Positions 1 to 64,000 of a stretch of 64,000 nucleotides of DNA are shown here, one piece after another. The notes beneath the pieces were generated by a model. The model made no database searches, had not been told where the DNA came from, and worked only from the letters and a program-made list of their open reading frames with translations. A program made the translations under genes and the position numbers. The DNA lies in the NCBI RefSeq assembly GCF_056712565.1, contig NZ_CM160072.1; one strand, 5' to 3'. Positions within the stretch are counted from its first letter, which is position 1; each line of letters begins with the position of its first letter.

Positions 1-261
1 GGTCTGCTGAGAGACATAACCCAGGTCCATTGCGATATCAAAAATCGGACGCTCGGTGGTGCGCAACTCAACGGCGGCCAGTAACAGACGGCGCTGGCGA
101 ATGTAATCGCCAAGCGTCTGATGCGTCACCGTGCGGAACATCCGTTGCAAGTACCACTTTGAATAGCCAGATTTTTTTGCGACGACATCAATGTTAAGCG
201 GCTGGTCAATATGCTCGTCAATCCATGCGATAAGATCCTGAATAATTTTCTGATGGGACAT
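1..261 (-). CDS. soxS: SoxS, AraC-family superoxide-response activator; N-terminal part only, the 3' end lies before the window start
   Basis: Minus-strand translation from the ATG at 261 reads MSHQKIIQDLIAWIDEHIDQPLNIDVVAKKSGYSKWYLQRMFRTV..., recognised as SoxS; divergent from soxR. Confidence 0.9.
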   Translation of the reverse strand, partial: MSHQKIIQDLIAWIDEHIDQPLNIDVVAKKSGYSKWYLQRMFRTVTHQTLGDYIRQRRLLLAAVELRTTERPIFDIAMDLGYVSQQT

Positions 262-317
262 AAATCTGCCTCTTTTCAGTGTTCAGTTCGTTAATTCATC
301 TGTTGGGGAGTATAATT

Positions 318-335
318 CCTCAAGTTAACTTGAGG
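318..335. promoter_or_regulatory. SoxR operator, perfect 18-bp palindrome CCTCAAGTTAACTTGAGG in the soxS/soxR divergent promoter
   Basis: Perfect inverted repeat read directly from the sequence, between soxS start (261) and soxR start (347); matches the known SoxR site in the soxS promoter spacer. Confidence 0.8.
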
Positions 336-346
336 TAAAGCGATTT

Positions 347-811
347 ATGGAAAAGAAATTACCCCGCATTAAAGCGCTGCTAACCCCCGGCGAAGTGGCG
401 AAACGCAGCGGTGTGGCGGTATCGGCGCTGCATTTCTATGAAAGCAAAGGGTTGATTACCAGTATCCGTAATAGCGGCAATCAGCGGCGATATAAACGTG
501 ATGTGTTGCGATATGTCGCAATTATCAAAATTGCTCAGCGTATTGGCATTCCGCTCGCAACCATTCGTGAAGCGTTTGGCGTGTTGCCAGAAGGGCATAC
601 GTTAAGTGCGAAAGAGTGGAAACAGCTTTCGTCCCAATGGCGAGAAGAGTTGGATCGGCGCATTCATACCTTAGTGGCGCTGCGTGACGAACTGGATGGA
701 TGTATTGGTTGTGGCTGCCTTTCGCGCAGTGATTGCCCGTTGCGTAACCCGGGCGACCGATTAGGAGAAGAAGGTACCGGCGCACGCTTACTGGAAGATG
801 AACAAAACTAA
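347..811 (+). CDS. soxR: SoxR, MerR-family redox-sensing [2Fe-2S] transcriptional activator
   Basis: 154-aa ORF with N-terminal MerR helix-turn-helix and C-terminal [12 protein letters not shown] cysteine cluster. Confidence 0.95.
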
Positions 812-945
812 AGCGCCACAAGGGCGCTTTAGTTTGTTTTCCGGTCTTTGTCTTTCTCTCTATCCCGCTGGTACACAGGAGGGTTTCCCCCGACGTCAAC
901 ACACCTCATTCGAGCACGTGGTGGAGGTTCCGGTTGGTGTTGATG
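800..945 (-). ncRNA. ryjA: Possible RyjA small RNA, placed by synteny only
   Basis: In K-12 a roughly 140-nt sRNA is annotated antisense and overlapping the soxR 3' end; I cannot verify its sequence from memory, so the coordinates are approximate. Confidence 0.3.
810..840. terminator. Stem-loop directly after the soxR stop codon (AAAGCGCC/GGCGCTTT, loop ACAAG), possible bidirectional terminator
   Basis: 8-bp perfect stem at 810-817/823-830 followed by a T-rich tract on the plus strand. Confidence 0.5.
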
Positions 946-1357
946 CTTTAATTGTATGTTACCGGCGTTTCTTCGCCAGTGTAAAAGTACACTTTTTAGC
1001 CGCAATATTTTTGTCATCTCAGACGATTTTTTATCGCAATCCTGAACGGTATACGGCTCGATAACGCTGCAATCTTGCGCATCGACGATAACGTTTGCGC
1101 ATCAATTGCCTGGTTTTTCATCGTCAAGACAATAAAAGAGAAAAAAGCAGCAAACTTCGGTTGAAAAAGCCGCTATGATCGCCGGATAATCGTTTGCTTT
1201 TTTTACCACCCGTTTTGTATGCGCGGAGCTAAACGTTTGCTTTTTTTGCGACGCAGCAAATTGTCGCAAACCTGGAGCAGGAAGATAACGTTTCGCTGGC
1301 AGGGGATTGTCCGCCACGCATCTTGACGAAAATTAAACTCTCAGGGGATGTTTTCTT

Positions 1358-2707
1358 ATGTCTACGCCATCAGCGCGTACCGGCGGTTCACTCGACGCCT
1401 GGTTTAAAATTTCACAACGTGGAAGCACTGTCCGTCAGGAAGTGGTTGCCGGGTTAACAACGTTTCTGGCGATGGTCTACTCGGTTATCGTCGTTCCAGG
1501 CATGCTGGGTAAAGCGGGCTTCCCGCCTGCGGCAGTTTTCGTTGCAACCTGTCTGGTTGCCGGACTCGGTTCTATCGTGATGGGTCTGTGGGCTAATCTG
1601 CCGTTGGCGATTGGTTGCGCCATCTCTCTGACGGCGTTTACCGCATTCAGTCTGGTGCTGGGGCAACATATTAGCGTACCTGTCGCGCTGGGTGCCGTGT
1701 TCCTGATGGGTGTGCTGTTTACGGTAATTTCTGCCACGGGTATCCGTAGCTGGATTTTGCGCAACTTGCCGCACGGTGTGGCGCACGGCACGGGGATTGG
1801 TATCGGTCTGTTCCTGCTGCTGATTGCTGCTAATGGTGTCGGTCTGGTGATTAAAAACCCACTTGATGGTCTGCCCGTCGCGCTGGGGGATTTCACGACC
1901 TTTCCGGTGATGATGTCGTTGGTGGGGCTGGCAGTGATTATCGGCCTGGAAAAACTGAAAGTCCCTGGTGGCATTCTGCTGACCATTATCGGTATCTCAA
2001 TTGTCGGTTTGATCTTCGATCCTAACGTCCATTTCTCCGGCGTTTTCGCCATGCCTTCATTGAGCGATGAAAACGGCAATTCACTGATTGGCAGCCTGGA
2101 CATTATGGGTGCGCTGAATCCTGTAGTCCTGCCAAGTGTTCTGGCACTGGTGATGACGGCAGTATTTGATGCCACCGGAACTATCCGTGCCGTCGCCGGT
2201 CAGGCGAACCTGCTGGATAAAGATGGGCAGATCATCGACGGCGGGAAAGCACTGACCACCGACTCCATGAGCAGCGTTTTTTCTGGCCTCGTGGGTGCAG
2301 CTCCGGCAGCGGTATACATCGAGTCTGCGGCGGGTACGGCGGCGGGCGGTAAAACCGGTTTGACGGCTATCACCGTTGGCGTGCTGTTCCTGCTGATTCT
2401 GTTCCTCTCTCCGCTCTCTTACCTCGTTCCGGGGTACGCAACGGCTCCGGCGCTGATGTACGTTGGCCTGCTGATGCTGAGCAACGTGGCGAAAATCGAC
2501 TTTGCTGATTTTGTTGATGCGATGGCGGGTCTGGTTACGGCGGTATTCATCGTGCTGACCTGTAACATCGTAACAGGCATCATGATTGGCTTCGCGACTC
2601 TGGTGATTGGTCGTCTGGTTTCCGGCGAATGGCGCAAGTTGAACATCGGTACGGTCGTTATTGCCGTGGCGCTGGTGACCTTCTATGCGGGTGGCTGGGC
2701 TATCTAA
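1358..2707 (+). CDS. ghxP: Guanine/hypoxanthine permease, NCS2/AzgA-like family
   Basis: 449-aa polytopic membrane ORF at the K-12 yjcD position downstream of soxR. Confidence 0.85.
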
Positions 2708-2857
2708 TCTTACATAGGATTCTGAAAACGGGTGGCAATGGCTGCCCGTTTTTATTTTCTCCGCACATTGTGTGAGCTTTTGCGATATTCTGAAAAAATG
2801 AGAATTCAGGCATAACGCCTTTCTCAGATCATAAAAAACATCGCAAACAGGGAACGC

Positions 2858-4507
2858 ATGGAAATCTTCTTCACCATACTGATAATGACCCTCGTGGTCT
2901 CGCTGTCCGGGGTGGTCACTCGTGTCATGCCCTTTCAGATCCCGCTTCCGCTTATGCAAATCGCCATCGGTGCGCTACTGGCGTGGCCGACGTTTGGTTT
3001 GCATGTGGAGTTTGATCCTGAACTCTTTTTAGTCTTGTTTATCCCGCCGTTGCTGTTCGCTGATGGCTGGAAAACGCCGACCCGTGAATTTCTCGAACAT
3101 GGGCGAGAGATTTTCGGCCTCGCGCTGGCGCTGGTGGTGGTCACCGTGGTCGGCATTGGCTTCCTTATTTACTGGGTGGTGCCGGGCATTCCGCTGATCC
3201 CCGCCTTTGCGCTGGCTGCGGTGCTTTCTCCGACCGATGCTGTAGCGCTCTCCGGGATTGTTGGCGAGGGGCGCATCCCGAAAAAAATCATGGGCATTTT
3301 GCAGGGCGAAGCGTTGATGAATGACGCCTCCGGCCTGGTGTCGTTGAAGTTTGCCGTGGCAGTGGCGATGGGGACAATGATCTTCACCGTCGGCGGTGCG
3401 ACGGTCGAATTTATGAAAGTGGCAATAGGCGGTATTCTCGCCGGTTTTGTGGTGAGCTGGCTGTATGGTCGCTCGCTGCGATTCCTCAGCCGCTGGGGCG
3501 GTGATGAACCCGCGACGCAGATCGTTCTGCTGTTCTTGCTGCCATTCGCTTCTTATCTGATTGCGGAACATATTGGCGTTTCCGGCATCCTCGCTGCGGT
3601 TGCCGCCGGGATGACCATCACCCGCTCCGGTGTGATGCGCCGTGCGCCGCTGGCAATGCGCCTGCGCGCAAACAGCACCTGGGCGATGCTGGAATTTGTC
3701 TTTAACGGCATGGTGTTCCTGCTGTTAGGTCTGCAGTTGCCGGGGATTCTGGAGACGTCGCTGATGGCGGCAGAAATCGACCCTAACGTCGAAATCTGGA
3801 TGCTGTTTACCGATATTATTCTGATATATGCGGCGCTGATGCTGGTCCGTTTCGGCTGGCTGTGGACGATGAAAAAGTTCAGCAACCGCTTCCTGAAGAA
3901 GAAGCCGATGGAGTTTGGTTCGTGGACTACACGAGAAATCCTGATCGCGTCTTTCGCCGGGGTGCGTGGGGCGATCACTCTGGCCGGTGTGCTCTCTATC
4001 CCGCTTCTCTTGCCGGATGGTAACGTCTTCCCTGCGCGCTATGAGTTGGTGTTCCTGGCGGCTGGCGTCATTCTCTTCTCATTGTTTGTCGGCGTGGTGA
4101 TGTTGCCTATTCTGCTACAACACATAGAAGTCGCGGACCATTCGCAACAATTGAAAGAGGAACGTATTGCACGAGCGGCAACGGCAGAAGTGGCGATTGT
4201 GGCGATCCAGAAAATGGAGGAGCGTCTGGCGGCGGATACCGAAGAGAATATCGATAACCAGCTGCTCACAGAGGTTAGTTCTCGCGTCATTGGTAACCTG
4301 CGTCGTCGCGCCGATGGACGTAATGATGTAGAAAGTTCAATCCTGGAAGAGAACCTGGAGCGTCGCTTCCGTCTGGCGGCATTGCGTTCTGAACGTGCTG
4401 AACTGTACCACCTGCGCGCCACGCGGGAGATCAGTAACGAAACGCTGCAAAAATTACTGCACGATCTCGATTTGCTTGAAGCGTTGCTGATTGAGGAAAA
4501 TCAGTAA
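2858..4507 (+). CDS. yjcE: Putative Na+/H+ exchanger, CPA1 family
   Basis: 549-aa membrane ORF with a charged C-terminal cytoplasmic domain; synteny. Confidence 0.85.
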   Translation: MEIFFTILIMTLVVSLSGVVTRVMPFQIPLPLMQIAIGALLAWPTFGLHVEFDPELFLVLFIPPLLFADGWKTPTREFLEHGREIFGLALALVVVTVVGIGFLIYWVVPGIPLIPAFALAAVLSPTDAVALSGIVGEGRIPKKIMGILQGEALMNDASGLVSLKFAVAVAMGTMIFTVGGATVEFMKVAIGGILAGFVVSWLYGRSLRFLSRWGGDEPATQIVLLFLLPFASYLIAEHIGVSGILAAVAAGMTITRSGVMRRAPLAMRLRANSTWAMLEFVFNGMVFLLLGLQLPGILETSLMAAEIDPNVEIWMLFTDIILIYAALMLVRFGWLWTMKKFSNRFLKKKPMEFGSWTTREILIASFAGVRGAITLAGVLSIPLLLPDGNVFPARYELVFLAAGVILFSLFVGVVMLPILLQHIEVADHSQQLKEERIARAATAEVAIVAIQKMEERLAADTEENIDNQLLTEVSSRVIGNLRRRADGRNDVESSILEENLERRFRLAALRSERAELYHLRATREISNETLQKLLHDLDLLEALLIEENQ

Positions 4508-4516
4508 TCTGCATGG

Positions 4517-4536
4517 TTGGCGGGCGAGCCCGCCAA
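4517..4536. terminator. Hairpin TTGGCGGGC-GAG-GCCCGCCAA between the convergent yjcE and LysR-type genes
   Basis: Perfect 9-bp GC-rich stem with 3-nt loop; no long U-tract on either side. Confidence 0.45.
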
Positions 4537-4542
4537 CCCGAC

Positions 4543-5427
4543 TTACTCTGGCGTTAACCAGTATCCTTCACAACAGCTCAGCCACGCGTGGGCAGAGTGG
4601 GAAAGGTAAACGCCCTCACGCCAAATCATTCCTAATTTCCAGCTTAGTTCGCTTTCCAGCGGTAGCCATTTTAAGGTGTTTTTATCTAATCGCTGGCAAA
4701 TGGGTTCCGGCAATATGGCTATTCCGACACCGGCCTGAACCATCGCGGCGAGAAAATCCCATTGCCCGCTGCGAACTGCAATTCTCGGCTTAACGCCATG
4801 TTCATCGAATAACTTCATCAATTGCTTACTTAAGGCAAAATCTTCGTTATAGATAAGTAGAGGATGTTCCGCCAATGTCTCCGGTGAGACGGCATCACAT
4901 TCAAGCCATTTACCTGAATGTGGCGTCAGTACACATAGTGGATGACTAAACAGCGATAACGTTGTCAGGCCGCTTTCTTCTACTGGCAGGGCTGTCAGTG
5001 CCATATCCAGTTCACCGTTCATCACCGCTTGTTGTACCGTCAGACCACCAAACTCCGAAATTTTCAATTCTACGCCGGGGTAACGCTGGCGAAAAAGGCC
5101 AATCGGCCCGGCCATCAACATCCCAACCATCGGCGGGATTCCCAGCCGCAAAACGCCGGTTTTAAGCTGATTGATATCGCTAAGCTCAGCTTCCAGTTGC
5201 CGAAACTCAGCCAGTAAAGCCAGCCCGCGCTCAAATACGACGCGACCAGTATCAGTGAGAAGCAGCCGACGACCATCGCGGATCAACAATATACAGTTCA
5301 GCTCATCTTCGAGATTCTTCAGCATCTTGCTGATAGTTGGTTGGGTGACAAACAACTTCTCCGCTGCGCGGGTGAAGCTTTGCTGGCGCACGACTTCGAC
5401 AAAATAACGCAGCGTTCTGATATCCAT
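4543..5427 (-). CDS. LysR-family transcriptional regulator
   Basis: 294-aa ORF; N-terminal MDIRTLRYFVEVVRQQSFTRAAEKLFVTQPTISKMLKNLE is a typical LysR helix-turn-helix; divergent from the LrgA-like gene. Confidence 0.85.
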   Translation of the reverse strand: MDIRTLRYFVEVVRQQSFTRAAEKLFVTQPTISKMLKNLEDELNCILLIRDGRRLLLTDTGRVVFERGLALLAEFRQLEAELSDINQLKTGVLRLGIPPMVGMLMAGPIGLFRQRYPGVELKISEFGGLTVQQAVMNGELDMALTALPVEESGLTTLSLFSHPLCVLTPHSGKWLECDAVSPETLAEHPLLIYNEDFALSKQLMKLFDEHGVKPRIAVRSGQWDFLAAMVQAGVGIAILPEPICQRLDKNTLKWLPLESELSWKLGMIWREGVYLSHSAHAWLSCCEGYWLTPE

Positions 5428-5530
5428 AACTATTCCCTTTGACTATACCTGCAATGATTTTAATTCATTTCAGTCAGGGGCGAGCGCTCTCTATACTTAC
5501 CATTCTGTTTTATTTTCAGGATATCCTCTC

Positions 5531-5941
5531 ATGCCCGTGGCGCTTCGCCGCATTACCCCTGCCGTAGTGCAATCTATCCAGGTATTTTTTCAGGTTGTGC
5601 TGTATGCAGGTTTATTTATTTTTGCGCAGTATCTCGTCTCCTGGCTGCATTTGCCGCTGCCTGCCAACCTGGTGGGGATGATCCTGATGCTGGCGCTGAT
5701 TGTTTGTCGCATTCTTCCTCTGCAATGGGTTCGAGCCGGGGCGCGTTGGCTATTGGCCGAAATGTTGCTGTTTTTTGTCCCTGCCGTGGTGGCTGTGGTG
5801 AACTATGCACAACTATTACTGGTGGATGGCTGGCGTATTTTTGCTGTGATCGCGCTGAGTACGGTGATGGTGCTGGGCACGACTGCCTGGGTAGTGGAAA
5901 AAGTCTATCGCTATGAAATGCGCAGGTTAAACCGTGGCTAA
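5531..5941 (+). CDS. LrgA/CidA-family small membrane protein
   Basis: 136-aa ORF with about four hydrophobic segments; ATGGCTAA overlap with the downstream LrgB-like gene. Confidence 0.75.
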   Translation: MPVALRRITPAVVQSIQVFFQVVLYAGLFIFAQYLVSWLHLPLPANLVGMILMLALIVCRILPLQWVRAGARWLLAEMLLFFVPAVVAVVNYAQLLLVDGWRIFAVIALSTVMVLGTTAWVVEKVYRYEMRRLNRG

Positions 5942-6623
5942 TTTTCAGCTAAGTATGCTCTGTCTGGCAATTACGCTAGTTATCTATTTTCTTAACAAAC
6001 GCCTTTATCGCCGCTTTCGTAAATTGCCATTGATGCCTCTGGTGCTGACGCCTACGCTACTGGTTATGCTGCTGGTTTTTGGCAATATTTCCTGGCAAAA
6101 CTATATTGGCGAAGCGCACGGGTTACTATGGCTATTAGGTCCGGCCACCATCGCCTTTGCGGTACCAGTGTATGACAATCGGGCGATCATTAAGCGTCAC
6201 TGGATGTCGTTGACGGCAGGCGTACTGACGGCAACGGTGGTGGCAGTGACCAGCTCAGTGTGGCTGGCGCGATTGTTTACCCTGCCAGATGAGATCCAGC
6301 GTAGCCTGGCGGTGCGTTCGGTCACTACGCCATTTGCTTTGGCAGCGAGCCAGTCGCTCGGCGGACAGCCTGATCTGGTGGCGCTGTTTGTGGTGGTCAC
6401 CGGTGTGTTTGGCATGGCGATTGGCGACGTGTTGTTTTTACGTCTCTCTATTCGCGAAGGGATGGCGAAAGGTGCTGGATTCGGCGCGGCATCTCATGGT
6501 GCCGGGACTGCGCGGTCATATGAACTGGGTCAACAAGAAGGCGTAGTTGCAAGCCTGGTCATGATGCTTTCAGGTGTATTGATGGTATTGGTTTCGCCGC
6601 TGGTGGCCAGGATGATGTTCTGA
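5934..6623 (+). CDS. LrgB/CidB-family membrane protein
   Basis: 229-aa polytopic membrane ORF, overlaps the LrgA-like stop by 8 nt (translational coupling). Confidence 0.75.
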   Translation: MANFQLSMLCLAITLVIYFLNKRLYRRFRKLPLMPLVLTPTLLVMLLVFGNISWQNYIGEAHGLLWLLGPATIAFAVPVYDNRAIIKRHWMSLTAGVLTATVVAVTSSVWLARLFTLPDEIQRSLAVRSVTTPFALAASQSLGGQPDLVALFVVVTGVFGMAIGDVLFLRLSIREGMAKGAGFGAASHGAGTARSYELGQQEGVVASLVMMLSGVLMVLVSPLVARMMF

Positions 6624-6661
6624 AGAAATTCCCCGATCAAGCGACCGGGGAAGGGGAGAGA

Positions 6662-8625
<1,964 letters not shown>

Positions 8626-8701
8626 AGATTCTCCAGAGGTAATGTAGGGATTGTTTTAATTCCCGCTCCCTTATGGGAGAAGGTTAACGCTTGGGTAACC
8701 C

Positions 8702-8907
8702 TTGCCGAATGTAGGCCGGATAAGGCGTTATACGCCGCATCCGGCAATCAATGCCTGATGCGACGCTGTCGCGTCTTATCAGGCCTACAGCCGTTGCCGA
8801 ATGTAGGCCGGATAAGGCGTTCACGCCGCATCCGGCAACCAGCGCCTGATGCGCCGCTGTCGCGTCTTATCAGGCCTACAAACCGTTACCGACTCGCATC
8901 CGGCAAT
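8702..8907. repeat. BIME: tandem duplication of a 92-bp unit of two REP-like palindromes (about 2.2 copies)
   Basis: Unit starting at 8702 repeats at 8794 with a few substitutions, followed by a partial third copy; contains GCCGGATAAGGCGTT..ACGCCGCATCCGGC and GCCTGATGCG..CGTCTTATCAGGCCTAC. Confidence 0.85.
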
Positions 8908-8913
8908 TGTGGG

Positions 8914-10872
8914 TTACGATGGCATCGCGATGGCCTGCTTCTCTTCAAGCAGCTTCTCGACTACGCCAGGATCGGCAAGCGTCGAGGTATCGCCCAGGTT
9001 GCTGGTATCGCCCGCCGCAATTTTGCGCAGAATACGGCGCATAATTTTGCCGGAGCGGGTTTTAGGCAGGGAGTCGGTCCAGTGCAGCACGTCTGGCGTC
9101 GCCAGCGGGCCAATCTCTTTACGCACCCAGTTGCGGACTTCTGCGTACAGTTCTGGTGACGGTTCCTCCCCGTGATTAAGCGTGACGTAGGCGTAGATCG
9201 CCTGACCTTTAATATTGTGCGGAATACCGACCACAGCGGCTTCGGCAATTTTCGGATGCGCCACCAGCGCCGACTCAATCTCTGCCGTCCCCAGGCGGTG
9301 ACCGGAGACGTTCAGCACGTCGTCCACGCGCCCGGTGATCCAGTAATAGCCATCTTCATCGCGACGCGCGCCGTCGCCGCTGAAATACATATTTTTGAAG
9401 GTGGAGAAGTAGGTCTGCTCAAAACGTTCGTGATCGCCAAACAGAGTACGCGCCTGACCCGGCCAGGAGTCGGTGATCACCAGACTGCCTTCGGTGGCCC
9501 CCTCCAGCGGGTTACCTTCGTTATCGACCAGCGCTGGTTGCACGCCGAAGAACGGACGTGTTGCCGAACCGGCTTTCAGCTCGGTAGCGCCAGGCAGTGG
9601 CGTGATCATGAAACCGCCAGTTTCGGTCTGCCACCAGGTGTCGACCACCGGGCATTTCTCATTGCCGATCTTCTTCCAGTACCACTCCCACGCTTCCGGG
9701 TTAATTGGCTCGCCCACGGAACCGAGAATGCGCAGCGACGAACGGTCGGTGCCTTCGATCGCTTTATCGCCTTCCGCCATCAGCGCGCGAATCGCCGTGG
9801 GCGCGGTATAGAGAATATTGACCTGATGCTTGTCCACCACCTGCGCCATACGGGCAGGCGTCGGCCAGTTCGGTACGCCTTCAAACATCAGCGTGGTCGC
9901 GCCGCAGGCCAGCGGGCCATACAGCAAATAACTGTGTCCGGTAACCCAGCCCACATCGGCGGTGCACCAGTAGATGTCGCCCGGATGATAATCAAAGACA
10001 TATTTAAAGGTCAGCGCCGCGTACACCAGATAACCGCCGGTAGTGTGCAGCACGCCTTTTGGCTTACCGGTAGAACCGGAGGTATAGAGAATAAACAGCG
10101 GATCTTCGGCGTTCATCTCTTCCGCCTGGTGCTGATCGCTGGCTTGCTCAACCAGGTCGTGCCACCACAGGTCGCGCCCTTCCTGCCAGTCAATTTTTCC
10201 GCCAGTACGCTTCAGTACCACCACATGCTCTACGCTGGTGACGTTCGGGTTTTTCAGCGCGTCATCAACGTTTTTCTTCAGCGGAATACTACGCCCGGCA
10301 CGCACACCTTCGTCGGAAGTGATCACCAGTCGTGAACTGGAGTCGATAATGCGTCCGGCAACGGCTTCCGGCGAGAAGCCGCCGAAAATCACCGAATGTA
10401 CCGCGCCAATGCGGGCGCAGGCCAGCATCGCGACCGCGGCTTCCGGTACCATCGGCATATAAATCGCAACTACGTCACCTTTTTTAATGCCCAGTTCGAG
10501 CAGGGTATTGGCGAAGCGGCAGACGTCGCGGTGCAGCTCTTTATAGCTAATATGTTTGCTCTGGCTGGCGTCGTCGCCTTCCCAGATGATGGCGGTACGA
10601 TCGCCGTTTTCTTGCAGATGGCGGTCAAGGCAGTTTGCCGCCAGATTCAGCGTGCCGTCCTCGTACCATTTAATGGACACATTACCGGGGGCAAAGGAGG
10701 TGTTTTTCACCTTCTGGTACGGTGTGATCCAGTCGAGAATTTTTCCCTGTTCGCCCCAGAAGGTATCTGGTGCGTTAATAGATTGTTGATACATCGCCTC
10801 GTACTGCTGAGGGTTTATCAGGCAACGGTCTGCGATGTTGGCAGGAATGGTGTGTTTGTGAATTTGACTCAT
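8914..10872 (-). CDS. acs: Acetyl-CoA synthetase (AMP-forming)
   Basis: 652-aa ORF recognised along its whole length as E. coli Acs. Confidence 0.95.
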
Positions 10873-11089
10873 GCTTTTGTTCTCCTTGTAAGATGTTAAT
10901 AATATGTGGCATAAGCGTTAAATGTAGGGGTATTGGCAGTTTTGTTTAGTATTTGGGCGACAGATCACGCAAAAGTAGAATTGTGCAAATAAACGGCAGG
11001 GTAATTTTTGAAGGTCAGCAACAAAAGTTGATTAATTCTTTGAGGAACATGCAGTTATGCATGCTGTTGAAAAAGAGGAAGATACTGAC

Positions 11090-11105
11090 TAACTCTAAAG
11101 TGGTA
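11090..11105 (+). promoter_or_regulatory. Candidate NarL/NarP 7-2-7 site TAACTCT-AA-AGTGGTA in the nrfA promoter
   Basis: Inverted heptamers with 2-bp spacer, centred at 11097.5, which is 33 bp upstream of the FNR-like site centre, as expected for -74.5 and -41.5. Confidence 0.5.
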
Positions 11106-11123
11106 TTTTACATGCACTTACAA

Positions 11124-11137
11124 TTGATTAAAGACAA
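11124..11137 (+). promoter_or_regulatory. Candidate FNR site TTGAT-TAAA-GACAA for the nrfA promoter
   Basis: Perfect left half-site and a degenerate right half-site, centred at 11130.5; implies a transcription start near 11172. Confidence 0.5.
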
Positions 11138-11257
11138 CATTCATAGTGTGGTTATTTGTTACACATAGGGACGAGCAATGTCATGACAGTGTAGGTGCGG
11201 TTACTGTCGTGAAAAACAATAAAAACCGCCATTGCAACAATGGCGCAATTCGGATGA

Positions 11258-12700
<1,443 letters not shown>

Positions 12701-12744
12701 CCCCGTTCCGCCTCGCAAGGGGCGGAAAACACAATGGAGTGAAT

Positions 12745-13311
12745 ATGAGCGTATTACGTTCGTTATTAACTGCCGGGGTGCTGGCGTCGGGCCTGTTGTG
12801 GAGCCTGAACGGAATTACCGCTACCCCTGCGGCGCAGGCATCTGGTGATCGCTACGAAGTTACCCAGCAGCGTAACCCGGATGCCGCCTGTCTGGACTGT
12901 CATAAGCCAGATACCGAAGGTATGCATGGCAAACATGCTTCCGTTATCAACCCGAATAACAAACTGCCGGTCACCTGCACCAACTGCCACGGTCAGCCAT
13001 CACCGCAACACCGCGAAGGGGTGAAAGATGTGATGCGCTTTAACGAGCCGATGTACAAGGTTGGAGAGCAGAACAGCGTCTGTATGTCCTGCCATCTGCC
13101 GGAACAGTTGCAAAAAGCGTTCTGGCCGCACGATGTCCACGTAACCAAAGTGGCGTGCGCCAGCTGCCATTCCCTGCATCCACAGCAAGATACGATGCAG
13201 ACGTTAAGTGACAAAGGACGGATTAAGATTTGCGTCGATTGCCACAGCGATCAACGCACCAATCCGAACTTTAACCCGGCGTCTGTTCCGTTGCTTAAGG
13301 AGCAGCCATGA
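12745..13311 (+). CDS. nrfB: Pentahaem c-type cytochrome, electron donor to NrfA
   Basis: Signal peptide plus five CXXCH motifs; start taken at MSVLRSLL. Confidence 0.9.
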
Positions 13312-13979
13312 CCTGGTCACGTCGCCAGTTTCTCACCGGCGTCGGTGTGCTGGCCGCCGTCAGCGGCACCGCAGGACGCGTGGTGGCGAAAACGTTGAAT
13401 ATCAATGGTGTGCGTTACGGCATGGTGCATGACGAGTCGTTATGCATCGGCTGTACCGCCTGTATGGATGCTTGTCGGGAAGTGAACAAGGTGCCGGAAG
13501 GCGTCTCGCGCCTGACGATTATTCGTAGCGAGCCGCAGGGCGAATTTCCTGATGTGAAATATCGCTTCTTCCGTAAGTCTTGCCAGCACTGCGATCATGC
13601 GCCGTGCGTTGATGTCTGCCCGACCGGTGCGTCTTTTCGCGACGCTGCCAGTGGGATTGTCGATGTTAATCCGGATCTCTGCGTCGGTTGTCAGTACTGC
13701 ATCGCCGCCTGTCCGTACCGCGTGCGCTTTATCCATCCGGTCACGAAGACGGCGGACAAATGCGATTTCTGCCGTAAGACCCATTTGCAGGCCGGTAAGC
13801 TGCCCGCGTGCGTTGAGGCTTGCCCGACGAAGGCGCTGACGTTTGGCAATCTGGACGATCCCAGCAGTGAGATTTCGCAACTGCTGCGCCAGAAGCCCAC
13901 TTACCGCTACAAGCTGGCGCTGGGAACCAAACCGAAGCTGTACCGCGTACCGTTTAAATACGGGGAGGTGAGCCAATGA
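13308..13979 (+). CDS. nrfC: Tat-exported 4Fe-4S ferredoxin-type subunit
   Basis: 223-aa ORF with RRQFL twin-arginine motif and four CxxCxxCxxxCP clusters. Confidence 0.95.
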
Positions 13980-14932
13980 CGCAGACTTCCGCATTTCATT
14001 TTGAATCGCTGGTGTGGGACTGGCCGATTGCCATCTACCTGTTTTTGATTGGTATTTCTGCCGGTCTGGTGACGCTGGCCGTACTGTTACGTCGTGTCTA
14101 CCCGCAGGCGGGCGGTGCAGACAGTACGTTGCTGCGCACCACGCTGATTGTCGGGCCTGGCGCGGTGATCCTCGGTCTGTTGATCCTCGTCTTCCACCTG
14201 ACAAGACCGTGGACCTTCTGGAAGCTGATGTTCCACTACAGTTTTACCTCGGTGATGTCGATGGGGGTGATGCTGTTTCAGCTTTACATGGTGGTGCTGG
14301 TGCTGTGGCTGGCGAAAATCTTTGAACATGATTTGCTTGCCCTGCAACAACGCTGGTTGCCGAAGCTGGGGATCGTGCAAAAGGTCTTGAGCCTGCTGAC
14401 GCCCGTTCATCGCGGACTGGAAACATTGATGCTGGTGCTGGCGGTGTTGTTGGGGGCTTATACCGGCTTTCTGCTGTCGGCGCTGAAATCGTATCCGTTC
14501 CTCAATAACCCGATCCTGCCGGTGCTGTTCCTCTTCTCCGGCATCTCGTCCGGTGCGGCGGTGGCGCTGATCGCCATGGCGATACGCCAACGCAGTAACC
14601 CGCATTCCACGGAAGCGCACTTTGTACACCGTATGGAAATCCCCGTGGTATGGGGTGAAATCTTCCTGCTGGTGGCGTTTTTTGTCGGTCTGGCGCTGGG
14701 CGATGACGGTAAAGTGCGTGCGCTGGTGGCGGCATTGGGCGGCGGTTTCTGGACATGGTGGTTCTGGCTTGGTGTCGCCGGGCTGGGGCTGATTGTGCCA
14801 ATGTTGCTCAAACCGTGGGTCAATCGCAGTTCCGGCATTCCTGCCGTGCTGGCTGCGTGTGGGGCCAGCCTGGTCGGCGTGTTGATGCTGCGCTTTTTCA
14901 TTCTCTACGCCGGGCAGTTGACGGTGGCGTAA
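13976..14932 (+). CDS. nrfD: Integral membrane quinol dehydrogenase subunit (NrfD/PsrC family)
   Basis: 318-aa polytopic membrane ORF, 4-nt overlap with nrfC. Confidence 0.95.
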   Translation: MTQTSAFHFESLVWDWPIAIYLFLIGISAGLVTLAVLLRRVYPQAGGADSTLLRTTLIVGPGAVILGLLILVFHLTRPWTFWKLMFHYSFTSVMSMGVMLFQLYMVVLVLWLAKIFEHDLLALQQRWLPKLGIVQKVLSLLTPVHRGLETLMLVLAVLLGAYTGFLLSALKSYPFLNNPILPVLFLFSGISSGAAVALIAMAIRQRSNPHSTEAHFVHRMEIPVVWGEIFLLVAFFVGLALGDDGKVRALVAALGGGFWTWWFWLGVAGLGLIVPMLLKPWVNRSSGIPAVLAACGASLVGVLMLRFFILYAGQLTVA

Positions 14933-14987
14933 GCCAGAACAGAGGTGGTTTCTGGACGTATTCCTTCCTGAAGTCGGTTTTCTGGCG

Positions 14988-16670
14988 TTGTTGTTAAGTC
15001 TCGGGGTCAACGTGTTGACCCCGTTGACGGCCTTCGCGGGAGTGCGGTTGCGCTGGCCTGCCATGATGCGACTCACTTGCATCGGCATTCTGGCGCAGTT
15101 CGCGCTCCTGCTGCTCGCCTTTGGCGTACTGACGTATTGTTTTCTCATCAGCGATTTCTCGGTCATTTATGTCGCCCAACATAGCTATAGCCTGCTGTCG
15201 TGGGAACTCAAACTGGCGGCGGTGTGGGGCGGTCATGAAGGTTCGCTGCTGCTTTGGGTGCTGCTGCTTTCCGCCTGGAGCGTGCTGTTTGCCTGGCATT
15301 ATCGACAGCAAACCGATCCGCTATTTCCGCTCACGTTAACGGTTTTATCGCTGATACTTGCCGCACTGCTGCTGTTTGTTGTCGGATGGTCCGATCCTTT
15401 TGTGAGGATATTTCCGCCCGCAATAGAAGGGCGCGATCTCAATCCGATGCTGCAACATCCCGGTCTTATCTTTCATCCACCGCTGCTTTATCTCGGCTAC
15501 GGCGGTTTGATGGTGGCGGCGAGCGTGGCGCTGGCGAGTTTACTGCGCGGCGAGTTTGGTGGTACCTGCGCCCGAATTTGCTGGCGTTGGGCACTACCTG
15601 GCTGGAGCGCATTAACAGCGGGGATCATCCTCGGTTCCTGGTGGGCCTATTGCGAACTGGGCTGGGGCGGCTGGTGGTTCTGGGATCCGGTGGAAAACGC
15701 GTCGTTATTACCCTGGCTTTCTGCCACAGCGCTGCTGCACAGTTTATCCCTGACACGCCAGCGGGGGATTTTCCGCCACTGGTCGCTGTTGCTGGCGATA
15801 GTAACTCTGATGCTGTCGCTGCTGGGCACCTTAATTGTCCGTTCTGGCATTCTGGTTTCGGTTCATGCGTTCGCGCTGGATAACGTCCGCGCCGTGCCGT
15901 TGTTCAGCCTGTTTGCACTGATTAGCCTTGCGTCTCTGGCTCTGTATGGCTGGCGAGCGCGGGACGGTGGCCCGGCGGTGCGTTTTTCGGGGTTATCGCG
16001 GGAAATGTTAATCCTCGCTACGCTGTTGCTGTTTTGCGCAGTGCTACTGATCGTGCTGGTGGGAACGCTTTATCCGATGATTTACGGCCTGCTGGGCTGG
16101 GGACGCCTCTCCGTTGGCGCGCCGTATTTTAACCGCGCGACGTTACCGTTTGCTCTGTTGATGCTGGTGGTGATTGTGCTGGCGACGTTTGTCTCTGGCA
16201 AACGTGCTCAGCTTCCGGCGCTGCTGGCGCATGCGGGCGTGCTGTTATTTGCCGCGGGGATCGTGGTTTCCAGCGTCAGCCGTCAGGAGATCAGCCTGAA
16301 TTTACAGCCGGGTCAGCAGGTGACGCTGGCAGGATACACCTTCCGTTTTGAGCGCCTCGATCTGCAAGCCAAAGGCAATTACACCAGTGAAAAAGCGATA
16401 GTGGCACTGTTTGACCATCAGCAACGCATTGGTGAATTAACGCCGGAGCGGCGTTTTTACGAAGCACGTCGTCAGCAAATGATGGAACCGTCAATTCGCT
16501 GGAATGGCATCCATGACTGGTATGCGGTCATGGGCGAGAAAACCGGAGCGGATCGTTACGCTTTTCGTTTGTATGTACAAAGCGGTGTGCGCTGGATCTG
16601 GGGGGGAGGATTGTTGATGATTGCGGGCGCATTGTTAAGCGGATGGCGGGGAAGGAAGCGCGATGAATAA
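14988..16670 (+). CDS. nrfE: CcmF-like haem lyase for the NrfA CXXCK site
   Basis: Large polytopic membrane ORF with WGGWWFWD tryptophan-rich motif; start uncertain (non-ATG start at 14988, alternative GTG at 15009). Confidence 0.9.
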   Translation: MLLSLGVNVLTPLTAFAGVRLRWPAMMRLTCIGILAQFALLLLAFGVLTYCFLISDFSVIYVAQHSYSLLSWELKLAAVWGGHEGSLLLWVLLLSAWSVLFAWHYRQQTDPLFPLTLTVLSLILAALLLFVVGWSDPFVRIFPPAIEGRDLNPMLQHPGLIFHPPLLYLGYGGLMVAASVALASLLRGEFGGTCARICWRWALPGWSALTAGIILGSWWAYCELGWGGWWFWDPVENASLLPWLSATALLHSLSLTRQRGIFRHWSLLLAIVTLMLSLLGTLIVRSGILVSVHAFALDNVRAVPLFSLFALISLASLALYGWRARDGGPAVRFSGLSREMLILATLLLFCAVLLIVLVGTLYPMIYGLLGWGRLSVGAPYFNRATLPFALLMLVVIVLATFVSGKRAQLPALLAHAGVLLFAAGIVVSSVSRQEISLNLQPGQQVTLAGYTFRFERLDLQAKGNYTSEKAIVALFDHQQRIGELTPERRFYEARRQQMMEPSIRWNGIHDWYAVMGEKTGADRYAFRLYVQSGVRWIWGGGLLMIAGALLSGWRGRKRDE

Positions 16671-17046
16671 AGGGCTTCTCACGCTACTGCTGTTATTTAC
16701 CTGTTTTGCGCGCGCTCAGGTTGTAGACACCTGGCAATTCGCCAATCCGCAACAACAGCAACAGGCGTTAAATATTGCCAGCCAGTTACGTTGTCCGCAG
16801 TGCCAGAATCAGAACTTACTGGAATCCAATGCGCCGGTGGCAGTCAGTATGCGCCATCAGGTTTACACCATGGTGGAAGAGGGGAAAAGTGAAGTCGAAA
16901 TCATTGACTGGATGACCGAACGCTACGGAGATTTTGTTCGCTATAACCCACCGTTAACGGGTCAGACGCTGGTGTTGTGGGCGCTGCCAGTAGTGTTGTT
17001 ACTGCTGATGGCACTGATCCTCTGGCGAGTGAGGGCGAAGCGATGA
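16663..17046 (+). CDS. nrfF: CcmH-like thiol-disulfide protein for haem ligation
   Basis: 127-aa ORF with signal peptide and LRCPQC motif, overlaps nrfE stop. Confidence 0.9.
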
Positions 17047-17639
17047 AACAGCCCCAAATACCGGTGAAAATGCTGACAACACTCACGATTTTGATGGTAT
17101 TTCTCTGTGTCGGCAGTTATCTGTTAAGTCCAAAATGGCAGGCTGTACGTACGGAGTATCAGCGTCAGCGCGATCCGCTGCATCAGTTTGCCAGCCAGCA
17201 AACCCCGGAAGCGCAGCTTCAGGCATTGCAGGATAAAATCCGTGCTAATCCACAAAACAGCGAACAGTGGGCGTTACTGGGCGAGTATTATCTGTGGCAA
17301 AACGATTACAGCAATTCGCTGCTGGCGTACCGTCAGGCGTTGCAACTACGTGGTGAGAACGCTGAACTGTATGCGGCGCTGGCGACGGTGCTGTATTACC
17401 AGGCCAGCCAACATATGACCGTCCAGACTCGCGCAATGATCGACAGAGCCCTCGCGCTGGACTCTAACGAAATCACCGCTCTGATGCTGCTGGCTTCCGA
17501 TGCGTTTATGCAGGCGAACTACGCGCAAGCCATCGAACTATGGCAAAAAGTGATGGATCTCAACTCACCCCGGATCAACCGGACACAGCTGGTCGAGTCG
17601 ATTAATATGGCGAAATTGTTGCAGCGGAGATCAGATTAA
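17043..17639 (+). CDS. nrfG: TPR-repeat haem lyase accessory protein
   Basis: 198-aa ORF starting [15 protein letters not shown] overlap with nrfF stop. Confidence 0.9.
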
Positions 17640-17981
17640 TCATCTGGTGATGAAGATTATGTTATTGAGCTGCATAAAAAATAATCGAATGAACATATAA
17701 TCAAAAATAATCACCAATCAGTATTATTGCAGATTAAATAAATAAAAATCCTTCTATAACAAATGGTTATTCATTAATCCTGCCATAAACTCGCGTTATT
17801 ATGCATTAATGCAGCGAAAAGCTCTGTTGTTAAAGGGTTGCGCAACATACCGCGCAAATGATACTGATCATAAGCGTTAAAAAAATCTACAAACCAACGC
17901 AACACAATTCATGCCCTGGCAGTATGTCACGTTCTCGCGTTTCTGAACGGGGAACGGCGCTCCATTGAGGAAGTTATTCTG

Positions 17982-19295
17982 ATGAAAAATATAAAATTCA
18001 GCCTGGCCTGGCAGATTCTGTTTGCTATGGTGCTGGGCATTCTCCTGGGAAGCTACCTGCACCACCATAGCGACAGCCGCGACTGGCTGGTCGTCAATTT
18101 GCTCTCTCCGGCGGGTGATATCTTCATCCATCTGATCAAAATGATTGTTGTGCCGATTGTGATCTCCACACTGGTGGTGGGTATCGCGGGTGTTGGTGAT
18201 GCCAAACAGCTCGGGCGTATTGGTGCGAAAACCATTATCTACTTCGAGGTGATCACCACCGTCGCCATCATTTTGGGGATCACTCTGGCGAACGTCTTCC
18301 AGCCCGGTGCCGGGGTGGATATGTCGCAGCTGGCGACCGTCGATATCTCGAAATATCAGAGCACTACGGAAGCGGTACAAAGCAGTTCCCACGGCATTAT
18401 GGGCACGATTTTGTCGCTGGTGCCGACGAACATCGTGGCGTCGATGGCGAAAGGCGAAATGCTGCCGATCATCTTCTTCTCGGTGCTGTTTGGTCTGGGG
18501 CTTTCATCCCTGCCCGCGACGCATCGTGAACCGCTGGTGACAGTTTTCCGCTCCATCTCTGAAACCATGTTTAAAGTGACTCACATGGTGATGCGTTATG
18601 CGCCGGTGGGTGTGTTTGCGCTGATTGCGGTGACGGTGGCTAACTTTGGTTTCTCGTCTCTGTGGCCACTGGCGAAACTGGTGCTGCTGGTGCATTTCGC
18701 CATTCTGTTCTTCGCGCTGGTAGTGCTGGGAATTGTGGCGCGCCTGTGCGGGTTAAGCGTCTGGATCCTGATTCGTATTCTGAAAGATGAGCTGATTCTG
18801 GCGTACTCCACTGCCAGCTCTGAAAGCGTGCTGCCGCGAATTATTGAGAAGATGGAAGCCTACGGAGCACCGGCGTCGATCACCAGTTTCGTGGTGCCGA
18901 CCGGTTACTCTTTTAACCTTGATGGTTCGACGCTGTATCAAAGTATTGCCGCTATTTTCATCGCTCAGCTGTATGGCATTGACCTGTCCATCTGGCAGGA
19001 AATCATTCTGGTGCTGACGCTGATGGTGACCTCGAAAGGGATTGCTGGCGTGCCGGGCGTGTCGTTTGTGGTGTTGCTGGCAACGCTGGGCAGCGTAGGG
19101 ATCCCGCTGGAAGGTCTGGCGTTTATTGCCGGTGTTGACCGTATCCTCGACATGGCGCGTACTGCGCTGAACGTGGTGGGTAATGCGCTGGCGGTGCTGG
19201 TGATTGCCAAATGGGAACACAAATTTGACCGTAAGAAAGCGCTGGCTTATGAGCGTGAAGTACTGGGCAAATTTGATAAAACTGCGGATCAGTAA
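17982..19295 (+). CDS. gltP: Glutamate/aspartate:proton symporter (DAACS family)
   Basis: 437-aa membrane ORF recognised as GltP. Confidence 0.95.
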   Translation: MKNIKFSLAWQILFAMVLGILLGSYLHHHSDSRDWLVVNLLSPAGDIFIHLIKMIVVPIVISTLVVGIAGVGDAKQLGRIGAKTIIYFEVITTVAIILGITLANVFQPGAGVDMSQLATVDISKYQSTTEAVQSSSHGIMGTILSLVPTNIVASMAKGEMLPIIFFSVLFGLGLSSLPATHREPLVTVFRSISETMFKVTHMVMRYAPVGVFALIAVTVANFGFSSLWPLAKLVLLVHFAILFFALVVLGIVARLCGLSVWILIRILKDELILAYSTASSESVLPRIIEKMEAYGAPASITSFVVPTGYSFNLDGSTLYQSIAAIFIAQLYGIDLSIWQEIILVLTLMVTSKGIAGVPGVSFVVLLATLGSVGIPLEGLAFIAGVDRILDMARTALNVVGNALAVLVIAKWEHKFDRKKALAYEREVLGKFDKTADQ

Positions 19296-19301
19296 TTGAA
19301 G

Positions 19302-19329
19302 ATTGCCGGGGGGATATCCACCCGGCAAT
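19302..19329 (+). terminator. Hairpin ATTGCCGGG..CCCGGCAAT after gltP
   Basis: 9-bp perfect stem with an internally palindromic loop (GGATATCC); no strong U-tract. Confidence 0.4.
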
Positions 19330-19374
19330 GTGTGGATGCCTGACTGAGTAATAGCCTGATGTAGCGTGATTTTT

Positions 19375-19441
19375 GTAGGTCGGATAAGGCGTTTACGCCG
19401 CATCCGACATCAATGCCTGATGCGACGTTTGCTGCGCCTAC
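19375..19441. repeat. REP element pair (GTAGGTCGGATAAGGCGTTTACGCCGCATCCGAC / GCCTGATGCGACG..)
   Basis: Canonical REP palindromes between gltP and yjcO. Confidence 0.8.
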
Positions 19442-19442
19442 C

Positions 19443-20132
19443 TTAACCGTTAGTTAATTTTTCAAACTCTTCACAACCGGTATCAAATCCTTCCATACAG
19501 CTCAGATTCAACCAGTGCAGCGCCTTTTGTTTATTCTTCTCGATAAAACCCTCTTCACCGTTTAAGAACATCATTCCCGCCCAGTATTCGGAATAACCGG
19601 TTCGGGAAATCGCGGAGCTACGCTTGAAATACCAGGTTGCTTTGTCATCGTCGGCCTTAATGCCCACGCCGTTGGCGTAAATCAAACCAAGCAGCATTTG
19701 GGCATCGACGGCAGAGTCGTTCTCCAGATCTTCCGAGGCGTTTTCTAACAGCGAAATCGCCTTTGGATAATCCGGTTTACCCGCTTGCGTATTTACCAGA
19801 ATATGCGCCAGCGTTACTTCACCTTCTTTACTGCCCGCTTGCGCTGCTTTCTCGGCAAGCACTTTTGCTTGTGGATAGTCCAGACTGACCGGATTGGTGA
19901 TTTTGATCTGCGCCAACAGCGCACAGGCATCGGCATCACCGCTGTCGGCGGCTTTCTGTGCCCAATATTCGGCTTTGCTCAAATCGCCGGAGCTAAACCA
20001 GCTGTCGGCAAGAAAATATTGTGCGCGTCGGTCTCCGGCCTCTGCTGCCTTTAAATACTGGCTGCCAGGCTCGGAGTCGTTCGCGTGGGCAAAGAATGTC
20101 AAAAACAACATCAAAGTGATAATTTTTTTCAT
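19443..20132 (-). CDS. yjcO: Sel1/TPR-repeat periplasmic protein
   Basis: 229 aa from MKKIITLMLFLTFFAHA signal peptide; repeated GxGxxxDxxxAxxWY Sel1-like units. Confidence 0.85.
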   Translation of the reverse strand: MKKIITLMLFLTFFAHANDSEPGSQYLKAAEAGDRRAQYFLADSWFSSGDLSKAEYWAQKAADSGDADACALLAQIKITNPVSLDYPQAKVLAEKAAQAGSKEGEVTLAHILVNTQAGKPDYPKAISLLENASEDLENDSAVDAQMLLGLIYANGVGIKADDDKATWYFKRSSAISRTGYSEYWAGMMFLNGEEGFIEKNKQKALHWLNLSCMEGFDTGCEEFEKLTNG

Positions 20133-20242
20133 TTTGATAATGAAGTTTGGTAGGGGAGAGACAGTATAAAGTGTTCGGGTGGACAAAAAAACAACTGTAA
20201 AAAGACCTGAAAGCAGAATGAATTAATGCAATGTCAGGTTTT

Positions 20243-20947
20243 TTAATCCATCCGATGTTCCCCCTTTTCCATGGCGTCGCGATCAAAAAATCGCTGAATT
20301 TTTCCCTCGGACATCAATGCCGCTCGATCAGACATATGCGCGATGACATCGGCATCGTGACTGACCAGCAGATATGTCATTTGGTGTTCCAGCTTAAGTT
20401 GATTCAACAAATTAAGGATTTCCGCTTGTACCGACATATCCAACGCCGAGGTGGGTTCATCCAGCAGAAGAAGTTGTGGTCGTAACAACAGGGCGCGAGC
20501 AATAACCACACGTTGCCGTTGACCACCGGAAAGCTGGTGTGGGTAGCGACGAGCGGCGTCGAAAGGCAAGCCAACCTGTTCCAGTGCAGTCTGGACGCGT
20601 TTTTCTATTTCTCTTTCGCCACGAATTTTGAGTGGTTCAGCCAGCGTTCGCCACAGAGTATGATTGGGATGCAACGAGGCATAGGGATCCTGAAACACCA
20701 TTTGCACATTGCGGCGGAGATCGCCTTGAAAACGCATTCCTGGTTTGATGGTGTGCCCAAACAGTGACACCTGACCGTGCCAGTCGCGCTGTAATCCAGC
20801 AATTACGCGCAAAATCGTGGATTTTCCGCAGCTTGATTCGCCAATTAAACTAAATGTCTCTCCGGCATTAACCGAAAAACTGGCGGCAGAAACTGCGGTT
20901 TTCTCAGCAAAAGTCACCTGTAAGTGATTAATTTCAACAATCGTCAT
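20243..20947 (-). CDS. ABC transporter ATP-binding protein (short NikE/DppF-like)
   Basis: 234-aa ORF with Walker A GESSCGKST, signature LSGGQRQR, Walker B LLLDEPTSALD. Confidence 0.85.
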   Translation of the reverse strand: MTIVEINHLQVTFAEKTAVSAASFSVNAGETFSLIGESSCGKSTILRVIAGLQRDWHGQVSLFGHTIKPGMRFQGDLRRNVQMVFQDPYASLHPNHTLWRTLAEPLKIRGEREIEKRVQTALEQVGLPFDAARRYPHQLSGGQRQRVVIARALLLRPQLLLLDEPTSALDMSVQAEILNLLNQLKLEHQMTYLLVSHDADVIAHMSDRAALMSEGKIQRFFDRDAMEKGEHRMD

Positions 20948-21770
20948 GGTATTTCTCCGGCGTCATTGCCGTCCTGTCCAGCGTCGGCAGCATCTGCCCG
21001 TAAGTTTGTGCATTTGGGCGGCAAGTCCACAGTGTGCGCGTGTAAGGATGCGTTGCTGTAGGTAGCGCAGCAGCGTGCATTTCATCCACCTTATTTCCCT
21101 GATACATCACCAGCACCCGATGGCAAAATTGGGCAACTAATGGCAGGTCGTGACTGATCAGCAACATTGCCATCTGACGTTGTTCACACTGGGTAACCAG
21201 CAGTTCCAGAATCTGATTACGCAGGCGCACATCCAGTGCTGATGTTGGCTCATCGGCAATCAATACCCGGGGATCGTTGATGAGCGCAATTGCAATCATC
21301 ACTCGCTGCCCCATGCCGCCAGAAAGTTCACGAGGATAGCTTTGCAGTACTCGCGTATTGAGGCCGACAGCCTGAATTGCGGTGTTTATTTTCTCTTCTT
21401 TCTCGCGGCGGTTCAGACGTTGATGGAGCGTAAGCGCCTCTTCCAGTTGCGCTTTTACTGTCTTTACTGGATTAAGCGCGTAACGCGGATCTTGCAATAC
21501 CATCGCGATATCGTTACCGCGCAACTGTTGCCATCCACGCGCGTTAAGGGTGAGTGCATCACGCCCCAGAATGTTAAGTGTGTCCGCGGTTACTACACCC
21601 GGTTTACGCACCAGCCCCATCAGGGCGCGGGCGGTCATGGACTTACCTGAACCCGACTCACCGACCAGCGCCAGACGTTCATTGCCTAATGTAAAACTGA
21701 CATTGTTGACGACCCGGGACTCCGGATAATCGACGCAGAGATTGTTGATACTAAGACGTGAGTCAGTCAT
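20934..21770 (-). CDS. ABC transporter ATP-binding protein (short NikD/DppD-like)
   Basis: Walker A GESGSGKS, signature LSGGMGQR, Walker B LIADEPTSALD; start taken at MTDSRLSINN, giving an ATGACTGA overlap with the upstream permease stop. Confidence 0.85.
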   Translation of the reverse strand: MTDSRLSINNLCVDYPESRVVNNVSFTLGNERLALVGESGSGKSMTARALMGLVRKPGVVTADTLNILGRDALTLNARGWQQLRGNDIAMVLQDPRYALNPVKTVKAQLEEALTLHQRLNRREKEEKINTAIQAVGLNTRVLQSYPRELSGGMGQRVMIAIALINDPRVLIADEPTSALDVRLRNQILELLVTQCEQRQMAMLLISHDLPLVAQFCHRVLVMYQGNKVDEMHAAALPTATHPYTRTLWTCRPNAQTYGQMLPTLDRTAMTPEKYHDDC

Positions 21771-22596
21771 GTTGAGGCTCCAGAACATCGCGCAAGCCAT
21801 CACCCAGCAGATTAAAGGCCAGACTGGCAATTAAGATAATTGCGCCGGGAGCGGCGGCAATCCACCATTGATCAAAAATGACCTGCATACCGTCGGCGAT
21901 CATGGCTCCCCATTCCGCCATTGGCGGGCGAGCACCAAGCCCAAGAAAACCCAGGCCAGCAGCCGCCAGAATGATACCCGCTAAATCCAGTGCCAGACGG
22001 ACAATGGCAGATGGCAGGCACAATGGTAAAATATGACCAGCCAGCAGACGCCTGCCGCGGATGCCCATCATTTCTGCGGCGGCAAGATAATCACTGTGTC
22101 GCAGACGTTGGATCTCACTCCGTGCCTGACGCGCATAAGCAGGCCAGGTGGTTAATGCCAGGGCCAGTGCGCCGTTAACCAGCCCCGGCCCCAGCATGGC
22201 AACAAAAGCAAAAGCCAGAATTAAACGCGGCATTGACATTACTACGTCAGTAAAACGCATCAGCACGCGTTCCAGCCAGCCGCCGTAGTACCCGGCTAAA
22301 ATGCCAATCAGCAGACCGACCGGGAGTGTAATGATTGTCACCAATGCCACCAGCCCCAGTGCCGGGCGGCTGCCGTAGATTAAACGTGAAAGTAGGTCTC
22401 GTCCGTAACTGTCAGTGCCGAGCCAGTGCTGACGACTCGGTGCTTGTAACCGCGCCGCCGCATCCTGCCAGTTAGGATCGTGAGGTGCCAGCCACGGCGC
22501 GAAGAGCGCAATTAGCATTAATAACAGGATAATTATCAACCCGCAAAACGCGGCGGGTGAATGGCGTAAACGGCGTAAAAAGAGAAACATCGGCAT
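21763..22596 (-). CDS. ABC transporter permease (NikC/DppC-like)
   Basis: 277-aa polytopic ORF; start overlaps the stop of the upstream permease by 1 nt. Confidence 0.85.
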   Translation of the reverse strand: MPMFLFLRRLRHSPAAFCGLIIILLLMLIALFAPWLAPHDPNWQDAAARLQAPSRQHWLGTDSYGRDLLSRLIYGSRPALGLVALVTIITLPVGLLIGILAGYYGGWLERVLMRFTDVVMSMPRLILAFAFVAMLGPGLVNGALALALTTWPAYARQARSEIQRLRHSDYLAAAEMMGIRGRRLLAGHILPLCLPSAIVRLALDLAGIILAAAGLGFLGLGARPPMAEWGAMIADGMQVIFDQWWIAAAPGAIILIASLAFNLLGDGLRDVLEPQHD

Positions 22597-23645
22597 CAGC
22601 GTAACCTCGGATCGGTCAGCCGGACCAGCAGGTCGGTTAAGTTATTTATCAACACAAAGCAGACGCCAATCAGCAGCGTTCCTCCCATGATTGCTGTGGT
22701 ATCACCCGCGAAGAGCGCTGTAGTGAGGTAGCGCCCAATACCTGGCCATGAAAAGACGGTTTCTGTCAGTACCGCGCCTTCCAGCATTGATGTATAGGCG
22801 AGGGCGATAACGGTGAGCAAGGTGCCGCGAATGTTGGGTAAAACATGACGTAGCAAAATTGTCATCTCGCTGGCCCCTTTGGCGCGCGCCAGCAGAATAT
22901 ATTCTTTATTCATTTCGCCAAGACAGGCGGAACGAGTCAGGCGCGTAATACTGGCGAGCGAGAAGTACGCCAGTAATAAAACCGGAAGTATCAAATGGTT
23001 GATTGCATTGGTAAATGCCTCGCGATCGCCAGAAAGCCACGTATCAATCAGCGCAAATCCGCTGCGGGGTTCTATGGTGAATTGATAAATATCATCCAGC
23101 CTGCCCGGCCCGGCACTCCATTGCAGTCTGGCGTAGAACAGCGCCAGCATCAGCAGACCAAGCCAAAAAACAGGGACGGAATTTCCCAGTAGAGTTAATG
23201 TTCGCACGGTGAAATCCAGCGGAGAACCGACATAACGGGCGCAAAGTACACCCGCAATGACGCCGACAACAGCACCGACAATAAGCGCCAACGTTGCCAG
23301 TTCAATGGTCGCCGGGAATACTGATAGCAAGTCCTGGAGTACCGGTTGCCCGGTGGAGCTGGCGATGCCCAGATCGCCGTGTGCCAGATTCATCAGGTAA
23401 TGCCAGAACTGGACGGCTAACGGCTGATCCAATCCTAACTGGTGGCGTACCTGATCATAGGTGGACTGGCTGGCGTGATCGCCAACGATTTGTAGTACGC
23501 GATCGACCGGTGAGAGAGCCGAAAGCGCAAAGGTAATCAGCAGCAGGCCGAGTAGCGTCAGAGCAACGGTAAACAGCCCTTGCAACAGCGCGAGCAGAGG
23601 GCGCTTGCCTCGCCATCTCGCGCGAGTGGAAAAAACGACAGACAT
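22596..23645 (-). CDS. ABC transporter permease (NikB/DppB-like)
   Basis: Polytopic ORF; start uncertain, ATG at 23645 (349 aa) preferred over the ATG at 23738 because two strong stem-loops occupy 23660-23740. Confidence 0.8.
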   Translation of the reverse strand: MSVVFSTRARWRGKRPLLALLQGLFTVALTLLGLLLITFALSALSPVDRVLQIVGDHASQSTYDQVRHQLGLDQPLAVQFWHYLMNLAHGDLGIASSTGQPVLQDLLSVFPATIELATLALIVGAVVGVIAGVLCARYVGSPLDFTVRTLTLLGNSVPVFWLGLLMLALFYARLQWSAGPGRLDDIYQFTIEPRSGFALIDTWLSGDREAFTNAINHLILPVLLLAYFSLASITRLTRSACLGEMNKEYILLARAKGASEMTILLRHVLPNIRGTLLTVIALAYTSMLEGAVLTETVFSWPGIGRYLTTALFAGDTTAIMGGTLLIGVCFVLINNLTDLLVRLTDPRLR

Positions 23646-23744
23646 GATCTTTCCATACAGTGATAAATCAGCGGCTGGCCTGCAATACAGGCCAGCCCTG
23701 GTACCGCGCCCGGTAACAGGGCTGGACGCGAGTTGCATACAGGG

Positions 23745-25313
23745 TTATTTGGTTACCTGATCAAACCAGACCATATCGGCATTCAACCCTTGTTGATACC
23801 CCTGCACATTATCACGCATGACAATTTGCGTTTTGCCTTGATCAATAAAGACATACGGGGAACTACGTTGTAGTTCTTGTTGCATTTTCTTATACAAATC
23901 AAGACGTTTAGTGCTATCAGGTTCAGCGATGGCCGCCAGCGTTTCTTTGTTCAGTTCCGGGATTTTCCAGCCGTTTAACCCGGCAACGGTGCTGGATTTG
24001 CCATCGTTATAGGCGAAAGAGCTGGCGTTGGAATGTGCGTCAAAATAATCAGGCAACCACATACGAATGGCCCCCTGATGCTGGTGGGCGCGAACGCGAG
24101 AGTAGACCTGACTCCCTGCGGCTGGCAGCAAATCAACTTTTACACCGCCCTGAGCAAAGCTGGCCTGAATTGACTGCGCGATGGTAATAAATGGCGGTTT
24201 ATTTTCGACATCAAGCGTGAAGTGCGGGTCTTTGATTCCGGCTTTAGCGAGGATCTCTTTTGCTTTGGCTGGATTAAAGGTAAACGGTGTTTCTTCCAGT
24301 GCTCCAGGAAAGCCCACGGGCAGGAAACTTTGATGGGTAAAATATTGTCCTTTTAAGAGATTTTTGGTGATGCCGTCGTAATCGACCAACCAGCGAGCGG
24401 CCTCCCAGAACGCAGGATTACTCATCAGCGGGTTATCCTTGTTACCGGTATTGAAGGCCAGGTAGTTCTGTTCGGCGGAGGCAATGCTCATCACTTTTAC
24501 GCCAGGTTTACCCTGTAATGCATCGATTTGATCGGCTCCCAGATCACGAGCCATATCAGCATCACCTTGTTGGATCAGCAGGCGACGCGTTGCCGGATCG
24601 GGAACATTTTTGATGATGACGTTTTTCAGTTTCGGGGCGCCGGTTGGTGAGCTGGCGTTGGCTTCCATCACGATGGCCTGATGCGGTTGGTAAGTACGCA
24701 TTTTAAACGCGCCGCTGCCAGCGGAATGCATCTTCAGCCATTCATTACCAAAGTCGTTATTTTTGGCGTTTGGCGCAACCAGCTTCTCGTCAACAATTGA
24801 GGCGATTGGTGTGGAGAGAATATTCAGTGCCAGCGCCGGGCTGACGTCGGCACTCCATTGCACCTGGACGGTATGGTCATCGATTTTCTTCAACTGGCTG
24901 GCGATATTTTCCGGCTGCCATCCCAGCACATTGAGAATAAACGCACCGGATTTATTCAGTGTGACAGCCCGGACATAAGAGTAAATCACATCTTCCGGGC
25001 GTACCGGATTACCAGAGGCAAATTTCGCATCGCTTTTCAGTTTTATGGTTAGCGTTTTGGCTGCGGGGTCAGCCTGCCAACTTTCCGCCAGAATCGGAGT
25101 GATTTTCGTCGGATCATTACGGTCCGGTTGTACTACGCGTTGATACAGACTTGGTACAGTCTGAATACTTGAGAGTTCATTAGCTTCTGCCGGGTCCAGA
25201 CTCACAATATCATCCAGTCCCTGGGCTACAACCAACGTATTAGGCGGTGTAGCGGCAACGGTTGTGGCGGAAATTGTGCTTAAAACCAGTAAAGGTAATA
25301 GTTTTTTAATCAT
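23745..25313 (-). CDS. Periplasmic substrate-binding protein, family 5 (peptide/nickel/opine type)
   Basis: 522-aa ORF with signal peptide MIKKLLPLLVLSTISATTVAA; size and architecture like NikA/DppA/OppA. Confidence 0.85.
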   Translation of the reverse strand: MIKKLLPLLVLSTISATTVAATPPNTLVVAQGLDDIVSLDPAEANELSSIQTVPSLYQRVVQPDRNDPTKITPILAESWQADPAAKTLTIKLKSDAKFASGNPVRPEDVIYSYVRAVTLNKSGAFILNVLGWQPENIASQLKKIDDHTVQVQWSADVSPALALNILSTPIASIVDEKLVAPNAKNNDFGNEWLKMHSAGSGAFKMRTYQPHQAIVMEANASSPTGAPKLKNVIIKNVPDPATRRLLIQQGDADMARDLGADQIDALQGKPGVKVMSIASAEQNYLAFNTGNKDNPLMSNPAFWEAARWLVDYDGITKNLLKGQYFTHQSFLPVGFPGALEETPFTFNPAKAKEILAKAGIKDPHFTLDVENKPPFITIAQSIQASFAQGGVKVDLLPAAGSQVYSRVRAHQHQGAIRMWLPDYFDAHSNASSFAYNDGKSSTVAGLNGWKIPELNKETLAAIAEPDSTKRLDLYKKMQQELQRSSPYVFIDQGKTQIVMRDNVQGYQQGLNADMVWFDQVTK

Positions 25314-25487
25314 ATGCTTCCCAATCCCTGAAATTACTTTGAGGTTATTAATATGCTATCAGACGGGGTTTCGCTGCATTAATCGCGCCAGAATATCCCG
25401 TTAATAGAACGAGTTAAACGGTCGATGATTTCTCACCTTACCGAAATTTTGTTTATCAAATGTAAAGTATTATTACGTTAGGCCGCG

Positions 25488-25515
25488 ATGAGAATTGAGT
25501 AAAGATAATTCTCAT
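25488..25515. promoter_or_regulatory. Perfect palindrome ATGAGAATT-N10-AATTCTCAT upstream of the ABC operon, candidate operator
   Basis: 9-bp perfect inverted repeat arms about 175 bp upstream of the substrate-binding protein start codon. Confidence 0.3.
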
Positions 25516-25608
25516 TTGCAATCGTGACTGGAATAGAAGAACAACCGAGAAGACGTCGCTAATAACCAGGATGGGCTGGTTTGACTGCGCAGGTATGTAT
25601 AAAAAAAT

Positions 25609-25644
25609 CCGGAAACAGAGAGTCGTTTCCGGATTGATACAAAG
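25609..25644 (-). terminator. Rho-independent terminator of fdhF
   Basis: Perfect 10-bp stem ATCCGGAAAC/GTTTCCGGAT with 8-nt loop, followed on the minus strand by a run of 7-8 U. Confidence 0.7.
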
Positions 25645-25687
25645 GCGTTGGGTAATATCGCCGCTTTTAACGTGAGTTTACGCGGTA

Positions 25688-27835
25688 TTACGCCAGTGCC
25701 GCTTCGCGCAGGCGAGTTTTCAACTTGTTGTACTCGTCAATCACGTACTGCTCGGCGGCGCGCTGATCGGCGATCGGCTCGACGCGCACGGCGCAGTATT
25801 TGTATTCCGGCGTTTTCGTAATCGGGCTTAAGTTTTCGGTCACCAGCTCGTTACAGGCACCAATCCACCACTGGTAGGTCATGTAAATCGCCCCTTTGTT
25901 CGGACGATCGCTGACCTGCGCACGGGTGATAATTTTGCCTTTACGCGAGTGCACCCAAACCAATGCCTCATCTTCAATACCCAGACGTTTGGCGTCTTCG
26001 GTATTGATTTGTGCGTAGCCAGGTTCATCAGCCAGCGCCGCCAGTGCCGCACAGTTACCGGTCATCGAACGGCAAGAGTAGTGACCAACTTCACGCACCG
26101 TTGACAGTACCATCGGGTACTCGTCGGTGAGTTTGTCGATTGGCGCTACCCAGTCGCAGGTGAAGAACTGCGCCAGACCGTTCGGGGTATCAAACTTCTC
26201 TTTAAACAGATAAGAAGTCCCCTGATCGGCATCTGAAGTATCGCGGCAAGGCCACTGAATGAAGCCCAGTTCGCCCATTTTCTCGTAAGTCGCACCGTAG
26301 AAATCCGGGCACAGATGACGCAACTCGTCCCAGATCTCCTGGGTGTTGTTGTAGTGCATCGGATAACCCATACGAGTGGCAATTTCACTGATGATTTGCC
26401 AGTCCGTTTTCAGATCCCACTTCGGCTCAACCGCCTTGAAGAAACGCTGGAAGCCACGGTCAGCCGCAGTAAACACGCCTTCATGCTCGCCCCACGACGT
26501 TGACGGTAAAATGACATCCGCCGCCGACGCGGTTTTGGTCATAAAGATGTCCTGAACGATAACCAGTTCCAGATCTTCAAAGGCTTTACGTACTGCCGAC
26601 AGTTCCGCGTCAGTTTGCAGCGGATCTTCGCCCATAATGTACGCCGCTCTCACTTCACCATGCGCCACGCGGTGCGGCAGCTCGCTGATACGATAACCGG
26701 TATGAGCAGGCAGGCTTTCCACGCCCCAGGCTTTGGCAAATTTCTCGCGGTTAGCCGGATCTTTCACGTACTGATAGCCCGGATACGTATCCGGCAGCGC
26801 GCCCATATCGCAGGCACCCTGCACGTTGTTCTGACCACGAACCGGGTTTACACCCGCATGTGGCTTACCGAGGTTACCGGTCAGCATCGCGAGGCTGGTC
26901 AGAGAACGCACGGTTTCCACGCCCTGATAGAACTGGGTTACCCCCATGCCCCACAGGATGGCGGCGCTTTCCGCCTGGGCATACATCCGCGCCGCCTGAC
27001 GAATCTCACTGGCGCTGACGCCGGTGATATCTTCAACCGACTCCGGCGTGTAGCCTTCAACGATTTTACGATACTCTTCAAAGCCTTCTGTACGGGAAGC
27101 GACGAACGCTTTGTCGTACAGATTTTCTTCAATAATGACATGGCCCATCGCATTCAACAGCGCGATGTTCGAGCCGTTTTTCAATGCAATGTGCATGTCA
27201 GCAATGCGCGCGGTTTCAATTTTACGCGGATCGCAGACGATAATTTTCGCCCCGTTACGTTTAGCGTTAATTACGTGATTCGCCACGATTGGGTGGGAAT
27301 CCGCCGGGTTATACCCGAAAACGAACACTAAATCGGTATTATCAATTTCGTTAATAGCATTGCTCATTGCGCCATTACCGACCGATTGGTGCAGACCTGC
27401 AACCGATGGGCCGTGTCAGACACGAGCGCAGCAGTCAACGTTATTGGTACCAATAACGGCGCGCGCAAATTTTTGCATTACATAGTTGGTTTCGTTACCC
27501 GTACCGCGCGAGGAGCCGGTCGTCTGGATGGCATCCGGACCGTACTTCTCTTTGATGGCGCTCAGGCGCTCGGCAACGTAATTCAGTGCCTCATCCCAGG
27601 AAACAGGTTCGAGTTTGCCGCCACGCTGGCGACGGATCATGGGGGTTTTCAGGCGCGGGGTCAGGATCTGGGTATCGTTAATGAAGTCCCAGCCATAATA
27701 ACCCTTCAGACACAGGGTACCCTGGTTGGTTTTCCCCTGCGCTGCCTCCGCCCGGACGATTTTGCCGTTATCGACGACCAGGTTGATTTTGCAACCTGAT
27801 GCGCAATAGGGGCAAACCGTGACGACTTTTTTCAT
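25688..27835 (-). CDS. fdhF: Formate dehydrogenase H, selenocysteine-containing molybdoenzyme; in-frame TGA (Sec) at 27417-27419
   Basis: The 139-aa and 559-aa ORFs are contiguous in one frame across a single TGA (..DCCARV-U-HGPSVAGLHQ..); N-terminal CPYCASGC Fe-S motif; total 715 aa. Confidence 0.9.
27370..27416 (-). other. fdhF SECIS stem-loop directing selenocysteine insertion at the TGA
   Basis: mRNA immediately 3' of the UGA (CACGGCCCAUCGGUUGCAGGUCUGCACCAAUCGGUCGG) is the hairpin-forming segment known as the fdhF SECIS. Confidence 0.6.
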
Positions 27836-27876
27836 CGGTCTCGCTCCAGTTAATCAAATCACGCATACGCGCTCTC

Positions 27877-27892
27877 GACTACAGTATGCATC
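27877..27892 (-). promoter_or_regulatory. Sigma-54 (-24/-12) promoter TGGCAT-N7-ATGCA for fdhF
   Basis: Minus-strand TGGCATAAAAGATGCA has GG and GC at the canonical spacing, about 45 bp upstream of the fdhF ATG. Confidence 0.55.
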
Positions 27893-27963
27893 TTTTATGC
27901 CACATTTTATTTGGGGTCATTCCCTGATATTACGGGCACTATTTATTCAAAACTCTGACGAAA

Positions 27964-27977
27964 AACAGGCTGTCGTC
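27964..27977. promoter_or_regulatory. Inverted repeat CGTCA-GTTT-TGACG in the fdhF upstream region, candidate activator (FhlA) site
   Basis: Palindrome about 100 bp upstream of the sigma-54 promoter, where the enhancer site is expected. Confidence 0.3.
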
Positions 27978-28032
27978 AGTTTTGACGTGACGAAACGAAA
28001 TACCGCGTGACAGCCATCACGCGGTAGACATT

Positions 28033-29499
28033 TTATTTTTTCTCGACGATGGGAGCCGCCTGATACCCGCCGCCCAGCGATTTCATCAACTGAATGCTTT
28101 GGATCACCCGGCGGCTGTCCAGCATCAGTAATGACATCTCTTCGGCAAGCACTGGCAACCGGGCTTCGGTGGCCTGTAAGCGGCTGGTTAAGCCGCGCTG
28201 ATAGGCGGCCTCGGCTGCGCGCTGGGTGAAGCGCGTTGCTTCTACGCGTTCAGCCTGCATCTCTCGCTCGTCGTTGAGCGTTTGCAGACGTGTGCCGTTG
28301 ACGGCAACGTCACGCACCGCGTTCAGTACTGACTGGTTGTAACGTTCAATCATCATGTTGCTGGCGGCGCGAGTGCCTTCGAGATTGGCATTCAACCGTC
28401 CACCGTCAAACAGCGGCAATTTCAGACCCGGGATGAAGTTGAACTGGCGACTGGTTTTTTTGAATAAGGTATCCAGGTGGATGGAGTCCAGACCGAAAAA
28501 CGCTTTGATATCAAAGCTCGGGTAGAACAGCGCCCGCGCGGAATCCACCTGATCTAATGACGCCTGAACATACCAGCGCATGGCTTGCAGATCCGGGCGT
28601 CTGGCGAGCAACTCATAAGAGAGCGTTGCCGGAATGCCGGTCTGTACTCGTGGTAATGCCACCGGTTTGATCTCCGGCATATCGCTGGCTCCCGCGCCAA
28701 TCAATGCACGCAGAGATTCTCGCGTTTCAGTGATTTGCCCTTTGACGGCAGCAATTTGTTTATCGACCGCCAGAATCTGTGCCCGCGCGCCGTGGAAAGG
28801 CACTTGCGCTTCCAGACCGTGCGCCACTTTACTCTGGTGCGCTTTCACCGCGTAATCAATCACATCGCGAGTTTGTTCTAACAGATCGAGCATCTGATAG
28901 CTGGCCTGCATACTGTAATAAAGCTGCGCTACGCCCGTGGTCAGCGATAGCTCTACTGCTGCGGTTTCTGCCAGCGCGGCATTATGCGCGCCAATGGCGG
29001 CAGCAACCGCTGAGCGATGCACACCCCACAAATCGAGATCCAGTCCGGCAAACAAACCGACTGTGGCTTCCGTATAGTACGGCCCGTCCATACCCAGTGC
29101 TGGCGCATCCATCGCATAAGGGCTTAAAAAGCCGTTCGCCGAGACGCGTTGGCGGTTGAGCATCCCTAACGCTGCGACCTGTAATTGTGAACCGGCATCT
29201 AACAAATCGGCCTGGGACTGCGCTTTTTCTTCCCGCAGTTTCGCTTCGGCGAGGGTGTGTGAACCACTTAGCGTCCGTTGGATCAGCGCATCCAGCTGCG
29301 GGTCATTGAGTTGTTTCCACCACTGCGCCTGCGGCCAGCCGGAGCTGGCAAGATGAATATCATCGGCCAGTTTGATTTGTTCCGGTTTGAGCTGTTGATG
29401 AGGCGCAGAATCCTTACGTACCAGGGCACAGCCGGAAATCAGCGTCGTGCTGCCGAGAATGCTGCACAACAGCAGACGTGAAAGTTGACGATTGATCAT
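28033..29499 (-). CDS. mdtP: Outer-membrane factor lipoprotein of the MdtNOP efflux system
   Basis: 488-aa ORF with lipoprotein signal (LISGC) and OMF-type sequence. Confidence 0.9.
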   Translation of the reverse strand: MINRQLSRLLLCSILGSTTLISGCALVRKDSAPHQQLKPEQIKLADDIHLASSGWPQAQWWKQLNDPQLDALIQRTLSGSHTLAEAKLREEKAQSQADLLDAGSQLQVAALGMLNRQRVSANGFLSPYAMDAPALGMDGPYYTEATVGLFAGLDLDLWGVHRSAVAAAIGAHNAALAETAAVELSLTTGVAQLYYSMQASYQMLDLLEQTRDVIDYAVKAHQSKVAHGLEAQVPFHGARAQILAVDKQIAAVKGQITETRESLRALIGAGASDMPEIKPVALPRVQTGIPATLSYELLARRPDLQAMRWYVQASLDQVDSARALFYPSFDIKAFFGLDSIHLDTLFKKTSRQFNFIPGLKLPLFDGGRLNANLEGTRAASNMMIERYNQSVLNAVRDVAVNGTRLQTLNDEREMQAERVEATRFTQRAAEAAYQRGLTSRLQATEARLPVLAEEMSLLMLDSRRVIQSIQLMKSLGGGYQAAPIVEKK

Positions 29500-31547
29500 T
29501 GCGTGGCTCCTTGTGCCTGTTCCGTGGCGGGCGTTAATGCCGGAGCTGTCCAGTCTGGCAAGCGGGCGAAAAGCTGGCAGACGTGTTGCTCCTGTTTTAA
29601 TAAGGTGGGCAGGATGGCCTGCGAGGCGGGTGTTTCTTCAAGCGTTATTTGAGGAGAACGGCTGAGTGCGGTTGCCAGACCGGCAGCGTATTTCTCCAGG
29701 GCGTCGGCAAACTGACCTGCTCTGTCCGGCTGTAGTGCGTTATCCAGCGCCTGCGCCGAGTTCCAGGTGGCATCCCAGGCGTGAAGAATATCGCGGCCCT
29801 GACGAATAACCGTTTGCGAACGTTCAATCAGTAATGCGCGTTCTTCGCTGTCCAGTTGACGCTCCAGCACCACGCGTTGGCACATCTCTTCACAGGCATT
29901 AAACGCCGCATGCAGACCTATGCGAATTTGCAGATAAGTGCGCAGAGCCGTGACTTCCTGCTGGCGTGGGATCCGCATTACTTTACTCAACATACCCAGC
30001 GCGCCAGCCAGTTTTTGCGGCAGCGTGCGCGCTTCGCTTTCAGGCCAGACAAAGGTGTAAATCACCGCGGACACCACGGTACCAATGATGATACCCAGAG
30101 CGCGATCGCGAATTTCCACCAGGTCGTACACCGGGCCAAAAACGTTTTCGAGCGTGGCGAGCGCGAAGGTGACCACCATCTGTGTGCCGATATAAGAAGA
30201 GCGTTCAGAGCTGGTGGCAATCCATGCGCCCAACAGGAAAATCGGTGCCAGCACAAACAGCAATTCGACAATATTGTCCAGCCAGGGCATGACCAGTAGC
30301 GTGAATAACAGTGCCAGAATCGCGCCGCAAAAGGCCCCACCAAAACGCAGCACCATCTTCTGGTACGACGAACCGACATTTGGATTAGCGACGATCACGC
30401 AGGTCAGCATACAGGTGTGAATGCCTTCCCAGTCCACGCCGCTGTAGAAGGTGTAACAGATCAAACAGGCGAGCAGCGTTTTTACCGCGTAGCGCATATA
30501 GTCTGGATTGGTAAAAGCATCGGCGACCATTGATGGCGGTTTGGCTGCGGGCGTTGGCGGCGTATTCGGGTCCATCTGACCAAGCTGTAACAGCGTCTGG
30601 CAGATATTCTCCAGGTTACATTCCCGTGCCGCCATCGCTTCACTTTCACTGATCCGCCAGTCGCTTTGCCAGCACTGACCTTCGGCAATGGTATGTTGCA
30701 GCTTGTTGATTTCTGAGACTAATTTTTGCCGAAATTCAATAATTGCCTGAGAATCAGCAAAAGAGGTGGGATCGTAGCGATTCAGCGTCGAGTAAATGTA
30801 GGTTACCGTTGCCACGCAGCTTTGCCACCATGCGCTCTGGGTTCGCCAGTTGGCATCATCCGCGAGGCAAAAGACATTGAGTTTTTGCAGCGCCAGCGCC
30901 TCTCTTTCAATCCGCGTTTCGGGTAGCGGTGCGAGGCTGTCCGTCAGGTGGCTAATGGCATCATCAAGCCGATCATTAAGCGCCTGATGCATCTGCGTAA
31001 TGGCACGACTGGGAAACCACAGCACGCCGATTAACGTCATCAGCAAGGTTGGATAGAGGCCAACAACGATACACCACAGCGTTAAGCGCACGACCACTTC
31101 CGGATAGTCGAGCATGGCGGGGAAGGTTTGCCCGTAAATAGCGACAATGGCGACGGCGAAAAAGACCAGTCCCAGCCGATGGGTGCGCATCAAAAACATG
31201 CAGCCCATCAGGATCGGCCCGGCGATGATCAATCGGATCAACGGTTCGCCATATGACCATTTGTAGATCAAAAACAGGCTGCCGATCTCCAGCACCGTGG
31301 CAACCACAAACAAGATCGCGACAAATTTGGTGTAAAACGCGTTCGACTGAATACCGTAAAACAGCACTGCCAGTGATAACGCCACAAAAGGGATCTCAAA
31401 AGTCATCGAGATCAGAATCACCAGCAGGCAGCCTACCCAGAGTTGCATAGTCTGTGGCACGCGCCCTGGTCGCCGCTCGCTTAACTCTTCATGAAAGAAC
31501 GCCAGCAGCCTGACCACCGGTAATGGCAGGGAGTTGAGCGCGCTCAT
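29496..31547 (-). CDS. mdtO: Aromatic-acid-exporter-family membrane efflux protein
   Basis: 683-aa ORF, 4-nt overlap with mdtP. Confidence 0.9.
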   Translation of the reverse strand: MSALNSLPLPVVRLLAFFHEELSERRPGRVPQTMQLWVGCLLVILISMTFEIPFVALSLAVLFYGIQSNAFYTKFVAILFVVATVLEIGSLFLIYKWSYGEPLIRLIIAGPILMGCMFLMRTHRLGLVFFAVAIVAIYGQTFPAMLDYPEVVVRLTLWCIVVGLYPTLLMTLIGVLWFPSRAITQMHQALNDRLDDAISHLTDSLAPLPETRIEREALALQKLNVFCLADDANWRTQSAWWQSCVATVTYIYSTLNRYDPTSFADSQAIIEFRQKLVSEINKLQHTIAEGQCWQSDWRISESEAMAARECNLENICQTLLQLGQMDPNTPPTPAAKPPSMVADAFTNPDYMRYAVKTLLACLICYTFYSGVDWEGIHTCMLTCVIVANPNVGSSYQKMVLRFGGAFCGAILALLFTLLVMPWLDNIVELLFVLAPIFLLGAWIATSSERSSYIGTQMVVTFALATLENVFGPVYDLVEIRDRALGIIIGTVVSAVIYTFVWPESEARTLPQKLAGALGMLSKVMRIPRQQEVTALRTYLQIRIGLHAAFNACEEMCQRVVLERQLDSEERALLIERSQTVIRQGRDILHAWDATWNSAQALDNALQPDRAGQFADALEKYAAGLATALSRSPQITLEETPASQAILPTLLKQEQHVCQLFARLPDWTAPALTPATEQAQGATQ

Positions 31548-32578
31548 TATTGTGGCTCAAGATTAGCGACTGCCGAAGCGCCGATGCGGAACATTTCCGG
31601 GTCAGGTTTATCAACCATGATTTTGACCGGAAAACGCTGGGCAACGCGGACCCAGTTAATAGACCGTGACACTTTCGGCAGGCCGCCCAGCACCAGGCCG
31701 CCGTCATCCGGTAGCACGCCGTAGCCAATCGAATCCACTTTACCCTCGAAGGTTTTGCCGCTGTCGCTCATCAGGCGAATGGTTGCGAGTGTACCCGAGC
31801 GAATATTTTTCAGATCAGTTTCGCGGAAGTTGGCAATCACGTACCAGTGACGAGTGTCGATTAGAGTGAAAATAGGGCGCATCGCAGATGCAAACTGCCC
31901 GACGGAGGTTTTGAGGGAAATGACCCGGCCATCAAACGGCGCGCGAACGGTCGCCATTTCCAGATGCAGTTTCGTCAACGCAATATCCGCTTCGACTGCC
32001 GCACGTTGCGCCACCAGCGCATCCACGCCGCTGACGGAGCTGGCGGCTGACTGCGCCTGCAACAATACGGCATTAAGGTCCGCTTCTGCCGCACGCTGTG
32101 CGGTTCTTGCACGGTCAACCTCTTCCGCAGAAACAAAACCTTCTCGCAGTAGCGGTTCGGTACGGCGTAACGTATCGCTGGCTTGTTTCGCGGCGGCACG
32201 GGCTTTTTCTACCGTGGCATTAACCGAGTCGGCACCAAACTGTTGTGCGTCAACGCTACGCTGGGTGAGCATAATTTGCTTATCCAGCGCCGCGAGGGAG
32301 GCTTCAGCTTTCGCCAGATTGGCTTCGTACGGGCGCGGGTCAATGCGGAACAGCAAATCGCCCTGTTTCACCGCCTGGTTGTCGGTGACCGCCAGTTCTA
32401 CAATGCGACCGCTGACTTCCGGCACCACATCAATGGTATCTGCTGACGCGTAAGCGTCATTAGTTGATGGCGCACTGTCTACGCGCCAGATAACGAAAAC
32501 AAGGGCAACCAGCGCCAACGCAACCACTAACAGAGCAGGGAATTTACTGCGAGGAGCTTTTTTCGGCGTACTTTCCAT
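31547..32578 (-). CDS. mdtN: Membrane fusion protein (HlyD/EmrA family)
   Basis: 343-aa ORF with N-terminal membrane anchor and coiled-coil region. Confidence 0.9.
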   Translation of the reverse strand: MESTPKKAPRSKFPALLVVALALVALVFVIWRVDSAPSTNDAYASADTIDVVPEVSGRIVELAVTDNQAVKQGDLLFRIDPRPYEANLAKAEASLAALDKQIMLTQRSVDAQQFGADSVNATVEKARAAAKQASDTLRRTEPLLREGFVSAEEVDRARTAQRAAEADLNAVLLQAQSAASSVSGVDALVAQRAAVEADIALTKLHLEMATVRAPFDGRVISLKTSVGQFASAMRPIFTLIDTRHWYVIANFRETDLKNIRSGTLATIRLMSDSGKTFEGKVDSIGYGVLPDDGGLVLGGLPKVSRSINWVRVAQRFPVKIMVDKPDPEMFRIGASAVANLEPQ

Positions 32579-32596
32579 GAGCGCGTCTCAAATAGA

Positions 32597-32872
32597 TTAG
32601 AAAAATGCCAGCCAGAACAGCATGGCGTAGAGAGCAAAAAGGGCGGTATAAATAATTCCGACAAATGCCAGATTGATATTTGTCCGCTGAATAATTCGCC
32701 TCGTGATGAGCGTCAAAATAAGGCTGGCAATAGCGCAGAAAAACCAGCCGGGATAATAAGCGCCGATCACCGGGATTGCCGGAGATAATGAGCATCCCGA
32801 AACCATGAAGACGGGAATTATCCAGGCTGTTTTTTTGAGTTGCATCGCCATGCGAGAGAGAACTGTTGGCAT
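32597..32872 (-). CDS. ytcA: Small lipoprotein at the head of the mdtNOP operon
   Basis: 91 aa from MPTVLSRMAMQLKK, with MVSGCSL lipobox. Confidence 0.7.
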   Translation of the reverse strand: MPTVLSRMAMQLKKTAWIIPVFMVSGCSLSPAIPVIGAYYPGWFFCAIASLILTLITRRIIQRTNINLAFVGIIYTALFALYAMLFWLAFF

Positions 32873-33041
32873 ATTAAATACATCCTGTCTGCTGCGAACA
32901 ATATCTGTAGTGAATATCAATATCCATTGAAGGCGTCAGTATGGCTATTTTCTCGATGAATAAAAATAGCTTTATTCAGCCACCGCATTCATAACTTATA
33001 TATTTTATTTATTAATTGGCTGTATATATTTTTAAAGCAAA

Positions 33042-33066
33042 TGCTTTGGGGGCTTCAGCGCCCCCA
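33042..33066 (-). terminator. Hairpin TTGGGGGC-TTCA-GCGCCCCCAA downstream of yjcS
   Basis: GC-rich perfect stem 14 bp after the yjcS stop. Confidence 0.45.
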
Positions 33067-33079
33067 AAAGCGAGTGACA

Positions 33080-46355: not shown

Positions 46356-47114
46356 TCAATTCTGCAAAACCGATGACACCAGCAACTGGGTATACGGATG
46401 GTGCGGGTCGTCGAGCACGCGGTCGGTTAACCCACTCTCCACCACTTTCCCTTGCTTCATTACCAGCAAACGGTCCGCCAGCAGACGGGCGACGCCTAAA
46501 TCGTGGGTGACAATCACCACCGCCAGGTTAAGCTCCATCACCAGACCGCGGAGCAGGTCCAGCAGGCGCGCCTGTACCGACACATCCAGCCCGCCAGTGG
46601 GTTCATCCATAAACACCAGCTTCGGATGCGTCACCAGGTTGCGGGCAATCTGCAAACGTTGCTGCATGCCGCCGGAAAAGGTGGTCGGCAGGTCGTCGAT
46701 CCGGTTGGCGGGAATCTCCACCTCTTCCAGCCATTTCTGCGCGGTGGCGCGAATATCGCCGTAATGACGCGCTCCGGTTGCCATCAACCGTTCGCCGATA
46801 TTGCCGCCTGCCGACACCTGGCGGCGCAGGCCGTCAAGCGGATGCTGATGCACCACACCCCATTCGGTGCGCAGCAGGCGACGGCGGTCGGCCTCGCTCA
46901 TCGCGTACAGCGAACGGTTCTCGTAGCGAATTTCCCCTTGCTGTGGTGTCAGGCGGGCGGAGATCGACTTCAGCAGCGTGGTCTTCCCGGAGCCGGACTC
47001 CCCAACAATGCCCAGAACTTCTCCCGGCCATAAATCAAAAGAGACATCGCTGAAGCCTTTGCCCGGGGCATAAAGGTGGGTCAGGTTATTGACCGAAAGT
47101 AACGGTTGATTCAT
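46356..47114 (-). CDS. phnK: C-P lyase ATP-binding component
   Basis: 252 aa from [11 protein letters not shown]; Walker [13 protein letters not shown] overlap with phnJ stop. Confidence 0.9.
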
Positions 47115-47956
47115 TGGCTTTTGGCCTCGTTCTGTTGGCGGCAATAATCGGTATCGGAGCAGACAAACATGCGGTTTCCGGCGTCATCCAGCACCACTTC
47201 GTCGAGGTAACTGTGGGTCGATCCGCAGATGGCGCATGGTTCATCCCACTGCTGGACGGTGAACGGATGATCATCGAAATCGAGGCTTTCCACGCGGGTA
47301 AACGGTGGCACGGCATAGATGCGCTTCTCGCGCCCCGCGCCAAACAGTTGCAGGGCGGGCATCATGTCCATTTTCGGGTTATCGAATTTCGGGATCGGCG
47401 ACGGGTCCATTACGTAGCGCCCGTTCACCTTCACCGGATAGGCGTAGGTGGTGGCGATATGACCGAAGCGGGCGATATCTTCATACAGTTTCACCTGCAT
47501 CACGCCGTACTCCTCCAGCGCGTGCATGGTGCGCGTTTCCGTCTCACGCGGCTCAATAAAGCGCAGCGGTTCGGGGATCGGCACCTGGAAGATAATGATC
47601 TGATCTTCGGTCAGCGGCGTTTCGGGTATGCGGTGACGCGTCTGGATAAGTGTCGCATCGTCCGTGCGCTCGGTGGTGTTCACCCCGGTCACGCGCTTAA
47701 AGAAGTTACGAATCGACACGGCGTTGGTGGTATCGTCTGCGCCCTGGTCAATCACCTTCAACACGTCGCTTTCGCCAATCACGCTGGCGGTGAGCTGAAT
47801 GCCGCCGGTTCCCCAGCCGTAGGGCATCGGCATCTCGCGTCCGCCAAACGGCACCTGATAACCGGGGATTGCCACCGCTTTTAAGATAGCGCGGCGGATC
47901 ATGCGTTTGGTCTGCTCGTCGAGGTAAGCAAAGTTGTAGCCGCTCAGATTAGCCAT
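47111..47956 (-). CDS. phnJ: C-P lyase catalytic subunit (radical SAM-like, Cys-rich C-terminus)
   Basis: 281 aa from MANLSGYNFAYLDEQ; C-terminal CAICGSTHSYLDE..CSDTDYC cluster. Confidence 0.9.
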   Translation of the reverse strand: MANLSGYNFAYLDEQTKRMIRRAILKAVAIPGYQVPFGGREMPMPYGWGTGGIQLTASVIGESDVLKVIDQGADDTTNAVSIRNFFKRVTGVNTTERTDDATLIQTRHRIPETPLTEDQIIIFQVPIPEPLRFIEPRETETRTMHALEEYGVMQVKLYEDIARFGHIATTYAYPVKVNGRYVMDPSPIPKFDNPKMDMMPALQLFGAGREKRIYAVPPFTRVESLDFDDHPFTVQQWDEPCAICGSTHSYLDEVVLDDAGNRMFVCSDTDYCRQQNEAKSQ

Positions 47957-49013
47957 GGTTCTGCTCCTGTTGCAGACGTTTGAGTAGCTCCAGTTCGGCC
48001 TGGAAATCGACGTAGTGCGGGAGTTTGAGATGCGAAACAAAGCCTGCGGCTTCGACGTTGTCGGCATGGGCCAGCACGAACTCTTCATCCTGTGCCGGAC
48101 CTGTTGCGTGCTCGCCGTATTCCGGTGCCTGCAACGCACGGTCAACCAGCGCCATCGCCATTGCTTTGCGCTCGCTCATGCCGAACACCAGCCCATAGCC
48201 GCGTGTAAAATGCGGTGGTTCATCCGGCGGGTCGATAAAACCGTTGACCATTTCACACTCGGTCATCAACAATTCGCCGACGTTCACCGCAAATCCCAGC
48301 TCTTCCGGCACAATAAATATATCGATATAGCCACTGCGAATTTCGCCTGCGAACGGGTGATTGCGCCCGTAACCGCGTTGGGTGGAGTAGGCCAGCGCCA
48401 ACAAATAGCCTTCGTCACCGCGCATTAATTGTTGTAGACGGGAAGAACGCGAACAGGGATAAACCGGCGGCGTGCGGGTGATGTCGTCCGGTTGTGCGCC
48501 GCTATCTTCTTCAAACTTCGCCAGCCCCTGACGCGCCAGCAGGCTGAAGACGTGTGGCGACGGTTGCTGTTCGCTGTCAGCGGTGGTCAGCGTTGGCGTT
48601 TCGCCGTTTGCCAGCAGGGTGAAATCGAGCAGGCGATGGGTGTAGTCGTAGGTGGGGCCAAGCAGTTGGCCGCCGGGAATGTCTTTATAAATTGCTGAAA
48701 TACGCCGTTCGAGACGCATCCCGGTGGTGTCGAGCGGCTCACTGACCGCCAGCTTCGCCAGCGTGGTGCGGTAGGCGCGCAACAGGAAAATCGCTTCGAC
48801 GTTATCGCCGCTGGCCTGTTTCAGCGCCAGCGCGGCCAGCTCGCGGTCGGCAATACCGCCTTCGGTCATCACGCGATCTACCGCGAGGTTAAGCTGCTGT
48901 TCAATCTGGGCGACGCTCAGTTCAGGCAAATCAGTATCGCCCCGGCGTCGGCTCTCTTGCAGGGCGTGGGCGGCGTCGATCGCCTTTTCGCCCCCTTTCA
49001 CGGCAACGTACAT
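47949..49013 (-). CDS. phnI: C-P lyase core complex subunit
   Basis: 354 aa from [13 protein letters not shown]. Confidence 0.9.
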   Translation of the reverse strand: MYVAVKGGEKAIDAAHALQESRRRGDTDLPELSVAQIEQQLNLAVDRVMTEGGIADRELAALALKQASGDNVEAIFLLRAYRTTLAKLAVSEPLDTTGMRLERRISAIYKDIPGGQLLGPTYDYTHRLLDFTLLANGETPTLTTADSEQQPSPHVFSLLARQGLAKFEEDSGAQPDDITRTPPVYPCSRSSRLQQLMRGDEGYLLALAYSTQRGYGRNHPFAGEIRSGYIDIFIVPEELGFAVNVGELLMTECEMVNGFIDPPDEPPHFTRGYGLVFGMSERKAMAMALVDRALQAPEYGEHATGPAQDEEFVLAHADNVEAAGFVSHLKLPHYVDFQAELELLKRLQQEQNHG

Positions 49014-49597
49014 CAGCACACCTCCACATGAGTGGTTCGCGGAATAGCCAGCAGGCGCTCGCCGCAGGTCAGGATCAGGTCGATGCCGAGCGGGAACGGG
49101 TGCGGGCGCTCGGTAAGTTCATGAAGAATGCACTTTGGCAGTTGCGGGGCGATCATCCGTTCTTCGGCAATACCTGCGCCGGTGAGGCGCAACATACGCC
49201 CACCGCTCAGGCTGGTGACCTGTAAAATCAGCGTTGCGCCCGCTTCTGGTGCAACGGCAGTGCCGGTGGAAAGGGCGTTGAGCTGCTCGCTGGAGATCGC
49301 CTCATCTGTTACCGCGAAGGTCGCCTGTTTCGGCTGATTAACCAGCGGCGCGTTGGTATGAAAACGCAGGCTCTGATTGACGATATCGTTGCTCAATGGC
49401 GCGGCAAGCCACACCGGCGTGTCGTTATCGGCCAGCGTCAGCAGCACGCTGGTGGTGGCGATATTCAGCGGCTGCCAGCCGCGCTTGAGCTGATGCAGGG
49501 CGACAATCACGCCCGGCTCGCTCATGGCCTTTAACAGGCGACGAAAACTGTGTTGGGCATCCTGCACGGGAAGCATAAAAGCGGTTTCCAGGGTCAT
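49013..49597 (-). CDS. phnH: C-P lyase core complex subunit
   Basis: 194-aa ORF, overlaps phnI start. Confidence 0.9.
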
Positions 49598-50046
49598 GCG
49601 TTGTCTCCGCGAACCATCGTAAAGAAGTCGACCCGGCTGGCGTTCACTTCGGCCTGGCGCGCGGCAATGCGTGCCATACGGTCAGCGTCCAGCGGGGTGA
49701 TAAGGGTTTCTGATAAGTTTTGAAAGTGGCGGTTTTGCTGCATCAGCGCATCAATCAGCGCACAACGTTCGGCGTGCTGTTTGTCGCGCCCCAGCACCCA
49801 GCTATAGCCGAGCGTGCCGTCAGTCAGACGCACGGCGGCGCGGGTGAGCGTGGCGTCGCCAGCAAAAAAGCGTTCGCCGGTGCCGCCCATTCGCGCCTGA
49901 ATCTGCACCAGGCCAGTTTCAGCGGCGCGGATCACCTCATAATCGGCGTTGATGTTCAGCGCGTTCAGGCGGGCTGCCAGTTCAGCCGGTTGGCTGTGCG
50001 CCAGCACGGACATCCAGTGCTGGCGGGTCGCGGTATCTGCGTGCAT
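49594..50046 (-). CDS. phnG: C-P lyase core complex subunit
   Basis: 150-aa ORF. Confidence 0.9.
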
Positions 50047-50772
50047 TCAGTGCTCCATAGTGAATTCAATCATGTCGGCGCGCGTCAGGCTGACGGAGTA
50101 CTCCGCCGGGCTGCTTTCACCGTCACGGTGGTTAAGGGTGCGCACGCACAGCAGCGGCGACATATTCGGGATTTCAAGACGCTGGCACTCTTTGGCCTGG
50201 GCGCGGCGGGCGCTGATCCGCGTCTGGCTGCGTCGTAGCGTAATCCCCGTTTGCTCGCGCAGAAAATCGTGCAGCGAACCGCTGTCGAAACGTTGCAGCG
50301 TCGGCCAGAGGGTGAGGTCCGCAAAGTAGTGGTCGATTAAACAGAGCGCGACGCCGTTGACCCGACGCAGGGTGCGCAGGTGGATGACGTTCTCCCCCTC
50401 GGTTATCCCCAGCGCGTCAGCGACGTGACCGGAGGCGGGGCGCAGCACCGATAGCAATTTTTCGCTGGTGGGATGGCTGCCCTGGTCCAGCAGGTTCTGG
50501 CTAAAACGCGCCTGGGCGTTGAGCGGGTAATCGAACGGGCGCATCAGCACCAGTACGCCGACGCCCTGACGGCGCTGTACCCAGCCTTTTTCCACCAGTT
50601 GGTCGATGGCGCGGCGCAGGGTGTGGCGGTTCACCTCAAAGCGCGCCGCCAGTTGCTGCTCGGCGGGAAGATAGTCGCCGCAGCGGTAGTGTTGACGAAG
50701 CTCCTGCTCAAGTTTTGCGGCTATCTCCTGATAGCGTGTTGGGTAGCTGGTCGGATGTGTAGACAAGTGCAT
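50047..50772 (-). CDS. phnF: GntR-family repressor of the phn operon
   Basis: 241 aa from MHLSTHPTSYPTRYQEIAAK. Confidence 0.9.
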   Translation of the reverse strand: MHLSTHPTSYPTRYQEIAAKLEQELRQHYRCGDYLPAEQQLAARFEVNRHTLRRAIDQLVEKGWVQRRQGVGVLVLMRPFDYPLNAQARFSQNLLDQGSHPTSEKLLSVLRPASGHVADALGITEGENVIHLRTLRRVNGVALCLIDHYFADLTLWPTLQRFDSGSLHDFLREQTGITLRRSQTRISARRAQAKECQRLEIPNMSPLLCVRTLNHRDGESSPAEYSVSLTRADMIEFTMEH

Positions 50773-50792
50773 AGCCATCAATGCCTCGCTTA

Positions 50793-51635
50793 TCAGATAA
50801 AGTGCTTACGCAACCGTTGAGAGAGGAAATCCAGCAGGCTGACCGTGACGATGATGAGCACCATCAGGGCGCAGGTTTGCTGGAACTGGAAACCGCGAAT
50901 CGCTTCCCACAGCGTGACGCCGATCCCGCTCGCGCCAACCATACCGACGACGGTCGCCGAGCGGACGTTGGATTCGAAGCGATAGAGAGAGTAGGAAATC
51001 AGCAGCGGCATGACCTGCGGTAGTACGCCGTAGAGGATCTCTTCCAGCTTGTTGGCACCGGTAGCGCGAATGCCCTCCACCGGGCCGGGTTCAATCGCTT
51101 CTACCGCTTCGGAAAGCAGTTTGGAAAGTACGCCGGTGGTGTGGATAAACAGCGCCAGCACGCCAGCGAACGGGCCGAGGCCGACGGCGACCACGAACAG
51201 CATGGCGAAGACTATTTCGTTAATGGCGCGGCAGGCGTCCATCAGGCGGCGTACAGGTTGGTAGACCCACCACGGTACCAGGTTTTCAGCGCTCATCAGG
51301 CCGAAGGGGATGGAGAGAACCACCGCCAGCGCGGTGCCCCAGACGGCGATTTGCAGCGTGACGGCCATTTCGGTGAGGTAATCCTGCCACTGGCTGAAAT
51401 CGGGCGGGAAGAAGTCGGCGGCGAACGTCGCCATGTTGCCGCCATCTTTAATCAGCGTAAGCGGTGCCATTTCCGCGCCCTGCCACGAGACGACCAGCAC
51501 GGCGATAACAACGGCCCAGCTCAGAAGCGAGAACCAGCTGCGCTTGGGTGGGGCGATGGTGATGGTTTGCATGTTTGGCTCCGGTCTGTAGGCCGGATAA
51601 GGTGCTTGCACCGCATCCGGCATCAACGTCTGCAC
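50793..51635 (-). CDS. phnE: Phosphonate ABC transporter permease; open reading frame uninterrupted
   Basis: Continuous 280-aa ORF (internal alternative start [10 protein letters not shown] possible) with polytopic topology. Confidence 0.85.
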
Positions 51636-51680
51636 ATTGTCGGATGCGACGCCGGGGCGTCTTATCCGACCTACGATTTA
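51585..51680. repeat. REP element pair between phnE and phnD
   Basis: GTAGGCCGGATAAGG..CATCCGGC and CGGATGCGACG..CGTCTTATCCGACCTAC palindromes. Confidence 0.8.
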
Positions 51681-52694
51681 CTGCACCGCTTTACTCACCG
51701 AACTCATTGCGCTTAACGCGTTGTTCAGGCGGTCCAAATCATCCAGTTGCGCCTGAATGGCGGTGGTTTTTGCCAGCTTGTCCTGTTCGTTCAGCCCTTT
51801 GTTGTCCTTCACGCTTTGCATCTCTTTAAACAGCGCGAGCTGGCGAATCGGCACCAGTTGCAGGTCGCTGGAGGCGCGGAACGGCGCCCAGCCCAGGCGT
51901 TCCAGCACCGCTTTCTCTTCCGGCGTTTTGCCGTAGTTCATAAAGAAGTCGTAGATCTTGTCTTTGGTGGTTTCGGACAGATTTTTGCGCCAGACGATCG
52001 GATCGCCTGGGATCAGCGGCGATTTCCAGATCACCTTCAGTTCTTTGAGCTTCTCCGGCGCGGAGGTTTTCAGCTTGTCGAGGTTTTCGGTGTTATTGGT
52101 CGCCACATCCACTTGCTTGTTGGCGACGGCCAGCGCATTGGTTTCATGCCCGGCGTTGACGGTGCGCTTGAAGTCGCTGGCGGAGATATTGTTTTTAGCG
52201 AAGACGTAGTAACCGGGGACGAGGAAGCCGGAGGTAGAGTTAGGATCGCCATTGCCGAAGGTGAGATCTTTCCGCTTCGCCAGCAGATCGTTCAGGTTGT
52301 TGATCGGGCTATCTTTGTTGACGATCAACACGCTCCAGTAACCCGGCGATCCATCCGCCGCGACCGTCTGGGCGAAGACCTGGCCGTTGGCGCGATCCAC
52401 CGCTTCCATCGCCGACAGGTTGCCGTACCAGGCGATATCCACTTTATTGAAGCGCATCCCCTGGATAATGCCCGCGTAGTCCGGGGCAAAGAAGGCGTTG
52501 ACCTTTACGCCCAGCTTCTTCTCCATATCCTGTAAGAACGGCGTCCATTGCGGTTTCAGGTTTTGCTGTGATTCCGTTGAAATAATGCCGAAATTCAGCG
52601 CCTTTTCCTGCTCTTCGGCGTATGCCGGATTTAACAGGGTGCTGAGGCTGAACATGCTGGTGAAGGCCAGCGAGGCAATTATCTTAGCGTTCAT
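51678..52694 (-). CDS. phnD: Phosphonate ABC transporter periplasmic binding protein
   Basis: 338-aa ORF with signal peptide. Confidence 0.9.
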   Translation of the reverse strand: MNAKIIASLAFTSMFSLSTLLNPAYAEEQEKALNFGIISTESQQNLKPQWTPFLQDMEKKLGVKVNAFFAPDYAGIIQGMRFNKVDIAWYGNLSAMEAVDRANGQVFAQTVAADGSPGYWSVLIVNKDSPINNLNDLLAKRKDLTFGNGDPNSTSGFLVPGYYVFAKNNISASDFKRTVNAGHETNALAVANKQVDVATNNTENLDKLKTSAPEKLKELKVIWKSPLIPGDPIVWRKNLSETTKDKIYDFFMNYGKTPEEKAVLERLGWAPFRASSDLQLVPIRQLALFKEMQSVKDNKGLNEQDKLAKTTAIQAQLDDLDRLNNALSAMSSVSKAVQ

Positions 52695-52718
52695 TCGTTT
52701 TCCTCAATGATGGGGATG

Positions 52719-53507
52719 TCAGGCAGCTTTCGCGTTCTCTTCGACGCGGTTAATGCTGCGGTAGAGATGGTCAAAACGTTCGTTATCAAACTGTTGGCTG
52801 CAGCCGTCGTAGAAGACGTGCCCCTGGCGCAGGGCGACGATGCGTTCGCAGTAGCGCAGGGCGTAATCCACCTGATGCAGCGTGACGACCACGGTAATGC
52901 CGTCGTTCTGGTTGATGTCGCGCAGGGTGTCCATCACGATGCGTGCCGATTCCGGGTCCAGCGAGGCGATGGGTTCGTCAGCGAGAATGACCTTCGCCTG
53001 CTGCATCAGCGCGCGGGCAATCGCCACACGCTGTTGCTGGCCGCCGGAGAGTGTGGAAACGCGTTGATGGGCAAAGTGCACCATGCCAACGCGGGTCAGC
53101 GCCTGTAACGCGCGCTGTTTCTGCTCGCGGGTGAAGTAGCTAAAACAGGTTCGCCAGAATGGCGTGCTGCCGAGCGCGCCAATCAGCACGTTCTCCAGTA
53201 CGCTCAGGCGATTCACCAGGTTGAATTGTTGAAAGATGTAGCCGGTATGGGCGCGGCTTTTACGGATATCGCGGGCCAGACGGCCTTCGCGCTGGACAGT
53301 GCGGCCCAGCAGCTCGATATGGCTACCGACAGATTTATCGCCGGTAATCAAACCGCTTAAGTGACGTAAAAGGGTGGATTTTCCGGAACCCGACGGCCCA
53401 AGCAGAGCCACCATTTCACCATGATGAATGTTCAGATCAACCGCGTGCAGCGCCTGATGCTGATTGAAGGTTTTGGCGAGCTTCTCGACACGGATAATCG
53501 TTTGCAT
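52719..53507 (-). CDS. phnC: Phosphonate ABC transporter ATP-binding protein
   Basis: 262-aa ORF, Walker [10 protein letters not shown]. Confidence 0.9.
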
Positions 53508-53547
53508 GATGCAGCCTCCCTAAAAAAGTGGCTCCATCGTGGCGGAT

Positions 53548-53584
53548 TATTGTGACGATTTGGTTAATTAAAAGTGACTAACAG
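53548..53584 (-). promoter_or_regulatory. Pho box (PhoB binding repeats) of the phnC promoter
   Basis: Minus strand reads CTGTTAGTCACTTTTAATTAACCAAATCGTCACAAT, direct repeats resembling CTGTCAT-N4 units, about 40-75 bp upstream of the phnC ATG. Confidence 0.5.
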
Positions 53585-53639
53585 ATGAAGAGTTAACGGG
53601 AATTCGATGACAGTGCGGGAGGGTGGGCCTCCCGGCGGG

Positions 53640-54083
53640 TTATTGCGTTGGCTGTTGTTTGACGACATTAATCATCCACGGTACGCCAAATTTATCGGTG
53701 ACTTTGCCGAAGCCATGCGCCCAGAAAGTTTCCTGCCAGGCCATTTCGATTTTTCCGTTAGCGGCAAGGTTGTCAAACCAGCGTTTTCCTTCTTCGACCT
53801 GTTGCGAATCGAGCACCAGCGTAAAGCCGGAGTAGCTGGCTTTTCCTGACGGTATAGCATCGCTCATCATGATGTCGCTTCCTGCAATGCGCACGTTGGC
53901 ATGAGCGATGGCGGTATCGGGAAATTGCATTCCGGAAGGGCAGTTTTCGGCGCTGTCCTGCGCTGATTTCGGCATTTCGCCGAAGCTGATTTTATAGAGC
54001 AGTTCCGCGCCCAACGTACGTTGATAATAGGCAATCGCGTCGGAACAGTTACCGGCAAAAGAGAGGTAGGGACTTAACGGCAT
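53640..54083 (-). CDS. yjdN: Glyoxalase/bleomycin-resistance-fold protein (PhnB-like)
   Basis: 147-aa ORF, synteny. Confidence 0.85.
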   Translation of the reverse strand: MPLSPYLSFAGNCSDAIAYYQRTLGAELLYKISFGEMPKSAQDSAENCPSGMQFPDTAIAHANVRIAGSDIMMSDAIPSGKASYSGFTLVLDSQQVEEGKRWFDNLAANGKIEMAWQETFWAHGFGKVTDKFGVPWMINVVKQQPTQ

Positions 54084-54147
54084 GATGGTGACCTCAGTTA
54101 AGAGAAGCCCGTTAAGTGTAGTTCGAAATTTATACAGATGAGAGGGA

Positions 54148-54230
<83 letters not shown>

Positions 54231-54242
54231 ATCACAATACAA

Positions 54243-54578
54243 TCAGTTCTTTTTCACAAACTCAGATTTCAGTTTCATCGGACCAAAACCGTCGATTTTG
54301 CAATCGATGTTATGGTCGCCTTCAACCAGGCGGATGTTTTTCACTTTGGTGCCAATTTTCAGCATCGAAGAGCTACCTTTCACCTTCAGATCTTTAATGA
54401 TGGTCACGCTGTCGCCGTCAGCCAGCAGATTGCCGTTAGCATCTTTAACGATCAGCTCGTCGCTTTCCTGTGCAGGTTCTGCGTCGTTCCATTCGTAGGC
54501 ACATTCCGGGCAGATGTACATGCCGTTATCTTCGTAGGTGTATTCGGAGTTGCATTTTGGGCAGTGTGGTAATGACAT
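54243..54578 (-). CDS. yjdM: Zinc-ribbon protein PhnA/YjdM
   Basis: 111 aa from [30 protein letters not shown] (two CxxC pairs). Confidence 0.85.
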
Positions 54579-54980
54579 GTGGATTTCCTCAAAAGTCAGC
54601 AGGGCAAAAGCGCCAAAAAACGGCAGATTGCCGAAAAAGGCCGCAATTATACACAAAATCCCTGAGTTTGTCGGGGGTACTGCTGATTTTAGACGACGAT
54701 CGTTTTCATTTGAAAGGAAACGCAAAAAGAAAATAATCTTTTTGCCTCCATTTATTATTTAAGATAAGGTTAATGCTCTACATGTTCTTTTTTTAATTCA
54801 AATGATATTTTTTATCTTTCTGACGTTTTAAACGTATCGGAAGACGTTATTTATTCTAATAAAAAACAACACTCTAAATATAAAATTATTTCTTGCAGTA
54901 ATTATAAAAGCCGAAAACAGAACTCAAAAACAATCTGGCTAAATAAAAGTAATAAAATTTGCTTTAAGGAAAAATTTTCT

Positions 54981-57209
54981 ATGTACACACAGACCCTGTA
55001 TGAGTTAAGTCAGGAGGCTGAACGCCTGTTACAGCTTTCTCGCCAACAGTTGCAGTTACTGGAAAAAATGCCTCTCTCTGTACCCGGAGACGATGCGCCA
55101 CAACTGGCTTTACCCTGGAGTCAGCCTAATATCGCCGAACGTCACGCGATGCTGAATAATGAGTTGCGTAAAATTTCCCGACTGGAAATGGTGCTGGCGA
55201 TTGCCGGTACTATGAAAGCAGGGAAATCAACCACCATTAATGCCATTGTTGGTACGGAGGTTCTGCCTAATCGCAATCGCCCAATGACTGCGCTGCCAAC
55301 GCTTATTCGCCATACGCCCGGGCAAAAAGAACCGGTACTGCATTTTTCACATGTCGCGCCAATCGACCATTTAATTCAACAATTACAACAGCGCCTGCGT
55401 GATTGCGATATTAAGCATCTGACCGATGTGCTGGAAATAGATAAAGATATGCGTGCGCTTATGCAGCGGATTGAAAATGGCATCGCTTTCGAAAAATATT
55501 ATCTGGGTGCTCAACCTATTTTTCATTGTCTGAAAAGTTTGAATGATTTGGTGCGACTGGCGAAGGCGCTGGACGTCGATTTTCCTTTTTCTGCTTACGC
55601 CGCCATTGAGCATATTCCCGTGATTGAAGTGGAGTTTGTCCATCTGGCGGGGCTGGAGAGTTATCCCGGTCAGTTGACGTTACTGGATACCCCCGGGCCA
55701 AATGAAGCCGGGCAACCGCATCTGCAAAAAATGCTTAACCAGCAGCTGGCACGCGCCTCGGCGGTACTGGCGGTGCTGGATTATACGCAACTGAAATCGA
55801 TCTCCGATGAAGAGGTCCGTGAGGCAATTTTGGCGGTGGGGCAATCGGTGCCGTTGTATGTGCTGGTCAATAAGTTCGATCAACAGGATCGTAACAGTGA
55901 CGACGCCGACCAGGTGCGGGCACTGATTTCCGGAACGCTGATGAAAGGCTGTATTACGCCACAGCAGATATTTCCGGTGTCGTCGATGTGGGGCTACCTG
56001 GCGAATCGGGCGCGCCATGAGTTAGCCAACAACGGTAAGTTACCACCGCCAGAGCAACAACGCTGGGTGGAAGATTTTGCCCATGCCGCGCTCGGCAGGC
56101 GCTGGCGTCATGCCGATCTGGCGGACCTCGAACATATTCGCCATGCTGCCGATCAGTTGTGGGAAGATTCGCTGTTCGCCCAGCCAATTCAGGCGTTGCT
56201 TCATGCCGCTTACGCTAACGCCTCGTTGTATGCTCTGCGATCTGCCGCGCATAAACTGTTGAATTACGCGCAGCAGGCGCGGGAATACCTGGATTTTCGT
56301 GCGCACGGGTTAAACGTCGCTTGTGAACAATTGCAGCAAAATATCCATCAGGTCGAAGAAAGTTTGCAGCTATTGCAACTCAATCAGGCGCAGGTGAGCG
56401 GCGAGATTAAACATGAAATCGAGTTGGCCCTGACCTCCACCAACCACTTTCTGCGTCAACAGCAAGATGCGGTGAATGCGCAGTTAGCCGCGTTGTTTCA
56501 GGATGATTCGGAGTCGTTAAGTGAGATGCGTACCCGCTGTGAGACACTGTTACAGACGGCGCAGAACACCATCAGTCGCGACTTTACGCTGCGCTTTGCC
56601 GAGCTTGAGTCCACCCTTTGCCGGGTGTTAACCGATGTTATTCGCCCCATTGAGCAACAAGTCAAAATGGAATTGAGTGAGTCTGGGTTTCGTCCTGGGT
56701 TTCATTTTCCTGTTTTTCACGGCGTAGTTCCCCACTTCAACACCCGCCAGCTGTTCAGCGATGCAATATCCCGTCAGGAAGCAACGGATGAGCAGATCAC
56801 CCGTTTTGGCGTTGTGCGTGAGATTTTTTCGCGCTGGTTGAATCAGCCCGACTGGGGACGGGGAAATGAGAAATTCCCGACAGAGACGGTTGATTACAGT
56901 GTGTTGCAACGAGCATTAAGCGCAGAAGTCGATCTTTATTGCCAACAAATGGCTAAAGTTATGGCAGAGCAGGTCGATGAATCTGTTACGGCAGGCATGA
57001 ATACTTTTTTCGCTGAGTTCGCTTCATGTTTGACGGAATTACAGACGCGTTTACGCGAAAGTCTGGCTCTGCGTCAACAAAATGAATCCGTGGTCAGGCT
57101 GATGCAACAGCAATTGCAGCAGACTGTGATGACTCACGGCTGGATTTACACCGACGCTCAGCTGTTACGCGATGATATTCAAACACTTTTCACGGCAGAA
57201 CGATATTGA
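54981..57209 (+). CDS. crfC: Dynamin-like GTPase, clamp-binding sister replication fork colocalization protein
   Basis: 742-aa ORF with P-loop GTMKAGKST and dynamin-like DTPG motif. Confidence 0.9.
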   Translation: MYTQTLYELSQEAERLLQLSRQQLQLLEKMPLSVPGDDAPQLALPWSQPNIAERHAMLNNELRKISRLEMVLAIAGTMKAGKSTTINAIVGTEVLPNRNRPMTALPTLIRHTPGQKEPVLHFSHVAPIDHLIQQLQQRLRDCDIKHLTDVLEIDKDMRALMQRIENGIAFEKYYLGAQPIFHCLKSLNDLVRLAKALDVDFPFSAYAAIEHIPVIEVEFVHLAGLESYPGQLTLLDTPGPNEAGQPHLQKMLNQQLARASAVLAVLDYTQLKSISDEEVREAILAVGQSVPLYVLVNKFDQQDRNSDDADQVRALISGTLMKGCITPQQIFPVSSMWGYLANRARHELANNGKLPPPEQQRWVEDFAHAALGRRWRHADLADLEHIRHAADQLWEDSLFAQPIQALLHAAYANASLYALRSAAHKLLNYAQQAREYLDFRAHGLNVACEQLQQNIHQVEESLQLLQLNQAQVSGEIKHEIELALTSTNHFLRQQQDAVNAQLAALFQDDSESLSEMRTRCETLLQTAQNTISRDFTLRFAELESTLCRVLTDVIRPIEQQVKMELSESGFRPGFHFPVFHGVVPHFNTRQLFSDAISRQEATDEQITRFGVVREIFSRWLNQPDWGRGNEKFPTETVDYSVLQRALSAEVDLYCQQMAKVMAEQVDESVTAGMNTFFAEFASCLTELQTRLRESLALRQQNESVVRLMQQQLQQTVMTHGWIYTDAQLLRDDIQTLFTAERY

Positions 57210-58084
57210 CCAAGACGTTACTGGACGGCCCCGGTCGCGTGCTGGAGTCGGTTCATCCGCGCTTTTTAGTGGATCTGGCGCAGGGCGATGATGCCCGCCT
57301 TCCACAAGCCCATCAGCAGCAGTTTCGTGAACGACTGATGCAGGAACTTCTTGCGCGCGTGCAGCTTCAGACATGGACGAACGGCGGCATGTTAAATGCG
57401 CCGCTTAGCCTGCGTCTGACATTGGTGGAAAAACTGGCGTCGATGCTGGATCCCGGTCATCTGGCGCTGACGCAGATCGCGCAGCATCTGGCGCTGCTGC
57501 AAAAAATGGATCACCGCCAGCACTCTGCTTTCCCGGAGCTCCCCCAGCAAATTGTCGACTTGTATGAGTGGTTTTCAGCCCGTTGTCGCTGGAAGGAAAA
57601 GGCGTTAACGCAACGAGGCCTATTGGTGCAGGCGGGTGAACAGAGCGAGCAAATTTTTACCCGCTGGCGTGCTGGGGCGTATAACGCCTGGTCGTTGCCT
57701 GGGCGCTGCTTTATCGTTCTGGAGGAGTTGCGCTGGGGTGCATTTGGCGATGCCTGCCGTCTGGGAAGACCGCAAGCGGTGGCGTTGTTGCTGGGTGATT
57801 TGCGCGTGAAAGCGACACAACATTTGGCAGAGAGTATCAATGCGGCCCCGACCACGCGTCACTATTACCATCAGTGGTTTGCCTCTTCGACCGTTTCGAC
57901 GGGCGGGGAGCATGCTGATTTTTTAAGTTGGCTGGGAAAGTGGTCCACGGCAGATAAACAACCCGTTTGCTGGTCAGTGACCCAACGCTGGCGAACTGTC
58001 GCACTGGGGATGCCACGACTCTGTTCAGCGCAGCGTCTGGCGGGAGCAATGGTCGAGGAAATCTTCTCTGTAAATTTGGTGTAA
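57206..58084 (+). CDS. yjcZ: Uncharacterised protein co-transcribed with crfC
   Basis: 292-aa ORF overlapping crfC stop by 4 nt. Confidence 0.85.
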   Translation: MTKTLLDGPGRVLESVHPRFLVDLAQGDDARLPQAHQQQFRERLMQELLARVQLQTWTNGGMLNAPLSLRLTLVEKLASMLDPGHLALTQIAQHLALLQKMDHRQHSAFPELPQQIVDLYEWFSARCRWKEKALTQRGLLVQAGEQSEQIFTRWRAGAYNAWSLPGRCFIVLEELRWGAFGDACRLGRPQAVALLLGDLRVKATQHLAESINAAPTTRHYYHQWFASSTVSTGGEHADFLSWLGKWSTADKQPVCWSVTQRWRTVALGMPRLCSAQRLAGAMVEEIFSVNLV

Positions 58085-58347
58085 ATAATCAGTTACACCA
58101 ATGAGTCCTAAACGAAATACATGTGTGAAGTTGATCACAAATTTAAACACTGGTAGGGTAAAAAGGTCATTAACTGCTCAATTCAGGCGTCAACTGGTTT
58201 GATTGTACATTCCTTAACCGGAGGGTGTAAGCAAACCCGCTACGCTTGTTACAGAGATTGCATCCTGCAATTCCCGCTCCCCTTTTGCGGCCGTCGCGCT
58301 GATTTTTCTGGCGTTTGCGGAAATGGGCCAACTCTGCGAGGAAAGCT

Positions 58348-59850
58348 ATGCTGAAAAGGAAAAAAGTAAAACCGATTACCCTTCGTGATGTCACCATTAT
58401 TGATGACGGTAAACTGCGTAAAGCCATTACCGCAGCATCACTGGGTAATGCAATGGAATGGTTCGATTTTGGTGTTTATGGTTTTGTTGCTTACGCATTA
58501 GGTAAAGTTTTTTTCCCGGGGGCTGACCCCAGCGTGCAGATGGTTGCTGCACTCGCCACTTTCTCCGTTCCCTTTCTGATTCGACCGCTTGGCGGGCTCT
58601 TCTTTGGTATGTTGGGCGATAAATATGGTCGCCAGAAGATCCTCGCTATCACTATTGTGATTATGTCGATCAGTACGTTCTGTATTGGCTTAATACCGTC
58701 CTACGACACGATTGGTATTTGGGCACCGATTCTGCTGTTGATCTGTAAGATGGCACAAGGTTTCTCGGTCGGCGGTGAATATACCGGGGCGTCAATATTT
58801 GTTGCGGAATACTCCCCTGACCGTAAACGTGGCTTTATGGGCAGCTGGCTGGACTTTGGTTCTATTGCCGGGTTTGTGCTGGGAGCTGGCGTAGTGGTGT
58901 TAATTTCGACCATTGTCGGCGAAGAGAACTTCCTCGATTGGGGCTGGCGTATTCCGTTCTTTATCGCTCTGCCGTTAGGGATTATCGGGCTTTACCTGCG
59001 CCATGCGCTGGAAGAGACTCCGGCGTTCCAGCAGCATGTCGATAAACTGGAACAGGGCGACCGCGAAGGTTTGCAGGATGGCCCGAAAGTCTCGTTTAAA
59101 GAGATTGCCACCAAACACTGGCGCAGCCTGTTGACATGTATTGGTCTGGTAATTGCCACCAACGTGACTTACTACATGTTGCTGACCTATATGCCGAGTT
59201 ATTTGTCGCATAACCTGCATTACTCCGAAGACCACGGGGTGCTGATTATTATCGCCATTATGATCGGTATGCTGTTTGTTCAACCGGTGATGGGCTTGCT
59301 GAGTGACCGTTTTGGCCGTCGTCCGTTTGTGCTTCTTGGTAGTGTTGCACTGTTTGTGTTGGCGATCCCGGCGTTTATTCTGATTAACAGTAACGTCATC
59401 GGCCTGATTTTTGCCGGCTTATTGATGCTGGCGGTGATCCTTAACTGCTTTACGGGCGTTATGGCTTCTACCTTGCCTGCGATGTTCCCGACGCATATCC
59501 GTTACAGCGCGCTGGCGGCGGCATTTAATATTTCGGTGCTGGTTGCCGGTCTGACGCCAACGCTGGCGGCCTGGCTGGTCGAAAGCTCGCAGAATCTGAT
59601 GATGCCTGCCTATTACCTGATGGTAGTGGCGGTGGTTGGTTTAATCACCGGCGTAACCATGAAAGAGACGGCGAATCGACCGTTGAAAGGTGCGACACCA
59701 GCGGCGTCAGATATACAGGAAGCGAAGGAAATTCTCGTCGAGCATTACGATAATATCGAGCAGAAAATCGATGATATTGACCACGAGATTGCCGATTTGC
59801 AGGCGAAACGTACCCGCCTGGTGCAGCAACATCCGCGAATTGATGAATAA
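58348..59850 (+). CDS. proP: Osmoprotectant (proline/glycine betaine):proton symporter, MFS
   Basis: 500 aa from MLKRKKVKPITLRD with C-terminal coiled-coil extension. Confidence 0.9.
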   Translation: MLKRKKVKPITLRDVTIIDDGKLRKAITAASLGNAMEWFDFGVYGFVAYALGKVFFPGADPSVQMVAALATFSVPFLIRPLGGLFFGMLGDKYGRQKILAITIVIMSISTFCIGLIPSYDTIGIWAPILLLICKMAQGFSVGGEYTGASIFVAEYSPDRKRGFMGSWLDFGSIAGFVLGAGVVVLISTIVGEENFLDWGWRIPFFIALPLGIIGLYLRHALEETPAFQQHVDKLEQGDREGLQDGPKVSFKEIATKHWRSLLTCIGLVIATNVTYYMLLTYMPSYLSHNLHYSEDHGVLIIIAIMIGMLFVQPVMGLLSDRFGRRPFVLLGSVALFVLAIPAFILINSNVIGLIFAGLLMLAVILNCFTGVMASTLPAMFPTHIRYSALAAAFNISVLVAGLTPTLAAWLVESSQNLMMPAYYLMVVAVVGLITGVTMKETANRPLKGATPAASDIQEAKEILVEHYDNIEQKIDDIDHEIADLQAKRTRLVQQHPRIDE

Positions 59851-59900
59851 GCTGAAACGGATGGCCTGATGTGACGCTGTCTAATCAGGTCAATTGAACT

Positions 59901-59917
59901 CTTAAGGTTCACTTAAT
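59901..59917 (+). promoter_or_regulatory. PmrA (BasR) box CTTAAG-GTTCA-CTTAAT upstream of pmrR
   Basis: Direct hexamer repeat with 5-bp spacer matching the YTTAAK-N5-YTTAAK PmrA consensus, 45 bp upstream of the pmrR ATG. Confidence 0.6.
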
Positions 59918-59961
59918 CTCTGACGCGCATACTCTCCTCCAGGTTAACGGAGGAGAGTGCA

Positions 59962-60051
59962 ATGAAAAACCGTGTTTATGAAAGTTTAACTACCGTGTTC
60001 AGCGTGCTGGTGGTCAGCAGCTTTCTTTATATCTGGTTTGCCACGTACTGA
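59962..60051 (+). CDS. pmrR: PmrR, 29-aa membrane peptide (PmrA-activated regulator of LpxT)
   Basis: ORF MKNRVYESLTTVFSVLVVSSFLYIWFATY with one transmembrane helix, preceded by GGAGGAGAG; its 3' end overlaps the basS 3' end on the opposite strand. Confidence 0.6.
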   Translation: MKNRVYESLTTVFSVLVVSSFLYIWFATY

Positions 60052-61127
60052 TCTTTTTTCAGCCGTATCCAGGCCCGCGTGCCGGAAGTCTCTTGCCGGT
60101 TTTGCAGGAAAAACTGCCCGTGATGCAACTGTGTAATGCGGCTGACAATACTTAACCCCAGACCAATCCCGCCATAACGGCTGTCCATTCGTACAAACGC
60201 TTTACTCAACTCCCCGCATTTACTCTCATCAATACCCGGCCCTTCATCTTCAACGGCCATGACCGCTCCGCCATCTTCTTGCAGCTTAATCATAATGTTG
60301 CTGCCTTGTGGGCTATAACGATGGGCGTTTTCTACCAGGTTTCGCAATAACATCCGCAGCAGGGTTGCATCACCCTGAACGGTGATGTCGGCGGCGCTCT
60401 CTGGCAATAGCAGGGTTTGCTGGCGCTGGTCGAGCATGGTACTAAGTTCGTCATACGAGGGGAGAATGACATCTTCCAGCAGTTTTACATGTTGATAATT
60501 ACCGGAAGAAAATGACTGTCCGGCACGCGCCAGTTGCAGCAGCTGGGAGACGCTCTCCATCATCTGATCAAGTCGTGCCACTAACGGTGCTACATCAATG
60601 TGATGCGTTTTCGCCAGCAGTTCCAGATGCAAACGCACCCCCGCCAGTGGTGTTCGCAGTTCGTGCGCGACGTCAGCGGTAAACAACCTTTCGTTATCCA
60701 GCGTGCTGGTCAGGCGACTGACCAGATCGTTTAACGCCGAAACCACCGCATCGATTTCGAGGGTGGCGCTATGAATGGCAATGGGCGTTAAGTTATCGGC
60801 GGTGCGCGCTTCCAGCTCTTTTTGCAGCTCCGCCAGCGGTCGGGTGATGCGGCGTACCGCCTGATAGCAGATAAATAGCGTCAGGCTAACCATAAAGACG
60901 CCGGGGACAATCAGGCTGGCGACCGCCTCGCGGATCTCACGCATGATGTGGCGATCGTTGTTGCGATTGTCGCGTAGCGCCTGCTCAAACAGCTGAATCT
61001 GCTCGGTACTTTCATGCCACAGCCAGAAGACGCTGATCAGCTCAAACACCAACAAAATGGCCCCGATGGTCAATATCAGCCGTTGGCGCAGCGATATTGG
61101 TCGGCGCAGAAAACGCATCAGATTCAA
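60027..61127 (-). CDS. basS: Sensor histidine kinase BasS/PmrB
   Basis: HAMP and HisKA (HELRTPL) motifs; start could be 61127 or the ATG at 61118. Confidence 0.9.
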   Translation of the reverse strand: MNLMRFLRRPISLRQRLILTIGAILLVFELISVFWLWHESTEQIQLFEQALRDNRNNDRHIMREIREAVASLIVPGVFMVSLTLFICYQAVRRITRPLAELQKELEARTADNLTPIAIHSATLEIDAVVSALNDLVSRLTSTLDNERLFTADVAHELRTPLAGVRLHLELLAKTHHIDVAPLVARLDQMMESVSQLLQLARAGQSFSSGNYQHVKLLEDVILPSYDELSTMLDQRQQTLLLPESAADITVQGDATLLRMLLRNLVENAHRYSPQGSNIMIKLQEDGGAVMAVEDEGPGIDESKCGELSKAFVRMDSRYGGIGLGLSIVSRITQLHHGQFFLQNRQETSGTRAWIRLKKDQYVANQI

Positions 61128-61796
61128 TTAGTTTTCCTCATTTGCGACCAGCATATAGCCAAATCCGCGCACGGTGCGGATACGGGCTTTGCCCACTTTG
61201 TCGCGCAGGTTATGGATATGCACTTCCAGGGTGTTGGTCGAGGGCTCGTTGTCCCAGTTGTAGATATCGTTGTAGAGAATTTCCCGATGCACCGGGCTGC
61301 CTGCTTTAAGCATCAGGCGCGACAGCAGAGCATATTCTTTGGGCGTCAGAATCAGTTCTTCTCCGCTCATCCATACCTGGCGGCGACCCATATTCAGCGT
61401 CAGGTTGCCAACGTTCAGCTCACTTTCGCCCTGATTATTATGGCGTCGTAGCAGGGCGCGGATACGGGCGTGCAACTCTTCCAGCGCAAAAGGCTTCACC
61501 AGATAATCGTCGGCCCCGACATCCAGCCCGGCGATTTTGTCGGTAAGGGTATCGCGGGCGGTGAGAATTAACACCGGCAGAGTGTATTTTTTCTGCCGGA
61601 TACGGGCAAGAAAATGCAGCCCATCTTCATCGGGTAAGCCTAAATCCAGTACCACCAGGCTGTAATGACCGGCTTCAAGGCTTTGTTCCGCCATCCGCGC
61701 GGTGCTCACGCCATCGCACGCGTAGCCTTCGGTTTGCGCCGCCAGAATCAATCCCTGCAATAACAGCGTATCGTCTTCAACAATCAGAATTTTCAT
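61128..61796 (-). CDS. basR: OmpR-family response regulator BasR/PmrA
   Basis: 222-aa ORF, receiver domain plus winged-helix. Confidence 0.95.
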
Positions 61797-63436
61797 TCAC
61801 TCACTCTCCTGCAAGTTTGCAGAATATCATCCGCAGCCTGGTAATACTTCGTCTCAACGCCAGTCAGGCCCAATAAGGTTGAGAATAAGTTGTCTTGTGA
61901 ATAGTGTTGCGTTTGCGCCTGTTTTTGCAGGCAGTTCTGGTCAACCTGATACCGTTTTTGATAATCCTCCGATAGCCACAGCAGCATCGGCACCTGTTTT
62001 TGGCTATCCGGGGCGATGGCATAAGGCAGACCGTGCAGATAGATGCCATTTTCACCTAACGATTCACCGTGGTCAGAAAGATAAACCAGGCTGGTGGTAA
62101 ATTTATCCTGATGTTCTTTCAGCAGATTAATCGCTTTATCAACAATATAGTCGACGTAAACCAGCGTGTTGTCGTAAGTGTTCACCAGTTGCTCTTGGGT
62201 ACAGGTCTGGATCTCGTTAGTGTCGCAGGTTGGGGTAAATTTCCTGAACTGCGGCGGATAGCGGTTGTAATAGGTCGGGCCGTGGCTGCCGATAGTGTGT
62301 AATACAATGAGGCCATCGCTTTGCAGATTATTGATGTACTCTTCCAGCCCGTGGAACAGCACTTCGTCATAGCATTCGCCGTTGATGCACTGACCAGGCA
62401 GGTTCAGCGCGGTGACGTTCTGGTGAGGTACGCGATCGCAAACGCCTTTACAGCCGCCATCGTTGTCATTCCACAGCACGTTGATGCCCGCTCGCTGAAT
62501 GATATCCAGCACGCCTTCCTGGTGCTGTGCCAGCTCTTCTTTGTAGTGCTCACGCGGCATATCCGAGAACATGCACGGCACTGAGACGGCTGTTGCTGTG
62601 CCACAAGAGGCGGTATTAGGGAAATAGACCACGTTATCTTTTGCCAGGCGAGGATTGGTTTCGCGTGGATAACCATTCAGCGAGAAATTCTCTGCGCGCG
62701 ACGTTTCTCCGACGATCAAAATGGTCAGGTTTTTGCGTTTCCCATTTTGCATTAATGGGTTGCGGTGAGCATCTTCACCAATGCGTATCAGTGGCAGGTT
62801 GGCTGACCGCTGGTGAGAGTACCACGACCAGCTAGCAACAATGCTGTTGGACGGGCTTAAGGATTTCACCAGTTCTTTGTTGTTGCGAAACAGCGATGCA
62901 TAGTCTTTGTAGAACAGTGCGGCAACCAGCAGAATCAGCAGTACAGAAATCAGGATGTTGGCCCCGCGGAAAAGAACGCTGCGCAGGCGTGAGGTGGTGG
63001 GTTTGATTTTGATCCAGCAGGCAATCAGCGCAGCAAGCACGCCGCTGAATCCCAGCGTTAATAACATTTGCGGCGTCATCAACGCATAACTTTCTGCCGG
63101 AGTGGTATCAATAATATTGGCAATCATCGAGCGGTCGATGACGATGCCGTAAGTCATTATGAAATATTGTGCAGCCGCGCCAACCAGAATAAACAGGCAG
63201 GCCAGCGGTCGATTAAGCCACAAGAAAGAGCTTAGTGTCAGGACAATATTAATCACGCTGAAGGCGACGACCGGCATCGACAAGAAAACCAGTACGTTAT
63301 GCAGCGAGTCCAGCGGCAGCGCCTGCAACACCTGTTTAAAAAAGGCAATATTCAGGCAGATAGAGATATAAAAAGCGGCTAACAATAGCCAGGCGAGTAA
63401 ATTCAAAGAGGGTCTTTTTAGTAGGCGCTTCAACAT
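61793..63436 (-). CDS. eptA: Lipid A phosphoethanolamine transferase
   Basis: 547 aa from [14 protein letters not shown]; membrane N-terminal domain plus sulfatase-like periplasmic domain; overlaps basR start. Confidence 0.9.
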
Positions 63437-63482
63437 CACGGTGTTTCCATCGAACAAAGTGCGCATATGCTCGCAAAGCAAA

Positions 63483-63499
63483 ATTAAGCCAACCTTAAG
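63483..63499 (-). promoter_or_regulatory. PmrA (BasR) box CTTAAG-GTTGG-CTTAAT upstream of eptA
   Basis: Minus-strand direct hexamer repeat with 5-bp spacer, 47-63 bp upstream of the eptA ATG at 63436. Confidence 0.6.
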
Positions 63500-63539
63500 T
63501 TCTTAAGGTTGGCTTTTATGTTTGCTTGATTAAGGGGAA

Positions 63540-64000
63540 TTAATCTTTGCTTATTGGTGCATCTAAGGGATACGGGTTTTTATGCAGCCGGTTGTAATTC
63601 AGCGCATACATGGCGGTGATTACCATCAGAGTGACAAATGACCACATAACCTCTTTCGCGCCGGACCCTACTACGGCCCAGATGCAGTAGAGGAAGGCAA
63701 TGGTAGTCACTGCCAGATATGCCGGGCGTGCTTTACCAAAGTGACCGTGGCCGAGCAGTAGTAACGCCGCACAGGTGTAAAGATATGGCACCAGTGTAAA
63801 GATGACCGACACGGAAGAAACCAGACCGAATTCTTTGGTCGCGTTTGGCGAAATGCTACTGAGCTGGAAGATGGTCATCAAAATACCGACGATAATCAGC
63901 CCCGCCACTGGCGTGCCCGCTTTATTTACACGGGCAAAAATCGGTGGGAACAGTCCGTCATCGGCAGCGGCTTTCGCCGTTTGACCCGCCAGCAACGTCC
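63540..64000 (-). CDS. adiC: Arginine:agmatine antiporter, C-terminal part only; the gene continues beyond the window end
   Basis: ORF ending ..[22 protein letters not shown]-family membrane protein; synteny with eptA. Confidence 0.85.

Follow-up and report, generated by a model that had tools for sequence, protein, structure and literature searches.

The window analyzed here is a 64,000-nucleotide (nt) stretch of contig NZ_CM160072.1 (NCBI RefSeq assembly GCF_056712565.1), and all coordinates refer to it. It opens with the 3' part of soxS on the minus strand (1-261), followed on the plus strand by soxR, an open reading frame (ORF) of 154 aa at 347-811, and, after a gap of 546 nt, by ghxP (1358-2707). 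At the soxR end of this gap lies the 141-nt gene of a small RNA (sRNA), sraL (also named ryjA), which occupies positions 804-944 of the minus strand (5' end at 944, 3' end at 804). The order soxS-soxR-sraL-ghxP matches that of K-12. Positions 600-1400 are 100% identical in ATCC 11775, NU14, and other strains. PGAP/RefSeq records of such window-identical strains (e.g., ATCC 11775; NZ_CP033092.2) contain only soxR and ghxP at this place and omit ryjA. This is a gap in annotation and no biological difference. The assignment is thus of value for annotation, ryjA being annotated only in the K-12 record.

The first-pass annotation had predicted, from synteny with K-12, that an sRNA (RyjA) lies on the minus strand at 800-945. 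When positions 1-5000 were scanned against all Rfam families, the minus strand of 804-944 matched RF01408 (sraL) with 153.3 bits (gathering score, 39; E value, 8.9e-36), so that an sRNA is indeed present there. The match was full-length and not truncated (model positions 1-142 of 142), was reproduced on a repeat scan, and was the single strong Rfam match in positions 1-5000. A weak match of the same model on the plus strand (23.7 bits) covered only the terminator part, which is near-palindromic. In the K-12 MG1655 annotation, the noncoding RNA ryjA (b4459) is a minus-strand gene of 141 nt at 4277926-4278066, with an 8-nt soxR overlap. The alignment with this gene that had been proposed as a check was run using the minus strand of 760-1010, and 804-944 was identical to the annotated K-12 ryjA at 141 of 141 positions. 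The predicted location was therefore right and its ends were off by 4 nt and 1 nt, while the expected identity as RyjA is borne out by sequence identity, the covariance-model match, and the gene order soxS-soxR-ryjA-ghxP. Outside the sRNA, the aligned segment differs from K-12 by four single-nucleotide polymorphisms (SNPs) upstream of +1, one in soxR (790), and one at the end of the segment (760). SraL/RyjA is a textbook sRNA, described in 2001. The feature at 804-944 is its gene, ordinary and already described.

Rfam models also matched elsewhere in the window. The enterobacterial sRNA STnc630 was found at full length on the plus strand (59893-60058; 182 bits). A SECIS_2 selenocysteine insertion element on the minus strand (27369-27423; 87.1 bits) implies a selenoprotein gene at that place, presumably fdhF, given the chromosomal neighborhood. 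Four matches to naRNA4/CssrE, which are REP-type repeat elements, lie at 8714-8785, 8806-8876, and 51591-51671 on the plus strand and at 54148-54225 on the minus strand. Between sraL and ghxP, the region 1084-1297 contains several AACGTTTGC-type motifs, at 1090, 1189, and 1232 and, as GATAACGTTTCGC, at 1285. These motifs stand in direct and inverted repeat relations to each other, and we take them to resemble PurR-box half-sites; ghxP encodes a purine transporter. The window-wide count of the 9-mer (31 versus 23.1 ± 4.7) is not clearly above chance, but three copies cluster in a span of 150 bp.

The 3' end of sraL adjoins that of soxR in a shared terminator. On the minus strand, an intrinsic terminator was called at 805-835, with a 13-bp stem (6 G-C pairs), a loop of 5 nt, and a U-rich tail behind it. 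On the plus strand, at the 3' end of soxR, the same stem is followed by TTTGTTTT (-29.7 kcal/mol; z = -6.9). Since the hairpin folds on both strands, it is a bidirectional terminator common to the convergent genes soxR and sraL, in agreement with the earlier expectation that RyjA shares the terminator hairpin of soxR. According to the ORF list, the K-12 annotation, and a measurement of the overlap, the 3' end of sraL also overlaps the last codons and the stop codon of soxR by 8 nt (804-811).

At the other end of the gene, we found elements of a putative promoter on the minus strand. The candidate -10 hexamer TACAAT (951-956) covers -12 to -7, counted from the 5' end at 944. Directly downstream of it lies the A/T-rich discriminator TAA (948-950), a sigma-S promoter feature that is conserved as TTAA/TAAA across genera. 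A candidate degenerate -35 element, CTGGCG (974-979), is located 17 nt upstream of the -10 hexamer. When 59 homologous upstream regions (among the matches listed) were aligned, TAnAnT followed by T/A-A-A was nearly invariant from -12 to -4, and a CTGGCR/CTTGMA motif was conserved at 979-974. The -10 region reads CTACACTTAA in many genera, which we take to resemble a typical sigma-S -10 element. For the sraL promoter, an RpoS-type -10 element with an "extended -10 motif TAA" has been described (PMC3753932). TACAAT and TAA, which are properly spaced from the 5' end, would thus form a sigma-S (RpoS)-type promoter of sraL. A scan for consensus sigma-70 promoters had offered TTTACA (980-985) and TAACAT (956-961) with an 18-nt spacer. 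This candidate was rejected because it is not conserved, its -35 element falling in a nonconserved stretch, and is badly spaced from +1 (11 nt).

The four upstream SNPs relative to K-12 are at 960, 965, 990, and 999 (-16, -21, -46, and -55), all within 66 nt of +1, and none of them falls in the -10 or -35 hexamer. Judged from the sequence, the SraL gene and its putative core promoter elements are intact in this strain. Upstream of the -35 element of sraL, at approximately 990-1010 on the minus strand (about -45 to -65), most genera have a conserved A/T-rich block with a consensus of roughly GAAAAATTTCGGCTAAAAA. A role as an UP element or as a binding site for a regulator is possible.

Homologues of sraL were collected from a species-representative genome collection (298 Gb), which was scanned with a conserved 16-mer of the sRNA. 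This yielded at least 120 loci, which were filtered by blastn with the whole sRNA and by soxR synteny. By whole-sRNA blastn, sraL-like sequence was present in at least 64 of 122 loci, two of which are the E. coli reference loci. The remaining loci, about 58, lie in unrelated phyla and are chance matches, which are to be expected when 298 Gb are searched. Among the matches listed, soxR directly adjoins all but one of the sraL-like loci, and the genera represented are Escherichia, Citrobacter, Enterobacter, Klebsiella, Raoultella, Kosakonia, Cedecea, Buttiauxella, Mangrovibacter, Shimwellia, Atlantibacter, Leclercia, Lelliottia, Pluralibacter, Phytobacter, Trabulsiella, and others. Homologues thus exist in at least about 60 species of Enterobacteriaceae. 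Salmonella is absent among the matches listed, either owing to the extent of this list or because the 16-mer is different in this genus. Escherichia- or Enterobacter-type soxR-sraL-ghxP loci were also seen in records labeled "Bacillota bacterium MAG," "Chryseobacterium sp. 18061," and "Proteobacteria bacterium MAG"; binning contamination or mislabeling in public assemblies is the likely cause of these odd labels.

Within E. coli, the 141-nt sraL query had matches in 5,420 of 5,426 complete genomes. Identity was at least 99% in 5,400 of the matching genomes, which corresponds to about 99.5% of the 5,426. Coverage was below 80% in 12 of the 5,420 (e.g., H27, NZ_CM132948.1), and in strain 405 the match covers nt 1-112, with a second place in the record. 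Six of the 5,426 genomes are without sraL, and three matches are on plasmids. Insertions or rearrangements at the locus are a possible cause of the partial or missing copies in these few strains.

To follow RNA structure across the family, 60 distinct homologues (among the matches listed) were aligned with MAFFT, and the Rfam consensus structure was projected onto the alignment. In this alignment, 94.1% of the cells were paired, versus 39-53% when the partners were slid. Changes on both sides were found in 12 of 38 pairs, across 64 cells, and the covariation score was reached by 0 of 500 shuffles. The covarying pairs include four in the 5' long-range helix 1 (nt 2-8 with nt 43-49), three in helix 6, and two compensatory pairs in the terminator, the helix of which is 95% paired across the 60 species. 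Helix 3 (nt 31-34 with nt 37-40) is weak, with 78.8% paired. By minimum free energy, the entire sRNA folds only modestly more stably than shuffled sequences do (z = -1.94). Such modest values are typical of sRNAs with long single-stranded seed regions.

The single-stranded parts of SraL are conserved to different degrees. Single-stranded nt 9-22 (window positions 923-936) are near-invariant, with a mean identity of 0.85 over 60 species (among the matches listed). The same holds for nt 83-109 (836-862, minus strand; UAGAGAGAAAGACAAAGACCGGAAAAC), an A/G-rich and mostly single-stranded stretch, in which all but 3 nt are unpaired in the Rfam consensus. It has a mean identity of 0.87 and many invariant columns over 60 species, and it may be contacted by Hfq or serve as a second seed. 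Conservation of nt 51-66 was left out of the evidence because the homologues were fished with this 16-mer, which makes it 100% conserved by construction.

We searched for pairing with the leaders of tig and rho by computing windowed local duplexes corrected for accessibility, with dinucleotide-shuffled targets as a control. The top-ranked duplex was formed by SraL nt 25-34 (911-920, minus strand; CACGUGCUCG), the predicted tig mRNA pairing site, and positions -29 to -19 of E. coli tig (CGAGCAC-U-GUG), with -10.9 kcal/mol. It consists of 7 bp, a 1-nt bulge, and 3 bp and lies just upstream of the GAGG Shine-Dalgarno sequence. Only 2 of 100 shuffled tig leaders scored as well. A tig leader with 99% or higher identity occurs in 5,424 E. 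coli genomes. In Salmonella, the SraL-tig duplex is described as "7 and 3 bp," in which the 5' part of SraL binds immediately before the ribosome binding site (PMC3753932). The computed E. coli pairing has the same geometry and location as this validated interaction. For rho, the best duplex joined nt 89-106 of SraL to positions -152 to -135 of the leader (-10.1 kcal/mol), and 25 of 100 shuffled targets were as good. The pairing predicted locally for the E. coli rho leader is therefore no better than chance. Whole-length RNAduplex predictions of SraL with the tig and rho leaders were rejected; they gave artefactual end-to-end duplexes, and 77 of 300 and 258 of 300 shuffled sRNAs, respectively, were as good.

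What is known of the function of SraL comes largely from Salmonella, and all target validation is from this genus and none from E. coli. Salmonella SraL accumulates in stationary phase, its level drops about 500-fold when rpoS is mutated, and RpoS is enriched more than 100-fold at the sraL promoter in chromatin immunoprecipitation (PMC3753932, Silva et al. 2013). The sRNA is less stable without Hfq, and it represses tig: compensatory chromosomal mutations (SraL*/tig*) restored regulation, and the duplex was confirmed by gel shifts (PMC3753932). According to Silva et al. 2019, as cited in PMC6582626 and PMC12360218, Salmonella SraL also pairs with the rho leader, at a site overlapping a putative rut site, and blocks premature termination by Rho. 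The full-length RyjA transcript of E. coli undergoes polyadenylation, and its level is increased in a pcnB mutant (log2 change of 3.84; PMC5389530). No paper linking RyjA to RIL-seq turned up in a literature search.

Taken together, these data suggest the following picture. SraL is a trans-acting sRNA of Enterobacteriaceae of roughly 140 nt that is stabilized by Hfq. It would be transcribed from its own sigma-S promoter (948-956) on entry into stationary phase, and transcription would end at the 13-bp terminator, which serves the convergent soxR gene as well. The RNA would act on other mRNAs through short and imperfect duplexes. Pairing of nt 25-34 just upstream of the tig Shine-Dalgarno sequence would lower the synthesis of trigger factor, and pairing with the rho leader may, as in Salmonella, keep Rho from terminating transcription prematurely. 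Turnover of SraL would begin with polyadenylation by PAP I. We consider it about 95% probable that the minus strand of 804-944 is an SraL gene acting in this manner, with a sigma-S promoter, stabilization by Hfq, action in trans, and a terminator in common with soxR. Identity, boundaries, structure, synteny, conservation, promoter elements, and computational tig pairing come from the present analysis. RpoS dependence, Hfq stabilization, tig repression, and rho antitermination, all described in Salmonella, and polyadenylation, described in E. coli, probably hold in this strain as well.

Compared with known sRNAs, the locus agrees with SraL/RyjA (RF01408, b4459) in sequence, model match, position and orientation between soxR and ghxP, terminator, and -10/TAA core, and it differs from K-12 ryjA by the four SNPs upstream of +1, outside the hexamers. 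SdsR (RyeB) is, like SraL, a broadly conserved, stationary-phase, sigma-S-transcribed, Hfq-associated, and trans-acting base-pairing sRNA of enterobacteria; it was named as the only earlier example of a broadly conserved RpoS-dependent enterobacterial sRNA (PMC3753932). Unlike SraL, it has a presumably unrelated sequence, another locus, and other targets (ompD; PMC3753932). DsrA, ArcZ, and RprA block Rho-dependent termination in the rpoS leader, and the same kind of action is reported for SraL on the Salmonella rho leader (PMC6582626, PMC12360218). For the present sequence this mechanism is hypothetical, as the computed E. coli rho duplex is indistinguishable from chance (25 of 100 shuffled targets as good).

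Among other readings of the locus, the one that survives best concerns the target. The stretch that pairs with tig is the least conserved part of SraL, with a mean identity of 0.56 and the motif GUGCUCG in 15 of 60 homologues (among the matches listed). Because this stretch is poorly conserved across genera, repression of tig may be confined to the group of Escherichia, Citrobacter, and Salmonella. Since other single-stranded blocks are near-invariant, the family as a whole may have a conserved function that involves other targets than tig. In addition, the tail-to-tail junction of sraL and soxR via the common terminator is kept in most genera (among the matches listed). On these grounds, it is conceivable, though we hold it to be improbable, that repression of tig is not the conserved core function of SraL, which could instead consist in the regulation of an undescribed conserved target or in a coupling of RpoS and SoxRS at the 3' ends.

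Less probable still, and in our view very unlikely, is that SraL is a cis-acting antisense RNA with soxR as its real target. About 40 complementary nt at the 3' end, comprising the terminator and the soxR stop region, would then form a duplex leading to RNase III cleavage, or convergent transcription would interfere with soxR. If this were true, SoxR levels would be tied to RpoS activity. The physical overlap described above (8 nt of coding sequence and the common terminator) favors this reading, as does the arrangement in other species: among the matches listed, sraL is convergent with soxR in 59 of 59 loci with a placeable soxR, and the 3' end of the sRNA overlaps the soxR stop codon or lies within 20 nt of it in 41 of the 59. 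However, the overlapping segment forms an intramolecular 13-bp hairpin in both RNAs and is hence poorly available for intermolecular pairing, and the conserved adjacency is equally expected from simple vertical inheritance. Moreover, the soxR coding sequence is overlapped in only 15 of the 59 loci; the two genes are separated by 0-20 nt in 26, by 21-60 nt in 8, and by more than 60 nt in 10, where the gaps span 84-185 nt (among the matches listed). Thus, overlap with soxR is not a conserved requirement. No effect of RyjA on soxR is reported in the papers mentioning both that we examined, and a proteomic screen for SraL in Salmonella gave Tig, NuoG, and RfbH but not SoxR (PMC3753932). The first-pass annotation had named a possible antisense sRNA overlapping the 3' end of soxR. 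This stands as regards the overlap with soxR but not as regards function, the documented mode of action being pairing in trans with the tig and rho mRNAs (PMC3753932, PMC6582626). "Antisense to soxR" is a description of position only.

Finally, a small mRNA or dual-function RNA, for which the AUG at sRNA nt 36 (window position 909) opens a 26-codon frame in the window sequence (MRCVDVGGNPPVYQRDREKDKDRKTN), was rejected as extremely improbable: the sequence upstream of the AUG (CCUCCACCACGUGCUCGA) contains no Shine-Dalgarno-like sequence, only 14 of 60 homologues have ATG at this column (CTG, ACG, GCG, CCG, and others elsewhere; among the matches listed), indels make the length of the frame variable (15 to 36 or more codons), and what is conserved are helices and single-stranded blocks of the RNA rather than codon positions.

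We therefore keep to the reading of 804-944 as the SraL gene, whose product would act in trans. Within the family, the tig site is confined to a single group of genera, whereas other single-stranded blocks are near-invariant, which hints that SraL may originally have targeted an mRNA other than tig.

Follow-up and report, generated by a model that had tools for sequence, protein, structure and literature searches.

Operator arrangements in the PurR regulon

PurR is a dimer that lacks the tetramerisation helix of LacI, and we know of no higher-order assembly or bridging ability in this protein. In work by Rolfes and Zalkin in 1990 and by He et al. in 1992, purR reportedly has two operators and purB has an intragenic operator. 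Cho 2011 likewise noted the two-operator purR arrangement and the intragenic purB operator (PMC3159470). The same ChIP-chip study places xanP, adeP (yieG) and uacT in the PurR regulon together with ghxP (yjcD), the subject of the present analysis (PMC3159470).

We compared these loci using a position weight matrix built from 27 ChIP-chip motifs of Cho 2011. The ghxP entry was omitted because its inclusion would have made the scoring circular. The training sites score between 12.2 and 25.5 bits. With this matrix, two boxes of at least 10 bits each were identified at purR (22.5 and 10.1 bits, 88 bp apart), xanP (18.9 and 12.5 bits), adeP (20.3 and 12.0 bits) and ygfT/uacT (16.1 and 19.0 bits). 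A first-pass annotation of the ghxP region had regarded multiple PurR sites as unusual, a view that these four loci contradict.

The ghxP upstream region shares several features with these systems. Like ghxP, xanP and adeP have two boxes within about 100 bp, and ygfT/uacT has two within 680 bp. As at purR, strong matches occur together with a weak box, here a candidate operator. As at purR and purB, a PurR box would lie in transcribed DNA, where it is expected to act as a roadblock. Unlike purR and purB, ghxP has two strong boxes and a weak one, with one box far upstream (at about -104.5), and its leader box is also a strand of a conserved RNA helix. By contrast with ghxP, xanP, adeP and uacT have one strong and one weak box. 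Relative to the four loci compared, ghxP is distinctive only in having a weak box beside two that score above 18 bits.

Two further systems are informative. At carAB P1 and at gal, the remote operator works only within a stereospecific assembly, which in gal is a GalR/HU loop made by a dimeric repressor of the LacI family. Cho 2011 mentions multi-protein control of carAB (PMC3159470). By analogy only, ghxP resembles carAB P1 and gal OE/OI in having an operator about 100 bp from the promoter, at an invariant distance of 99 bp. Unlike in those systems, no helper protein site has been identified at ghxP, and looping or cooperativity by PurR is undocumented.

A last comparison concerns RNA. Like the Bacillus subtilis pbuG and xpt-pbuX genes with their guanine riboswitch, ghxP has a three-helix leader RNA upstream of a hypoxanthine/guanine permease gene. 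The ghxP helices, however, differ from those of the guanine riboswitch in size and arrangement. The ghxP leader also has no known ligand and no Rfam match, purine and xanthine riboswitches included (E <= 10), and control of ghxP is demonstrably exerted by a protein repressor.

The ghxP locus

The window analysed here is the whole 64-kb stretch of DNA, and its first 4.5 kb correspond to the E. coli soxS-soxR-sraL-ghxP-yjcE region. This segment includes soxR (347-811), the small RNA gene sraL (ryjA; 804-944, minus strand; Rfam, 153 bits), ghxP and, 3' of ghxP, yjcE (2858-4507). A promoter-like site for sraL is located at 985-956 on the minus strand. The regulated gene, ghxP, occupies 1358-2707 on the plus strand in the open reading frame list and encodes 449 amino acids. 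Its reading frame is 100% identical to RefSeq genes for the guanine/hypoxanthine transporter GhxP and corresponds to b4064 of K-12. The gene layout is the same as in K-12 MG1655, where the interval between ryjA and ghxP carries no annotation.

The spacer between soxR and ghxP is 546 bp long and was found in 5,420 of 5,426 complete E. coli genomes. The ghxP leader is single-copy in these 5,420 genomes. The paralogue ghxQ lies inside the xanQ-guaD-ghxQ operon, 35 bp past guaD, and thus has no leader of its own.

For comparison across species, we took the 80 closest ghxP loci from a scan of species-representative genomes. These come from 80 species of Enterobacteriaceae, ranging from Escherichia to Buttiauxella, Cedecea and Mangrovibacter, and comparisons of the leader used 72 distinct sequences. 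The ribosome-binding region, AGGGGA at 1343-1348 on the plus strand, precedes the ghxP start codon (1358-1360) and is invariant across leaders. CAGGGGA is essentially invariant in the 72 sequences; taken more widely, the invariant ribosome-binding site is UCAGGGGAUG (1341-1350).

PurR boxes around the putative ghxP promoter

The first-pass annotation listed three motifs centred on AACGTTT upstream of ghxP, and all three strings are present where it placed them. GCGCAAACGTTATCG (site 1) and GCAAACGTTTAGC (site 2) are the reverse complements of 1086-1100 and 1228-1240, respectively, and ATAACGTTTCGC (site 3) is found at 1285-1296 on the plus strand. The 64 kb contain 16 copies of AACGTTT, against an expectation of 9.9 +/- 3.5, and three distinct positions fall inside 204 bp upstream of ghxP.

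A PurR operator was defined as a 16-bp imperfect palindrome with a central CpG and a match to ACGNAAACGTTTGCNT. We ranked 127,970 positions of the 64-kb window with the matrix; p values are per position and strand. Site 2 (AGCTAAACGTTTGCTT, 1227-1242, plus strand) ranks first with 19.3 bits (p = 1.9e-7), and site 1 (ACGATAACGTTTGCGC, 1085-1100, plus strand) ranks second with 18.6 bits (p = 3.3e-7). The two best matches in the 64 kb thus both lie upstream of ghxP, inside the range of the training sites, and matches of their strength are expected by chance about 0.02-0.12 times per 64 kb. Site 3 (AAGATAACGTTTCGCT, 1282-1297, plus strand) ranks 28th with 7.2 bits (p = 1.3e-4). A matrix scan had been proposed as a check on the three motifs, and it separates two strong sites from a weak one. 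The clustering of PurR motifs is far beyond chance, and this is owing to two sites rather than three.

We also identified a fourth, weak PurR-like box that the earlier annotation did not list (GGATAATCGTTTGCTT, 1184-1199, plus strand; 10.3 bits, p = 3.4e-5). Its score is lower than that of the weakest ChIP motif (12.2 bits) and close to that of the known second operator of purR, O2 (10.1 bits). This box covers the -10 hexamer and the inferred start of a putative sigma-70 promoter for ghxP at 1161-1190 on the plus strand. The promoter consists of a -35 element TTGAAA (1161-1166), an 18-bp spacer and a -10 element GATAAT (1185-1190). The match extends to 10 of 12 promoter positions, and 780-1420 contains no other promoter-like site on the plus strand. 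Transcription of ghxP would start at about 1196-1198, and all positions given relative to +1 rest on this match to a conserved promoter consensus. Site 1 would then be centred at about -104.5, and site 2 would span about +31 to +46.

The three higher-scoring boxes are broadly conserved. Each of site 1, the -10 box and site 2 occurs, with its orientation kept, in 79-80 of the 80 species. Site 1 was found in all 80 species, and site 2 is likewise conserved in all of them, at 11.6-21.4 bits. Of 80 distinct sequences, 73 retain the -35 TTGAAAA and 79 the -10 GATAATCGTTTGC; the offset is fixed, and both elements hold their position in 79 of the 80. The fourth box scores 13.4 bits in species with AGATAAT, compared with 10.3 bits in E. 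coli, and 79 of 80 sequences preserve its right half, CGTTTGC. Since these seven invariant bases past the -10 hexamer equal the PurR right half-site, the fourth box is a candidate operator. The distance between this box and site 2 is variable (42-156 bp), owing to insertions in several genera. Reiterative transcription at the T-run past the start (1199-1205) was considered and rejected, as the T-run is conserved only in a few genera.

The spacing between site 1 and the -10 box is nearly invariant. The two centres lie exactly 99 bp apart in 79 of the 80 distinct sequences, and the intervening DNA (1102-1160) is only moderately conserved despite this fixed distance. The in-vivo helical repeat is about 11 bp in looping studies of ara and lac, and 99 bp corresponds to about nine turns. 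Site 1 and the -10 box in this respect resemble the operators of lac- and gal-type loops, which lie at a fixed and helically phased distance from each other. We do not class the region as a loop system, because PurR is dimeric and no helper site has been identified. With no known higher-order assembly of PurR, a cooperative role for the site at -104.5 lacks an established mechanism.

A conserved TTGCGCAT element lies at 1075-1082 on the plus strand. It repeats the right end of site 1 (1095-1102) exactly, 20 bp upstream, and its TTGCGCA is at least 95% conserved in 81 sequences. This element has neither a central CG nor a left half and is therefore not a PurR box. A CRP-like reading of the conserved TGTTGC...TTGCGCA was rejected for its poor half-site matches. 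A promoter at site 1 was rejected for both strands, as there is no conserved -35/-10 pair with workable spacing. An all-against-all column scan of the indel-free block 1055-1214 found no run of stacked covarying pairs. Inverted repeats are visible in this block in some genera and are inconsistent between genera.

Published evidence for PurR control of ghxP

PurR control of ghxP is already known, and all three motifs have previously been reported individually; we found no paper that treats the three together. Cho 2011 reported a PurR ChIP-chip region, ryjA/yjcD, at 4,275,855-4,276,485, which corresponds to 710-1340 of the window (PMC3159470). Its log2 enrichment of 2.08, the maximum in the table, was obtained with adenine only (PMC3159470). 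The motif given for this region in the ChIP-chip table is identical to site 1 (PMC3159470), although the resolution of ChIP-chip is too coarse to tell the individual ghxP boxes apart. Sastry 2019 assigned ghxP to the PurR-1 iModulon with a motif at the position of site 1 (PMC6892915), and the ghxP entry in Supplementary Table 4 of that study is identical to site 1. Site 2 appears in additional file 3 of Elmas 2015, at -130 for yjcD, among the sites shared with RegPrecise. Rodionova 2021 reported repression of ghxP by adenine (PMC8376909), and Kozmin 2013 cited PurR-dependent repression of ghxP, with a 4-fold drop with HAP (PMC3809563). Sites 1 and 2 had been proposed as PurR operators of a purine-repressed permease gene. 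Their strong, conserved sequences and the published ChIP-chip, iModulon and adenine-repression results bear this out.

The label ryjA/yjcD of the ChIP-chip region raises the question of which gene site 1 serves. Site 1 sits 141 bp upstream of the 5' end of E. coli sraL and could on that count belong to the small RNA rather than to ghxP. Across genera, however, the distance between sraL and site 1 ranges from 141 to about 890 bp, and in most genera a GST-like gene is inserted between the two. The 99-bp distance from site 1 to the ghxP -10 element stays fixed in 79 of 80 sequences. The variable distance to sraL argues that site 1 is part of the ghxP promoter block and not of sraL's, and a role for site 1 in sraL control instead of ghxP control is highly improbable.

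A conserved structured domain in the predicted ghxP leader

We identified a conserved structured domain in the predicted ghxP 5' leader at 1219-1321 on the plus strand, using RNAalifold and covariation. In the E. coli leader fold, site 2 pairs with site 3 around an inner hairpin. RNAalifold on the 72 sequences adds a long-range closing helix, and compensatory changes are found in 12 of 16 pairs. The domain contains helix P1 (1219-1226 with 1314-1321), helix P2 (1227-1237, in site 2, with 1287-1297, in site 3), hairpin helix P3 (1247-1252 with 1263-1268) and helix P4 (1304-1305 with 1311-1312), all on the plus strand. In this model they form a three-way junction with nearly invariant unpaired nucleotides, GGCAG (1298-1302) and a AGCACAGGGAGAU-like internal loop, a short way upstream of the ribosome-binding site.

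Several measures support this model of 26 pairs. In the alignment, 93.2% of cells form standard pairs, versus 31-53% after a shift of the partners by 1-3 columns. Both sides change in 14 pairs, compared with 6.1 +/- 1.4 in shuffles (0 of 500 reach 14), and extra pair types number 41, compared with 31.9 +/- 1.6 (0 of 500). These two counts are the measures described as robust to relatedness. Most of the covariation lies in P1, where 5 of 7 pairs change on both sides, and in P3, where 6 of 6 do. Helix P2 is 90% paired, versus 22-46% when slid. Its covariation is essentially that of one pair, 13-89 (U-A 31, C-G 24, U-G 12), which could reflect only a few evolutionary events, and the complementarity of its core is automatic between any two sequences that contain AAACGTTT.

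Further observations concern the strand and the setting of the domain. The leader helices contain 154 G-U cells versus 39 A-C cells, an excess that places the structure on the plus (ghxP sense) strand. P1, P2 and P3 are recovered in the minimum-free-energy folds of six genera, with z-scores of -0.4 to -3.7. Insertions in the leader, found in Buttiauxella and others, are restricted to internal loops or lie outside the domain. The distance from the domain to the ghxP start codon is kept, and the domain lies downstream of the conserved promoter and its inferred start. A scan of 780-1420 against Rfam 15 at E <= 10 returned sraL only, with no family matching the leader domain, and we found no paper tying yjcD/ghxP to a riboswitch in enterobacteria.

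The 103 nt at 1219-1321 may represent a previously undescribed cis-regulatory RNA in the ghxP leader of Enterobacteriaceae, one strand of which doubles as a PurR operator. A metabolite, a protein or a small RNA could act through such an element on translation or on the stability of the mRNA. We regard this combined proposal as tentative and somewhat doubtful. The fixed distance to the invariant ribosome-binding site points, speculatively, to control of translation or stability. The CCCC loop of P3, present in 43 of 72 leaders (CAGC in typical E. coli), is a speculative candidate anti-Shine-Dalgarno sequence, as is UGUCCAC at 1308-1314. A small leader open reading frame, which in E. coli begins with the ATG at 1219, was rejected, as this ATG is unconserved and the indels are not multiples of three.

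The palindrome of site 2 and the T-run that follows it could alternatively form an attenuator, with pairing by site 3 preventing the terminator hairpin. AGCUAAACGUUUGCU followed by U6-7 is indeed conserved, and alternative pairings exist. Against this, a terminator scan found no terminator on the plus strand of 780-1420, and the stem formed locally is weak, being rich in A-U pairs, with one mismatch and a loop of 3 nt. Site 3 is also downstream and therefore cannot compete during transcription, and the U-run falls in an internal loop of the consensus model. We give very little credence to attenuation at this site.

Site 2 as a probable operator and RNA strand

Site 2 is both a strong PurR box and the 5' strand of helix P2, and the two roles bear on its conservation in different ways. 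The mean entropy of the site 2 strand is 0.15 bits versus 0.70 bits for its pairing partner, which tolerates mismatches. This asymmetry is expected if site 2 carries an extra, sequence-specific constraint at the DNA level. At the same time, the invariant TGC of site 2 pairs with a conserved AGCA in six single-sequence folds, so constraints on the RNA could explain part of the conservation.

Such RNA constraints raise a narrower account of the region, in which site 1 is the sole working operator and site 2 and the -10 box resemble PurR boxes incidentally, the former through RNA structure and the latter through promoter function. Cho 2011 and Sastry 2019 list just site 1. All of site 2 can pair in the RNA model, and the -10 box needs conservation as a promoter regardless. 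However, site 2 is the best match in the 64 kb, at 19.3 bits (p = 1.9e-7), and is found 130 bp ahead of a gene that PurR represses; it is very unlikely that a 19-bit PurR match in such a place is accidental. The site 2 strand is also far more conserved than its RNA partner, and the invariant CGTTTGC after the -10 hexamer is the PurR right half-site. A lone site at about -104.5 would moreover be badly placed for repression. We therefore find it quite unlikely that site 1 works alone, and retain sites 1 and 2 as operators with the -10 box as a candidate.

Site 3 as a probable pairing partner of site 2

Site 3 differs from the other boxes in both strength and conservation. At 7.2 bits, it scores below all training sites, and it lacks the TTGC half-site. 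The 64 kb contain 28 matches of site 3 strength, compared with 16-29 expected, which is the level of chance. Across 72 species, the best scores in the region of site 3 peak at 9.5 bits, with a median of -3.7, and none reaches 10. The ACGTTT core is conserved across leaders, and E. coli site 3 retains a good left half-site (AGCGAAAC, minus strand). Elmas 2015 proposed site 3, at -76 with a score of 7.6, as a "novel" PurR site on the basis of computation only.

The self-complementary core of the PurR box, AAACGTTT, offers an explanation for this resemblance. Because of this core, any RNA that pairs with a transcribed PurR box must itself resemble a PurR box. This is most likely the reason why both the earlier annotation and Elmas 2015 saw a third site here. 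Positions 1287-1297 of site 3 are more likely the 3' strand of helix P2, paired with site 2, than an operator. The proposal that site 3 is a PurR box accordingly gives way: with a chance-level, unconserved match, RNA pairing with site 2 fits better.

It could still be argued that all of the AACGTTT-centred motifs, site 3 included, are true PurR operators and repress ghxP together, as an array of three or four sites. Elmas 2015 picked site 3 independently, its ACGTTT core is conserved, and functional operators may score low, as the purR O2 operator does at 10.1 bits. The good left half-site in E. coli makes weak binding of PurR possible. Nevertheless, 16-29 matches equal to site 3 are expected per 64 kb, and not one of the 72 species reaches 10 bits in this region. 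Site 3 is also without the TTGC that is nearly invariant in real sites, and its variable flank changes in concert with site 2, in the manner of paired RNA. On balance, an array of true operators that extends to site 3 is unlikely. We consider it probable that the region is a PurR-controlled ghxP promoter with strong operators flanking it and a weak one overlapping it, and that site 3 is a strand of an RNA helix.

A model for repression of ghxP

The roles of the individual PurR boxes can be inferred from their positions. When hypoxanthine or guanine is plentiful, a PurR-corepressor dimer would occupy the ghxP boxes. Bound at the -10-overlapping box (1184-1199), the repressor would exclude RNA polymerase. 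At the leader box (1227-1242, about +38), it would form a roadblock like those at purB and purR. The upstream box (1085-1100), held in fixed register with the promoter, would strengthen occupancy in some stereospecific way.

Implications

The "PurR site" at -76 of ghxP is probably an echo of pairing with site 2. It carries a caution for motif scans, in that a palindromic operator in a transcribed leader yields a look-alike site wherever the RNA pairs with the operator. To our knowledge, the clade of E. coli and its relatives has no purine riboswitches. The unannotated, covarying structure of the ghxP leader, with its embedded operator, is the one new lead. If this leader RNA has a regulatory role, purine salvage would gain a post-transcriptional layer of control. 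The leader would also offer a rare case of a sequence under two constraints at once, those of a repressor operator and those of an RNA helix, in which the same 16 bases of site 2 would be read at the level of DNA and at the level of RNA.

Genomic context upstream of ghxP

The sraL (ryjA) small RNA gene lies at 804-944 on the minus strand (Rfam RF01408, 153 bits), with a promoter-like site at 985-956 on the same strand. The sraL gene extends into the 3′ end of soxR, with which it has a terminator hairpin in common (805-835).

Most genera encode a glutathione S-transferase (GST)-like ORF of about 225 amino acids between sraL and site 1, the more distal of the two strong PurR boxes upstream of ghxP (1085-1100). 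This ORF is on the same strand as ghxP (for example, 1420-2112 in ghxP locus L047 and 1487-2155 in L007) and ends about 75 bp upstream of site 1. Escherichia and Citrobacter werkmanii lack it, and their sraL to site 1 distance is 141-162 bp.

One locus from the genome scan, L001, is a 2.9-kb contig (JAEWQV010000038.1) labeled ‘MAG: Bacillota bacterium’. It encodes a GhxP with the same amino acid sequence (100% identity) as the E. coli GhxP of the window, and its upstream region is near-identical. L001 is almost certainly E. coli DNA that was mis-binned into a Bacillota metagenome-assembled genome.

Repeats and additional PurR-like matches

We identified two copies of TTGCGCAT, at 1075-1082 and 1095-1102, spaced 20 bp apart. 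Of these, the second belongs to site 1, as its right end; the first, which has neither the central CG nor the left half, shows at least 95% conservation among the Enterobacteriaceae sequences compared. A near-exact direct repeat, CGTTTGCTTTTTTT(A/G), occurs at 1191-1205 and 1234-1248 (43 bp apart). Seven-T runs follow both the weak PurR-like box at the inferred ghxP promoter −10 (1184-1199) and the second strong PurR box, site 2 (1227-1242); the run is conserved across genera after site 2 but not after the −10 box.

The next-best matches to the PurR matrix in the window are ACGTTACCGTTTGCTC (16140-16155, 13.2 bits) and ACGGCACCGATTGCCC (55839-55854, 12.7 bits). Scores of this size are also seen for the weakest ChIP motifs, and about 1.7 matches as strong would arise by chance in every 64 kb. 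An additional AACGTTT at 1459-1465, inside the coding region of ghxP and about 100 bp past the start codon, scores below 7 bits against the PurR matrix.

The ghxP leader

The leader region contains two GGA-containing motifs. The motif at 1274-1286 reads GCACAGGGAGAU in most genera and GGAGCAGGAAGAU in E. coli, and that at 1341-1350, UCAGGGGAUGU, lies at the ribosome-binding site. The RNA-binding protein CsrA has the consensus RUACARGGAUGU, which both motifs appear to resemble in sequence.

The loop (1253-1262) of P3, a hairpin of the covarying leader RNA domain, contains CCCC in 43 of the 72 distinct leaders aligned and CCC in 57. This C-run and the invariant AGGGG within the ribosome-binding site (1343-1348) are complementary to each other. 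CAGC replaces CCCC in typical E. coli, including K-12 and the window sequence; CCCC is retained in E. albertii and one divergent E. coli.

Several genera (Klebsiella, Raoultella, Kluyvera, Pluralibacter, Pseudocitrobacter, and Superficieibacter) have 45-110 bp of extra sequence inserted 5′-proximally in the leader, downstream of the −10 box and ahead of P1, the first helix of the domain (loci L029, L032, L040, L042, L044, L047, L056, and L075, among others). Some of these insertions contain strong G+C-rich hairpins. The insertions lengthen the leader and leave the P1-P4 domain unbroken.

Follow-up and report, generated by a model that had tools for sequence, protein, structure and literature searches.

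The window analysed here is a stretch of 64,000 nucleotides. Between yjcE (2858-4507) and actP (6662-8311, minus strand), which form its left and right flanks, it carries a module of three genes at 4543-6623; yjcH and acs come after actP. The module consists of a CidR-like LysR-type transcriptional regulator of 294 aa on the minus strand (4543..5427) and, divergently on the plus strand, an LrgA/CidA-family small membrane protein of 136 aa (5531..5941) and an LrgB/CidB-family polytopic membrane protein of 229 aa with a GTG start (5934..6623). The two membrane protein genes overlap by 8 nt at 5934-5941. This arrangement had been described from the letters alone in a sequence-only reading, and its coordinates, strands, lengths and overlap were borne out by the open reading frames. 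The RefSeq annotation of an identical genome, that of the E. coli type strain ATCC 11775, lists the same three CDS.

The family assignments of that reading were also correct. In the regulator, an N-terminal HTH_1 domain (PF00126, 5.1e-22, residues 3-62) and a C-terminal LysR_substrate domain (PF03466, 2.2e-44, residues 87-286) form the LysR-type layout. The best NCBIfam model for the regulator is CidR (NF047520) with 286.2 bits, about 130 bits ahead of CynR, which is second at 157 bits; this score lies below the CidR equivalog cut-off of 415 bits. Among curated families, CidR is the closest to this LysR-type protein, which is full-length. The LysR partners of LrgAB elsewhere also match CidR best, with 284 bits in Aeromonas, 278 in Salinivibrio and 219-282 in four distant metagenomic lineages.

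The LrgA-like protein matches LrgA (PF03788) at 9.1e-26 over model positions 3-94 of 94, and the LrgB-like protein matches LrgB (PF04172) at 5.5e-68 over positions 1-213 of 214. Four Kyte-Doolittle hydrophobic segments (12-30, 41-59, 73-91 and 96-114) and a basic C-terminal tail are found in the LrgA-like protein, which scores 80.7 bits against the CidA/LrgA subfamily model NF002460. Its scores are below the cut-offs of both YohJ (NF002494, 54.3 vs 124 bits) and staphylococcal-type LrgA (NF003155, 47.2 vs 136 bits). Similarly, the LrgB-like protein reaches 182 bits on TIGR00659 (cut-off 249.7), 138.3 vs 267 bits on YohK (NF007983) and 128.6 vs 264 bits on staphylococcal-type LrgB (NF003291). 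Each of the two membrane proteins is a full-length member of its family, LrgA or LrgB, and differs from YohJK as well as from the LrgAB of staphylococci. As the three proteins score below the NCBI equivalog cut-offs for CidR, CidB/LrgB, YohJK and LrgAB, they cannot be taken as functionally equivalent to these. The 8-nt overlap, which is identical in Aeromonas, suggests translational coupling. LrgB has been fold-matched to secondary transporters on a model of medium confidence, and a search of the LrgB sequence against solved structures gave no match even at E <=1.

Both ends of the module are marked by hairpins. A GC-rich hairpin, GGTTGGCGGGC-GA-GCCCGCCAACC, was read from the sequence at 4515..4538, in the 35-nt spacer between the convergent stops of yjcE and the lysR gene, and is probably a bidirectional terminator. 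It was not called by the terminator scan, because it is not followed by a T-run. The K-12 allele departs from the window directly after the yjcE stop codon at 4507, as determined with K-12-like and empty alleles. On the right, the stop codons of lrgB and actP are only 38 nt apart, which leaves no room for another gene. The hairpin TTCCCCGATCAAGCGACCGGGGAA at 6629..6652, called by the terminator scan on the minus strand between the convergent lrgB and actP, is the actP terminator. The same hairpin comes after yjcF in the K-12-like allele; being common to both, it delimits the variable segment on the right.

The 103-bp divergent control region (5428..5530) was examined by alignment and by a footprint of 81 sequences. 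Its mean column identity over four genera is 86%, compared with a nucleotide identity of 70-81% in the three coding genes. Within this region a dyad, ATGATTTTAATTCAT (5454..5468), has the form ATGA-N7-TCAT and contains the T-N11-A pattern of a LysR box. The dyad is at least 95% conserved in the 81 orthologous intergenic regions. Only one exact copy is present in the 64-kb window, where 0.1 matches with two or fewer mismatches would be expected. Aeromonas keeps the right half-site AATTCATTT together with a 23-nt spacing to the -10 element. The dyad is the candidate site for binding by the regulator. A second near-match at 41751-41765, in the alsR-rpiB intergenic region, has 2 mismatches and has lost the left half-site; it was judged to be due to chance. 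A CRP site was considered for the control region and rejected, as the sequence reads TGA-N7-TCA, whereas CRP sites have an N6 spacing.

Downstream of the dyad, a -10-like hexamer, TATACT (5492..5497, plus strand, within CTCTCTATACT), is placed to serve as a putative promoter of the lrgA-lrgB operon. The hexamer is invariant in four genera and is kept in the 81 sequences and in Aeromonas. The -35 position is a poor match, TTCAGT, and a conserved AGGA at 5518-5521 is a Shine-Dalgarno candidate. A sigma-70 promoter scan called no consensus promoter in 5428..5530, so the -10 assignment is based on conservation. The missing consensus fits an activator-dependent promoter.

The sequence-only reading took the module to be inserted next to the acetate uptake operon. 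The comparison of genomes reverses this direction. Of 80 species genomes, about 75 have the order yjcE-lysR<>lrgAB-actP-yjcH-acs, and these cover Enterobacteriaceae and some Erwiniaceae; Citrobacter, Salmonella and Klebsiella show the identical gene order. Contigs with proteins source-labelled E. ruysiae and E. whittamii have the same order, with the module intact and the spacing identical. The divergence of the module equals that of the flanking genes, and its GC content of 51.5% is native. Horizontal acquisition or insertion of the module is ruled out by this synteny, the flank-like divergence and the native GC. No flanking repeats or mobility genes were found around the module. The shared gene order points to an ancestor of the Enterobacteriaceae that already carried the module between yjcE and actP. 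Purifying selection acts on each of the three genes and on the control region: dN/dS across the module genes is 0.035-0.13, with 0.04 for the lysR gene against Salmonella and 0.035-0.13 for lrgB.

Beyond this order, the three genes co-occur as a divergent unit in Enterobacterales, Aeromonas, Salinivibrio and more distant lineages, and a divergent LysR gene is present in 4 of 7 informative distant LrgAB contexts. Linkage to actP/yjcH was found in none of the 7 distant LrgAB contexts sampled outside Enterobacterales. Gene position is for this reason not taken as evidence of function.

Within E. coli, the site was surveyed in 5,426 complete genomes. The module is carried by 1,035 of them (about 19%), the site is empty in 264, and yjcF/espX5 occupies it in 4,114. 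The module is thus strain-variable, as the sequence-only reading had supposed, and its statement that K-12 has yjcF at this position was correct. The yjcF/espX5 segment is AT-rich, with a GC content of 33.9%, and is a foreign gene which took the place of the module in K-12. Of the 1,037 genomes with any module sequence, 1,035 retain 80% or more of it, with an identity of at least 99%. Individual losses were also seen: the regulator gene is frameshifted in UPEC 536, and strain FP4 shows a near-total deletion. UTI89, 536, ST131, Nissle 1917 and the type strain are among the named strains of the carrier lineage, which, judged from recognisable strain names, we take to be phylogroup B2. Since about 80% of the sequenced E. 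coli no longer have the module (it is deleted or replaced in 4,391 genomes) and the regulator is frameshifted in UPEC 536, the module is dispensable in many niches.

The closest parallels in architecture are found in Gram-positive bacteria. In Staphylococcus aureus and also in Bacillus subtilis, a LysR-type regulator is divergent from an LrgA/CidA-family gene that is followed by an LrgB/CidB-family gene (PMC4462622). The E. coli module has the same divergent regulator and the same gene order as CidR-cidABC of S. aureus and YwbI-ywbHG of B. subtilis, and the parallel with CidR-cidAB, already drawn from the sequence, holds. No curated model fits the E. coli regulator better than CidR, yet the score remains well short of the equivalog cut-off. 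The S. aureus operon has a third gene, cidC, encoding a pyruvate oxidase, whereas the module contains no cidC-like gene, and the host of the module is Gram-negative. In B. subtilis, acetate induces ywbHG by way of the CidR homologue YwbI (PMC4462622). There, ywcBA, homologous to yjcH-actP, is found five genes away from ywbI-ywbHG, which echoes the enterobacterial neighbourhood.

YohJ-YohK, a putative 3-hydroxypropionate exporter of the same host species, shares the two Pfam families, the gene order and the overlapping frames with the module. However, the LrgA-like protein is only 34% identical to YohJ and the LrgB-like protein 35% identical to YohK. Both score far below the YohJ and YohK equivalog cut-offs, on which the genuine YohJ and YohK reach 219.5 and 466.1 bits. 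In addition, yohJK is a core locus, separately present in 5,424 of the 5,426 genomes. It is located elsewhere, beside dusC and cdd, without a LysR gene next to it; its reported regulator is YieP (PMC7642389). The low identity, the sub-cut-off scores and the separate core yohJK exclude that the module is a copy or allele of yohJK. By sequence comparison, the module is a paralogue of it.

The LytSR-controlled LrgAB and PftAB (YsbAB) of Firmicutes belong to the same protein families as the module, although the E. coli proteins score well under the staphylococcal cut-offs (47 vs 136 and 129 vs 264 bits). Direct evidence for the transport of pyruvate (and lactate) comes from members of this group (PMC12632267, PMC6790026, PMC8805020). 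Their control is of the LytS/LytR two-component type, whereas that of the module is of the LysR type; no two-component kinase or response-regulator gene was found near the module between soxR and nrfA.

By analogy with these systems, it is somewhat probable that the module is an ancestral Cid-type unit of regulation and transport, in which the three genes provide a metabolite-induced carrier of small carboxylic acids. The regulator would bind the ATGA-N7-TCAT dyad in the intergenic region and would probably repress its own promoter there. The ligand of the regulator would be a small metabolite signalling carbon overflow, namely acetate, pyruvate or a weak acid related to them, in line with CidR and YwbI. 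The ligand-bound form would then activate the adjacent promoter with its conserved TATACT -10 and weak -35, although the promoter function of this hexamer is itself inferred. The lrgA and lrgB genes would be co-translated through their 8-nt overlap, giving a two-subunit carrier in the inner membrane. This carrier would move small monocarboxylic acids, with pyruvate or lactate as the most likely substrates and acetate, glycolate and 3-hydroxypropionate as possible ones.

The sequence-only reading had likewise proposed traffic of overflow metabolites rather than a holin function. Transport is the better reading, and it rests on experiments in other organisms and not on gene position. LrgAB of S. 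aureus imports 14C-pyruvate and rescues growth on lactate (PMC12632267; PMC8805020), that of S. mutans is a pyruvate uptake system (PMC6790026), and YohJK of E. coli lowers intracellular 3-hydroxypropionate (PMC7642389). The argument that had been drawn from the adjacency to acs-yjcH-actP did not stand. It is weak, because the neighbourhood is inherited synteny in Enterobacterales and is missing from all 7 distant LrgAB contexts. A literature search found no experiments on the module in any enterobacterium. Any substrate, direction of transport or inducer named for the module is an extrapolation from proteins that are at most about 35% identical (YohJK) or that were compared through family models only.

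Other explanations of the module were weighed against a carrier of this kind. An unlikely one is a detoxifying exporter similar to YohJK, specific for a hydroxy- or oxo-acid that is not an overflow product and without a tie to acetate. The paralogue YohJK acts as a 3-hydroxypropionate exporter (PMC7642389), one distant relative of the module sits directly downstream of a 2-hydroxyacid dehydrogenase gene, and the actP linkage does not recur in distant lineages. However, the regulator is CidR-like, and the characterised CidR and YwbI respond to acetate or excess glucose. The identity to YohJK is low, the regulator reported for YohJK, YieP, is a different one (PMC7642389), and the order yjcE-module-actP is preserved over two bacterial families. 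A distinctly unlikely explanation is a cell-death module of the holin/antiholin type, in which LrgA pores would govern murein hydrolase access and lysis, for example in eDNA release in biofilms, LrgB would modulate LrgA, and the LysR regulator would switch the genes on under acid or overflow stress. Genuine holin-like pore activity is also seen with CidA and LrgA of S. aureus: they aid endolysin-dependent lysis and render liposomes leaky (PMC8805020). Overexpressed B. subtilis ywbHG alters the timing of biofilms (PMC4462622), the LrgA-like protein has the family's layout of a small protein with four helices and a basic tail, and the best-matching NCBIfam models are named holin-like or autolysis modulator. 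Against this, neither in E. coli nor at the orthologous loci is there an endolysin or murein hydrolase gene within about 6 kb to the left or right, and members of the family now have direct transport assays (PMC12632267, PMC7642389). LrgB, the larger and better conserved of the two membrane proteins, is also the one that was fold-matched to secondary transporters, on the medium-confidence model.

The holin and transporter readings are not mutually exclusive.

The module could also be a dispensable relic in E. coli, whose genes make no measurable contribution and owe their intactness solely to a recent common ancestor of the carrier lineage. The deletion or replacement in most complete genomes, the frameshift in UPEC 536 and the near-total deletion in FP4 are in line with this. 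However, the retention in 1,035 of the 1,037 genomes with some module sequence, together with the intact module at identical spacing in other Escherichia species, argues against a relic. Moreover, the dN/dS values and a control region conserved above the coding genes (four genera, 81 species) indicate long-term function, and the relic is thus very improbable.

A more specific proposal goes beyond the favoured carrier. The CidR-like regulator and LrgAB might act as an overflow valve, responsive to acetate or pyruvate, in cooperation with the neighbouring scavenging system ActP-YjcH-Acs; we regard this as doubtful. If this were true, the module could be, for example, an enteric route for excreting or re-capturing pyruvate or acetate. 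Differences between lineages in overflow metabolism, and in how fit they are in urine or the gut, would then be explained by its loss from K-12 and most E. coli and its persistence in the ExPEC-rich B2 lineage.

The module is an uncharacterised branch of known protein families, and what is known of these families is unchanged; what could be gained is a substrate and an inducer for this branch. The site is a clean three-state polymorphism, with the ancestral module, an empty site or a foreign effector-like gene, and these states track lineages. It could serve for the study of how a native metabolic module is displaced. K-12, the reference for E. coli physiology, is without a regulator-transporter unit that is found in most Enterobacteriaceae. 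Work on acetate and pyruvate overflow in K-12 may overlook one carrier and one metabolite-sensing regulator.

The three-gene module lies between yjcE (2858-4507) and actP (6662-8311, minus strand); soxR (347-811) and ghxP (1358-2707) precede yjcE, and actP is followed by yjcH and acs, also on the minus strand, and then nrfA. A LysR-type regulator gene (4543-5427, minus strand, 294 aa) is divergent from an LrgA-family gene (5531-5941, plus strand, 136 aa) and an LrgB-family gene (5934-6623, plus strand, 229 aa, GTG start). The start codons of lysR and lrgA are 103 nt apart, and lrgA and lrgB overlap by 8 nt. A GC-rich hairpin (4515-4538) is located within the 35-nt spacer from the yjcE stop to the lysR stop, and the actP terminator hairpin (6629-6652) within the 38-nt spacer from the lrgB stop to the actP stop. 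These open reading frames bear out in every detail the layout, sizes, strands and overlap described in the sequence-only reading.

The family assignments were also right. Full-length Pfam matches were obtained for the LrgA-like protein (LrgA, 9.1e-26), the LrgB-like protein (LrgB, 5.5e-68) and the regulator (HTH_1, 5.1e-22; LysR_substrate, 2.2e-44). The best NCBI curated model of the regulator was CidR, the activator of cidABC, with 286 bits against 157 for the runner-up CynR, which supports the proposed analogy to CidR-cidAB; the equivalog cut-off of 415 was not reached. The LrgA-like protein matched best the generic CidA/LrgA subfamily model (81 bits) and stayed below the YohJ and LrgA equivalog cut-offs. 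The LrgB-like protein scored 182 bits with TIGR00659 (cut-off 249.7), 138 with the YohK model (267) and 129 with the LrgB model (264). On their own models, the scores of genuine YohJ and YohK are 219.5 and 466.1 bits, whereas the module proteins miss both cut-offs and are only 34% (LrgA-like to YohJ) and 35% (LrgB-like to YohK) identical to them. The yohJK pair is present elsewhere in 5,424 of 5,426 complete E. coli genomes. This distance and distribution indicate that carrier strains have two old paralogous pairs. Public databases gave only generic names for the module proteins, and a sequence search of LrgB against solved structures returned no related one.

The module had been read as inserted beside the acetate uptake operon. 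Comparison across species reverses this view. The LrgB protein was searched against one genome per species, and ten E. coli flank proteins were placed by tblastn on the 80 loci obtained. The order ghxP-yjcE-lysR<>lrgA-lrgB-actP-yjcH-acs was found in about 75 of them, in the Enterobacteriaceae (Citrobacter, Enterobacter, Klebsiella, Raoultella, Kluyvera, Kosakonia, Leclercia, Lelliottia, Buttiauxella, Trabulsiella, Franconibacter, Pluralibacter, Mangrovibacter and Salmonella enterica subsp. arizonae) and in the Erwiniaceae (Winslowiella and Mixta). Contigs with LrgA variants, source-named E. ruysiae and E. whittamii, showed order and spacing identical to the window, and module identity (92-94%) equal to that of the flanks (91-97%). 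By blastn, the whole unit was found at the same place downstream of yjcE, with 73-78% DNA identity, in Citrobacter freundii, Salmonella sp. and Klebsiella pneumoniae. In comparisons with these three genera, dS was about 1 or higher for the module genes (saturated for lysR) and 0.8-1.1 for the flanks, and module dN/dS was 0.035-0.13 where computable. GC content was 51.5% in the module and 53.2% in the window. The shared gene order and the flank-like divergence show that the module was not inserted but has been kept from an ancestor.

Some genera carry an extra 1.4-4.6 kb between lrgB and actP, for example Kluyvera (loci L047, L050, L052, L053 and L057) and Kosakonia (L019 and L024). Klebsiella and Pseudocitrobacter loci were found without actP at the site, which in Klebsiella holds fimbrial genes. 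Insertion at the lrgB-actP junction is thus recurrent. The C. freundii, Salmonella and K. pneumoniae segments surfaced in blastn against plasmid records. The K. pneumoniae record, CP125156.1 of 5.37 Mb, is evidently chromosomal. Records labelled as plasmids that bear the chromosomal segment from soxS to nrfA are C. freundii "unnamed2" (425 kb), Salmonella pPJT1-452kb (conjugative and typed IncHI2A) and E. coli p009_C (94 kb). Either plasmids captured chromosome here, or the assembly or labelling is in error.

Within E. coli, the site exists in three states, which together account for 5,413 of the 5,426 complete genomes. The module is carried by 1,035 genomes, all at 99% identity or above, yjcF is present in 4,114, and the site is empty in 264. 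These counts agree with the expectation that the module is strain-variable and that K-12 has yjcF between yjcE and actP. The K-12-like allele (L002 3209-4831) is 1.6 kb long with 33.9% GC and runs from the yjcE stop codon to the actP terminator hairpin; homology with the window ends directly after that stop and restarts at the hairpin. In RefSeq the gene is named yjcF or, now often, espX5, "T3SS effector pentapeptide repeat protein". Its GC3 is 0.32, and its NCBIfam matches are weak only (HetL, 72 bits; PipB2, 42 bits). The empty allele has just 81 bp from yjcE to actP (L003 3209-3289, E. coli CUVET19-1993), corresponding to window 4508-6661. Its spacer hairpin (aaaaggtgca...tgcaccttt) resembles the yjcE terminator of the K-12/yjcF allele, which indicates kinship with that allele and not with the module allele. 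Named carriers, which we take to be phylogroup B2, include UTI89, 536, ABU 83972, Nissle 1917, O25b:H4-ST131, APEC O1:K1:H7 and the type strain ATCC 11775, with a sequence identical to the window; empty-site genomes include SMS-3-5 and an ST648 strain, presumably phylogroup F. A foreign gene displaced the native module in most E. coli, and one lineage kept it. In UPEC 536 (L089 1484-2279) a frameshift has made the LysR gene a pseudogene, and lrgAB are intact (the match spans 96% of the module query); strain FP4 (search hit H103) has kept nothing of the module but roughly the final 220 bp of lrgB. Both are rare secondary losses within the carrier lineage.

Averaged over four genera, column identity in the 103-bp intergenic region is 86%, which is higher than the 70-81% of the module genes that it divides. 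Two elements, ATGATTTTAATTCATTTC and TCTATACT, are each at least 95% conserved in 81 orthologous intergenic regions. The former contains the dyad ATGA-N7-TCAT (5454-5468), within which lies a T-N11-A pattern, as is typical of LysR boxes. The latter contains a -10-like TATACT (5492-5497), 17 bp downstream of TTCAGT, a poor -35. No promoter was called by a consensus scan of the lysR-lrgA intergenic region, as expected of an activator-dependent promoter. Judging from this conservation and general LysR-family behaviour, the regulator would bind the dyad, autoregulate, and activate the lrgA promoter. A near-copy of the dyad, GTGTTTTTAATTCAT (41751-41765, in the divergent alsR(rpiR)-rpiB intergenic region), has two mismatches and a lost left half-site and is probably due to chance. 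Aeromonas caviae has the same unit, also with the 8-nt overlap and with proteins 54-59% identical, and its control region retains AATTCATTT and CTCTCTATACT at an unchanged spacing of 23 nt. In Salinivibrio kushneri (L090 2781-4830), a hipA/HTH toxin-antitoxin-like pair separates the LysR gene from lrgA. The 23-bp AATCATGCCATTTTGGCATAGTT, which contains a perfect palindrome and probably represents the LysR operator, is present in two copies, one on either side of this insert.

Scanning 1.84 billion representative proteins in full gave 2,931 LrgB relatives. Genomic contexts were looked up for eight full-length representatives (41-60% identity), and seven were informative. Four of the seven had a divergent LysR gene, and CidR was the best model for all four regulators (219-282 bits), as for the Aeromonas and Salinivibrio partners. 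This recurrence indicates that the regulator-transporter pairing is old. A yjcH/actP-type neighbour (DUF485 or SSF) was found in none of the seven, which indicates that acetate-gene adjacency is synteny confined to Enterobacterales. Position beside acs-yjcH-actP had been offered as an argument for a role in overflow-metabolite traffic; the adjacency is real, but as an argument for an acetate role it is weak. The sole parallel outside Enterobacterales is a published one: the B. subtilis homologues of yjcH-actP, ywcBA, are five genes away from ywbHG and ywbI, the latter a CidR homologue (PMC4462622). A 60%-identical LrgAB (Logan SRR29828246, L097 2803-8362) has yjcE on one side and acs on the other, lacks a LysR gene, actP and yjcH, and is followed by a YfaZ-family gene; this is an intermediate architecture. 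One distant pair comes after a MIP channel gene. Another (42% identity, Logan SRR32022553, L100 2378-4449) is directly downstream of a D-2-hydroxyacid dehydrogenase gene in the same direction; in that lineage, the substrates may be hydroxy- or oxo-acids.

Our literature search found no work on the module for any enterobacterium. Uptake of 14C-pyruvate by LrgAB has been measured in S. aureus, where the pair also restores growth on lactate and pyruvate (PMC12632267, PMC8805020), and LrgAB of S. mutans is a pyruvate uptake system (PMC6790026). YohJK of E. coli lowers intracellular 3-hydroxypropionate (PMC7642389). On the regulatory side, induction of B. subtilis ywbHG by acetate depends on YwbI (PMC4462622), and S. 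aureus CidR switches on cidABC and alsSD in overflow conditions (PMC9204165). By analogy, the likeliest mechanism, and on balance a probable one, would be a LysR switch, activated by a metabolite, that drives a carrier of two subunits for small carboxylic acids. With lower probability, the module may have a holin-like role, as CidA and LrgA form pores in vitro (PMC8805020); however, no lytic enzyme gene was linked to it at any locus examined. The interest of the module lies mainly in its distribution: it is missing from K-12 but present in most enteric bacteria and in the carrier lineage of E. coli.

Follow-up and report, generated by a model that had tools for sequence, protein, structure and literature searches.

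Does the short AT-rich inverted repeat between a LysR-type regulator gene and the divergently oriented lrgA gene serve as an operator that controls both promoters, as the initial annotation proposed? The repeat was analyzed within a 64,000-nucleotide stretch of DNA (the window), which is matched at 100% identity by complete Escherichia coli chromosomes including ATCC 11775 and NU14.

A CidR-like regulator gene divergent from lrgAB on an accessory island

The regulator gene and lrgA are separated by a divergent spacer of 103 bp (Table 1). The starts assigned to the LysR gene (5427, minus strand) and to the LrgA-like gene (5531, plus strand) agree with the open reading frames and both start codons are kept in orthologues. 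Together with lrgB these genes form a module (4543-6623) placed between yjcE and actP. At least 80% of the segment 4400-6700 was covered in 1035 of 5426 complete E. coli genomes (~19%) and the flanks were matched in 5421, and the LysR-lrgA-lrgB module was therefore taken to be an accessory island. The top NCBIfam match of the LysR protein was the CidR family NF047520, with a score of 286.2 bits and an E value of 2.5e-85. As the equivalog cut-off of this family is 415 bits and was not reached, we refer to the protein as CidR-like without assigning it equivalog status. Literature searches on this LysR regulator in Enterobacteriaceae or in Pseudomonas (PA3433) returned nothing relevant, and reviews and a related paper on CidR stated no binding motif.

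Table 1. Genes and predicted regulatory features of the locus, in window coordinates.
Feature	Position	Strand	Remarks
yjcE, Na+/H+ antiporter gene	2858-4507	+	
LysR-family regulator gene, 294 aa, CidR-like	4543-5427	-	ORF; RefSeq protein WP_000354953.1, named "LysR family transcriptional regulator"
Predicted site 2, distal, T-N11-A, ATTCC-N5-ACTAT	5432-5446		centre 5439 (~-65); overlaps ribosome-binding sequence of the LysR gene
Predicted site 1, promoter-proximal	5454-5468, T-N11-A at 5455-5467		centre 5461 (~-43); core ATGA(T/G)TTTAATTCAT
Candidate -10 TAAAAT of LysR gene promoter	5457-5462	-	inside site 1; read from the sequence, low confidence
Putative weak -35-like TTCAGT	5469-5474	+	3/6 to TTGACA; abuts site 1
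Probable -10 TATACT of lrgAB promoter	5492-5497	+	94-97% conserved; predicted start ~5504
lrgA, CidA/LrgA-family membrane protein gene, 136 aa	5531-5941	+	ORF; homologues with Pfam PF03788
lrgB, LrgB-family membrane protein gene, 229 aa	5934-6623	+	8-nt overlap with lrgA; homologues with Pfam PF04172
actP, acetate symporter gene	6662-8311	-	

The repeat has the form of a LysR-type box

Positions 5453-5469 read AATGATTTTAATTCATT, in which AATGA (5453-5457) and its reverse complement TCATT (5465-5469) flank a spacer of 7 nt, so the inverted repeat is present as originally annotated. With the inner TT/AA pairs counted, 7 of 8 pairs of the dyad match. Within the repeat the 13-mer TGATTTTAATTCA (5455-5467) has the T-N11-A form with 5 of 6 pairs symmetric, the best such match in the 103-bp spacer, and in the 15-mer of site 1, ATGATTTTAATTCAT, 6 of 7 dyad pairs are symmetric. 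This T-N11-A form agrees with the LysR-type box (PMC11495319). The repeat had also been described as centred between the two gene starts; its centre at 5461 in fact lies nearer to the LysR ATG (34 nt) than to the lrgA ATG (70 nt).

Perfect 5-N7-5 repeats occurred 69 times in the window as compared to ~62.5 expected. The repeat alone is therefore no rarer than chance, and its significance comes from conservation and phasing rather than from its form. The pattern derived from the family, ATRA-N6-KTCATTT, had its sole match in the 64-kb window at 5454-5470. Two looser copies of the box were set aside. The copy at 10858-10872 (3 mismatches) is coding and lies in the acs start codon region. The copy GTGTTTTTAATTCAT at 41751-41765 (2 mismatches), ~55 nt upstream of an rpiB-like ORF (41819-42268), agrees with the box in its right half and in the spacer, and has neither the ATGA left half nor a phased -10; it was treated as a chance match.

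The core of the repeat is conserved throughout Enterobacteriaceae

Orthologous loci were collected by scanning one genome per species, yielding 80 loci with LysR proteins 80-100% identical to the query. These loci came from Enterobacteriaceae including Citrobacter, Enterobacter, Salmonella arizonae, Kluyvera, Kosakonia, Trabulsiella and others. A homologous-protein search, which returned only relatives at least 82% identical, added nothing beyond this set. Alignment of the 77 distinct intergenic sequences revealed a block, ATGAKTTTAATTCATTTC (5454-5471), in which 17 of 18 columns were at least 96% identical. The sole column below 96% was 5458, which is T or G, giving ATGA(T/G)TTTAATTCATTTC as the conserved block across species, and the sequence on either side of it varied freely. 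As a neutral baseline, the frequency of the major allele averaged 0.66 over 37 four-fold-degenerate sites of the LysR gene, with no site reaching 0.96; the remaining columns of the spacer likewise averaged 0.66. Judged from this alignment, purifying selection on the block is extreme. Position 5453 is A or G, so that the repeat loses its outermost pair across species, and the conserved unit is therefore ATGA-N7-TCAT followed by a TTTC tail (5454-5471).

The LysR gene was opposite lrgAB in 75 of the 80 orthologous loci. Among the five loci that had lost lrgAB, the box was intact in three (L008, L073 and L076) and carried two substitutions in the other two (L074 and L077), where it looks as if it were decaying after loss of its target. 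In L008 the LysR gene is separated from actP by an HNH-like ORF.

The box is phased with a conserved -10-like hexamer

A second conserved island, C-TATACT-G (5491-5498), was evident on the lrgA side of the box, with the hexamer reading TATAAT in four species. The plus-strand (lrgA) reading of this hexamer is the better one because the opposite strand would put A or T at the most critical end position, and among the -10 candidates TATACT alone fits the position of the conserved GGA (5519-5521) of the ribosome-binding site. The spacing from the box to TATACT was exactly 23 nt in all 72 distinct sequences having lrgAB. Distances to the start codons varied, with indels found between the box and the LysR ATG as well as between TATACT and the lrgA ATG. 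The putative -35-like TTCAGT is separated from TATACT by 17 bp and is overlapped by the conserved TTTC tail (5468-5471); TTnA recurs at the -35-like position in distant loci.

A promoter and terminator scan of 5300-5700 returned no sigma-70 promoter and nothing else above thresholds. The lrgAB promoter is thus deduced from conservation, and the -65 and -43 numbering used here is taken from the conserved -10-like hexamer. The blank scan is consistent with an activator-dependent lrgAB promoter. For the LysR gene, the candidate -10 TAAAAT on the minus strand also fell below detection by the scanner, and the variable column 5458 is its least constrained position. ACTAT (5442-5446) was considered as a -10 of the LysR promoter and is less likely to be this than the right half of site 2 described below, as distant loci have GCAT or GAAT there.

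Two further features were noted around the lrgA promoter. In 5486-5498, GCTC-n-C before TATACT and the G after it are conserved beyond the need of a -10, and in several distant loci TCT likewise precedes the -10 hexamer; this extra conservation could be a further weak contact of the regulator or a promoter-specific feature. A perfect 10-bp palindrome, AGGATATCCT (5518-5527), covers the lrgA ribosome-binding site. It is probably fortuitous because orthologues keep just its GGA.

The box accompanies distant homologues of the regulator

Distant homologues were obtained by a search of 50%-identity cluster representatives followed by contig look-ups, giving ten loci with LysR proteins 38-70% identical to the query. 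The box was found in the same orientation to the LysR gene in eight of these loci (Table 2) and was not found at the other two (L091 and L093). When the spacers were shuffled, the consensus was matched as well in 0-3 of 2000 shuffles for five loci and in 16-64 of 2000 for the other three. In all eight box-bearing loci a TAnnnT hexamer starts 26 or 27 nt past the C of TCAT. Taking these loci together with three of the five lrgAB-less orthologous loci, the box co-occurs with the LysR homologues whatever the target gene.

Table 2. Distant loci carrying the box, with the counterparts of site 2 listed for four of them.
Locus	LysR identity	Box and flanks	Neighbour	Site 2 counterpart
L081	70%	AATAATTTTAATTCATTTC	lrgAB	
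L085	48%	TATGGAAAGAATTCATTTT	lrgAB	ATGCCAGAATGGAAT
L082	46%	AATAATTATAATTCATTTT	lrgAB	ATGCCATATTGGCAT
L087	45%	CATGATTTTAAGTCATTAC	acetyl-CoA hydrolase/transferase	
L089	42%	CATGATTTTAAGTCGTTAT	acetyl-CoA hydrolase/transferase	
L090	41%	CATAATTTTAATTCATTTT	lrgAB	ATTCCAATATCGAAT
L094	40%	CATAAAAATAATTCATTTT	lrgA	ATTCCATTACTGAAT
L092	38%	GATGGTTATTATTCATTTT	small ORF (record CP000931.1)	

Two of the loci, L087 (1755-2010) and L089 (1635-1880), have the LysR gene divergent from a PF02550 gene and carry a T-to-G change in the box (AAGTCAT and AAGTCGT). The LysR proteins of these GTCAT loci read VTQSTVSKM as compared to VTQPTISKM, a Ser for the Pro that opens the recognition helix. This co-change is suggestive of protein-DNA covariation, as seen in a single lineage made up of two related clusters. 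The acetyl-CoA hydrolase/transferase targets of these two homologues hint at an acetate-related regulon.

A second site lies 22 bp from the box

A second T-N11-A sequence, ATTCCCTTTGACTAT (5432-5446, T5433...A5445), was found on the LysR side of the box. It lies exactly 22 bp LysR-ward of the box in all nine loci compared (the window and the eight distant loci). A scan of offsets from -45 to +45 singled out -22, where AT[GT] occupied the first three positions in all nine loci and seven of the nine fitted AT-N11-AT, with other offsets reaching 3 at most. The counterpart in L082 is a near-perfect palindrome. Among the Enterobacteriaceae the two halves of this site (5432-5436 and 5442-5446) were 91-100% conserved, a conservation that is confounded by the overlap with the LysR ribosome-binding sequence.

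A predicted site at this position accounts for the conserved ACTAT (5442-5446), for the stronger-than-needed conservation of TATTCC (5431-5436) and for the TATTCC-duplicating insertions of two orthologous loci. These insertions, 32 bp in L030 and 16 bp in L031 (aligned to 5438/5439), are tandem duplications of TATTCC(GGAAGA) that leave one TATTCC at the LysR ribosome-binding position and another in TATTCC-N5-ACTAT beside the box.

Dyad symmetry in Enterobacteriaceae was 6 of 7 pairs at the proximal site as compared to 3 of 7 at the distal site, and the proximal site was also the more conserved. A strong proximal site is the reverse of the textbook layout, where the -65 site anchors. The repeat was also considered as a canonical single -65 site, which is impossible as the GGA at 5519-5521 leaves no room for it, and a separate -65 site was found. 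The proposal that the repeat is a LysR-type operator is thus supported by box form, conservation, phasing and association with the regulator, and was incomplete in that the repeat appears to be one half of a bipartite operator.

Discussion

Taken from sequence comparison, the 5453-5469 repeat is almost certainly half of a predicted operator through which the CidR-like LysR protein controls lrgAB and its own gene. We put the probability of the whole model, a bipartite operator at 5432-5468 used by the CidR-like LysR protein for lrgAB activation and autorepression, at roughly 0.8. From the observed sequence, conservation, phasing and regulator-family association we infer LysR binding, the start sites, activation rather than repression, and the inducer. 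Most likely, the adjacent CidR-like LysR protein would bind sites 1 and 2 as a dimer of dimers. LysR-type regulators have a regulatory site at about -65 and an activation site adjoining the -35 (PMC11495319). With site 1 placed against the weak -35, the regulator could contact RNA polymerase and would activate lrgAB upon co-inducer binding. Acetate or excess glucose leads CidR to activate cidABC and B. subtilis YwbI to activate ywbHG (PMC10332168, PMC9204165, PMC4462622), and by analogy an overflow carboxylate, for instance acetate or pyruvate, is the probable co-inducer here. Contextual hints to the inducer come from the adjoining actP-acs genes and from the acetyl-CoA hydrolase/transferase genes beside some homologues. 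The -10 and start of the LysR gene itself would fall within ~5440-5470, under the 37-bp operator. As the operator would cover the promoter and 5' end of the LysR gene, binding should repress this gene.

The same operator could serve the opposite function at lrgAB, with LysR acting as a repressor that excludes RNA polymerase at site 1 until inducer frees it. Site 1 ends at about -37, touching the -35 hexamer, and uninduced LysR-type regulators repress, some being ligand-induced repressors (review PMC11495319). However, a poor -35 (3/6) and the lack of an extended -10 are typical of activator-dependent promoters, CidR and YwbI, the closest relatives to have been characterised, both activate their targets, and a -65/-43 arrangement is the one seen with activating LysR-type regulators. 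We therefore regard repression of lrgAB as unlikely, though it is an explanation that deserves to be kept in mind.

It is considerably less probable that the block is bound by another protein, such as Cra, Fur, IHF or ArcA, or that it is the core promoter of the LysR gene with no LysR site. The block is AT-rich and includes a good -10-like TAAAAT on the minus strand, and its TGA...TCA half-sites loosely resemble those of Cra and Fur. Its spacing, however, is unlike that of CRP (N6), Cra (12-bp core) or the 7-1-7 form of Fur, and the box accompanies LysR homologues of as little as 38% identity, whether the context is rich in GC or in AT and with differing targets. The second dyad exactly 22 bp away also speaks against another factor, and 17 invariant positions far exceed the need of a plain promoter.

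A chance AT-rich inverted repeat without function would agree with the number of perfect 5-N7-5 repeats in the window, but this reading is effectively refuted by conservation and distant recurrence: the block is near-invariant among 77 species-level sequences in which neutral sites have reached saturation, its spacing to TATACT is fixed, and shuffled spacers of five distant loci hardly ever match as well. Equally far-fetched is a role as a hairpin within an mRNA leader (5' untranslated region), such as that of the LysR mRNA. Although the repeat can be paired into a 5-bp stem around a 7-nt loop, its folding energy was no better than that of shuffles (z = -0.15 and -0.02 on the two strands), an Rfam search gave no match, the loop was conserved as much as the stem and compensatory variation was absent.

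With the bipartite LysR operator as the preferred reading, the locus can be set beside known systems. In kind, the feature is an ordinary LysR-type divergent-promoter operator, unusually well supported by cross-species conservation. As in the operators of BenM/CatM (ATAC-N7-GTAT), CbnR and OxyR (PMC11495319), the boxes are T-N11-A sequences with imperfect dyads, whereas the half-sites differ from those of BenM/CatM, being ATGA/TCAT at the proximal site and ATTC/CTAT or ATGC/GCAT at the distal site. The two sites, 22 bp or about two helical turns from each other, would centre near -65 and -43 if TATACT is the -10, which would match the layout of classical LTTR operators. As in those operators, the divergent promoter is shared with the regulator gene, and negative autoregulation is expected. 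Unlike in classical LTTR operators, it is the proximal and not the -65 site that is more symmetric and conserved in Enterobacteriaceae, and the sites described here are known from sequence.

A LysR regulator beside CidA/LrgA-type and LrgB-type genes is also found in S. aureus CidR-cidABC and B. subtilis YwbI-ywbHG. The present locus differs from CidR-cidABC in having no cidC, in its Gram-negative host and in being an accessory island beside actP-acs; by family score and gene neighbours the LysR protein resembles CidR, to which it is related without being an equivalog. The target class, LrgA/LrgB, is shared with the lrgAB/pftAB genes of Firmicutes controlled by LytSR/LytST. In those systems a LytTR response regulator binds direct repeats, in contrast to the LysR-type protein and dyad T-N11-A operator of this locus.

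The recurrence of the box beyond lrgAB leads us to a more tentative proposal, which we think could well be wrong. The bipartite motif ATKCC-N5-nGnAT, 7 bp, ATRA-N6-KTCAT, 20-21 bp, TAnnnT may define an undescribed regulon of a CidR-like LysR subfamily widespread among Proteobacteria that would govern the handling of overflow carboxylates, via LrgAB-type transporters or via acetyl-CoA hydrolase/transferase depending on the lineage. Its high-affinity anchor would sit, unusually, at -43, and in E. coli it would be represented by the accessory module (~1/5 of complete genomes) inserted next to actP-acs, which serve in acetate scavenging.

The function of LrgAB-type proteins is debated, with these proteins seen either as holin-like death effectors or as carboxylate transporters. 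LrgAB-type proteins are reported to act in pyruvate uptake or facilitated transport in S. mutans and B. subtilis (PMC6790026, PMC5626966). Of modest interest here are a bipartite motif found across the regulator family, a proximal site that is the stronger one, and the acetate/pyruvate link of an accessory E. coli island. The present findings provide a precise predicted operator (5432-5468) and a promoter model for an uncharacterised regulator/LrgAB module. A defined operator and regulator in a tractable Gram-negative would ease finding the inducing metabolite and the regulon, and the family-wide motif enables regulon prediction across many Proteobacteria.

Follow-up and report, generated by a model that had tools for sequence, protein, structure and literature searches.

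BIME-2 elements are built from Z2 and Y REP units in multiple tandem copies with short linkers, and the number of copies at a given locus differs between strains (Ton-Hoang et al. 2012, PMC3333891). BIME-1 elements combine Z1 and Y units, are single-copy and have a long L linker, often with an IHF site (PMC3333891). The BIME-2 class binds DNA gyrase strongly and, in Escherichia coli, flanks the rayT gene (Nunvar et al., PMC2817692). The effect of REP number on mRNA stability and read-through is currently studied at a single locus, REP325 in the yjdMN operon: its removal at the native locus raises yjdN about 8–10-fold and lowers yjdM about 3-fold, an effect that is partly Rho-dependent, and, genome-wide, tandem gene pairs split by REPs have an average expression ratio biased to the upstream gene (REP325 preprint). 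REP effects are described in the same preprint as strongly context-dependent, terminal REPs not generally lengthening mRNA half-lives. Its text mentions neither acs nor yjcH, and its supplements have acs in differential-expression rows only, with nothing on the acs–yjcH spacer.

Here we describe a BIME-2 array in that spacer, within an operon for acetate uptake and activation, together with its alleles in 5,426 complete E. coli genomes and its counterparts in related species. The element is of an already known kind and behaves as that kind is known to, copy-number polymorphism included; what is new is the census and history of this one locus, as details, and no new phenomenon is involved.

A BIME-2 array between acs and yjcH

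The window (the whole 64,000-nucleotide stretch of DNA analysed) comes from E. coli ATCC 11775 (= DSM 30083, the type strain), to which it is identical over the 701 bp compared. The operon and the elements of its first spacer, all on the minus strand, are as follows.

6662–8311, minus strand: actP, cation/acetate symporter, 549 aa (1144 bits), with a 4-nt overlap with the yjcH stop
8308–8622, minus strand: yjcH, DUF485 inner-membrane protein, 104 aa
8623–8698, minus strand: ancestral spacer core, 76 nt, non-repeated, ending at the yjcH start and containing the yjcH ribosome-binding region
8697–8892, minus strand: BIME-2 tandem array of two 91–92-bp units, each an inverted Z2 plus a Y in mRNA sense (Tandem Repeats Finder)
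8711–8745, minus strand: Y no. 2, loop variant GCGTATAACGC, −22.1 kcal/mol, 36/37 identical to REP325 Y
8753–8789, minus strand: inverted Z2 no. 2, −20.5 kcal/mol, 34/36 identical to REP325 Z2
8803–8836, minus strand: Y no. 1, GCCGGATGCGGCGTGAACGCCTTATCCGGCCTAC, −21.3 kcal/mol, 35/36 identical to REP325 Y
8844–8880, minus strand: inverted Z2 no. 1, TGTAGGCCTGATAAGACGCGACAGCGGCGCATCAGGC, −15.4 kcal/mol, 33/36 identical to REP325 Z2
8883–8906, minus strand: remnant of a third, first-transcribed Y unit, 24 nt, its 5′ half TTGCCGGATGCG fused to linker-like AGTCGGTAACGG
8914–10872, minus strand: acs, acetate–CoA ligase, 652 aa (NCBIfam, 1118 bits), with the stop codon TAA at 8916–8914

The array lies wholly outside genes, in a spacer of 291 bp that runs from the acs stop (8914) to the yjcH start (8622). 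The ORF finder begins yjcH one codon earlier than the annotation does, at a GTG (8625) instead of the ATG (8622), giving 105 rather than 104 aa.

Tandem Repeats Finder reports a period of 91 at 8697–8892, with 2.1 copies, 89% matches, 1% indels and a score of 322. A separate repeat search returns direct repeats with lengths of 58 nt (93%) and 31 nt (97%) and an offset of 91–92 nt, together with an incomplete third copy, 13 nt long, at 8895–8907. On self-comparison, identity is 0.62 at a lag of 91 and 0.46 at a lag of 92, split between the two lags because of a 1-nt indel; the maximum in 2,000 shuffles was 0.45 at any lag from 20 to 119. A first-pass annotation had placed a tandem BIME of REP palindromes between acs and yjcH, with a unit of 92 bp repeated about 2.2 times at 8702–8907, and these results bear out its coordinates, periodicity and structure, the partial third copy included.

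The inverted-repeat search resolves each unit of the array into two palindromes in opposite orientation, one Y and one Z2 REP, so that the order in mRNA sense is iZ2–Y–iZ2–Y, with TGTAGG and CCTACA feet. Every full palindromic unit has the GTAG/CTAC foot, and the chance expectation for exact REP-type patterns in the window is 0.00. Head-to-head linkers are 5–6 nt long and the tail-to-tail linker, TTCGGCAACGGC, about 13 nt. All four full palindromic units fold as RNA into stable hairpins (−15.4, −21.3, −20.5 and −22.1 kcal/mol in the order of transcription); the Y remnant, which starts 7 nt past the acs stop, forms only a weak one (−5.9 kcal/mol). We used local hairpin folds and set aside a fold of the whole spacer, with its long-range pairing between units, since co-transcriptional folding should favour local hairpins.

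The acs–yjcH array is the sole BIME-type tandem array in the 64-kb window. Three more single Y-type REP units are present, at 19375–19408 (minus strand), 46316–46349 (minus strand) and 54195–54228 (plus strand), none of them in a tandem array. Elsewhere in the window, at 42544–42605, a 21-nt unit occurs three times with a 75% match (consensus GATCGCCGCCGCCAGCTTGAA), and may lie within a coding region.

The element is thus a BIME-2: alternating Y and Z2 REP palindromes in two full units, with a decayed third Y. Y and Z2 units, alternating orientation, a variable number of tandem copies and an extragenic site are all found, and the linkers (5–6 nt and about 13 nt) are short, as BIME-2 requires, the comparison being one of length. 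The Rfam model naRNA4 (RF02564) matches both units on the plus strand above its gathering score of 59.5 bits, at 76.9 and 73.8; on the minus strand, which is the transcribed one, it scores 55.1 and 47.7 bits, below the gathering score. A BIME-1 identity is ruled out by the Z2 units, the short linkers, the tandem form and the absence of the IHF consensus WATCAANNNNTTR from 8697–8907. The IHF binding that the first-pass annotation had entertained is a property of BIME-1 and so does not carry over to this array.

Operon context and spacer core

Gimenez et al. reportedly showed in 2003 that acs, yjcH and yjcG are co-transcribed. The three genes acs, yjcH and actP are reported as co-transcribed (OmrA/B preprint), in keeping with the placement of the array within an operon by the first-pass annotation, and are co-induced in APEC FY26, the allele of which is 100% identical to that of the window. 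It follows from co-transcription and from the co-induction in FY26 that the array must be transcribed and that read-through must occur. On the minus strand of the spacer we found no sigma-70-like promoter and no intrinsic terminator (hairpin plus U tract), the hairpins being followed by linker sequence with no T run.

The core between the array and yjcH (8623–8698) contains a conserved G+C-rich hairpin at 8662–8683, which reads CCUUCUCCCAUAAGGGAGCGGG in mRNA sense, then AAUUAAAACAA, and lies just upstream of the yjcH ribosome-binding site. A role for this hairpin as an intrinsic terminator was ruled out, as it has no U tract.

The K-12 record NC_000913.3 has no REP or repeat_region features in the 45 kb around acs (4265000–4310000), so REP arrays like this one are invisible in its annotation. 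The yjcH fusion used in the OmrA/B preprint begins at −168, the position of the array start in K-12, a choice that its text leaves unexplained.

Alleles across E. coli

To take a census of the spacer we searched 5,426 complete E. coli genomes by megablast. Every allele was represented by one query, and the E-value cut-off was so strict that a genome counted only if a single colinear alignment ran over almost the entire query. Six allele classes were counted.

One unit (K-12 type): spacer 199–200 bp, 3,631 genomes
Two units (the window allele, including variants of 290 and 302 bp): spacer 290–302 bp, 200 genomes, 130 of them at 99% identity or more
Three units (NGF1; CFT073, ATCC 25922): spacer 382 or 393 bp, 216 genomes
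Four units: spacer 472 bp, 166 genomes
Divergent one-unit allele, typical of ST131: spacer 209–212 bp, 749 genomes
One intact Y REP plus an ERIC-like element: spacer 225–226 bp, 334 genomes

Together these account for about 5,295 genomes (97.6% of the 5,426), and a search with the flanks only, blind to the repeat, gave a sample of 60 spans consistent with the census. That copy number may differ between strains, as had been suspected from the window, is thereby confirmed, with arrays of one to four units. Carriers of the two-unit allele include the B2 strains UTI89, S88, E2348/69 and APEC FY26.

In the ERIC-type allele (for example in E. coli strain 405), an intact Y located 7 nt past the acs stop precedes an ERIC-like element, which takes the place of most of the core. 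Some 130 genomes belong to none of the six classes; further alleles, possibly of more than four units, may exist among them. Partial matches to the four-unit or ERIC-type queries were seen in NZ_CM129866.1 (71% coverage) and in IAI39, NC_011750.1 (67%).

Origin of the array

We used a degenerate pattern of the Acs C terminus to collect 54 loci in other species. In 50 of the 54, yjcH directly follows acs, and the spacers measure 77–294 bp. Those of Enterobacter and Leclercia, at 77–88 nt, consist of the conserved G+C-rich hairpin, AAUUAAAACAA and the ribosome-binding region, and correspond to the window core 8623–8698; REPs are absent from the acs–yjcH spacers of both genera. The hairpin at 8662–8683 is kept from Enterobacter and Leclercia to E. 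coli, and accounts for the greater part of the 77–88-nt spacers of the first two. The core is joined by one intact Y REP, 7 nt past the acs stop, in E. whittamii and in a divergent genome labelled E. coli, and the one-unit form occurs in E. albertii and in Escherichia sp. MOD1-EC7003.

This distribution shows the array to be an insertion, specific to the Escherichia lineage, upstream of a conserved core of about 76 nt. Other repeats occupy the spacer in other genera, namely a REP of another sequence with an ERIC-like element in Citrobacter and ERIC-like sequence in Klebsiella and Raoultella, and the acs–yjcH spacer is a hotspot for different repeat families in many genera. Because some relatives keep the same gene order without the array, any effect of the array on the operon should be modulatory and dispensable.

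The first Y unit can be followed through successive stages of decay. An intact Y occupies the position of the remnant in E. whittamii, in the divergent ‘E. coli’ and in strain 405. From this form the series runs through a mini-hairpin (ST131 type) and the form of AHB18, CFT073 and ATCC 25922 (11 nt longer) to the 24-nt remnant of K-12 and the window.

Changes in unit number

Unit 1 of the window, which is proximal to acs, is identical to unit 1 of the three-unit allele of NGF1 and of the two-unit allele of AHB18. Unit 2, proximal to yjcH, is one base different from the only unit of K-12, and likewise from unit 2 of NGF1, and the last units of NGF1 and AHB18 resemble each other (2 differences). 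The comparison implies that the B2 alleles derive from one another through entire units gained or lost, the breakpoints falling within the repeat. The four-unit allele is composed of K-12-like units (2–5 differences) and not of the B2-type unit 1 (5–6 differences), which indicates an independent amplification. Compared in this way, the alleles show gains and losses of whole units on more than one occasion among E. coli lineages.

The copy changes would have arisen by unequal homologous recombination or by replication slippage between the 91–92-bp direct repeats, processes expected to leave such a pattern. RayT, the REP-associated tyrosine transposase, may have helped: rayT is intact in ATCC 11775 (3730659–3731156 of the record, between yafL and a truncated lfhA), and has been reported lost from some B2 strains (PMC3333891). 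Local amplification after transposition or recombination was proposed for such elements by Ton-Hoang et al. (PMC3333891).

Proposed function in the operon mRNA

In the function that we propose, the message of the operon would include four stable hairpins, transcribed as the complement of naRNA4, and these would act as a barrier to 3′-to-5′ exonucleases that shields the upstream acs segment. The same hairpins may also form a partial, Rho-assisted attenuator that cuts read-through into yjcH and actP, the outcome being more acs than yjcH–actP message. Newbury et al. reportedly showed in 1987 that REPs of the mal operon stabilise the mRNA upstream of them.

By analogy with other REP loci, of which REP325 is the closest experimental model, we infer that the array likely gives partial protection to the acs transcript and attenuates read-through into yjcH–actP. 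The small RNAs OmrA and OmrB pair at the yjcH translation start and repress yjcH–actP, and they spare acs despite its co-transcription (OmrA/B preprint); a decay barrier between acs and yjcH would give that result. The composition of the core in mRNA sense (C 26% versus G 18%) is compatible with Rho loading, as a weak hint. The orientation of the array, opposite to that of REP325 as judged from the better Rfam score on the non-transcribed strand, means that the REP325 results may not transfer quantitatively. Furthermore, most E. coli have one unit and related genera have none, so that any effect of the array is dispensable. Taking BIME-2 identity and this account of function in the operon together as the best explanation of the locus, we give the combination a probability of roughly 0.8.

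Liang, Rudd and Deutscher reportedly found in 2015 that a REP lying no more than about 15 nt from a stop codon cuts protein yield through ribosome stalling. Such stalling could apply to the alleles with an intact Y 7 nt past the acs stop, and would be less likely in the window, where this hairpin has decayed.

Among the alternatives, the one that survives best holds that the array is a selfish or neutral repeat without measurable effect on the operon, tolerated in a non-coding landing site for enterobacterial repeats. The spacer does hold different repeats according to lineage (Citrobacter, Klebsiella, Raoultella and 334 E. coli genomes) and none in Enterobacter and Leclercia; the first Y unit is visibly decaying through internal deletions; and the effects of REPs, by published accounts, depend on context and are often not seen. 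However, exonucleases are unlikely to ignore four mRNA hairpins of −15 to −22 kcal/mol, REP-separated tandem gene pairs are on average biased to the upstream gene, and the alleles are stable within large lineages, with 130 genomes at least 99% identical to the window. We regard neutrality as possible but somewhat unlikely.

An alternative that places the main role at the level of DNA is a good deal less probable. The array would be a strong site of gyrase binding and cleavage, taking up the positive supercoils that arise as acs is transcribed, and its gyrase capacity would grow with the number of units. It is of the right class for this, with Y and Z2 units and short linkers, the BIME-2 class being reported as strongly gyrase-bound and cut in vivo (PMC2817692, citing Espeli and Boccard 1997). 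Yet relatives without the array keep the same operon, and a gyrase site would be compatible with a role at the RNA level and would not exclude it.

That each unit is the gene of a naRNA4-type nucleoid-associated non-coding RNA, condensing the chromosome with HU, is highly improbable, even though RF02564 matches both units above its gathering score. The matches above threshold are on the plus strand only, antisense to the operon, where no promoter-like site was found, and those on the transcribed strand (55.1 and 47.7 bits) stay under it. The Rfam model is in effect one Y/Z2 pair of REP325, so any BIME-2 matches it, and in a recent study REP325 and naRNA4 had no measurable effect on nucleoid compaction (REP325 preprint). 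We rejected this RNA gene on the grounds of strand.

Assemblers can collapse or expand short tandem repeats, but an assembly artefact or a chance similarity is refuted to near certainty, since an identical 701-bp stretch is present in many independently sequenced complete genomes (S88, UTI89, E2348/69 and FY26 among them), the window allele is colinear in 200 genomes and at least 99% identical in 130, alleles of one, three and four units each occur in 166 to 3,631 genomes, and shuffles never reached the observed periodicity.

The protection and attenuation that we favour could be carried one step further. Unit number might set the expression of acs relative to yjcH–actP in heritable steps, like a dial, and the alleles of particular lineages (for example two to three units in B2 extraintestinal pathogens such as UTI89, S88, CFT073 and APEC FY26) would then persist through selection for acetate scavenging and not through drift. 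If this were true, each added hairpin would shield acs mRNA further and attenuate the transporter genes more strongly. This extension is a long shot, to be held more loosely than the gyrase alternative.

Comparison with known systems

The array shares with BIME-1 (RIB/RIP) an inverted pair of REPs in a 3′ untranslated region. BIME-1, however, is single-copy with a Z1 unit and an L linker that has an IHF site, whereas the acs–yjcH array is tandem, with Z2 units, short linkers and no IHF consensus.

With REPINs and their RAYT transposases (Bertels and Rainey; Nunvar et al.), it shares an inverted REP pair as the repeated unit and a single-copy rayT in the host. It differs in how it varies: whole units come and go locally, always at the one site, and this does not call for transposition.

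REP325 of K-12 (yjdM–yjdN; 12 alternating Z2/Y units; the source of naRNA4) is similar both in its unit types, with 33–36 of 36–37 nt identical, and in its setting, an operon in which it separates two genes of the same direction. Its unit is 100 nt long, with longer linkers, and occurs 5.8 times in K-12, whereas the acs–yjcH array has two units of 91–92 nt, and the two arrays have opposite orientations relative to transcription. The effects of REP325 on its flanking messages have been shown experimentally, whereas the acs–yjcH array is known here from sequence. With 0 to 4 units in one operon, the acs–yjcH locus could serve as a natural allelic series for relating REP number to mRNA stability and read-through.

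Finally, the array shares several features with the BIME-2 family (Gilson, Bachellier, Hofnung; PMC3333891): alternating Y and Z2 units, GTAG/CTAC feet, short head-to-head linkers, tandem arrangement, an extragenic site and a number of units that varies with the strain. Nothing essential sets it apart, as linkers unlike those of REP325 are usual for BIME-2 (PMC3333891). For this family, the locus provides a concrete population picture of one site, with six allele classes, gain and loss of whole units and an Escherichia-specific origin.

Follow-up and report, generated by a model that had tools for sequence, protein, structure and literature searches.

Activator sites of the nrf operon promoter in a 64,000-nucleotide stretch of Escherichia coli DNA

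The segment at positions 11090-11137 of the window, meaning the whole 64,000-nucleotide stretch of contig NZ_CM160072.1 (assembly GCF_056712565.1) that was analysed, is with a probability of about 0.97 pnrf, the nrf operon promoter of a non-K-12 E. coli strain, at which FNR, an oxygen sensor, acts as a class II activator and NarL or NarP, both nitrate/nitrite regulators, relieves repression by IHF. The initial annotation had recognised here an FNR site and a NarL/NarP heptamer pair 33 bp apart. Both motifs and their spacing are present in the window sequence exactly as given there; the observation is confirmed, its interpretation is supported, and the feature is one that was already known. Few complex promoters of E. 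coli have been dissected as thoroughly as pnrf, and the identification carries little weight as a discovery. It does provide a calibration point, in that reasoning from site spacing in the sequence alone predicted the mapped transcription start to the exact base. In what follows, the sequence, coordinates, spacing, position of +1 and conservation come from the present analysis, and binding, activation, IHF displacement and the effects of Fis and CsrA are taken from the literature on K-12.

Activator sites and transcription start

The segment lies between two divergent genes, both assigned from their open reading frames and the K-12 annotation. On the minus strand is acs (8914-10872), which encodes acetyl-CoA synthetase, and on the plus strand is nrfA (11264-12700), which encodes the cytochrome c552 nitrite reductase and is followed by nrfB, nrfC and nrfD. 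The interval between the acs ATG (10872) and the nrfA ATG (11264) measures 391 bp; 5413 complete E. coli genomes out of 5426 have it. Strain FDAARGOS_536 has it with 100% identity and K-12 MG1655 with 99%, the window departing from the latter by 4 differences in 391 bp, none in either site. These are an A for G at 10891, which is position +2 of the acsP2 transcript; a T for C at 11144 (pnrf -28); an A for G at 11171 (-1); and a C run, directly ahead of the nrfA ATG, that is one base shorter. The degree of identity, together with the flanking acs and nrfA genes, establishes orthology to K-12 pnrf, and by its sequence the window is that of an E. coli strain other than K-12.

The FNR-like site, TTGATTAAAGACAA, occupies 11124-11137 (centre 11130.5) and has two mismatches to TTGAT-N4-ATCAA. 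The NarL/NarP site, TAACTCT-AA-AGTGGTA, occupies 11090-11105 (centre 11097.5); it consists of inverted heptamers with 2 bp between them, and similarly has two mismatches to TACYYMT-NN-AKRRGTA. The two centres are 33 bp apart, and the pair sits immediately upstream of nrfA. When up to two mismatches are allowed, the FNR consensus has 41 matches in the window against 28 expected, and the 7-2-7 consensus has 2 against 2.1 expected; singly, neither motif is better than chance in the window. The pair at exactly 33 bp was present in none of 300 simulated windows (first-order Markov), and its analytic expectation is about 0.002 per window.

Since the positions -41.5 and -74.5 are themselves defined from +1, the transcription start was located by anchors independent of the FNR and NarL sites. 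The first is the p+102A substitution, which turns nrfA codon 3 from AGG into AGA (Godfrey et al. 2017, PMC5434802). This places the K-12 ATG at +94, and +1 is thus the C at 4287671 of NC_000913.3, equivalent to window position 11172. The second anchor is the promoter of O157:H7, which is reported to have one base different from K-12, "at position -7" (PMC5434802). In the O157:H7 genome, the sole difference from K-12 in the promoter stretch is an A to T change aligned to window position 11165. The -7 base is therefore 11165, and +1 is again 11172. The base at 11172 is a C, as is the initiating nucleotide of K-12 pnrf (PMC5434802).

From spacing considerations, the initial annotation had placed the nrf start near 11172, had estimated a leader of about 90 nt, and had regarded a start mapped far from 11172 as evidence to the contrary. 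The K-12 start, when transferred by alignment, falls at 11172, so that the prediction is correct to the base by two independent published anchors. The leader is 92 nt in the window; K-12, which has one more C before the ATG, therefore has 93 nt. With +1 at 11172, the sequence supports the assignment of the FNR site to -41.5 and of the NarL/NarP site to -74.5, positions that equal those published for K-12 (PMC5434802).

The core promoter contains an extended -10 element, TG-T-TACACA (11157-11165, plus strand), with the TG at -15/-14 and the hexamer TACACA (11160-11165) at -12 to -7. This hexamer is K-12-like, unlike the improved TACACT of O157:H7. The -10 hexamer of O157:H7 is printed as TATACT (PMC5434802), whereas the genome reads TACACT. 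The latter is a single change from the K-12 TACACA, at -7, and matches the paper's own description of one change (PMC5434802); the genome sequence and the stated -7 position were followed here. A generic sigma-70 promoter scan of 10800-11350 gave no matches, a result that is expected for an activator-dependent promoter and is uninformative, lending no independent support.

Regulation of pnrf

In K-12, pnrf carries FNR at -41.5 and NarL/NarP at -74.5 (Godfrey et al. 2017, PMC5434802). FNR at -41.5 suffices for anaerobic activation, and activity falls by about 100-fold in fnr strains (Table 1, PMC5434802). FNR activates the nrfABCDEFG operon directly; its ChIP-seq peak is at 4,285,670 and its site at -41.5 (Myers et al. 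2013). The promoter is repressed by IHF, bound between the two sites, and by Fis, bound over the -10 element; NarL or NarP at -74.5 displaces IHF, leading to nitrite induction, and in rich medium Fis shuts pnrf down (PMC5434802). In addition, CsrA represses translation via a GGA motif that overlaps codon 3 of nrfA (PMC5434802). By its sequence, this GGA corresponds to 11271-11273 on the plus strand of the window. If the offset between genome versions is, as we assume, 1977 bp, the FNR ChIP-seq peak lies about 18 bp from the centre of the site.

The FNR and NarL/NarP sites of the window are identical to those of K-12 pnrf, as is the 33-bp spacing between them (Tyson et al. 1994; Browning et al. 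2002-2010; Godfrey et al. 2017). The two promoters also share the TACACA hexamer with its TG extension, the C at +1 and the neighbouring genes. In O157:H7 the sites and their spacing are again the same as in the window, but the base at -7 is a T (TACACT), whereas the window keeps the A of K-12. The -7T promoter of O157:H7 is stronger, partly FNR-independent and insensitive to Fis (PMC5434802). Because the window keeps the K-12 base at -7, its promoter should retain strict FNR dependence and behave like that of K-12, unlike that of O157:H7. The -28T and -1A differences could nonetheless cause promoter strength, and even the exact start nucleotide, to differ slightly from K-12.

In the mechanism proposed for the window, FNR would bind its imperfect site at 11124-11137 (-41.5) under anaerobiosis and, as a class II activator, would recruit RNA polymerase to a poor extended -10 element without a usable -35, transcription then beginning at the C at 11172. 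In the presence of nitrite or low nitrate, phosphorylated NarL or NarP would bind the 7-2-7 site at -74.5 and displace IHF from its repressing site between the activator sites, thereby allowing full induction. Fis, positioned over the -10 element, would turn pnrf off in rich medium, and CsrA would repress translation at the start of nrfA. Furthermore, FNR binding would silence the weak divergent promoter acsP1, which lies in the same 48 bp. The scheme resembles that of E. coli pnir, which like pnrf is an FNR class II promoter at which NarL/NarP act by countering repression by nucleoid proteins. In pnir, however, the NarL/NarP site is at -69.5 as opposed to -74.5 in pnrf, and the promoter drives another operon.

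Conservation and alternative readings of the segment

One NrfA scan of species-representative genomes gave 34 loci, 29 of which were used, namely those in which NrfA was matched from residue 1 and the full upstream flank was available. FNR-like and 7-2-7 sites lie exactly 33 bp apart in 26 of these 29 other enterobacterial species, in a set that comprises Escherichia, Citrobacter, Salmonella, Trabulsiella, Intestinirhabdus and an Enterobacter isolate. The FNR site itself lies anywhere from 133.5 to 140.5 bp from the ATG, depending on the species, with the 33-bp spacing unchanged. The heptamers vary in the more distant genera (TAACCCTTAAGGTGTA, TACCCCTAAAGTGGCA), and the 7-2-7 form and its position are kept.

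Over 28 species, the bases of the window are matched with a mean identity of 0.95 in the 7-2-7 site, 0.96 in the FNR site and 0.93 in the spacer between them (11106-11123), the region in which the literature puts the repressing IHF I; further upstream it is 0.56. The conserved block begins with the 7-2-7 site and ends with the -10 element; upstream of the 7-2-7 site the sequence is unalignable between genera. In pnrf of Salmonella and Citrobacter, for example, the FNR and 7-2-7 sites are as far apart as here and the block is conserved throughout, from -82 to -8, whereas the upstream sequence is unrelated and there are differences near +1 and in the length of the leader. In a single genome, Citrobacter amalonaticus AUH_CA_2023_1, the aligned FNR site reads TTGACTAAAGACAA, with a T to C change in the TTGAT half-site and an intact 7-2-7 site. 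A sequencing error could account for this change, as could a natural mutation that weakens activation by FNR.

Of the 5336 E. coli records that match the 48-bp segment carrying the two sites, 5278 have it in identical form. The adjoining core-promoter sequence of 48 bp (11138-11185) could be detected in only 1083 E. coli records, and only 492 are identical. The activator sites are thus fixed within E. coli and the core promoter is polymorphic, the haplotype of the window being a minority one among E. coli genomes. Together, the invariant FNR-to-NarL/NarP spacing, across genera as well as within E. coli, and the polymorphism of the adjoining core promoter fit the published evidence that strains tune the strength of pnrf via the -10 and start region, not via the activator sites.

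The segment also overlaps a promoter of the opposite strand. The acsP1 and acsP2 sequences have been printed, with starts 224 and 20 nt from the acs ATG, respectively (Olvera et al. 2009, PMC2759082), and both match the minus strand of the window exactly, which bears out the initial annotation in describing the interval as shared with the acs promoters. acsP1 maps to 11096-11134, with its +1 at 11096, equivalent to pnrf -76. Transcription from acsP1 therefore starts within the 7-2-7 site, and the sequence upstream of that start crosses the FNR site. acsP2 maps to 10892-10930, with its +1 at 10892. On the strength of this overlap, and of the full repression of acsP1 by FNR in vitro (PMC5434802), the primary role of the segment could be taken to be that of core promoter for acsP1, where FNR and NarL would chiefly repress acs. 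This reading is improbable, however, as acsP1 is weak and acs is transcribed mainly from acsP2 (PMC5434802, PMC2759082). Moreover, the -41.5/-74.5 geometry is set from pnrf, and it is nrf induction that depends on these sites. The function of acsP1 is an addition to the role of the segment in pnrf, and no alternative to it.

Upstream of acsP2 are two CRP-like sites, 53 bp apart, at 10954-10969 and 11007-11022, which places them at -69.5 and -122.5 from acsP2. We take these to be the published positions of CRP I and CRP II (Beatty et al. 2003). The interval contains a second FNR-like match at 11008-11021, which most simply would be the CRP II site itself.

A small open reading frame annotated in K-12, ytcB (b4821, 18 aa), extends from 11112 to 11168 on the plus strand and overlaps both the FNR site and the -10 element. 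The possibility that the block is conserved for coding YtcB, and not for regulator binding, draws on this annotation and on the fact that the changes at 11144 (relative to K-12) and at 11165 (in O157:H7) are both synonymous in the ytcB frame. Even so, it is less probable still than a primary role in acsP1. Only 13 of 28 species have a start codon where that of ytcB aligns, most Citrobacter and Salmonella arizonae having ATA there, whereas the DNA block is conserved in all 28. Conservation also sets in 5' of the ATG, with the 7-2-7 site, and all three codon positions share in it. In addition, the reading frame lies wholly upstream of the pnrf start, the sole known plus-strand start site, and we know of no plus-strand promoter able to transcribe it. 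Searching the literature for ytcB of E. coli gave nothing but unrelated matches, from Bacillus and others. Given the patchy start codon and a conserved block that begins upstream of the reading frame, YtcB coding was rejected as the cause of the conservation.

Least probable of all is that both motifs are chance matches to degenerate consensus sequences, without a regulatory role: each motif alone does occur at about the chance rate and carries two mismatches, but a chance origin of the pair is excluded by its absence from the simulated windows, by the retention of the exact 33-bp spacing across six genera, by the near-invariance of the segment in more than 5000 E. coli genomes, and by the published binding, mutational and ChIP data for pnrf.

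The nrfA leader and neighbouring repeats

With the segment read as pnrf, all of the locus is accounted for except the nrfA 5' leader (11172-11263, plus strand). It contains two predicted hairpins, at 11181-11212 and 11227-11245, joined by an A-rich linker (11213-11226) that resembles an AAN repeat. The fold of the single sequence, with z = -1.56, is not significant alone. Across 28 species, 96% of the pair cells in the hairpins hold standard pairs, as compared with 27-60% when the partners are slid, and 7 pairs are changed on both sides. Judged solely by these cross-species pair counts, the hairpin pairing appears to be conserved across enterobacterial genera, with some compensatory changes. 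An Rfam scan of 10700-11500 gave no meaningful match, the only one being a chance-level lncRNA match with E = 0.13.

The role of the long conserved nrfA leader has been stated to be unclear (Godfrey et al. 2017, PMC5434802), and in Salmonella CsrA affects transcriptional fusions too (PMC5434802). The leader might be a dedicated post-transcriptional control element, such as a platform for Hfq and small RNAs or for CsrA bridging; alternatively, hairpin 2 and a T-run on the minus strand might form a terminator that shields acs from antisense transcription. We regard either suggestion as tentative and rather unlikely. On the minus strand, hairpin 2 (11245-11227) is followed by GTTTTTATTGTTTTT, a T-run that extends to about 11212, and the arrangement resembles an intrinsic terminator directed toward acs. 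A terminator scan found 1 site, at 11245-11227 on the minus strand, against 0.5 expected, and the fold of this candidate hairpin is unremarkable (z = -0.24).

Two further repeats were observed nearby. A perfect inverted repeat, CATGCA-GTTA-TGCATG, lies at 11049-11064, with its centre near pnrf -115.5. Its ATGCA-rich sequence recalls the half-sites of NsrR, and presumably makes it a candidate for the published "upstream" NsrR site of pnrf. In the spacer between acs and yjcH, a unit of about 91 bp occurs twice in tandem (8699-8880), its repeats falling into families of 31 nt and 58 nt that are 93-97% identical. From their sequence (GCCGGATAAGGCGTT..., ...CTTATCAGGCCTACA), these copies look like REP/BIME elements, an ordinary intergenic repeat of E. 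coli.

Follow-up and report, generated by a model that had tools for sequence, protein, structure and literature searches.

The closest described relative of the operon analyzed here, DdpABCDF of Escherichia coli K-12, is a putative importer of D,D-dipeptides, the substrate of DdpA itself being only putative, and is expressed under nitrogen limitation. Further points of comparison are provided by the Dpp and Gsi systems and by the nickel and metallophore importers, the ATPases of which (NikD/E and CntD/F) lack an oligo_HPY tail. Here we consider a set of five genes located on the minus strand at positions 20243-25313 of a 64,000-nucleotide stretch of DNA (the window), the sequence of which is identical to that of E. 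coli ATCC 11775. On balance, we lean slightly toward viewing these genes as an intact, functional importer of a peptide-like substrate that is ancestral in Escherichia and was lost once in non-B2 E. coli.

Operon anatomy and relation to Ddp, Dpp and Nik

Gene starts and coordinates, as taken from an open reading frame (ORF) listing and the RefSeq annotation of the identical ATCC 11775 record, define five co-oriented genes encoding a substrate-binding protein (SBP), two permeases and two ATPases, with yjcO (19443-20132) and fdhF (25688-27835) as the only neighbors. Specifically, the operon encodes a periplasmic SBP of family 5 (PF00496; 522 aa; 23745..25313), a DppB/DdpB-like permease subunit B (22596..23645), to which the RefSeq start assigns 349 aa and a mechanical ORF beginning further upstream 380 aa, and a DdpC/NikC-like permease subunit C (277 aa; 21763..22596), both permeases being recognized by profile and BLASTP. 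ATPases D (278 aa; 20934..21770) and E (234 aa; 20243..20947), identified by Pfam and BLASTP, complete the cassette, in which the ends of genes overlap by 1 to 14 bases, in keeping with an operon.

The domain content of each subunit is that of its family. The SBP has a signal peptide of the Sec type (MIKKLLPLLVLSTISATTVA/ATPP) and lacks a lipobox; PF00496 is recorded for its protein cluster, ten family-5 NCBIfam models match it, and Foldseek places its AF2 model (pLDDT 94.3) among the cluster-C SBPs at approximately 20% identity. The permeases are BPD_transp_1 proteins of the DppB and DppC types (NCBIfam matches of 242 and 279 bits), with orthologs carrying PF00528, PF19300 and PF12911. In both ATPases the Walker A, signature, Walker B and H-loop motifs are legible in the translations, and a Pfam search returned ABC_tran (PF00005) only, without the oligo_HPY domain (PF08352). 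The entire subfamily has short ATPases, even at a ddpX-linked locus described below, and in Proteus the adjoining opp ATPases possess oligo_HPY while the orthologs of the present cassette do not. The system is, then, a complete Opp/Dpp/Nik-type (peptide/opine/nickel) ABC importer with five intact genes, and the first-pass annotation was correct in describing a five-gene family-5 importer with ATPases devoid of a C-terminal extension. Within a very large family of transporters it is nothing out of the ordinary, and its novelty is modest.

Comparison by BLASTP revealed that the best K-12 paralog of each of the five subunits is Ddp or Dpp, and never Nik. The SBP scores 159 bits against DdpA (30% identity), 115 against DppA (24%) and 80 against NikA, while permease C scores 231 bits against DdpC (45% identity), 184 against DppC and 175 against NikC. 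Permease B is matched by DppB (228 bits), DdpB (225) and NikB (158), DppD is the top match of ATPase D, and ATPase E is 44% identical to DdpF. DdpABCDF, which shares the five-subunit A-B-C-D-F layout, is thus the best paralog of the SBP, permease C and ATPase E, yet falls below the level of orthology: identities range from 30 to 45%, the DdpC model reaches 278 bits against a cut-off of 434, and more than 150 clusters at 50% identity lie nearer to the SBP than does DdpA. In addition, DdpD and DdpF are lengthened at the C terminus (328 and 308 aa, vs. 278 and 234 aa here), and residues characteristic of the SBP family, namely the motif D187-x-G-[NH]-x-W192 (including G189), Q328, R408 and H427, are unmatched in DdpA.

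Similar limits apply to the other described systems. DppABCDF is of the same family and fold, but the SBP reaches 106.7 bits with the DppA model, for which the cut-off is 1005, and the ATPases encoded here lack oligo_HPY tails. In alignments to characterized binding proteins, which at 23-30% identity are approximate, D422 of the SBP corresponds to DppA D408, the aspartate holding the peptide amino terminus, and is kept in 42 of 50 family members as well as in DdpA; DppA R355, the arginine holding the peptide carboxylate, falls in a gap of the SBP, which is without the loop carrying it. The glutathione system GsiABCD and GbpA offer a comparable fold match (1uqw, TM-score 0.83; 3m8u, E = 1e-38), but the GsiB model, at 105 bits, is far from its cut-off of 594, and GsiA is a fused double ATPase rather than two separate short ones. 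The SBP groups firmly with no characterized transporter, peptide or otherwise.

Substrate of the importer

No curated family, solved structure or paper gives a substrate for the operon, and Foldseek does not separate binders of peptides, glutathione, opines, signal molecules and nickel, all of which are approximately 20% identical to the SBP. No curated model is reached, and the earlier caution that the substrate cannot be assigned from sequence alone proved sound. We nevertheless propose, with moderate confidence, that the importer resembles Ddp and Dpp in accepting a small peptide, or else a compound derived from amino acids and bearing a free amino group, and that nickel complexes are not its substrate; our best guess is a small peptide-like nitrogen source. 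The secreted periplasmic SBP would capture this small solute and hand it over to a heterodimeric channel formed by permeases B and C and powered by the two short ATPases, with uptake serving nutrient scavenging, probably of nitrogen.

Gene context in other genera bears upon this proposal. A GNAT acetyltransferase accompanies the cassette in Klebsiella, Raoultella, Enterobacter, Yokenella and Kosakonia, and in Klebsiella a class-III aminotransferase also adjoins the cassette; together these neighbors point to amino-group chemistry. In Paraburkholderia caffeinitolerans, a 40%-identical homolog of the whole cassette lies directly downstream of ddpX, encoding a D-Ala-D-Ala dipeptidase (305 bits vs. 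a cut-off of 176). This link is found in one of three distant loci only, and neither the window nor the enterobacterial loci examined contain ddpX. Serratia possesses an orphan copy of the binding protein; orphan peptide SBPs, such as MppA, are known.

The first-pass annotation had placed the operon closest to nickel or metallophore importers and had hinted, from its position beside fdhF, at a supply of nickel to the hydrogenase partner of FdhF, a role that we consider quite improbable. Several features do recall such systems: like NikABCDE the operon comprises five genes, both ATPases, in common with NikD/E and CntD/F, are without an oligo_HPY tail, permease C scores almost equally against the Opp2C/NikC (279/276 bits) and DdpC models, the CntD and CntF models give approximately 200 bits for ATPase D, CntABCDF likewise employs a family-5 SBP, and NikA, at 110.9 bits, is nominally the top model score of the SBP. 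That score, however, is to be read against a cut-off of 393, and those for Opp5A (92.5 bits vs. 600) and CntA (84 vs. 800) are further still from theirs. In BLASTP, every subunit scores lower against Nik than against the other two K-12 systems, and the NikA ligand residues R97, R137 and H416 are not conserved, aligning to S122, a gap and G438 (23% identity; an approximate alignment). The likeness to Nik and Cnt appears, from these comparisons, to be limited to the short ATPases, which are general to the subfamily. Regulation and context argue in the same direction. The best NikR operator match at the promoter covers 9 of 12 positions, a value that 10% of random segments reach, the window-wide count is likewise at chance level, and nikR is not found in the operon flanks. 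Neither nikR nor urease, hydrogenase or opine-synthesis genes adjoin approximately 20 loci in other genera, and no opine-synthesis genes lie near the operon itself. Adjacency to fdhF is limited to Escherichia, the cassettes of other genera adjoining unrelated genes, and even here a terminator stands between fdhF and the operon.

That the imported solute is organic but not a peptide (an opine or Amadori compound, for instance, or else glutathione, an oligosaccharide or a small signaling amide, all of them kinds of ligand known for other family-5 binding proteins) is in our judgment rather unlikely, though this alternative draws on evidence of several kinds. GbpA, GsiB (glutathione), AapF (HEHEAA), MoaA and AgaA (opine) are Foldseek neighbors of the SBP on a level with DppA, the family motif and associated residues missing from DdpA are the SBP's own, and the contexts of distant homologs vary (a PfkB kinase; OsmC with an aminotransferase; an MFS transporter). 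Against this stands the lack of any catabolic enzyme accompanying the cassette in Escherichia, Kluyvera or Proteus. Conservation of D422 would suit a ligand with a free amino group, but as glutathione and many opines would fit too, this observation weakens the case only slightly.

Distribution and age of the operon at the yjcO-fdhF junction

Of 5426 complete E. coli genomes, 1043 carry the operon, which K-12 and approximately 81% of the complete genomes lack. In K-12, yjcO and fdhF lie 93 bp apart, in agreement with the adjacency stated in the first-pass annotation. All 1043 carriers, ST131 and ST73 among them, share one flank haplotype, and every genome with the B2-type flank (at least 99% identity) has kept the operon, which appears to be fixed in the B2-type lineage. 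The segment concerned measures 5,490 bp (20194..25683) in B2-type E. coli and E. albertii, and is replaced by 28 bp (GCCTCCGAAAGGAGGCTGTAGAAAGGAC) in K-12-type genomes. The empty site is a single allele, identical in K-12, O157:H7 and a third strain, 98215.

The same annotation had read this pattern as a 5.3-kb accessory insertion, an interpretation that does not withstand comparison with E. albertii, in which the operon occupies the same junction. Between B2 strains and E. albertii, dS for the five genes is 0.28-0.44, within the 0.18-0.71 measured for the flanking core genes, and dN/dS is 0.035-0.106; the five genes are under purifying selection. The flanks follow the species tree, B2 and K-12 being 96-99.8% identical and closer to each other than B2 is to E. 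albertii. The presence of the operon at the yjcO-fdhF junction predates the divergence of E. coli and E. albertii. That the empty site is identical in three strains makes one old loss likely, and a single loss in non-B2 E. coli is likely the better reading of the data. Under this reading, the operon would have been lost once, either in the non-B2 ancestor or in an allele that spread later, and the loss would have left behind the 28-bp filler carrying a new fdhF terminator.

An island acquired horizontally and inserted in the B2 lineage, with E. albertii receiving it separately or by exchange, would account for the patchy spread, for a species-level scan in which E. albertii was the sole Escherichia species returned, for the differing chromosomal sites of the same cassette in other genera, and for a K-12 filler that is not a simple subset of the B2 sequence. 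Were E. fergusonii and the cryptic clades to be without the operon, ancestral presence would moreover require several losses. We nonetheless regard acquisition of this kind as very unlikely: E. coli and E. albertii have the junction in common, dS equals that of the flanking core genes, and the flanks were not imported, as B2 is nearer to K-12 than to E. albertii. Moreover, the G+C content of the operon is host-like (51.3% vs. 53.2% for the window), and no tRNA, integrase, insertion sequence, other mobility gene or flanking repeat is present.

Candidate regulatory elements and significance of the operon

Three non-coding elements, all on the minus strand, accompany the operon upstream of the SBP gene. 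A candidate sigma-54 (-24/-12) promoter, TGGCGC-N5-ATGCA (25375..25390), matches 9 of 11 consensus positions, lies 62-77 nt upstream of the SBP start codon, and is one of just two occurrences of the relaxed pattern in the 64-kb window. E. albertii retains both the TGGCGC and ATGCA elements although four of the five spacer bases differ. Approximately 110 bp further upstream is a perfect dyad, ATGAGAATT-N10-AATTCTCAT (25488..25515), a candidate activator or operator site located in a run of approximately 65 bp in which E. coli and E. albertii do not differ; scans of the dyad for Fur, Zur, NikR, NtrC, CRP, FNR, ArgR, Lrp and other consensus sites gave nothing above chance. Neither motif was found when the loci of other genera were compared. 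Approximately 15 motifs were tried, a number at which one looking good by chance is expected. A sigma-54 promoter may drive transcription of the operon in Escherichia, with the dyad serving as an upstream site, which would parallel the expression of ddp under nitrogen limitation. Lastly, a predicted intrinsic terminator of fdhF, consisting of a 12-bp stem and a T run (25606..25635), separates fdhF transcription from the operon and is kept in E. albertii with loop changes.

Within the operon, the spacer between the SBP and permease B genes is folded (-44.1 kcal/mol; z = -3.3) and contains an 11-bp G+C-rich stem-loop (23673..23697, minus strand), identical in E. albertii, with an unrelated hairpin at the corresponding spot in Kluyvera. 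This stem-loop probably acts on mRNA stability or as a partial terminator, raising output of the SBP over that of the translocator.

For pangenome studies it is of consequence that the event is read as a loss and not as an insertion, since the operon would otherwise be entered among B2 acquisitions, and dropping the nickel label avoids a false link to formate-hydrogen lyase maturation. The operon is of use as a lineage marker, cleanly setting the B2-type lineage, to which most extraintestinal pathogenic E. coli belong, apart from the rest of the species, and its apparent fixation together with purifying selection indicates a probable contribution to fitness in one niche or another. The pattern of presence is reversed for the nearest paralog: B2-type genomes carry the operon and lack ddpXABCDF. 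It is conceivable, albeit unlikely, that the operon is the counterpart of Ddp ancestral to Escherichia, kept by B2-type E. coli and E. albertii while other E. coli have ddpXABCDF instead, and that it imports a specific host- or microbiota-derived peptide-like compound under control of the sigma-54 promoter and an enhancer-binding protein acting at the dyad. If true, the operon would represent a lineage-defining nutrient-niche trait of the extraintestinal-pathogenic B2 group.

Anatomy and distribution of the operon

The five-gene ABC importer operon (20243-25313, minus strand) lies between yjcO (19443-20132) and fdhF (25688-27835), and its closely packed genes share the minus strand with both neighbors. 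The ORF listing and the annotation agree on a family-5 substrate-binding protein (SBP) of 522 aa (23745-25313), permease C of 277 aa (21763-22596), ATPase D of 278 aa (20934-21770), and ATPase E of 234 aa (20243-20947), while permease B (22596-23645) is given as 349 aa from its annotated start, the 380-aa mechanical ORF being longer and its start not annotated. The coordinates and gene sizes recorded in the first-pass annotation are thus correct. As read from its translation, the SBP carries a Sec signal peptide and no lipobox, and ABC_tran is the sole Pfam match in each of ATPases D and E, the oligo_HPY tail being absent from both. The presence of an intrinsic terminator downstream of fdhF (25606-25635) indicates that the operon is transcribed as a separate unit. 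Between the SBP and permease genes lies an 11-bp G+C-rich hairpin (23673-23697), and a hairpin of unrelated sequence occupies the equivalent place in Kluyvera. Comparison with Rfam gave neither a riboswitch nor a leader within the operon, the sole real match being the SECIS element inside fdhF (27369-27423, minus strand; 87 bits, above the gathering score of 70); an in-frame TGA selenocysteine codon splits the fdhF frame into two mechanical ORFs (139 and 559 aa). On the far side of yjcO, the spacer separating it from gltP measures 147 bp in the window (19296-19442) versus 530 bp in K-12 (positions 2524-3053 of retrieved locus L002) and approximately 1 kb in clone D i14, and a naRNA4/REP-like Rfam match at 19378-19442 is sub-threshold (46.7 bits versus a gathering score of 59.5).

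Over the 6.4 kb tested, the window matches E. coli ATCC 11775 at 100% identity, and of 5426 complete E. coli genomes, 1043 carry the operon. Carriers, here termed B2 on the basis of strain names, include ATCC 11775, ST131 strains, M1/5, and the ST73 strain clone D i14. Nearly all matching records (1042 of 1044) are at least 99% identical to the window, and the location is chromosomal for 1042 of the 1044 SBP gene copies; two copies are on records labeled plasmid, and one genome has two copies. Flanks at least 99% identical to those of the window occur in 1042 genomes, which equals the number of carriers at that identity, and hence no loss of the operon is seen within this haplotype. One SBP homolog (93% identity, 485 aa) was considered as a new lineage and rejected, as it represents a truncated copy at the same locus. 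A further record labeled E. coli (NZ_CP024131.1, strain 14EC007) resembles E. albertii at the operon locus: its SBP gene is 93.8% identical to that of the window, as in E. albertii, its upstream region is nearly the same as in E. albertii, and its annotation records a frameshift in the ATPase E gene.

A probably ancestral operon and an empty allele

In K-12, only 93 bp separate yjcO from fdhF, and 28 bp stand in for the 5,490 bp at 20194-25683, forming a different fdhF terminator. Such an empty junction had led to the proposal that the operon is an accessory insertion, a reading that is not supported when the locus is compared across species. In E. albertii NBRC 107761 the operon is found at the same yjcO-fdhF junction, colinear over 16 kb, and the two species share 89-94% nucleotide identity across the operon genes and 82-96% across the flanking genes. 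Similarly, synonymous divergence of the operon (0.28-0.44) is core-like, values for gltP, yjcO, fdhF, and mdtP being 0.18-0.71, and dN/dS of the operon genes is 0.035-0.106. The locus contains no tRNA, flanking repeats, or mobility genes, and the G+C content of the operon segment is 51.3% versus 53.2% for the window. The flanks of B2 strains are nearer to K-12 (96-99.8%) than to E. albertii, and so were not imported. Finally, the empty site and its 28-bp filler are the same in K-12, O157:H7 OK1, and strain 98215, except for one flanking base. The simplest reading of these data is that the operon sat at this junction before E. coli and E. albertii diverged, and that one empty allele emerged which now occupies non-B2 E. 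coli. A species-level scan returned no Escherichia species beyond these two with the operon; if other Escherichia are truly without it, either several losses or recombinational spread of the empty allele would be required.

The distribution of ddp, the nearest K-12 paralog, is also divided among E. coli strains. The ddpX-ddpA pair is present in 4283 of the 5426 genomes, and in those without it, which include one ST131 strain and clone D i14, osmC directly abuts dosP. The complete ddpXABCDF set of K-12 (retrieved locus L028, 4113-10077) is missing from the B2-type genomes compared, and clone D i14 carries the operon at its yjcO-fdhF junction. The lineage that keeps the operon is therefore without its nearest K-12 paralog, and vice versa. 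As both differences fall on the same B2/non-B2 split, they constitute a single phylogenetic contrast, and their complementarity may be a coincidence.

The SBP has orthologs of 72-86% identity in Kluyvera, Klebsiella, Raoultella, Enterobacter, Kosakonia, Yokenella, Buttiauxella, Serratia, Yersinia, and Proteus, and at nearly all sampled loci the remaining four genes follow in the same order. The chromosomal site of this cassette varies by genus, being between ycjF and tyrR in Kluyvera, between an opp operon and a gene of the MarC family in Proteus, and adjoining betTIBA in Klebsiella, so that a position next to fdhF is peculiar to Escherichia. In Serratia the SBP gene (77% identical; 10001-11569 in loci L005 and L006) is an orphan, flanked by argI-like and pyrBI genes and lacking neighboring permease or ATPase genes. 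Whole-cassette homologs with 33-55% identity occur in Paraburkholderia and Allorhizobium, short ATPases are common to the whole subfamily, and the contexts of distant homologs, mostly short metagenomic contigs, contain no consistent neighbor gene.

The upstream region

E. coli and E. albertii share 87% identity over the 374-bp region upstream of the operon, which includes a fully conserved run of approximately 65 bp holding a perfect dyad, ATGAGAATT-N10-AATTCTCAT, at 25488-25515. Some 110 bp downstream of this dyad, the sequence TGGCGC-N5-ATGCA (25375-25390) agrees with the sigma-54 consensus at 9 of 11 positions; both TGGCGC and ATGCA are kept in E. albertii with four of the five spacer bases changed, and a relaxed form of the pattern occurs just twice in the 64-kb window. 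The geometry of dyad and motif would fit an enhancer-dependent sigma-54 promoter, a candidate that serves as a lead from sequence. The sigma-54-like motif is absent from other genera, and the upstream regions of Kluyvera, Proteus, and Serratia have no motif in common with Escherichia; an apparent ERIC-like repeat, judged by eye, is located upstream of the Kluyvera operon (locus L007, 9860-9940). Consensus scanning of the 374 bp yielded no NtrC site, and matches to Fur, Zur, NikR, FNR, CRP, ArgR, Lrp, TyrR, MetJ, NtrC, PurR, NsrR, and IscR were not above chance. An ArcA-like site (12 of 15 positions, a match reached by 3% of random segments) was set aside, as the stretch is not conserved in E. 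albertii. In clone D i14, genes for a sigma-54-dependent regulator, a sensor kinase, and an Ldh-family oxidoreductase are located beside aphA (locus L036, 349-3520), in a region approximately 11 kb outside the window on its left side; K-12 is presumably without these genes at that position. This regulator is a possible candidate partner for the sigma-54-like promoter.

Affinities and substrate of the importer

The operon had also been described as closest to nickel or metallophore importers. The SBP scores below the cut-off of every curated NCBIfam model, including those for NikA (110.9 bits; cut-off 393), DppA (106.7; 1005), GsiB (104.6; 594), Opp5A/NikA (92.5; 600), and CntA (84.2; 800). When the subunits were placed on a common scale by BLASTP against the Ddp, Dpp, and Nik systems of K-12, Nik was the weakest of the three in all five: the SBP gave 159 bits with DdpA, 115 with DppA, and 80 with NikA; permease B gave 228 with DppB, 225 with DdpB, and 158 with NikB; permease C gave 231 with DdpC, 184 with DppC, and 175 with NikC; ATPase D gave 189 with DppD, 172 with DdpD, and 128 with NikD; and ATPase E gave 169 with DdpF, 155 with DppF, and 129 with NikE. 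In a ten-sequence alignment, R97, R137, and H416 of NikA correspond to S122, a gap, and G438 of the SBP, whereas the DppA residue that binds the peptide amino terminus, D408, aligns with D422, which is kept in DdpA as well as in 42 of 50 members of the subfamily. Equating the conserved histidine of the DAH motif, H427, with NikA His416 was rejected since the latter aligns to G438. Likewise, the Yersinia/Proteus nickel SBP YntA, considered as a possible identity of this SBP, was rejected, there being no close match among solved nickel SBPs. Matches to NikR boxes are no better than chance, and no nikR, urease, hydrogenase, or opine-synthesis genes stand beside the cassette at any locus examined. 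The importer is nearer to Ddp/Dpp than to Nik, and its likeness to Nik and Cnt is limited to the short ATPases.

The AF2 model of the SBP is confident (pLDDT 94.3, pTM 0.90), and its Foldseek neighbors, all at approximately 20% identity, span very different binders: an uncharacterized Bacillus protein, DppA, the glutathione binders GbpA and GsiB, the HEHEAA binder AapF, opine binders, MppA, SapA, and NikA (rank 16). By sequence, the top PDB match is DppA (E = 4e-27), and more than 150 clusters (50% identity) are nearer to the SBP than is any characterized protein. Conserved residues specific to the subfamily are D187, G189, W192, Q328, R408, D425, H427, and N429. Database names for the protein cluster are all generic, and a full-text literature search by gene names, protein accessions, and locus tags found no paper on the operon; one paper rich in mentions of yjcO deals with a deletion fusion of the long-term evolution experiment that has no relation to the operon.

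Gene contexts offer some hints, though no proof, and these point to amino-group chemistry. A ddpX dipeptidase gene lies immediately upstream of one Paraburkholderia homolog, the Klebsiella cassette is adjoined by a class-III aminotransferase and a YdfG-like dehydrogenase, and a GNAT acetyltransferase (Acetyltransf_3) is linked to the cassette in five enterobacterial genera in two arrangements. The GNAT protein, of approximately 230 aa and weakly RimL-like, is encoded beside the cassette in Klebsiella, Raoultella, Enterobacter, Yokenella, and Kosakonia (L010 8086-8817, L012 8106-8837, L013 8033-8728, L014 14062-14796, and L020 14151-14834), either upstream and divergent or downstream depending on the genus, and is not found in the E. 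coli window. The operon thus encodes an uncharacterized, ordinary-looking member of the peptide/opine/nickel ABC importer family, and the amino-group chemistry suggested by the gene contexts favors a small peptide or amino-acid conjugate as its substrate, an assignment with a roughly even chance of being correct.

Follow-up and report, generated by a model that had tools for sequence, protein, structure and literature searches.

The spacer behind the first gene of a five-gene ABC-transporter operon in Escherichia coli encodes strong hairpins, which raises the question of whether these structures serve the expression of the operon or are simply tolerated at a permissive site. An earlier note on the DNA analysed here (a stretch of 64,000 nucleotides, hereafter the window) had pointed out two stem-loops in this interval, had proposed that they stabilize the upstream transcript segment or attenuate read-through, and had used them to argue for a short form of the following permease.

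An accessory operon with a single spacer

The region is 100% identical to E. coli ATCC 11775 in genome comparison. On the minus strand, fdhF (with its SECIS element) is followed by a five-gene ABC-transporter operon of the Opp/Dpp/Nik family (20243–25313) and then by yjcO. [quoted passage not shown] The first gene (23745–25313, minus strand) encodes a periplasmic substrate-binding protein of family 5 (Opp/Dpp/Nik-type; 522 aa), annotated by PGAP as "ABC transporter substrate-binding protein" (WP_000592281.1), and ends with a TAA stop codon at 23745–23747; the second (22596–23645, minus strand) encodes a DppB/NikB-like permease of 349 aa, whose start codon is placed by PGAP at the ATG at 23645. 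The binding protein matches the NCBIfam models of NikA, DppA, and GsiB, every one below the curated cut-off; the same is true of all NCBIfam matches among the proteins of the operon, and none of them assigns a substrate. The operon is an accessory trait that is present in about a fifth of the complete genomes of E. coli (1043 of 5426; two copies are plasmid-borne), mostly in strains such as ATCC 11775, NU14, and JJ1886. Literature searches for the operon (yjcO, fdhF, ABC transporter) yielded nothing specific to it.

Overlaps of 1, 8, and 14 nt join the last four genes at their three junctions, and the only junction with a spacer is that between the binding protein and the permease (23646–23744). 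Its length of 99 nt, counted from the TAA to the PGAP-annotated ATG, agrees with the roughly 100 nt given in the earlier note. A sequence scan of the minus strand of the spacer detected no promoter-like site that could serve as an internal promoter. Downstream of fdhF, the minus strand has a canonical terminator (25606–25635; tail UUUUUUAUACA, score −4.88), and a separate promoter for the ABC operon must therefore lie in the region 25314–25605.

The reading frame of the permease is open without interruption from an in-frame ATG further upstream (23736–23738, minus strand; 380 aa), and if translation began there, the spacer would be coding and the hairpins incidental. This is barely credible, because PGAP calls the ATG at 23645 in three independent genomes, and because the N-termini of the orthologues all lie at or downstream of the short start. 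Among the 15 orthologous operons in other species (80–98% protein identity), ten encode an MS(A/V)V... N-terminus at the equivalent ATG, the remaining five start there or further inside (MSD, MPH, MPQ, MSH), and none extends upstream. The sequence before the short start is not alignable among the orthologues, and the 12 variable columns in the putative extension of 31 codons fall on codon positions 1, 2, and 3 in the proportion 5/4/3, without the third-position bias of a coding region. Moreover, the upstream ATG lies just 6 nt past the stop codon of the preceding gene and has no SD-like sequence before it. The translation start region of the short form (23643–23654, minus strand) comprises GGAAAG (23654–23649), AUC, and the AUG (23645–23643), and the region before the AUG is homologous to ACGGAATAACC-ATG of the orthologues in Klebsiella, Raoultella, and Enterobacter. 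On the strength of annotation, orthologue N-termini, and codon-position pattern, we reject a coding extension from 23738. That the permease starts at the ATG at 23645, as had been argued from the hairpins, is well supported by these comparisons.

Hairpins of the spacer and their conservation

Both inverted repeats described in the earlier note lie between the stop codon of the binding-protein gene and the start of the permease gene. The first, here called SL2 (23673–23697, minus strand; GGCUGGCCUG(U)-AUU-(G)CAGGCCAGCC), has arms (23673–23682 and 23688–23697) that are 100% complementary over 10 bp and separated by 5 nt, exactly as reported; in the mRNA sense, a closing U–G pair brings the stem to 11 pairs, 8 of which are G–C. 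At −21.7 kcal/mol, SL2 is the most stable perfect hairpin within the 64-kb window. Twelve mononucleotide shuffles averaged 0.25 perfect stems of at least 10 bp with loops of 3–8 nt, whereas the window itself has seven such sites; stems of this type are present beyond chance. Directly 3′ of SL2 follows an A/U-rich single-stranded linker (GCUGAUUUAUCA; 23661–23672, minus strand). Another tail-less hairpin of the same type is a perfect 10-bp palindrome of 80% G+C (GGTTGGCGGGC-GA-GCCCGCCAACC; 4515–4538), which has a U-tract neither before nor after it. It takes up the 35 nt that separate two convergent open reading frames (2858–4507 on the plus strand and 4543–5427 on the minus strand).

The second repeat, SL1 (23692–23725, minus strand), has arms of 15 nt (23692–23706 and 23711–23725) that are 93% complementary (one mismatch) and enclose a loop of 4 nt. 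The 9-bp stem of the earlier note (CCAGCCCUG/CAGGGCUGG) exists as the outer part of this repeat, but it is not conserved among alleles, being complete in none but the window allele, which is a minority one. Likewise, the two stem-loops are both real but do not stand side by side: read along the window, the hexamer GGCTGG (23692–23697) belongs both to the 3′ arm of SL2 and to the 5′ arm of SL1, and these shared 6 nt make the full forms of SL1 and SL2 mutually exclusive. RNA folding, which had been suggested as a check, gave −44.1 kcal/mol for the interval of 111 nt, well beyond the −32.5 ± 3.5 kcal/mol of dinucleotide shuffles (z = −3.27; 1 of 200 shuffles equal). In the minimum-energy fold, SL2 is whole and SL1 is shortened. 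The inner pairs of SL2 have pairing probabilities of 0.97–1.0 and the outer pair one of 0.64 in the window allele, for which a forced full SL1 reaches −41.2 kcal/mol versus the minimum of −44.1 kcal/mol. An alternative upstream hairpin, SL1′ (23704–23731, minus strand; arms 23731–23722 and 23713–23704, 8-nt loop), starts 13 nt past the stop codon of the binding-protein gene and is clear of SL2.

Five distinct alleles of the spacer were compared: that of the window, the majority allele of E. coli, and those of E. coli 14EC007, E. albertii, and a metagenome copy (one of two in the set; the other is identical to the 14EC007 allele). The window allele is found unchanged in 151 of 1044 records, the majority allele in 876. 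SL2 is unchanged in all five alleles. In the majority allele, a C-to-A change puts a mismatch into the outer stem of SL1, and in the E. albertii-type alleles this stem has lost two to three pairs; its pairs 31–33/52–54 are broken in one to four of the five alleles. Folded alone, SL1 drops from −26.8 kcal/mol in the window allele to −20.2 kcal/mol in the majority allele and to between −6 and −13 kcal/mol in the E. albertii-type alleles, and the fold with the full SL1 is also the weaker one in the majority allele (−34.6 vs −42.5 kcal/mol). For SL1′, 96% of the cells are paired across the five alleles; two pairs are changed on both sides (G–C to U–G or the reverse; G–C/G–U/A–U), and the remaining stem substitutions all preserve or improve pairing. 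Among the common structures, the combination of SL1′ and SL2 has the lowest energy in each of the alleles (−35.7 to −41.4 kcal/mol), and it is also the minimum-energy fold of the 67-nt core in all of them, including the window allele. The covariation score of SL1′ is reached by 28 of 500 shuffles, which is weak statistics based on five sequences. The pattern suggests a preference for SL1′ over SL1 as the preserved upstream hairpin and falls short of proof.

The distribution of differences along the locus is suggestive of constraint between SL2 and the AUG. Between the alleles of the window and of E. albertii, differences affect 16–19% of the third codon positions of the flanking genes and 10–11 of the first 43 positions of the spacer, but only one of the 56 nt that extend from SL2 up to the AUG; divergence resumes just past the AUG. 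Under a uniform rate (0.17, as in third codon positions), the probability is about 0.01 if SL2 is taken by itself and about 4 × 10⁻⁴ for the whole block of 56 nt; these values are optimistic, because identical runs of 41–77 nt occur also inside the coding regions and the rate is not uniform, and the argument draws on essentially one deep pair of alleles. The operon allele of E. coli 14EC007 (NZ_CP024131.1) is 99.3–99.6% identical to that of E. albertii and only about 91–94% identical to the window allele, suggesting an inter-species transfer or recombination of the locus. The last ATPase gene of the operon is annotated as frameshifted in this strain.

Relationship to REP elements and to other spacers

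Stem-loops after the binding-protein genes of E. coli are classically REP/BIME elements. The spacer resembles them in position and shape, as an extragenic G+C-rich imperfect palindrome within a transcription unit that follows a binding-protein gene, and the REP core does occur at the same junction in three orthologous spacers (Raoultella and Enterobacter ENT03). Nevertheless, such a resemblance is generic and insufficient for membership, and the view that the spacer element is a REP, as in malE–malF, is hardly tenable. In a search of 5,426 E. coli genomes (E ≤ 10), the 99-nt spacer was located at 1045 places in 1044 records with a median of one per genome, whereas REPs are dispersed in many copies per genome. 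The family consensus (core GCCGGATAAGGCG or GTAG head) is missing; the core GCCGGRTAAGGCG has no occurrence in 23646–23744 and seven elsewhere in the window. When the spacer was compared with the REPs of the window and the spacers of the orthologues (blastn-short), the coding flanks alone gave matches. Rfam returned only noise for the spacer (E = 4.5–7.6), with no match to naRNA4/REP325, and a covariance model of SL1′ and SL2 recovered no further copy, neither in the window, searched with filters switched off, nor at the orthologous loci. The window does contain true REPs that can be recognized as such, as documented by four Rfam matches to naRNA4 (REP325-type BIME; regions 8714–8876, 51591–51671, and 54148–54225). 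Copy number, sequence comparison, Rfam, and covariance model thus rule out a REP/BIME identity for E. coli. Judged by sequence, the element is lineage-specific (E. coli and E. albertii), single-copy, and not a REP. The other Rfam matches in the window are the SECIS element of fdhF (27369–27423, minus strand), the sRNA sraL (804–944, minus strand), and STnc630 (59893–60058, plus strand).

The stem of SL2 also turns up elsewhere. A scan of 241 million metagenome records for GGCTGGCCTG-N5-CAGGCCAGCC, i.e., the SL2 stem with any loop, yielded 17 stretches, two of which represent the same Escherichia operon; the rest are located in unrelated contexts and have other loops or flanks. On one contig (Ga0068862_100248494, 42% G+C; L026:1537–1561), the entire 25 nt of SL2 are identical, including the loop, and are followed by TTTGAATTTT downstream of DnaJ-like and MerR-like open reading frames. 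This site is probably an independent terminator, whose identity to SL2 would be a coincidence at roughly the 1–3% level, given 15 unrelated matches to the stem. Within the window, GGCTGGCCTG-like words number 20 versus 5.2 expected. The exact matches are the two arms of SL2 and one site at 17400, and most of those with one mismatch end in CTGGCCTG. We attribute the excess, as a conjecture, to the word usage of E. coli coding sequences and not to copies of a repeat.

Outside Escherichia, the same junction has a different content. The orthologues with 80–86% identity stem from Klebsiella, Raoultella, Enterobacter, Kosakonia, Yokenella, and Buttiauxella, and their spacers are not alignable with that of Escherichia, except for the ribosome-binding region at the AUG. 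GC-rich hairpins of unrelated sequence are nevertheless present in 14 of the 15 orthologous spacers of other Enterobacteriaceae. The three spacers of Raoultella and Enterobacter ENT03 contain the REP core as an inverted pair; a long spacer with palindromes that are REP-like as judged by eye is found in Klebsiella oxytoca/michiganensis and Enterobacter JUb54; R. terrigena, K. indica, and others have single palindromes; Kosakonia has a 9-bp hairpin; and Buttiauxella has a large nested structure (CCCTCTCCC/GGGAGAGGG). Only Yokenella, with a spacer of 21 nt, has no hairpin. At its 3′ end (GCTGAT..CACTGTA..GGAA..ATG), the spacer of Escherichia is homologous to those of Klebsiella and Enterobacter (GCTGATAACACTGTAC TTTTTACCAACGGAATAACC ATG), whereas the hairpin-bearing 5′ parts are unrelated; this contrast suggests an exchange of hairpin modules upstream of a translation-initiation region that stayed conserved.

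Paralogous operons of E. coli K-12 are occupied in the same manner. The dppA–dppB spacer contains a BIME and two further hairpins. The oppA–oppB spacer (85 nt, versus 99 nt here) contains a unique perfect hairpin that is likewise not a REP (12 bp, compared with 10–11 bp in SL2; z = −4.1) and is followed by GUGUCUGAUUUUUAUC (L040:312–402). In both spacers, CUGAUUU(UU)AUC stands a few bases beyond the hairpin and precedes the ribosome-binding site of the permease. The tail of the oppA–oppB hairpin (GUCUGAUUUUUAUC) resembles the sequence downstream of SL2 (GCUGAUUUAUC), and this common tail may represent a shared signal for processing or weak termination. The stems, by contrast, lack homology, and the relationship between the proteins is a distant one (OppA model, E = 3.5 × 10⁻¹³). 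The literature searched contained no experimental study of the oppA–oppB hairpin. The junction behind the binding-protein gene is repeatedly occupied by structure of varying sequence.

Putative function of the spacer

In operons with differential decay, a structure located 3′ of the binding-protein gene blocks 3′–5′ exonucleases after cleavage of the distal RNA; malE is stabilized by a 3′ structure, and among five ABC operons of E. coli, the stabilized gene is invariably that of the binding protein (PMC5927463). The argument that a binding protein is required in stoichiometric excess has also been made elsewhere (PMC4474525). We infer from these cases and from the comparative picture that the proposal of the earlier note, stabilization of the upstream segment or attenuation of read-through, fits the present locus. 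The reading towards which we lean, with some reservation, is that SL1′ and SL2 act as a barrier to exonucleases, possibly with minor termination, and thereby raise the level of the binding protein over those of the membrane and ATPase subunits.

In the proposed mechanism, the operon would be transcribed as one RNA that carries SL1′ (23731–23704) and SL2 (23697–23673) at the 3′ boundary of the binding-protein cistron. An endonuclease would cut either within a poorly protected permease/ATPase segment or within the A/U-rich linker 3′ of SL2. The linker contains GA|UUU and fits the RNase E motif RN|WUU quoted in PMC5927463, although this motif is common by chance and constitutes weak evidence. The 3′-to-5′ exonucleases (PNPase, RNase II) would then remove the distal RNA and stall at SL2 and SL1′, leaving a stable, translatable mRNA of the binding protein; some RNA polymerases might also stop at SL2, despite its poor U-tract. 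The net effect would be an excess of binding protein over membrane and ATPase subunits, as in malE–malF, and the hairpins of Escherichia would be a solution of their own to a need that is met by REPs or other hairpins in related operons.

Several features agree with a protective 3′ hairpin. A stable structure is situated at the 3′ boundary of a gene whose product is needed in excess, ahead of genes whose products are needed less, and it is kept in relatives, albeit with low statistical power. SL2 supports the barrier because it occupies the one junction of the operon where the genes do not overlap, and the position of the binding-protein gene as the first of the operon, which is confirmed by NCBIfam and PGAP, counts in the same direction. 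Against it stands that Yokenella manages with a hairpin-free spacer of 21 nt, that the junction may gather hairpins and REPs simply as the only insertion-tolerant place of the operon, and that sense and antisense strands of the window allele fold about equally well.

The closest precedent is the intercistronic REP stabilizer of malE–malF (Newbury et al. 1987, as summarized in PMC5927463), also a stable hairpin right after a binding-protein gene that comes first in an ABC operon. The barrier to 3′–5′ exonucleases has been demonstrated for mal and is presumed for SL1′ and SL2. The two elements differ in that the mal element is a REP with hundreds of dispersed copies, whereas SL1′/SL2 is single-copy and unrelated in sequence. 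In the differentially decaying operons of Dar & Sorek (2018; PMC5927463), stable hairpins are likewise found between a stabilized 5′ gene and less stable downstream genes, an order of stability that is presumed for the present operon. Those cases are backed by decay and term-seq data, and most of their structures are located inside the downstream coding region, whereas SL1′ and SL2 are fully intergenic.

If SL2 were chiefly a leaky intrinsic (Rho-independent) terminator, it would give rise to a monocistronic binding-protein mRNA in the style of gltI–gltJ, where a leaky terminator has been documented in the spacer between binding protein and permease (PMC4474525). This explanation is unlikely but deserves to be weighed first. 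SL2 has a G+C-rich hairpin and ranks first among the terminator-like sites in a lenient scan (11 pairs, 8 G–C, 5 T in the next 8 bases), which is the only scan that it passes. Its U-tract does not follow directly after the stem but is offset and interrupted (GCUGAUUUAU). Its tail (GCUGAUUUAUCACUG) scores −2.04, versus −3.1 to −4.9 for the strand-appropriate tails of four terminator-type hairpins in the window (805–835, sraL; 25606–25635, fdhF-distal; 28001–28026; 63486–63515), and falls short of the default tail cut-off of TransTermHP, which is usually −2.5. The U-tract rules out a canonical terminator, and SL2 appears to be a weak terminator at best. Among the comparison sites, the terminator-like palindrome at 28001–28026 is followed by a T-rich tail on the minus strand (−4.11) but not on the plus strand (−1.97). 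While the gltI–gltJ spacer is also structured and gives a monocistronic mRNA of the binding protein, its element is a true terminator, conserved as such, that releases SroC, an Hfq-bound sRNA sponge (PMC4474525); compared with such an sRNA derived from a 3′ UTR, SL2 has a poor U-tail, and nothing so far suggests an sRNA.

Rather improbable is a neutral passenger, i.e., a template-switch palindrome or decayed mobile repeat that is tolerated in the only free junction without any regulatory role. Quite different elements occupy this junction in different genera, some of them with a REP core, and one orthologue has none at all; in addition, the threefold occurrence of CCAGCC/GGCUGG/CCAGCC suggests an origin by local duplication and inversion. 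However, the shuffles indicate that a perfect, G+C-rich palindrome of 10 bp is rare by chance (0.25 per 64 kb), SL2 is still perfect between alleles with about 17% synonymous divergence, and every change in the stem of SL1′ preserves or improves pairing.

That the hairpins act downstream, either as a 5′ structure that protects a processed permease/ATPase RNA or by tuning the initiation of permease translation, is quite improbable. It would account for the near-invariance of the block from SL2 to the AUG, protective 5′ structures have been described in decay-regulated operons (PMC5927463), and the minimum-energy fold weakly pairs the linker with the AUG region. On the other hand, SL2 ends 27 nt before the AUG, the GGAAAG/AUG region is mostly free, and the stoichiometric logic favours less permease, not more.

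Still less credence is due to a conformational switch in which GGCUGG pairs either upstream (SL1 as an "anti-terminator") or downstream (SL2) and thereby regulates read-through, because the mutually exclusive structures, which are close in energy in the window allele, are not conserved among relatives: the majority allele has a weaker competing stem and the E. albertii-type alleles have lost it, which counts against the switch. The absence of any ligand-binding or leader-peptide feature and of an Rfam match beyond noise likewise speaks against it and against a riboswitch or known RNA family. More broadly, it is very improbable that in B2 E. coli and E. albertii the CCAGCC/GGCUGG/CCAGCC series functions as an RNA switch or that the hairpins end a stable 3′-UTR fragment with a trans-acting role as an SroC-like sponge or sRNA.

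The feature is real, it is probably functional, and it is ordinary, representing one more hairpin after a binding-protein gene in ABC operons, a well-known class. In practical terms, its analysis lends support to the short start of the permease at 23645. If SL1′ and SL2 are indeed an exonuclease barrier, the operon would provide another case of the long-known principle that the binding protein is produced in excess of the membrane subunits by means of a hairpin after the first cistron, and the unrelated hairpins at one and the same junction across genera suggest that it is the structure, not the sequence, that has been retained.
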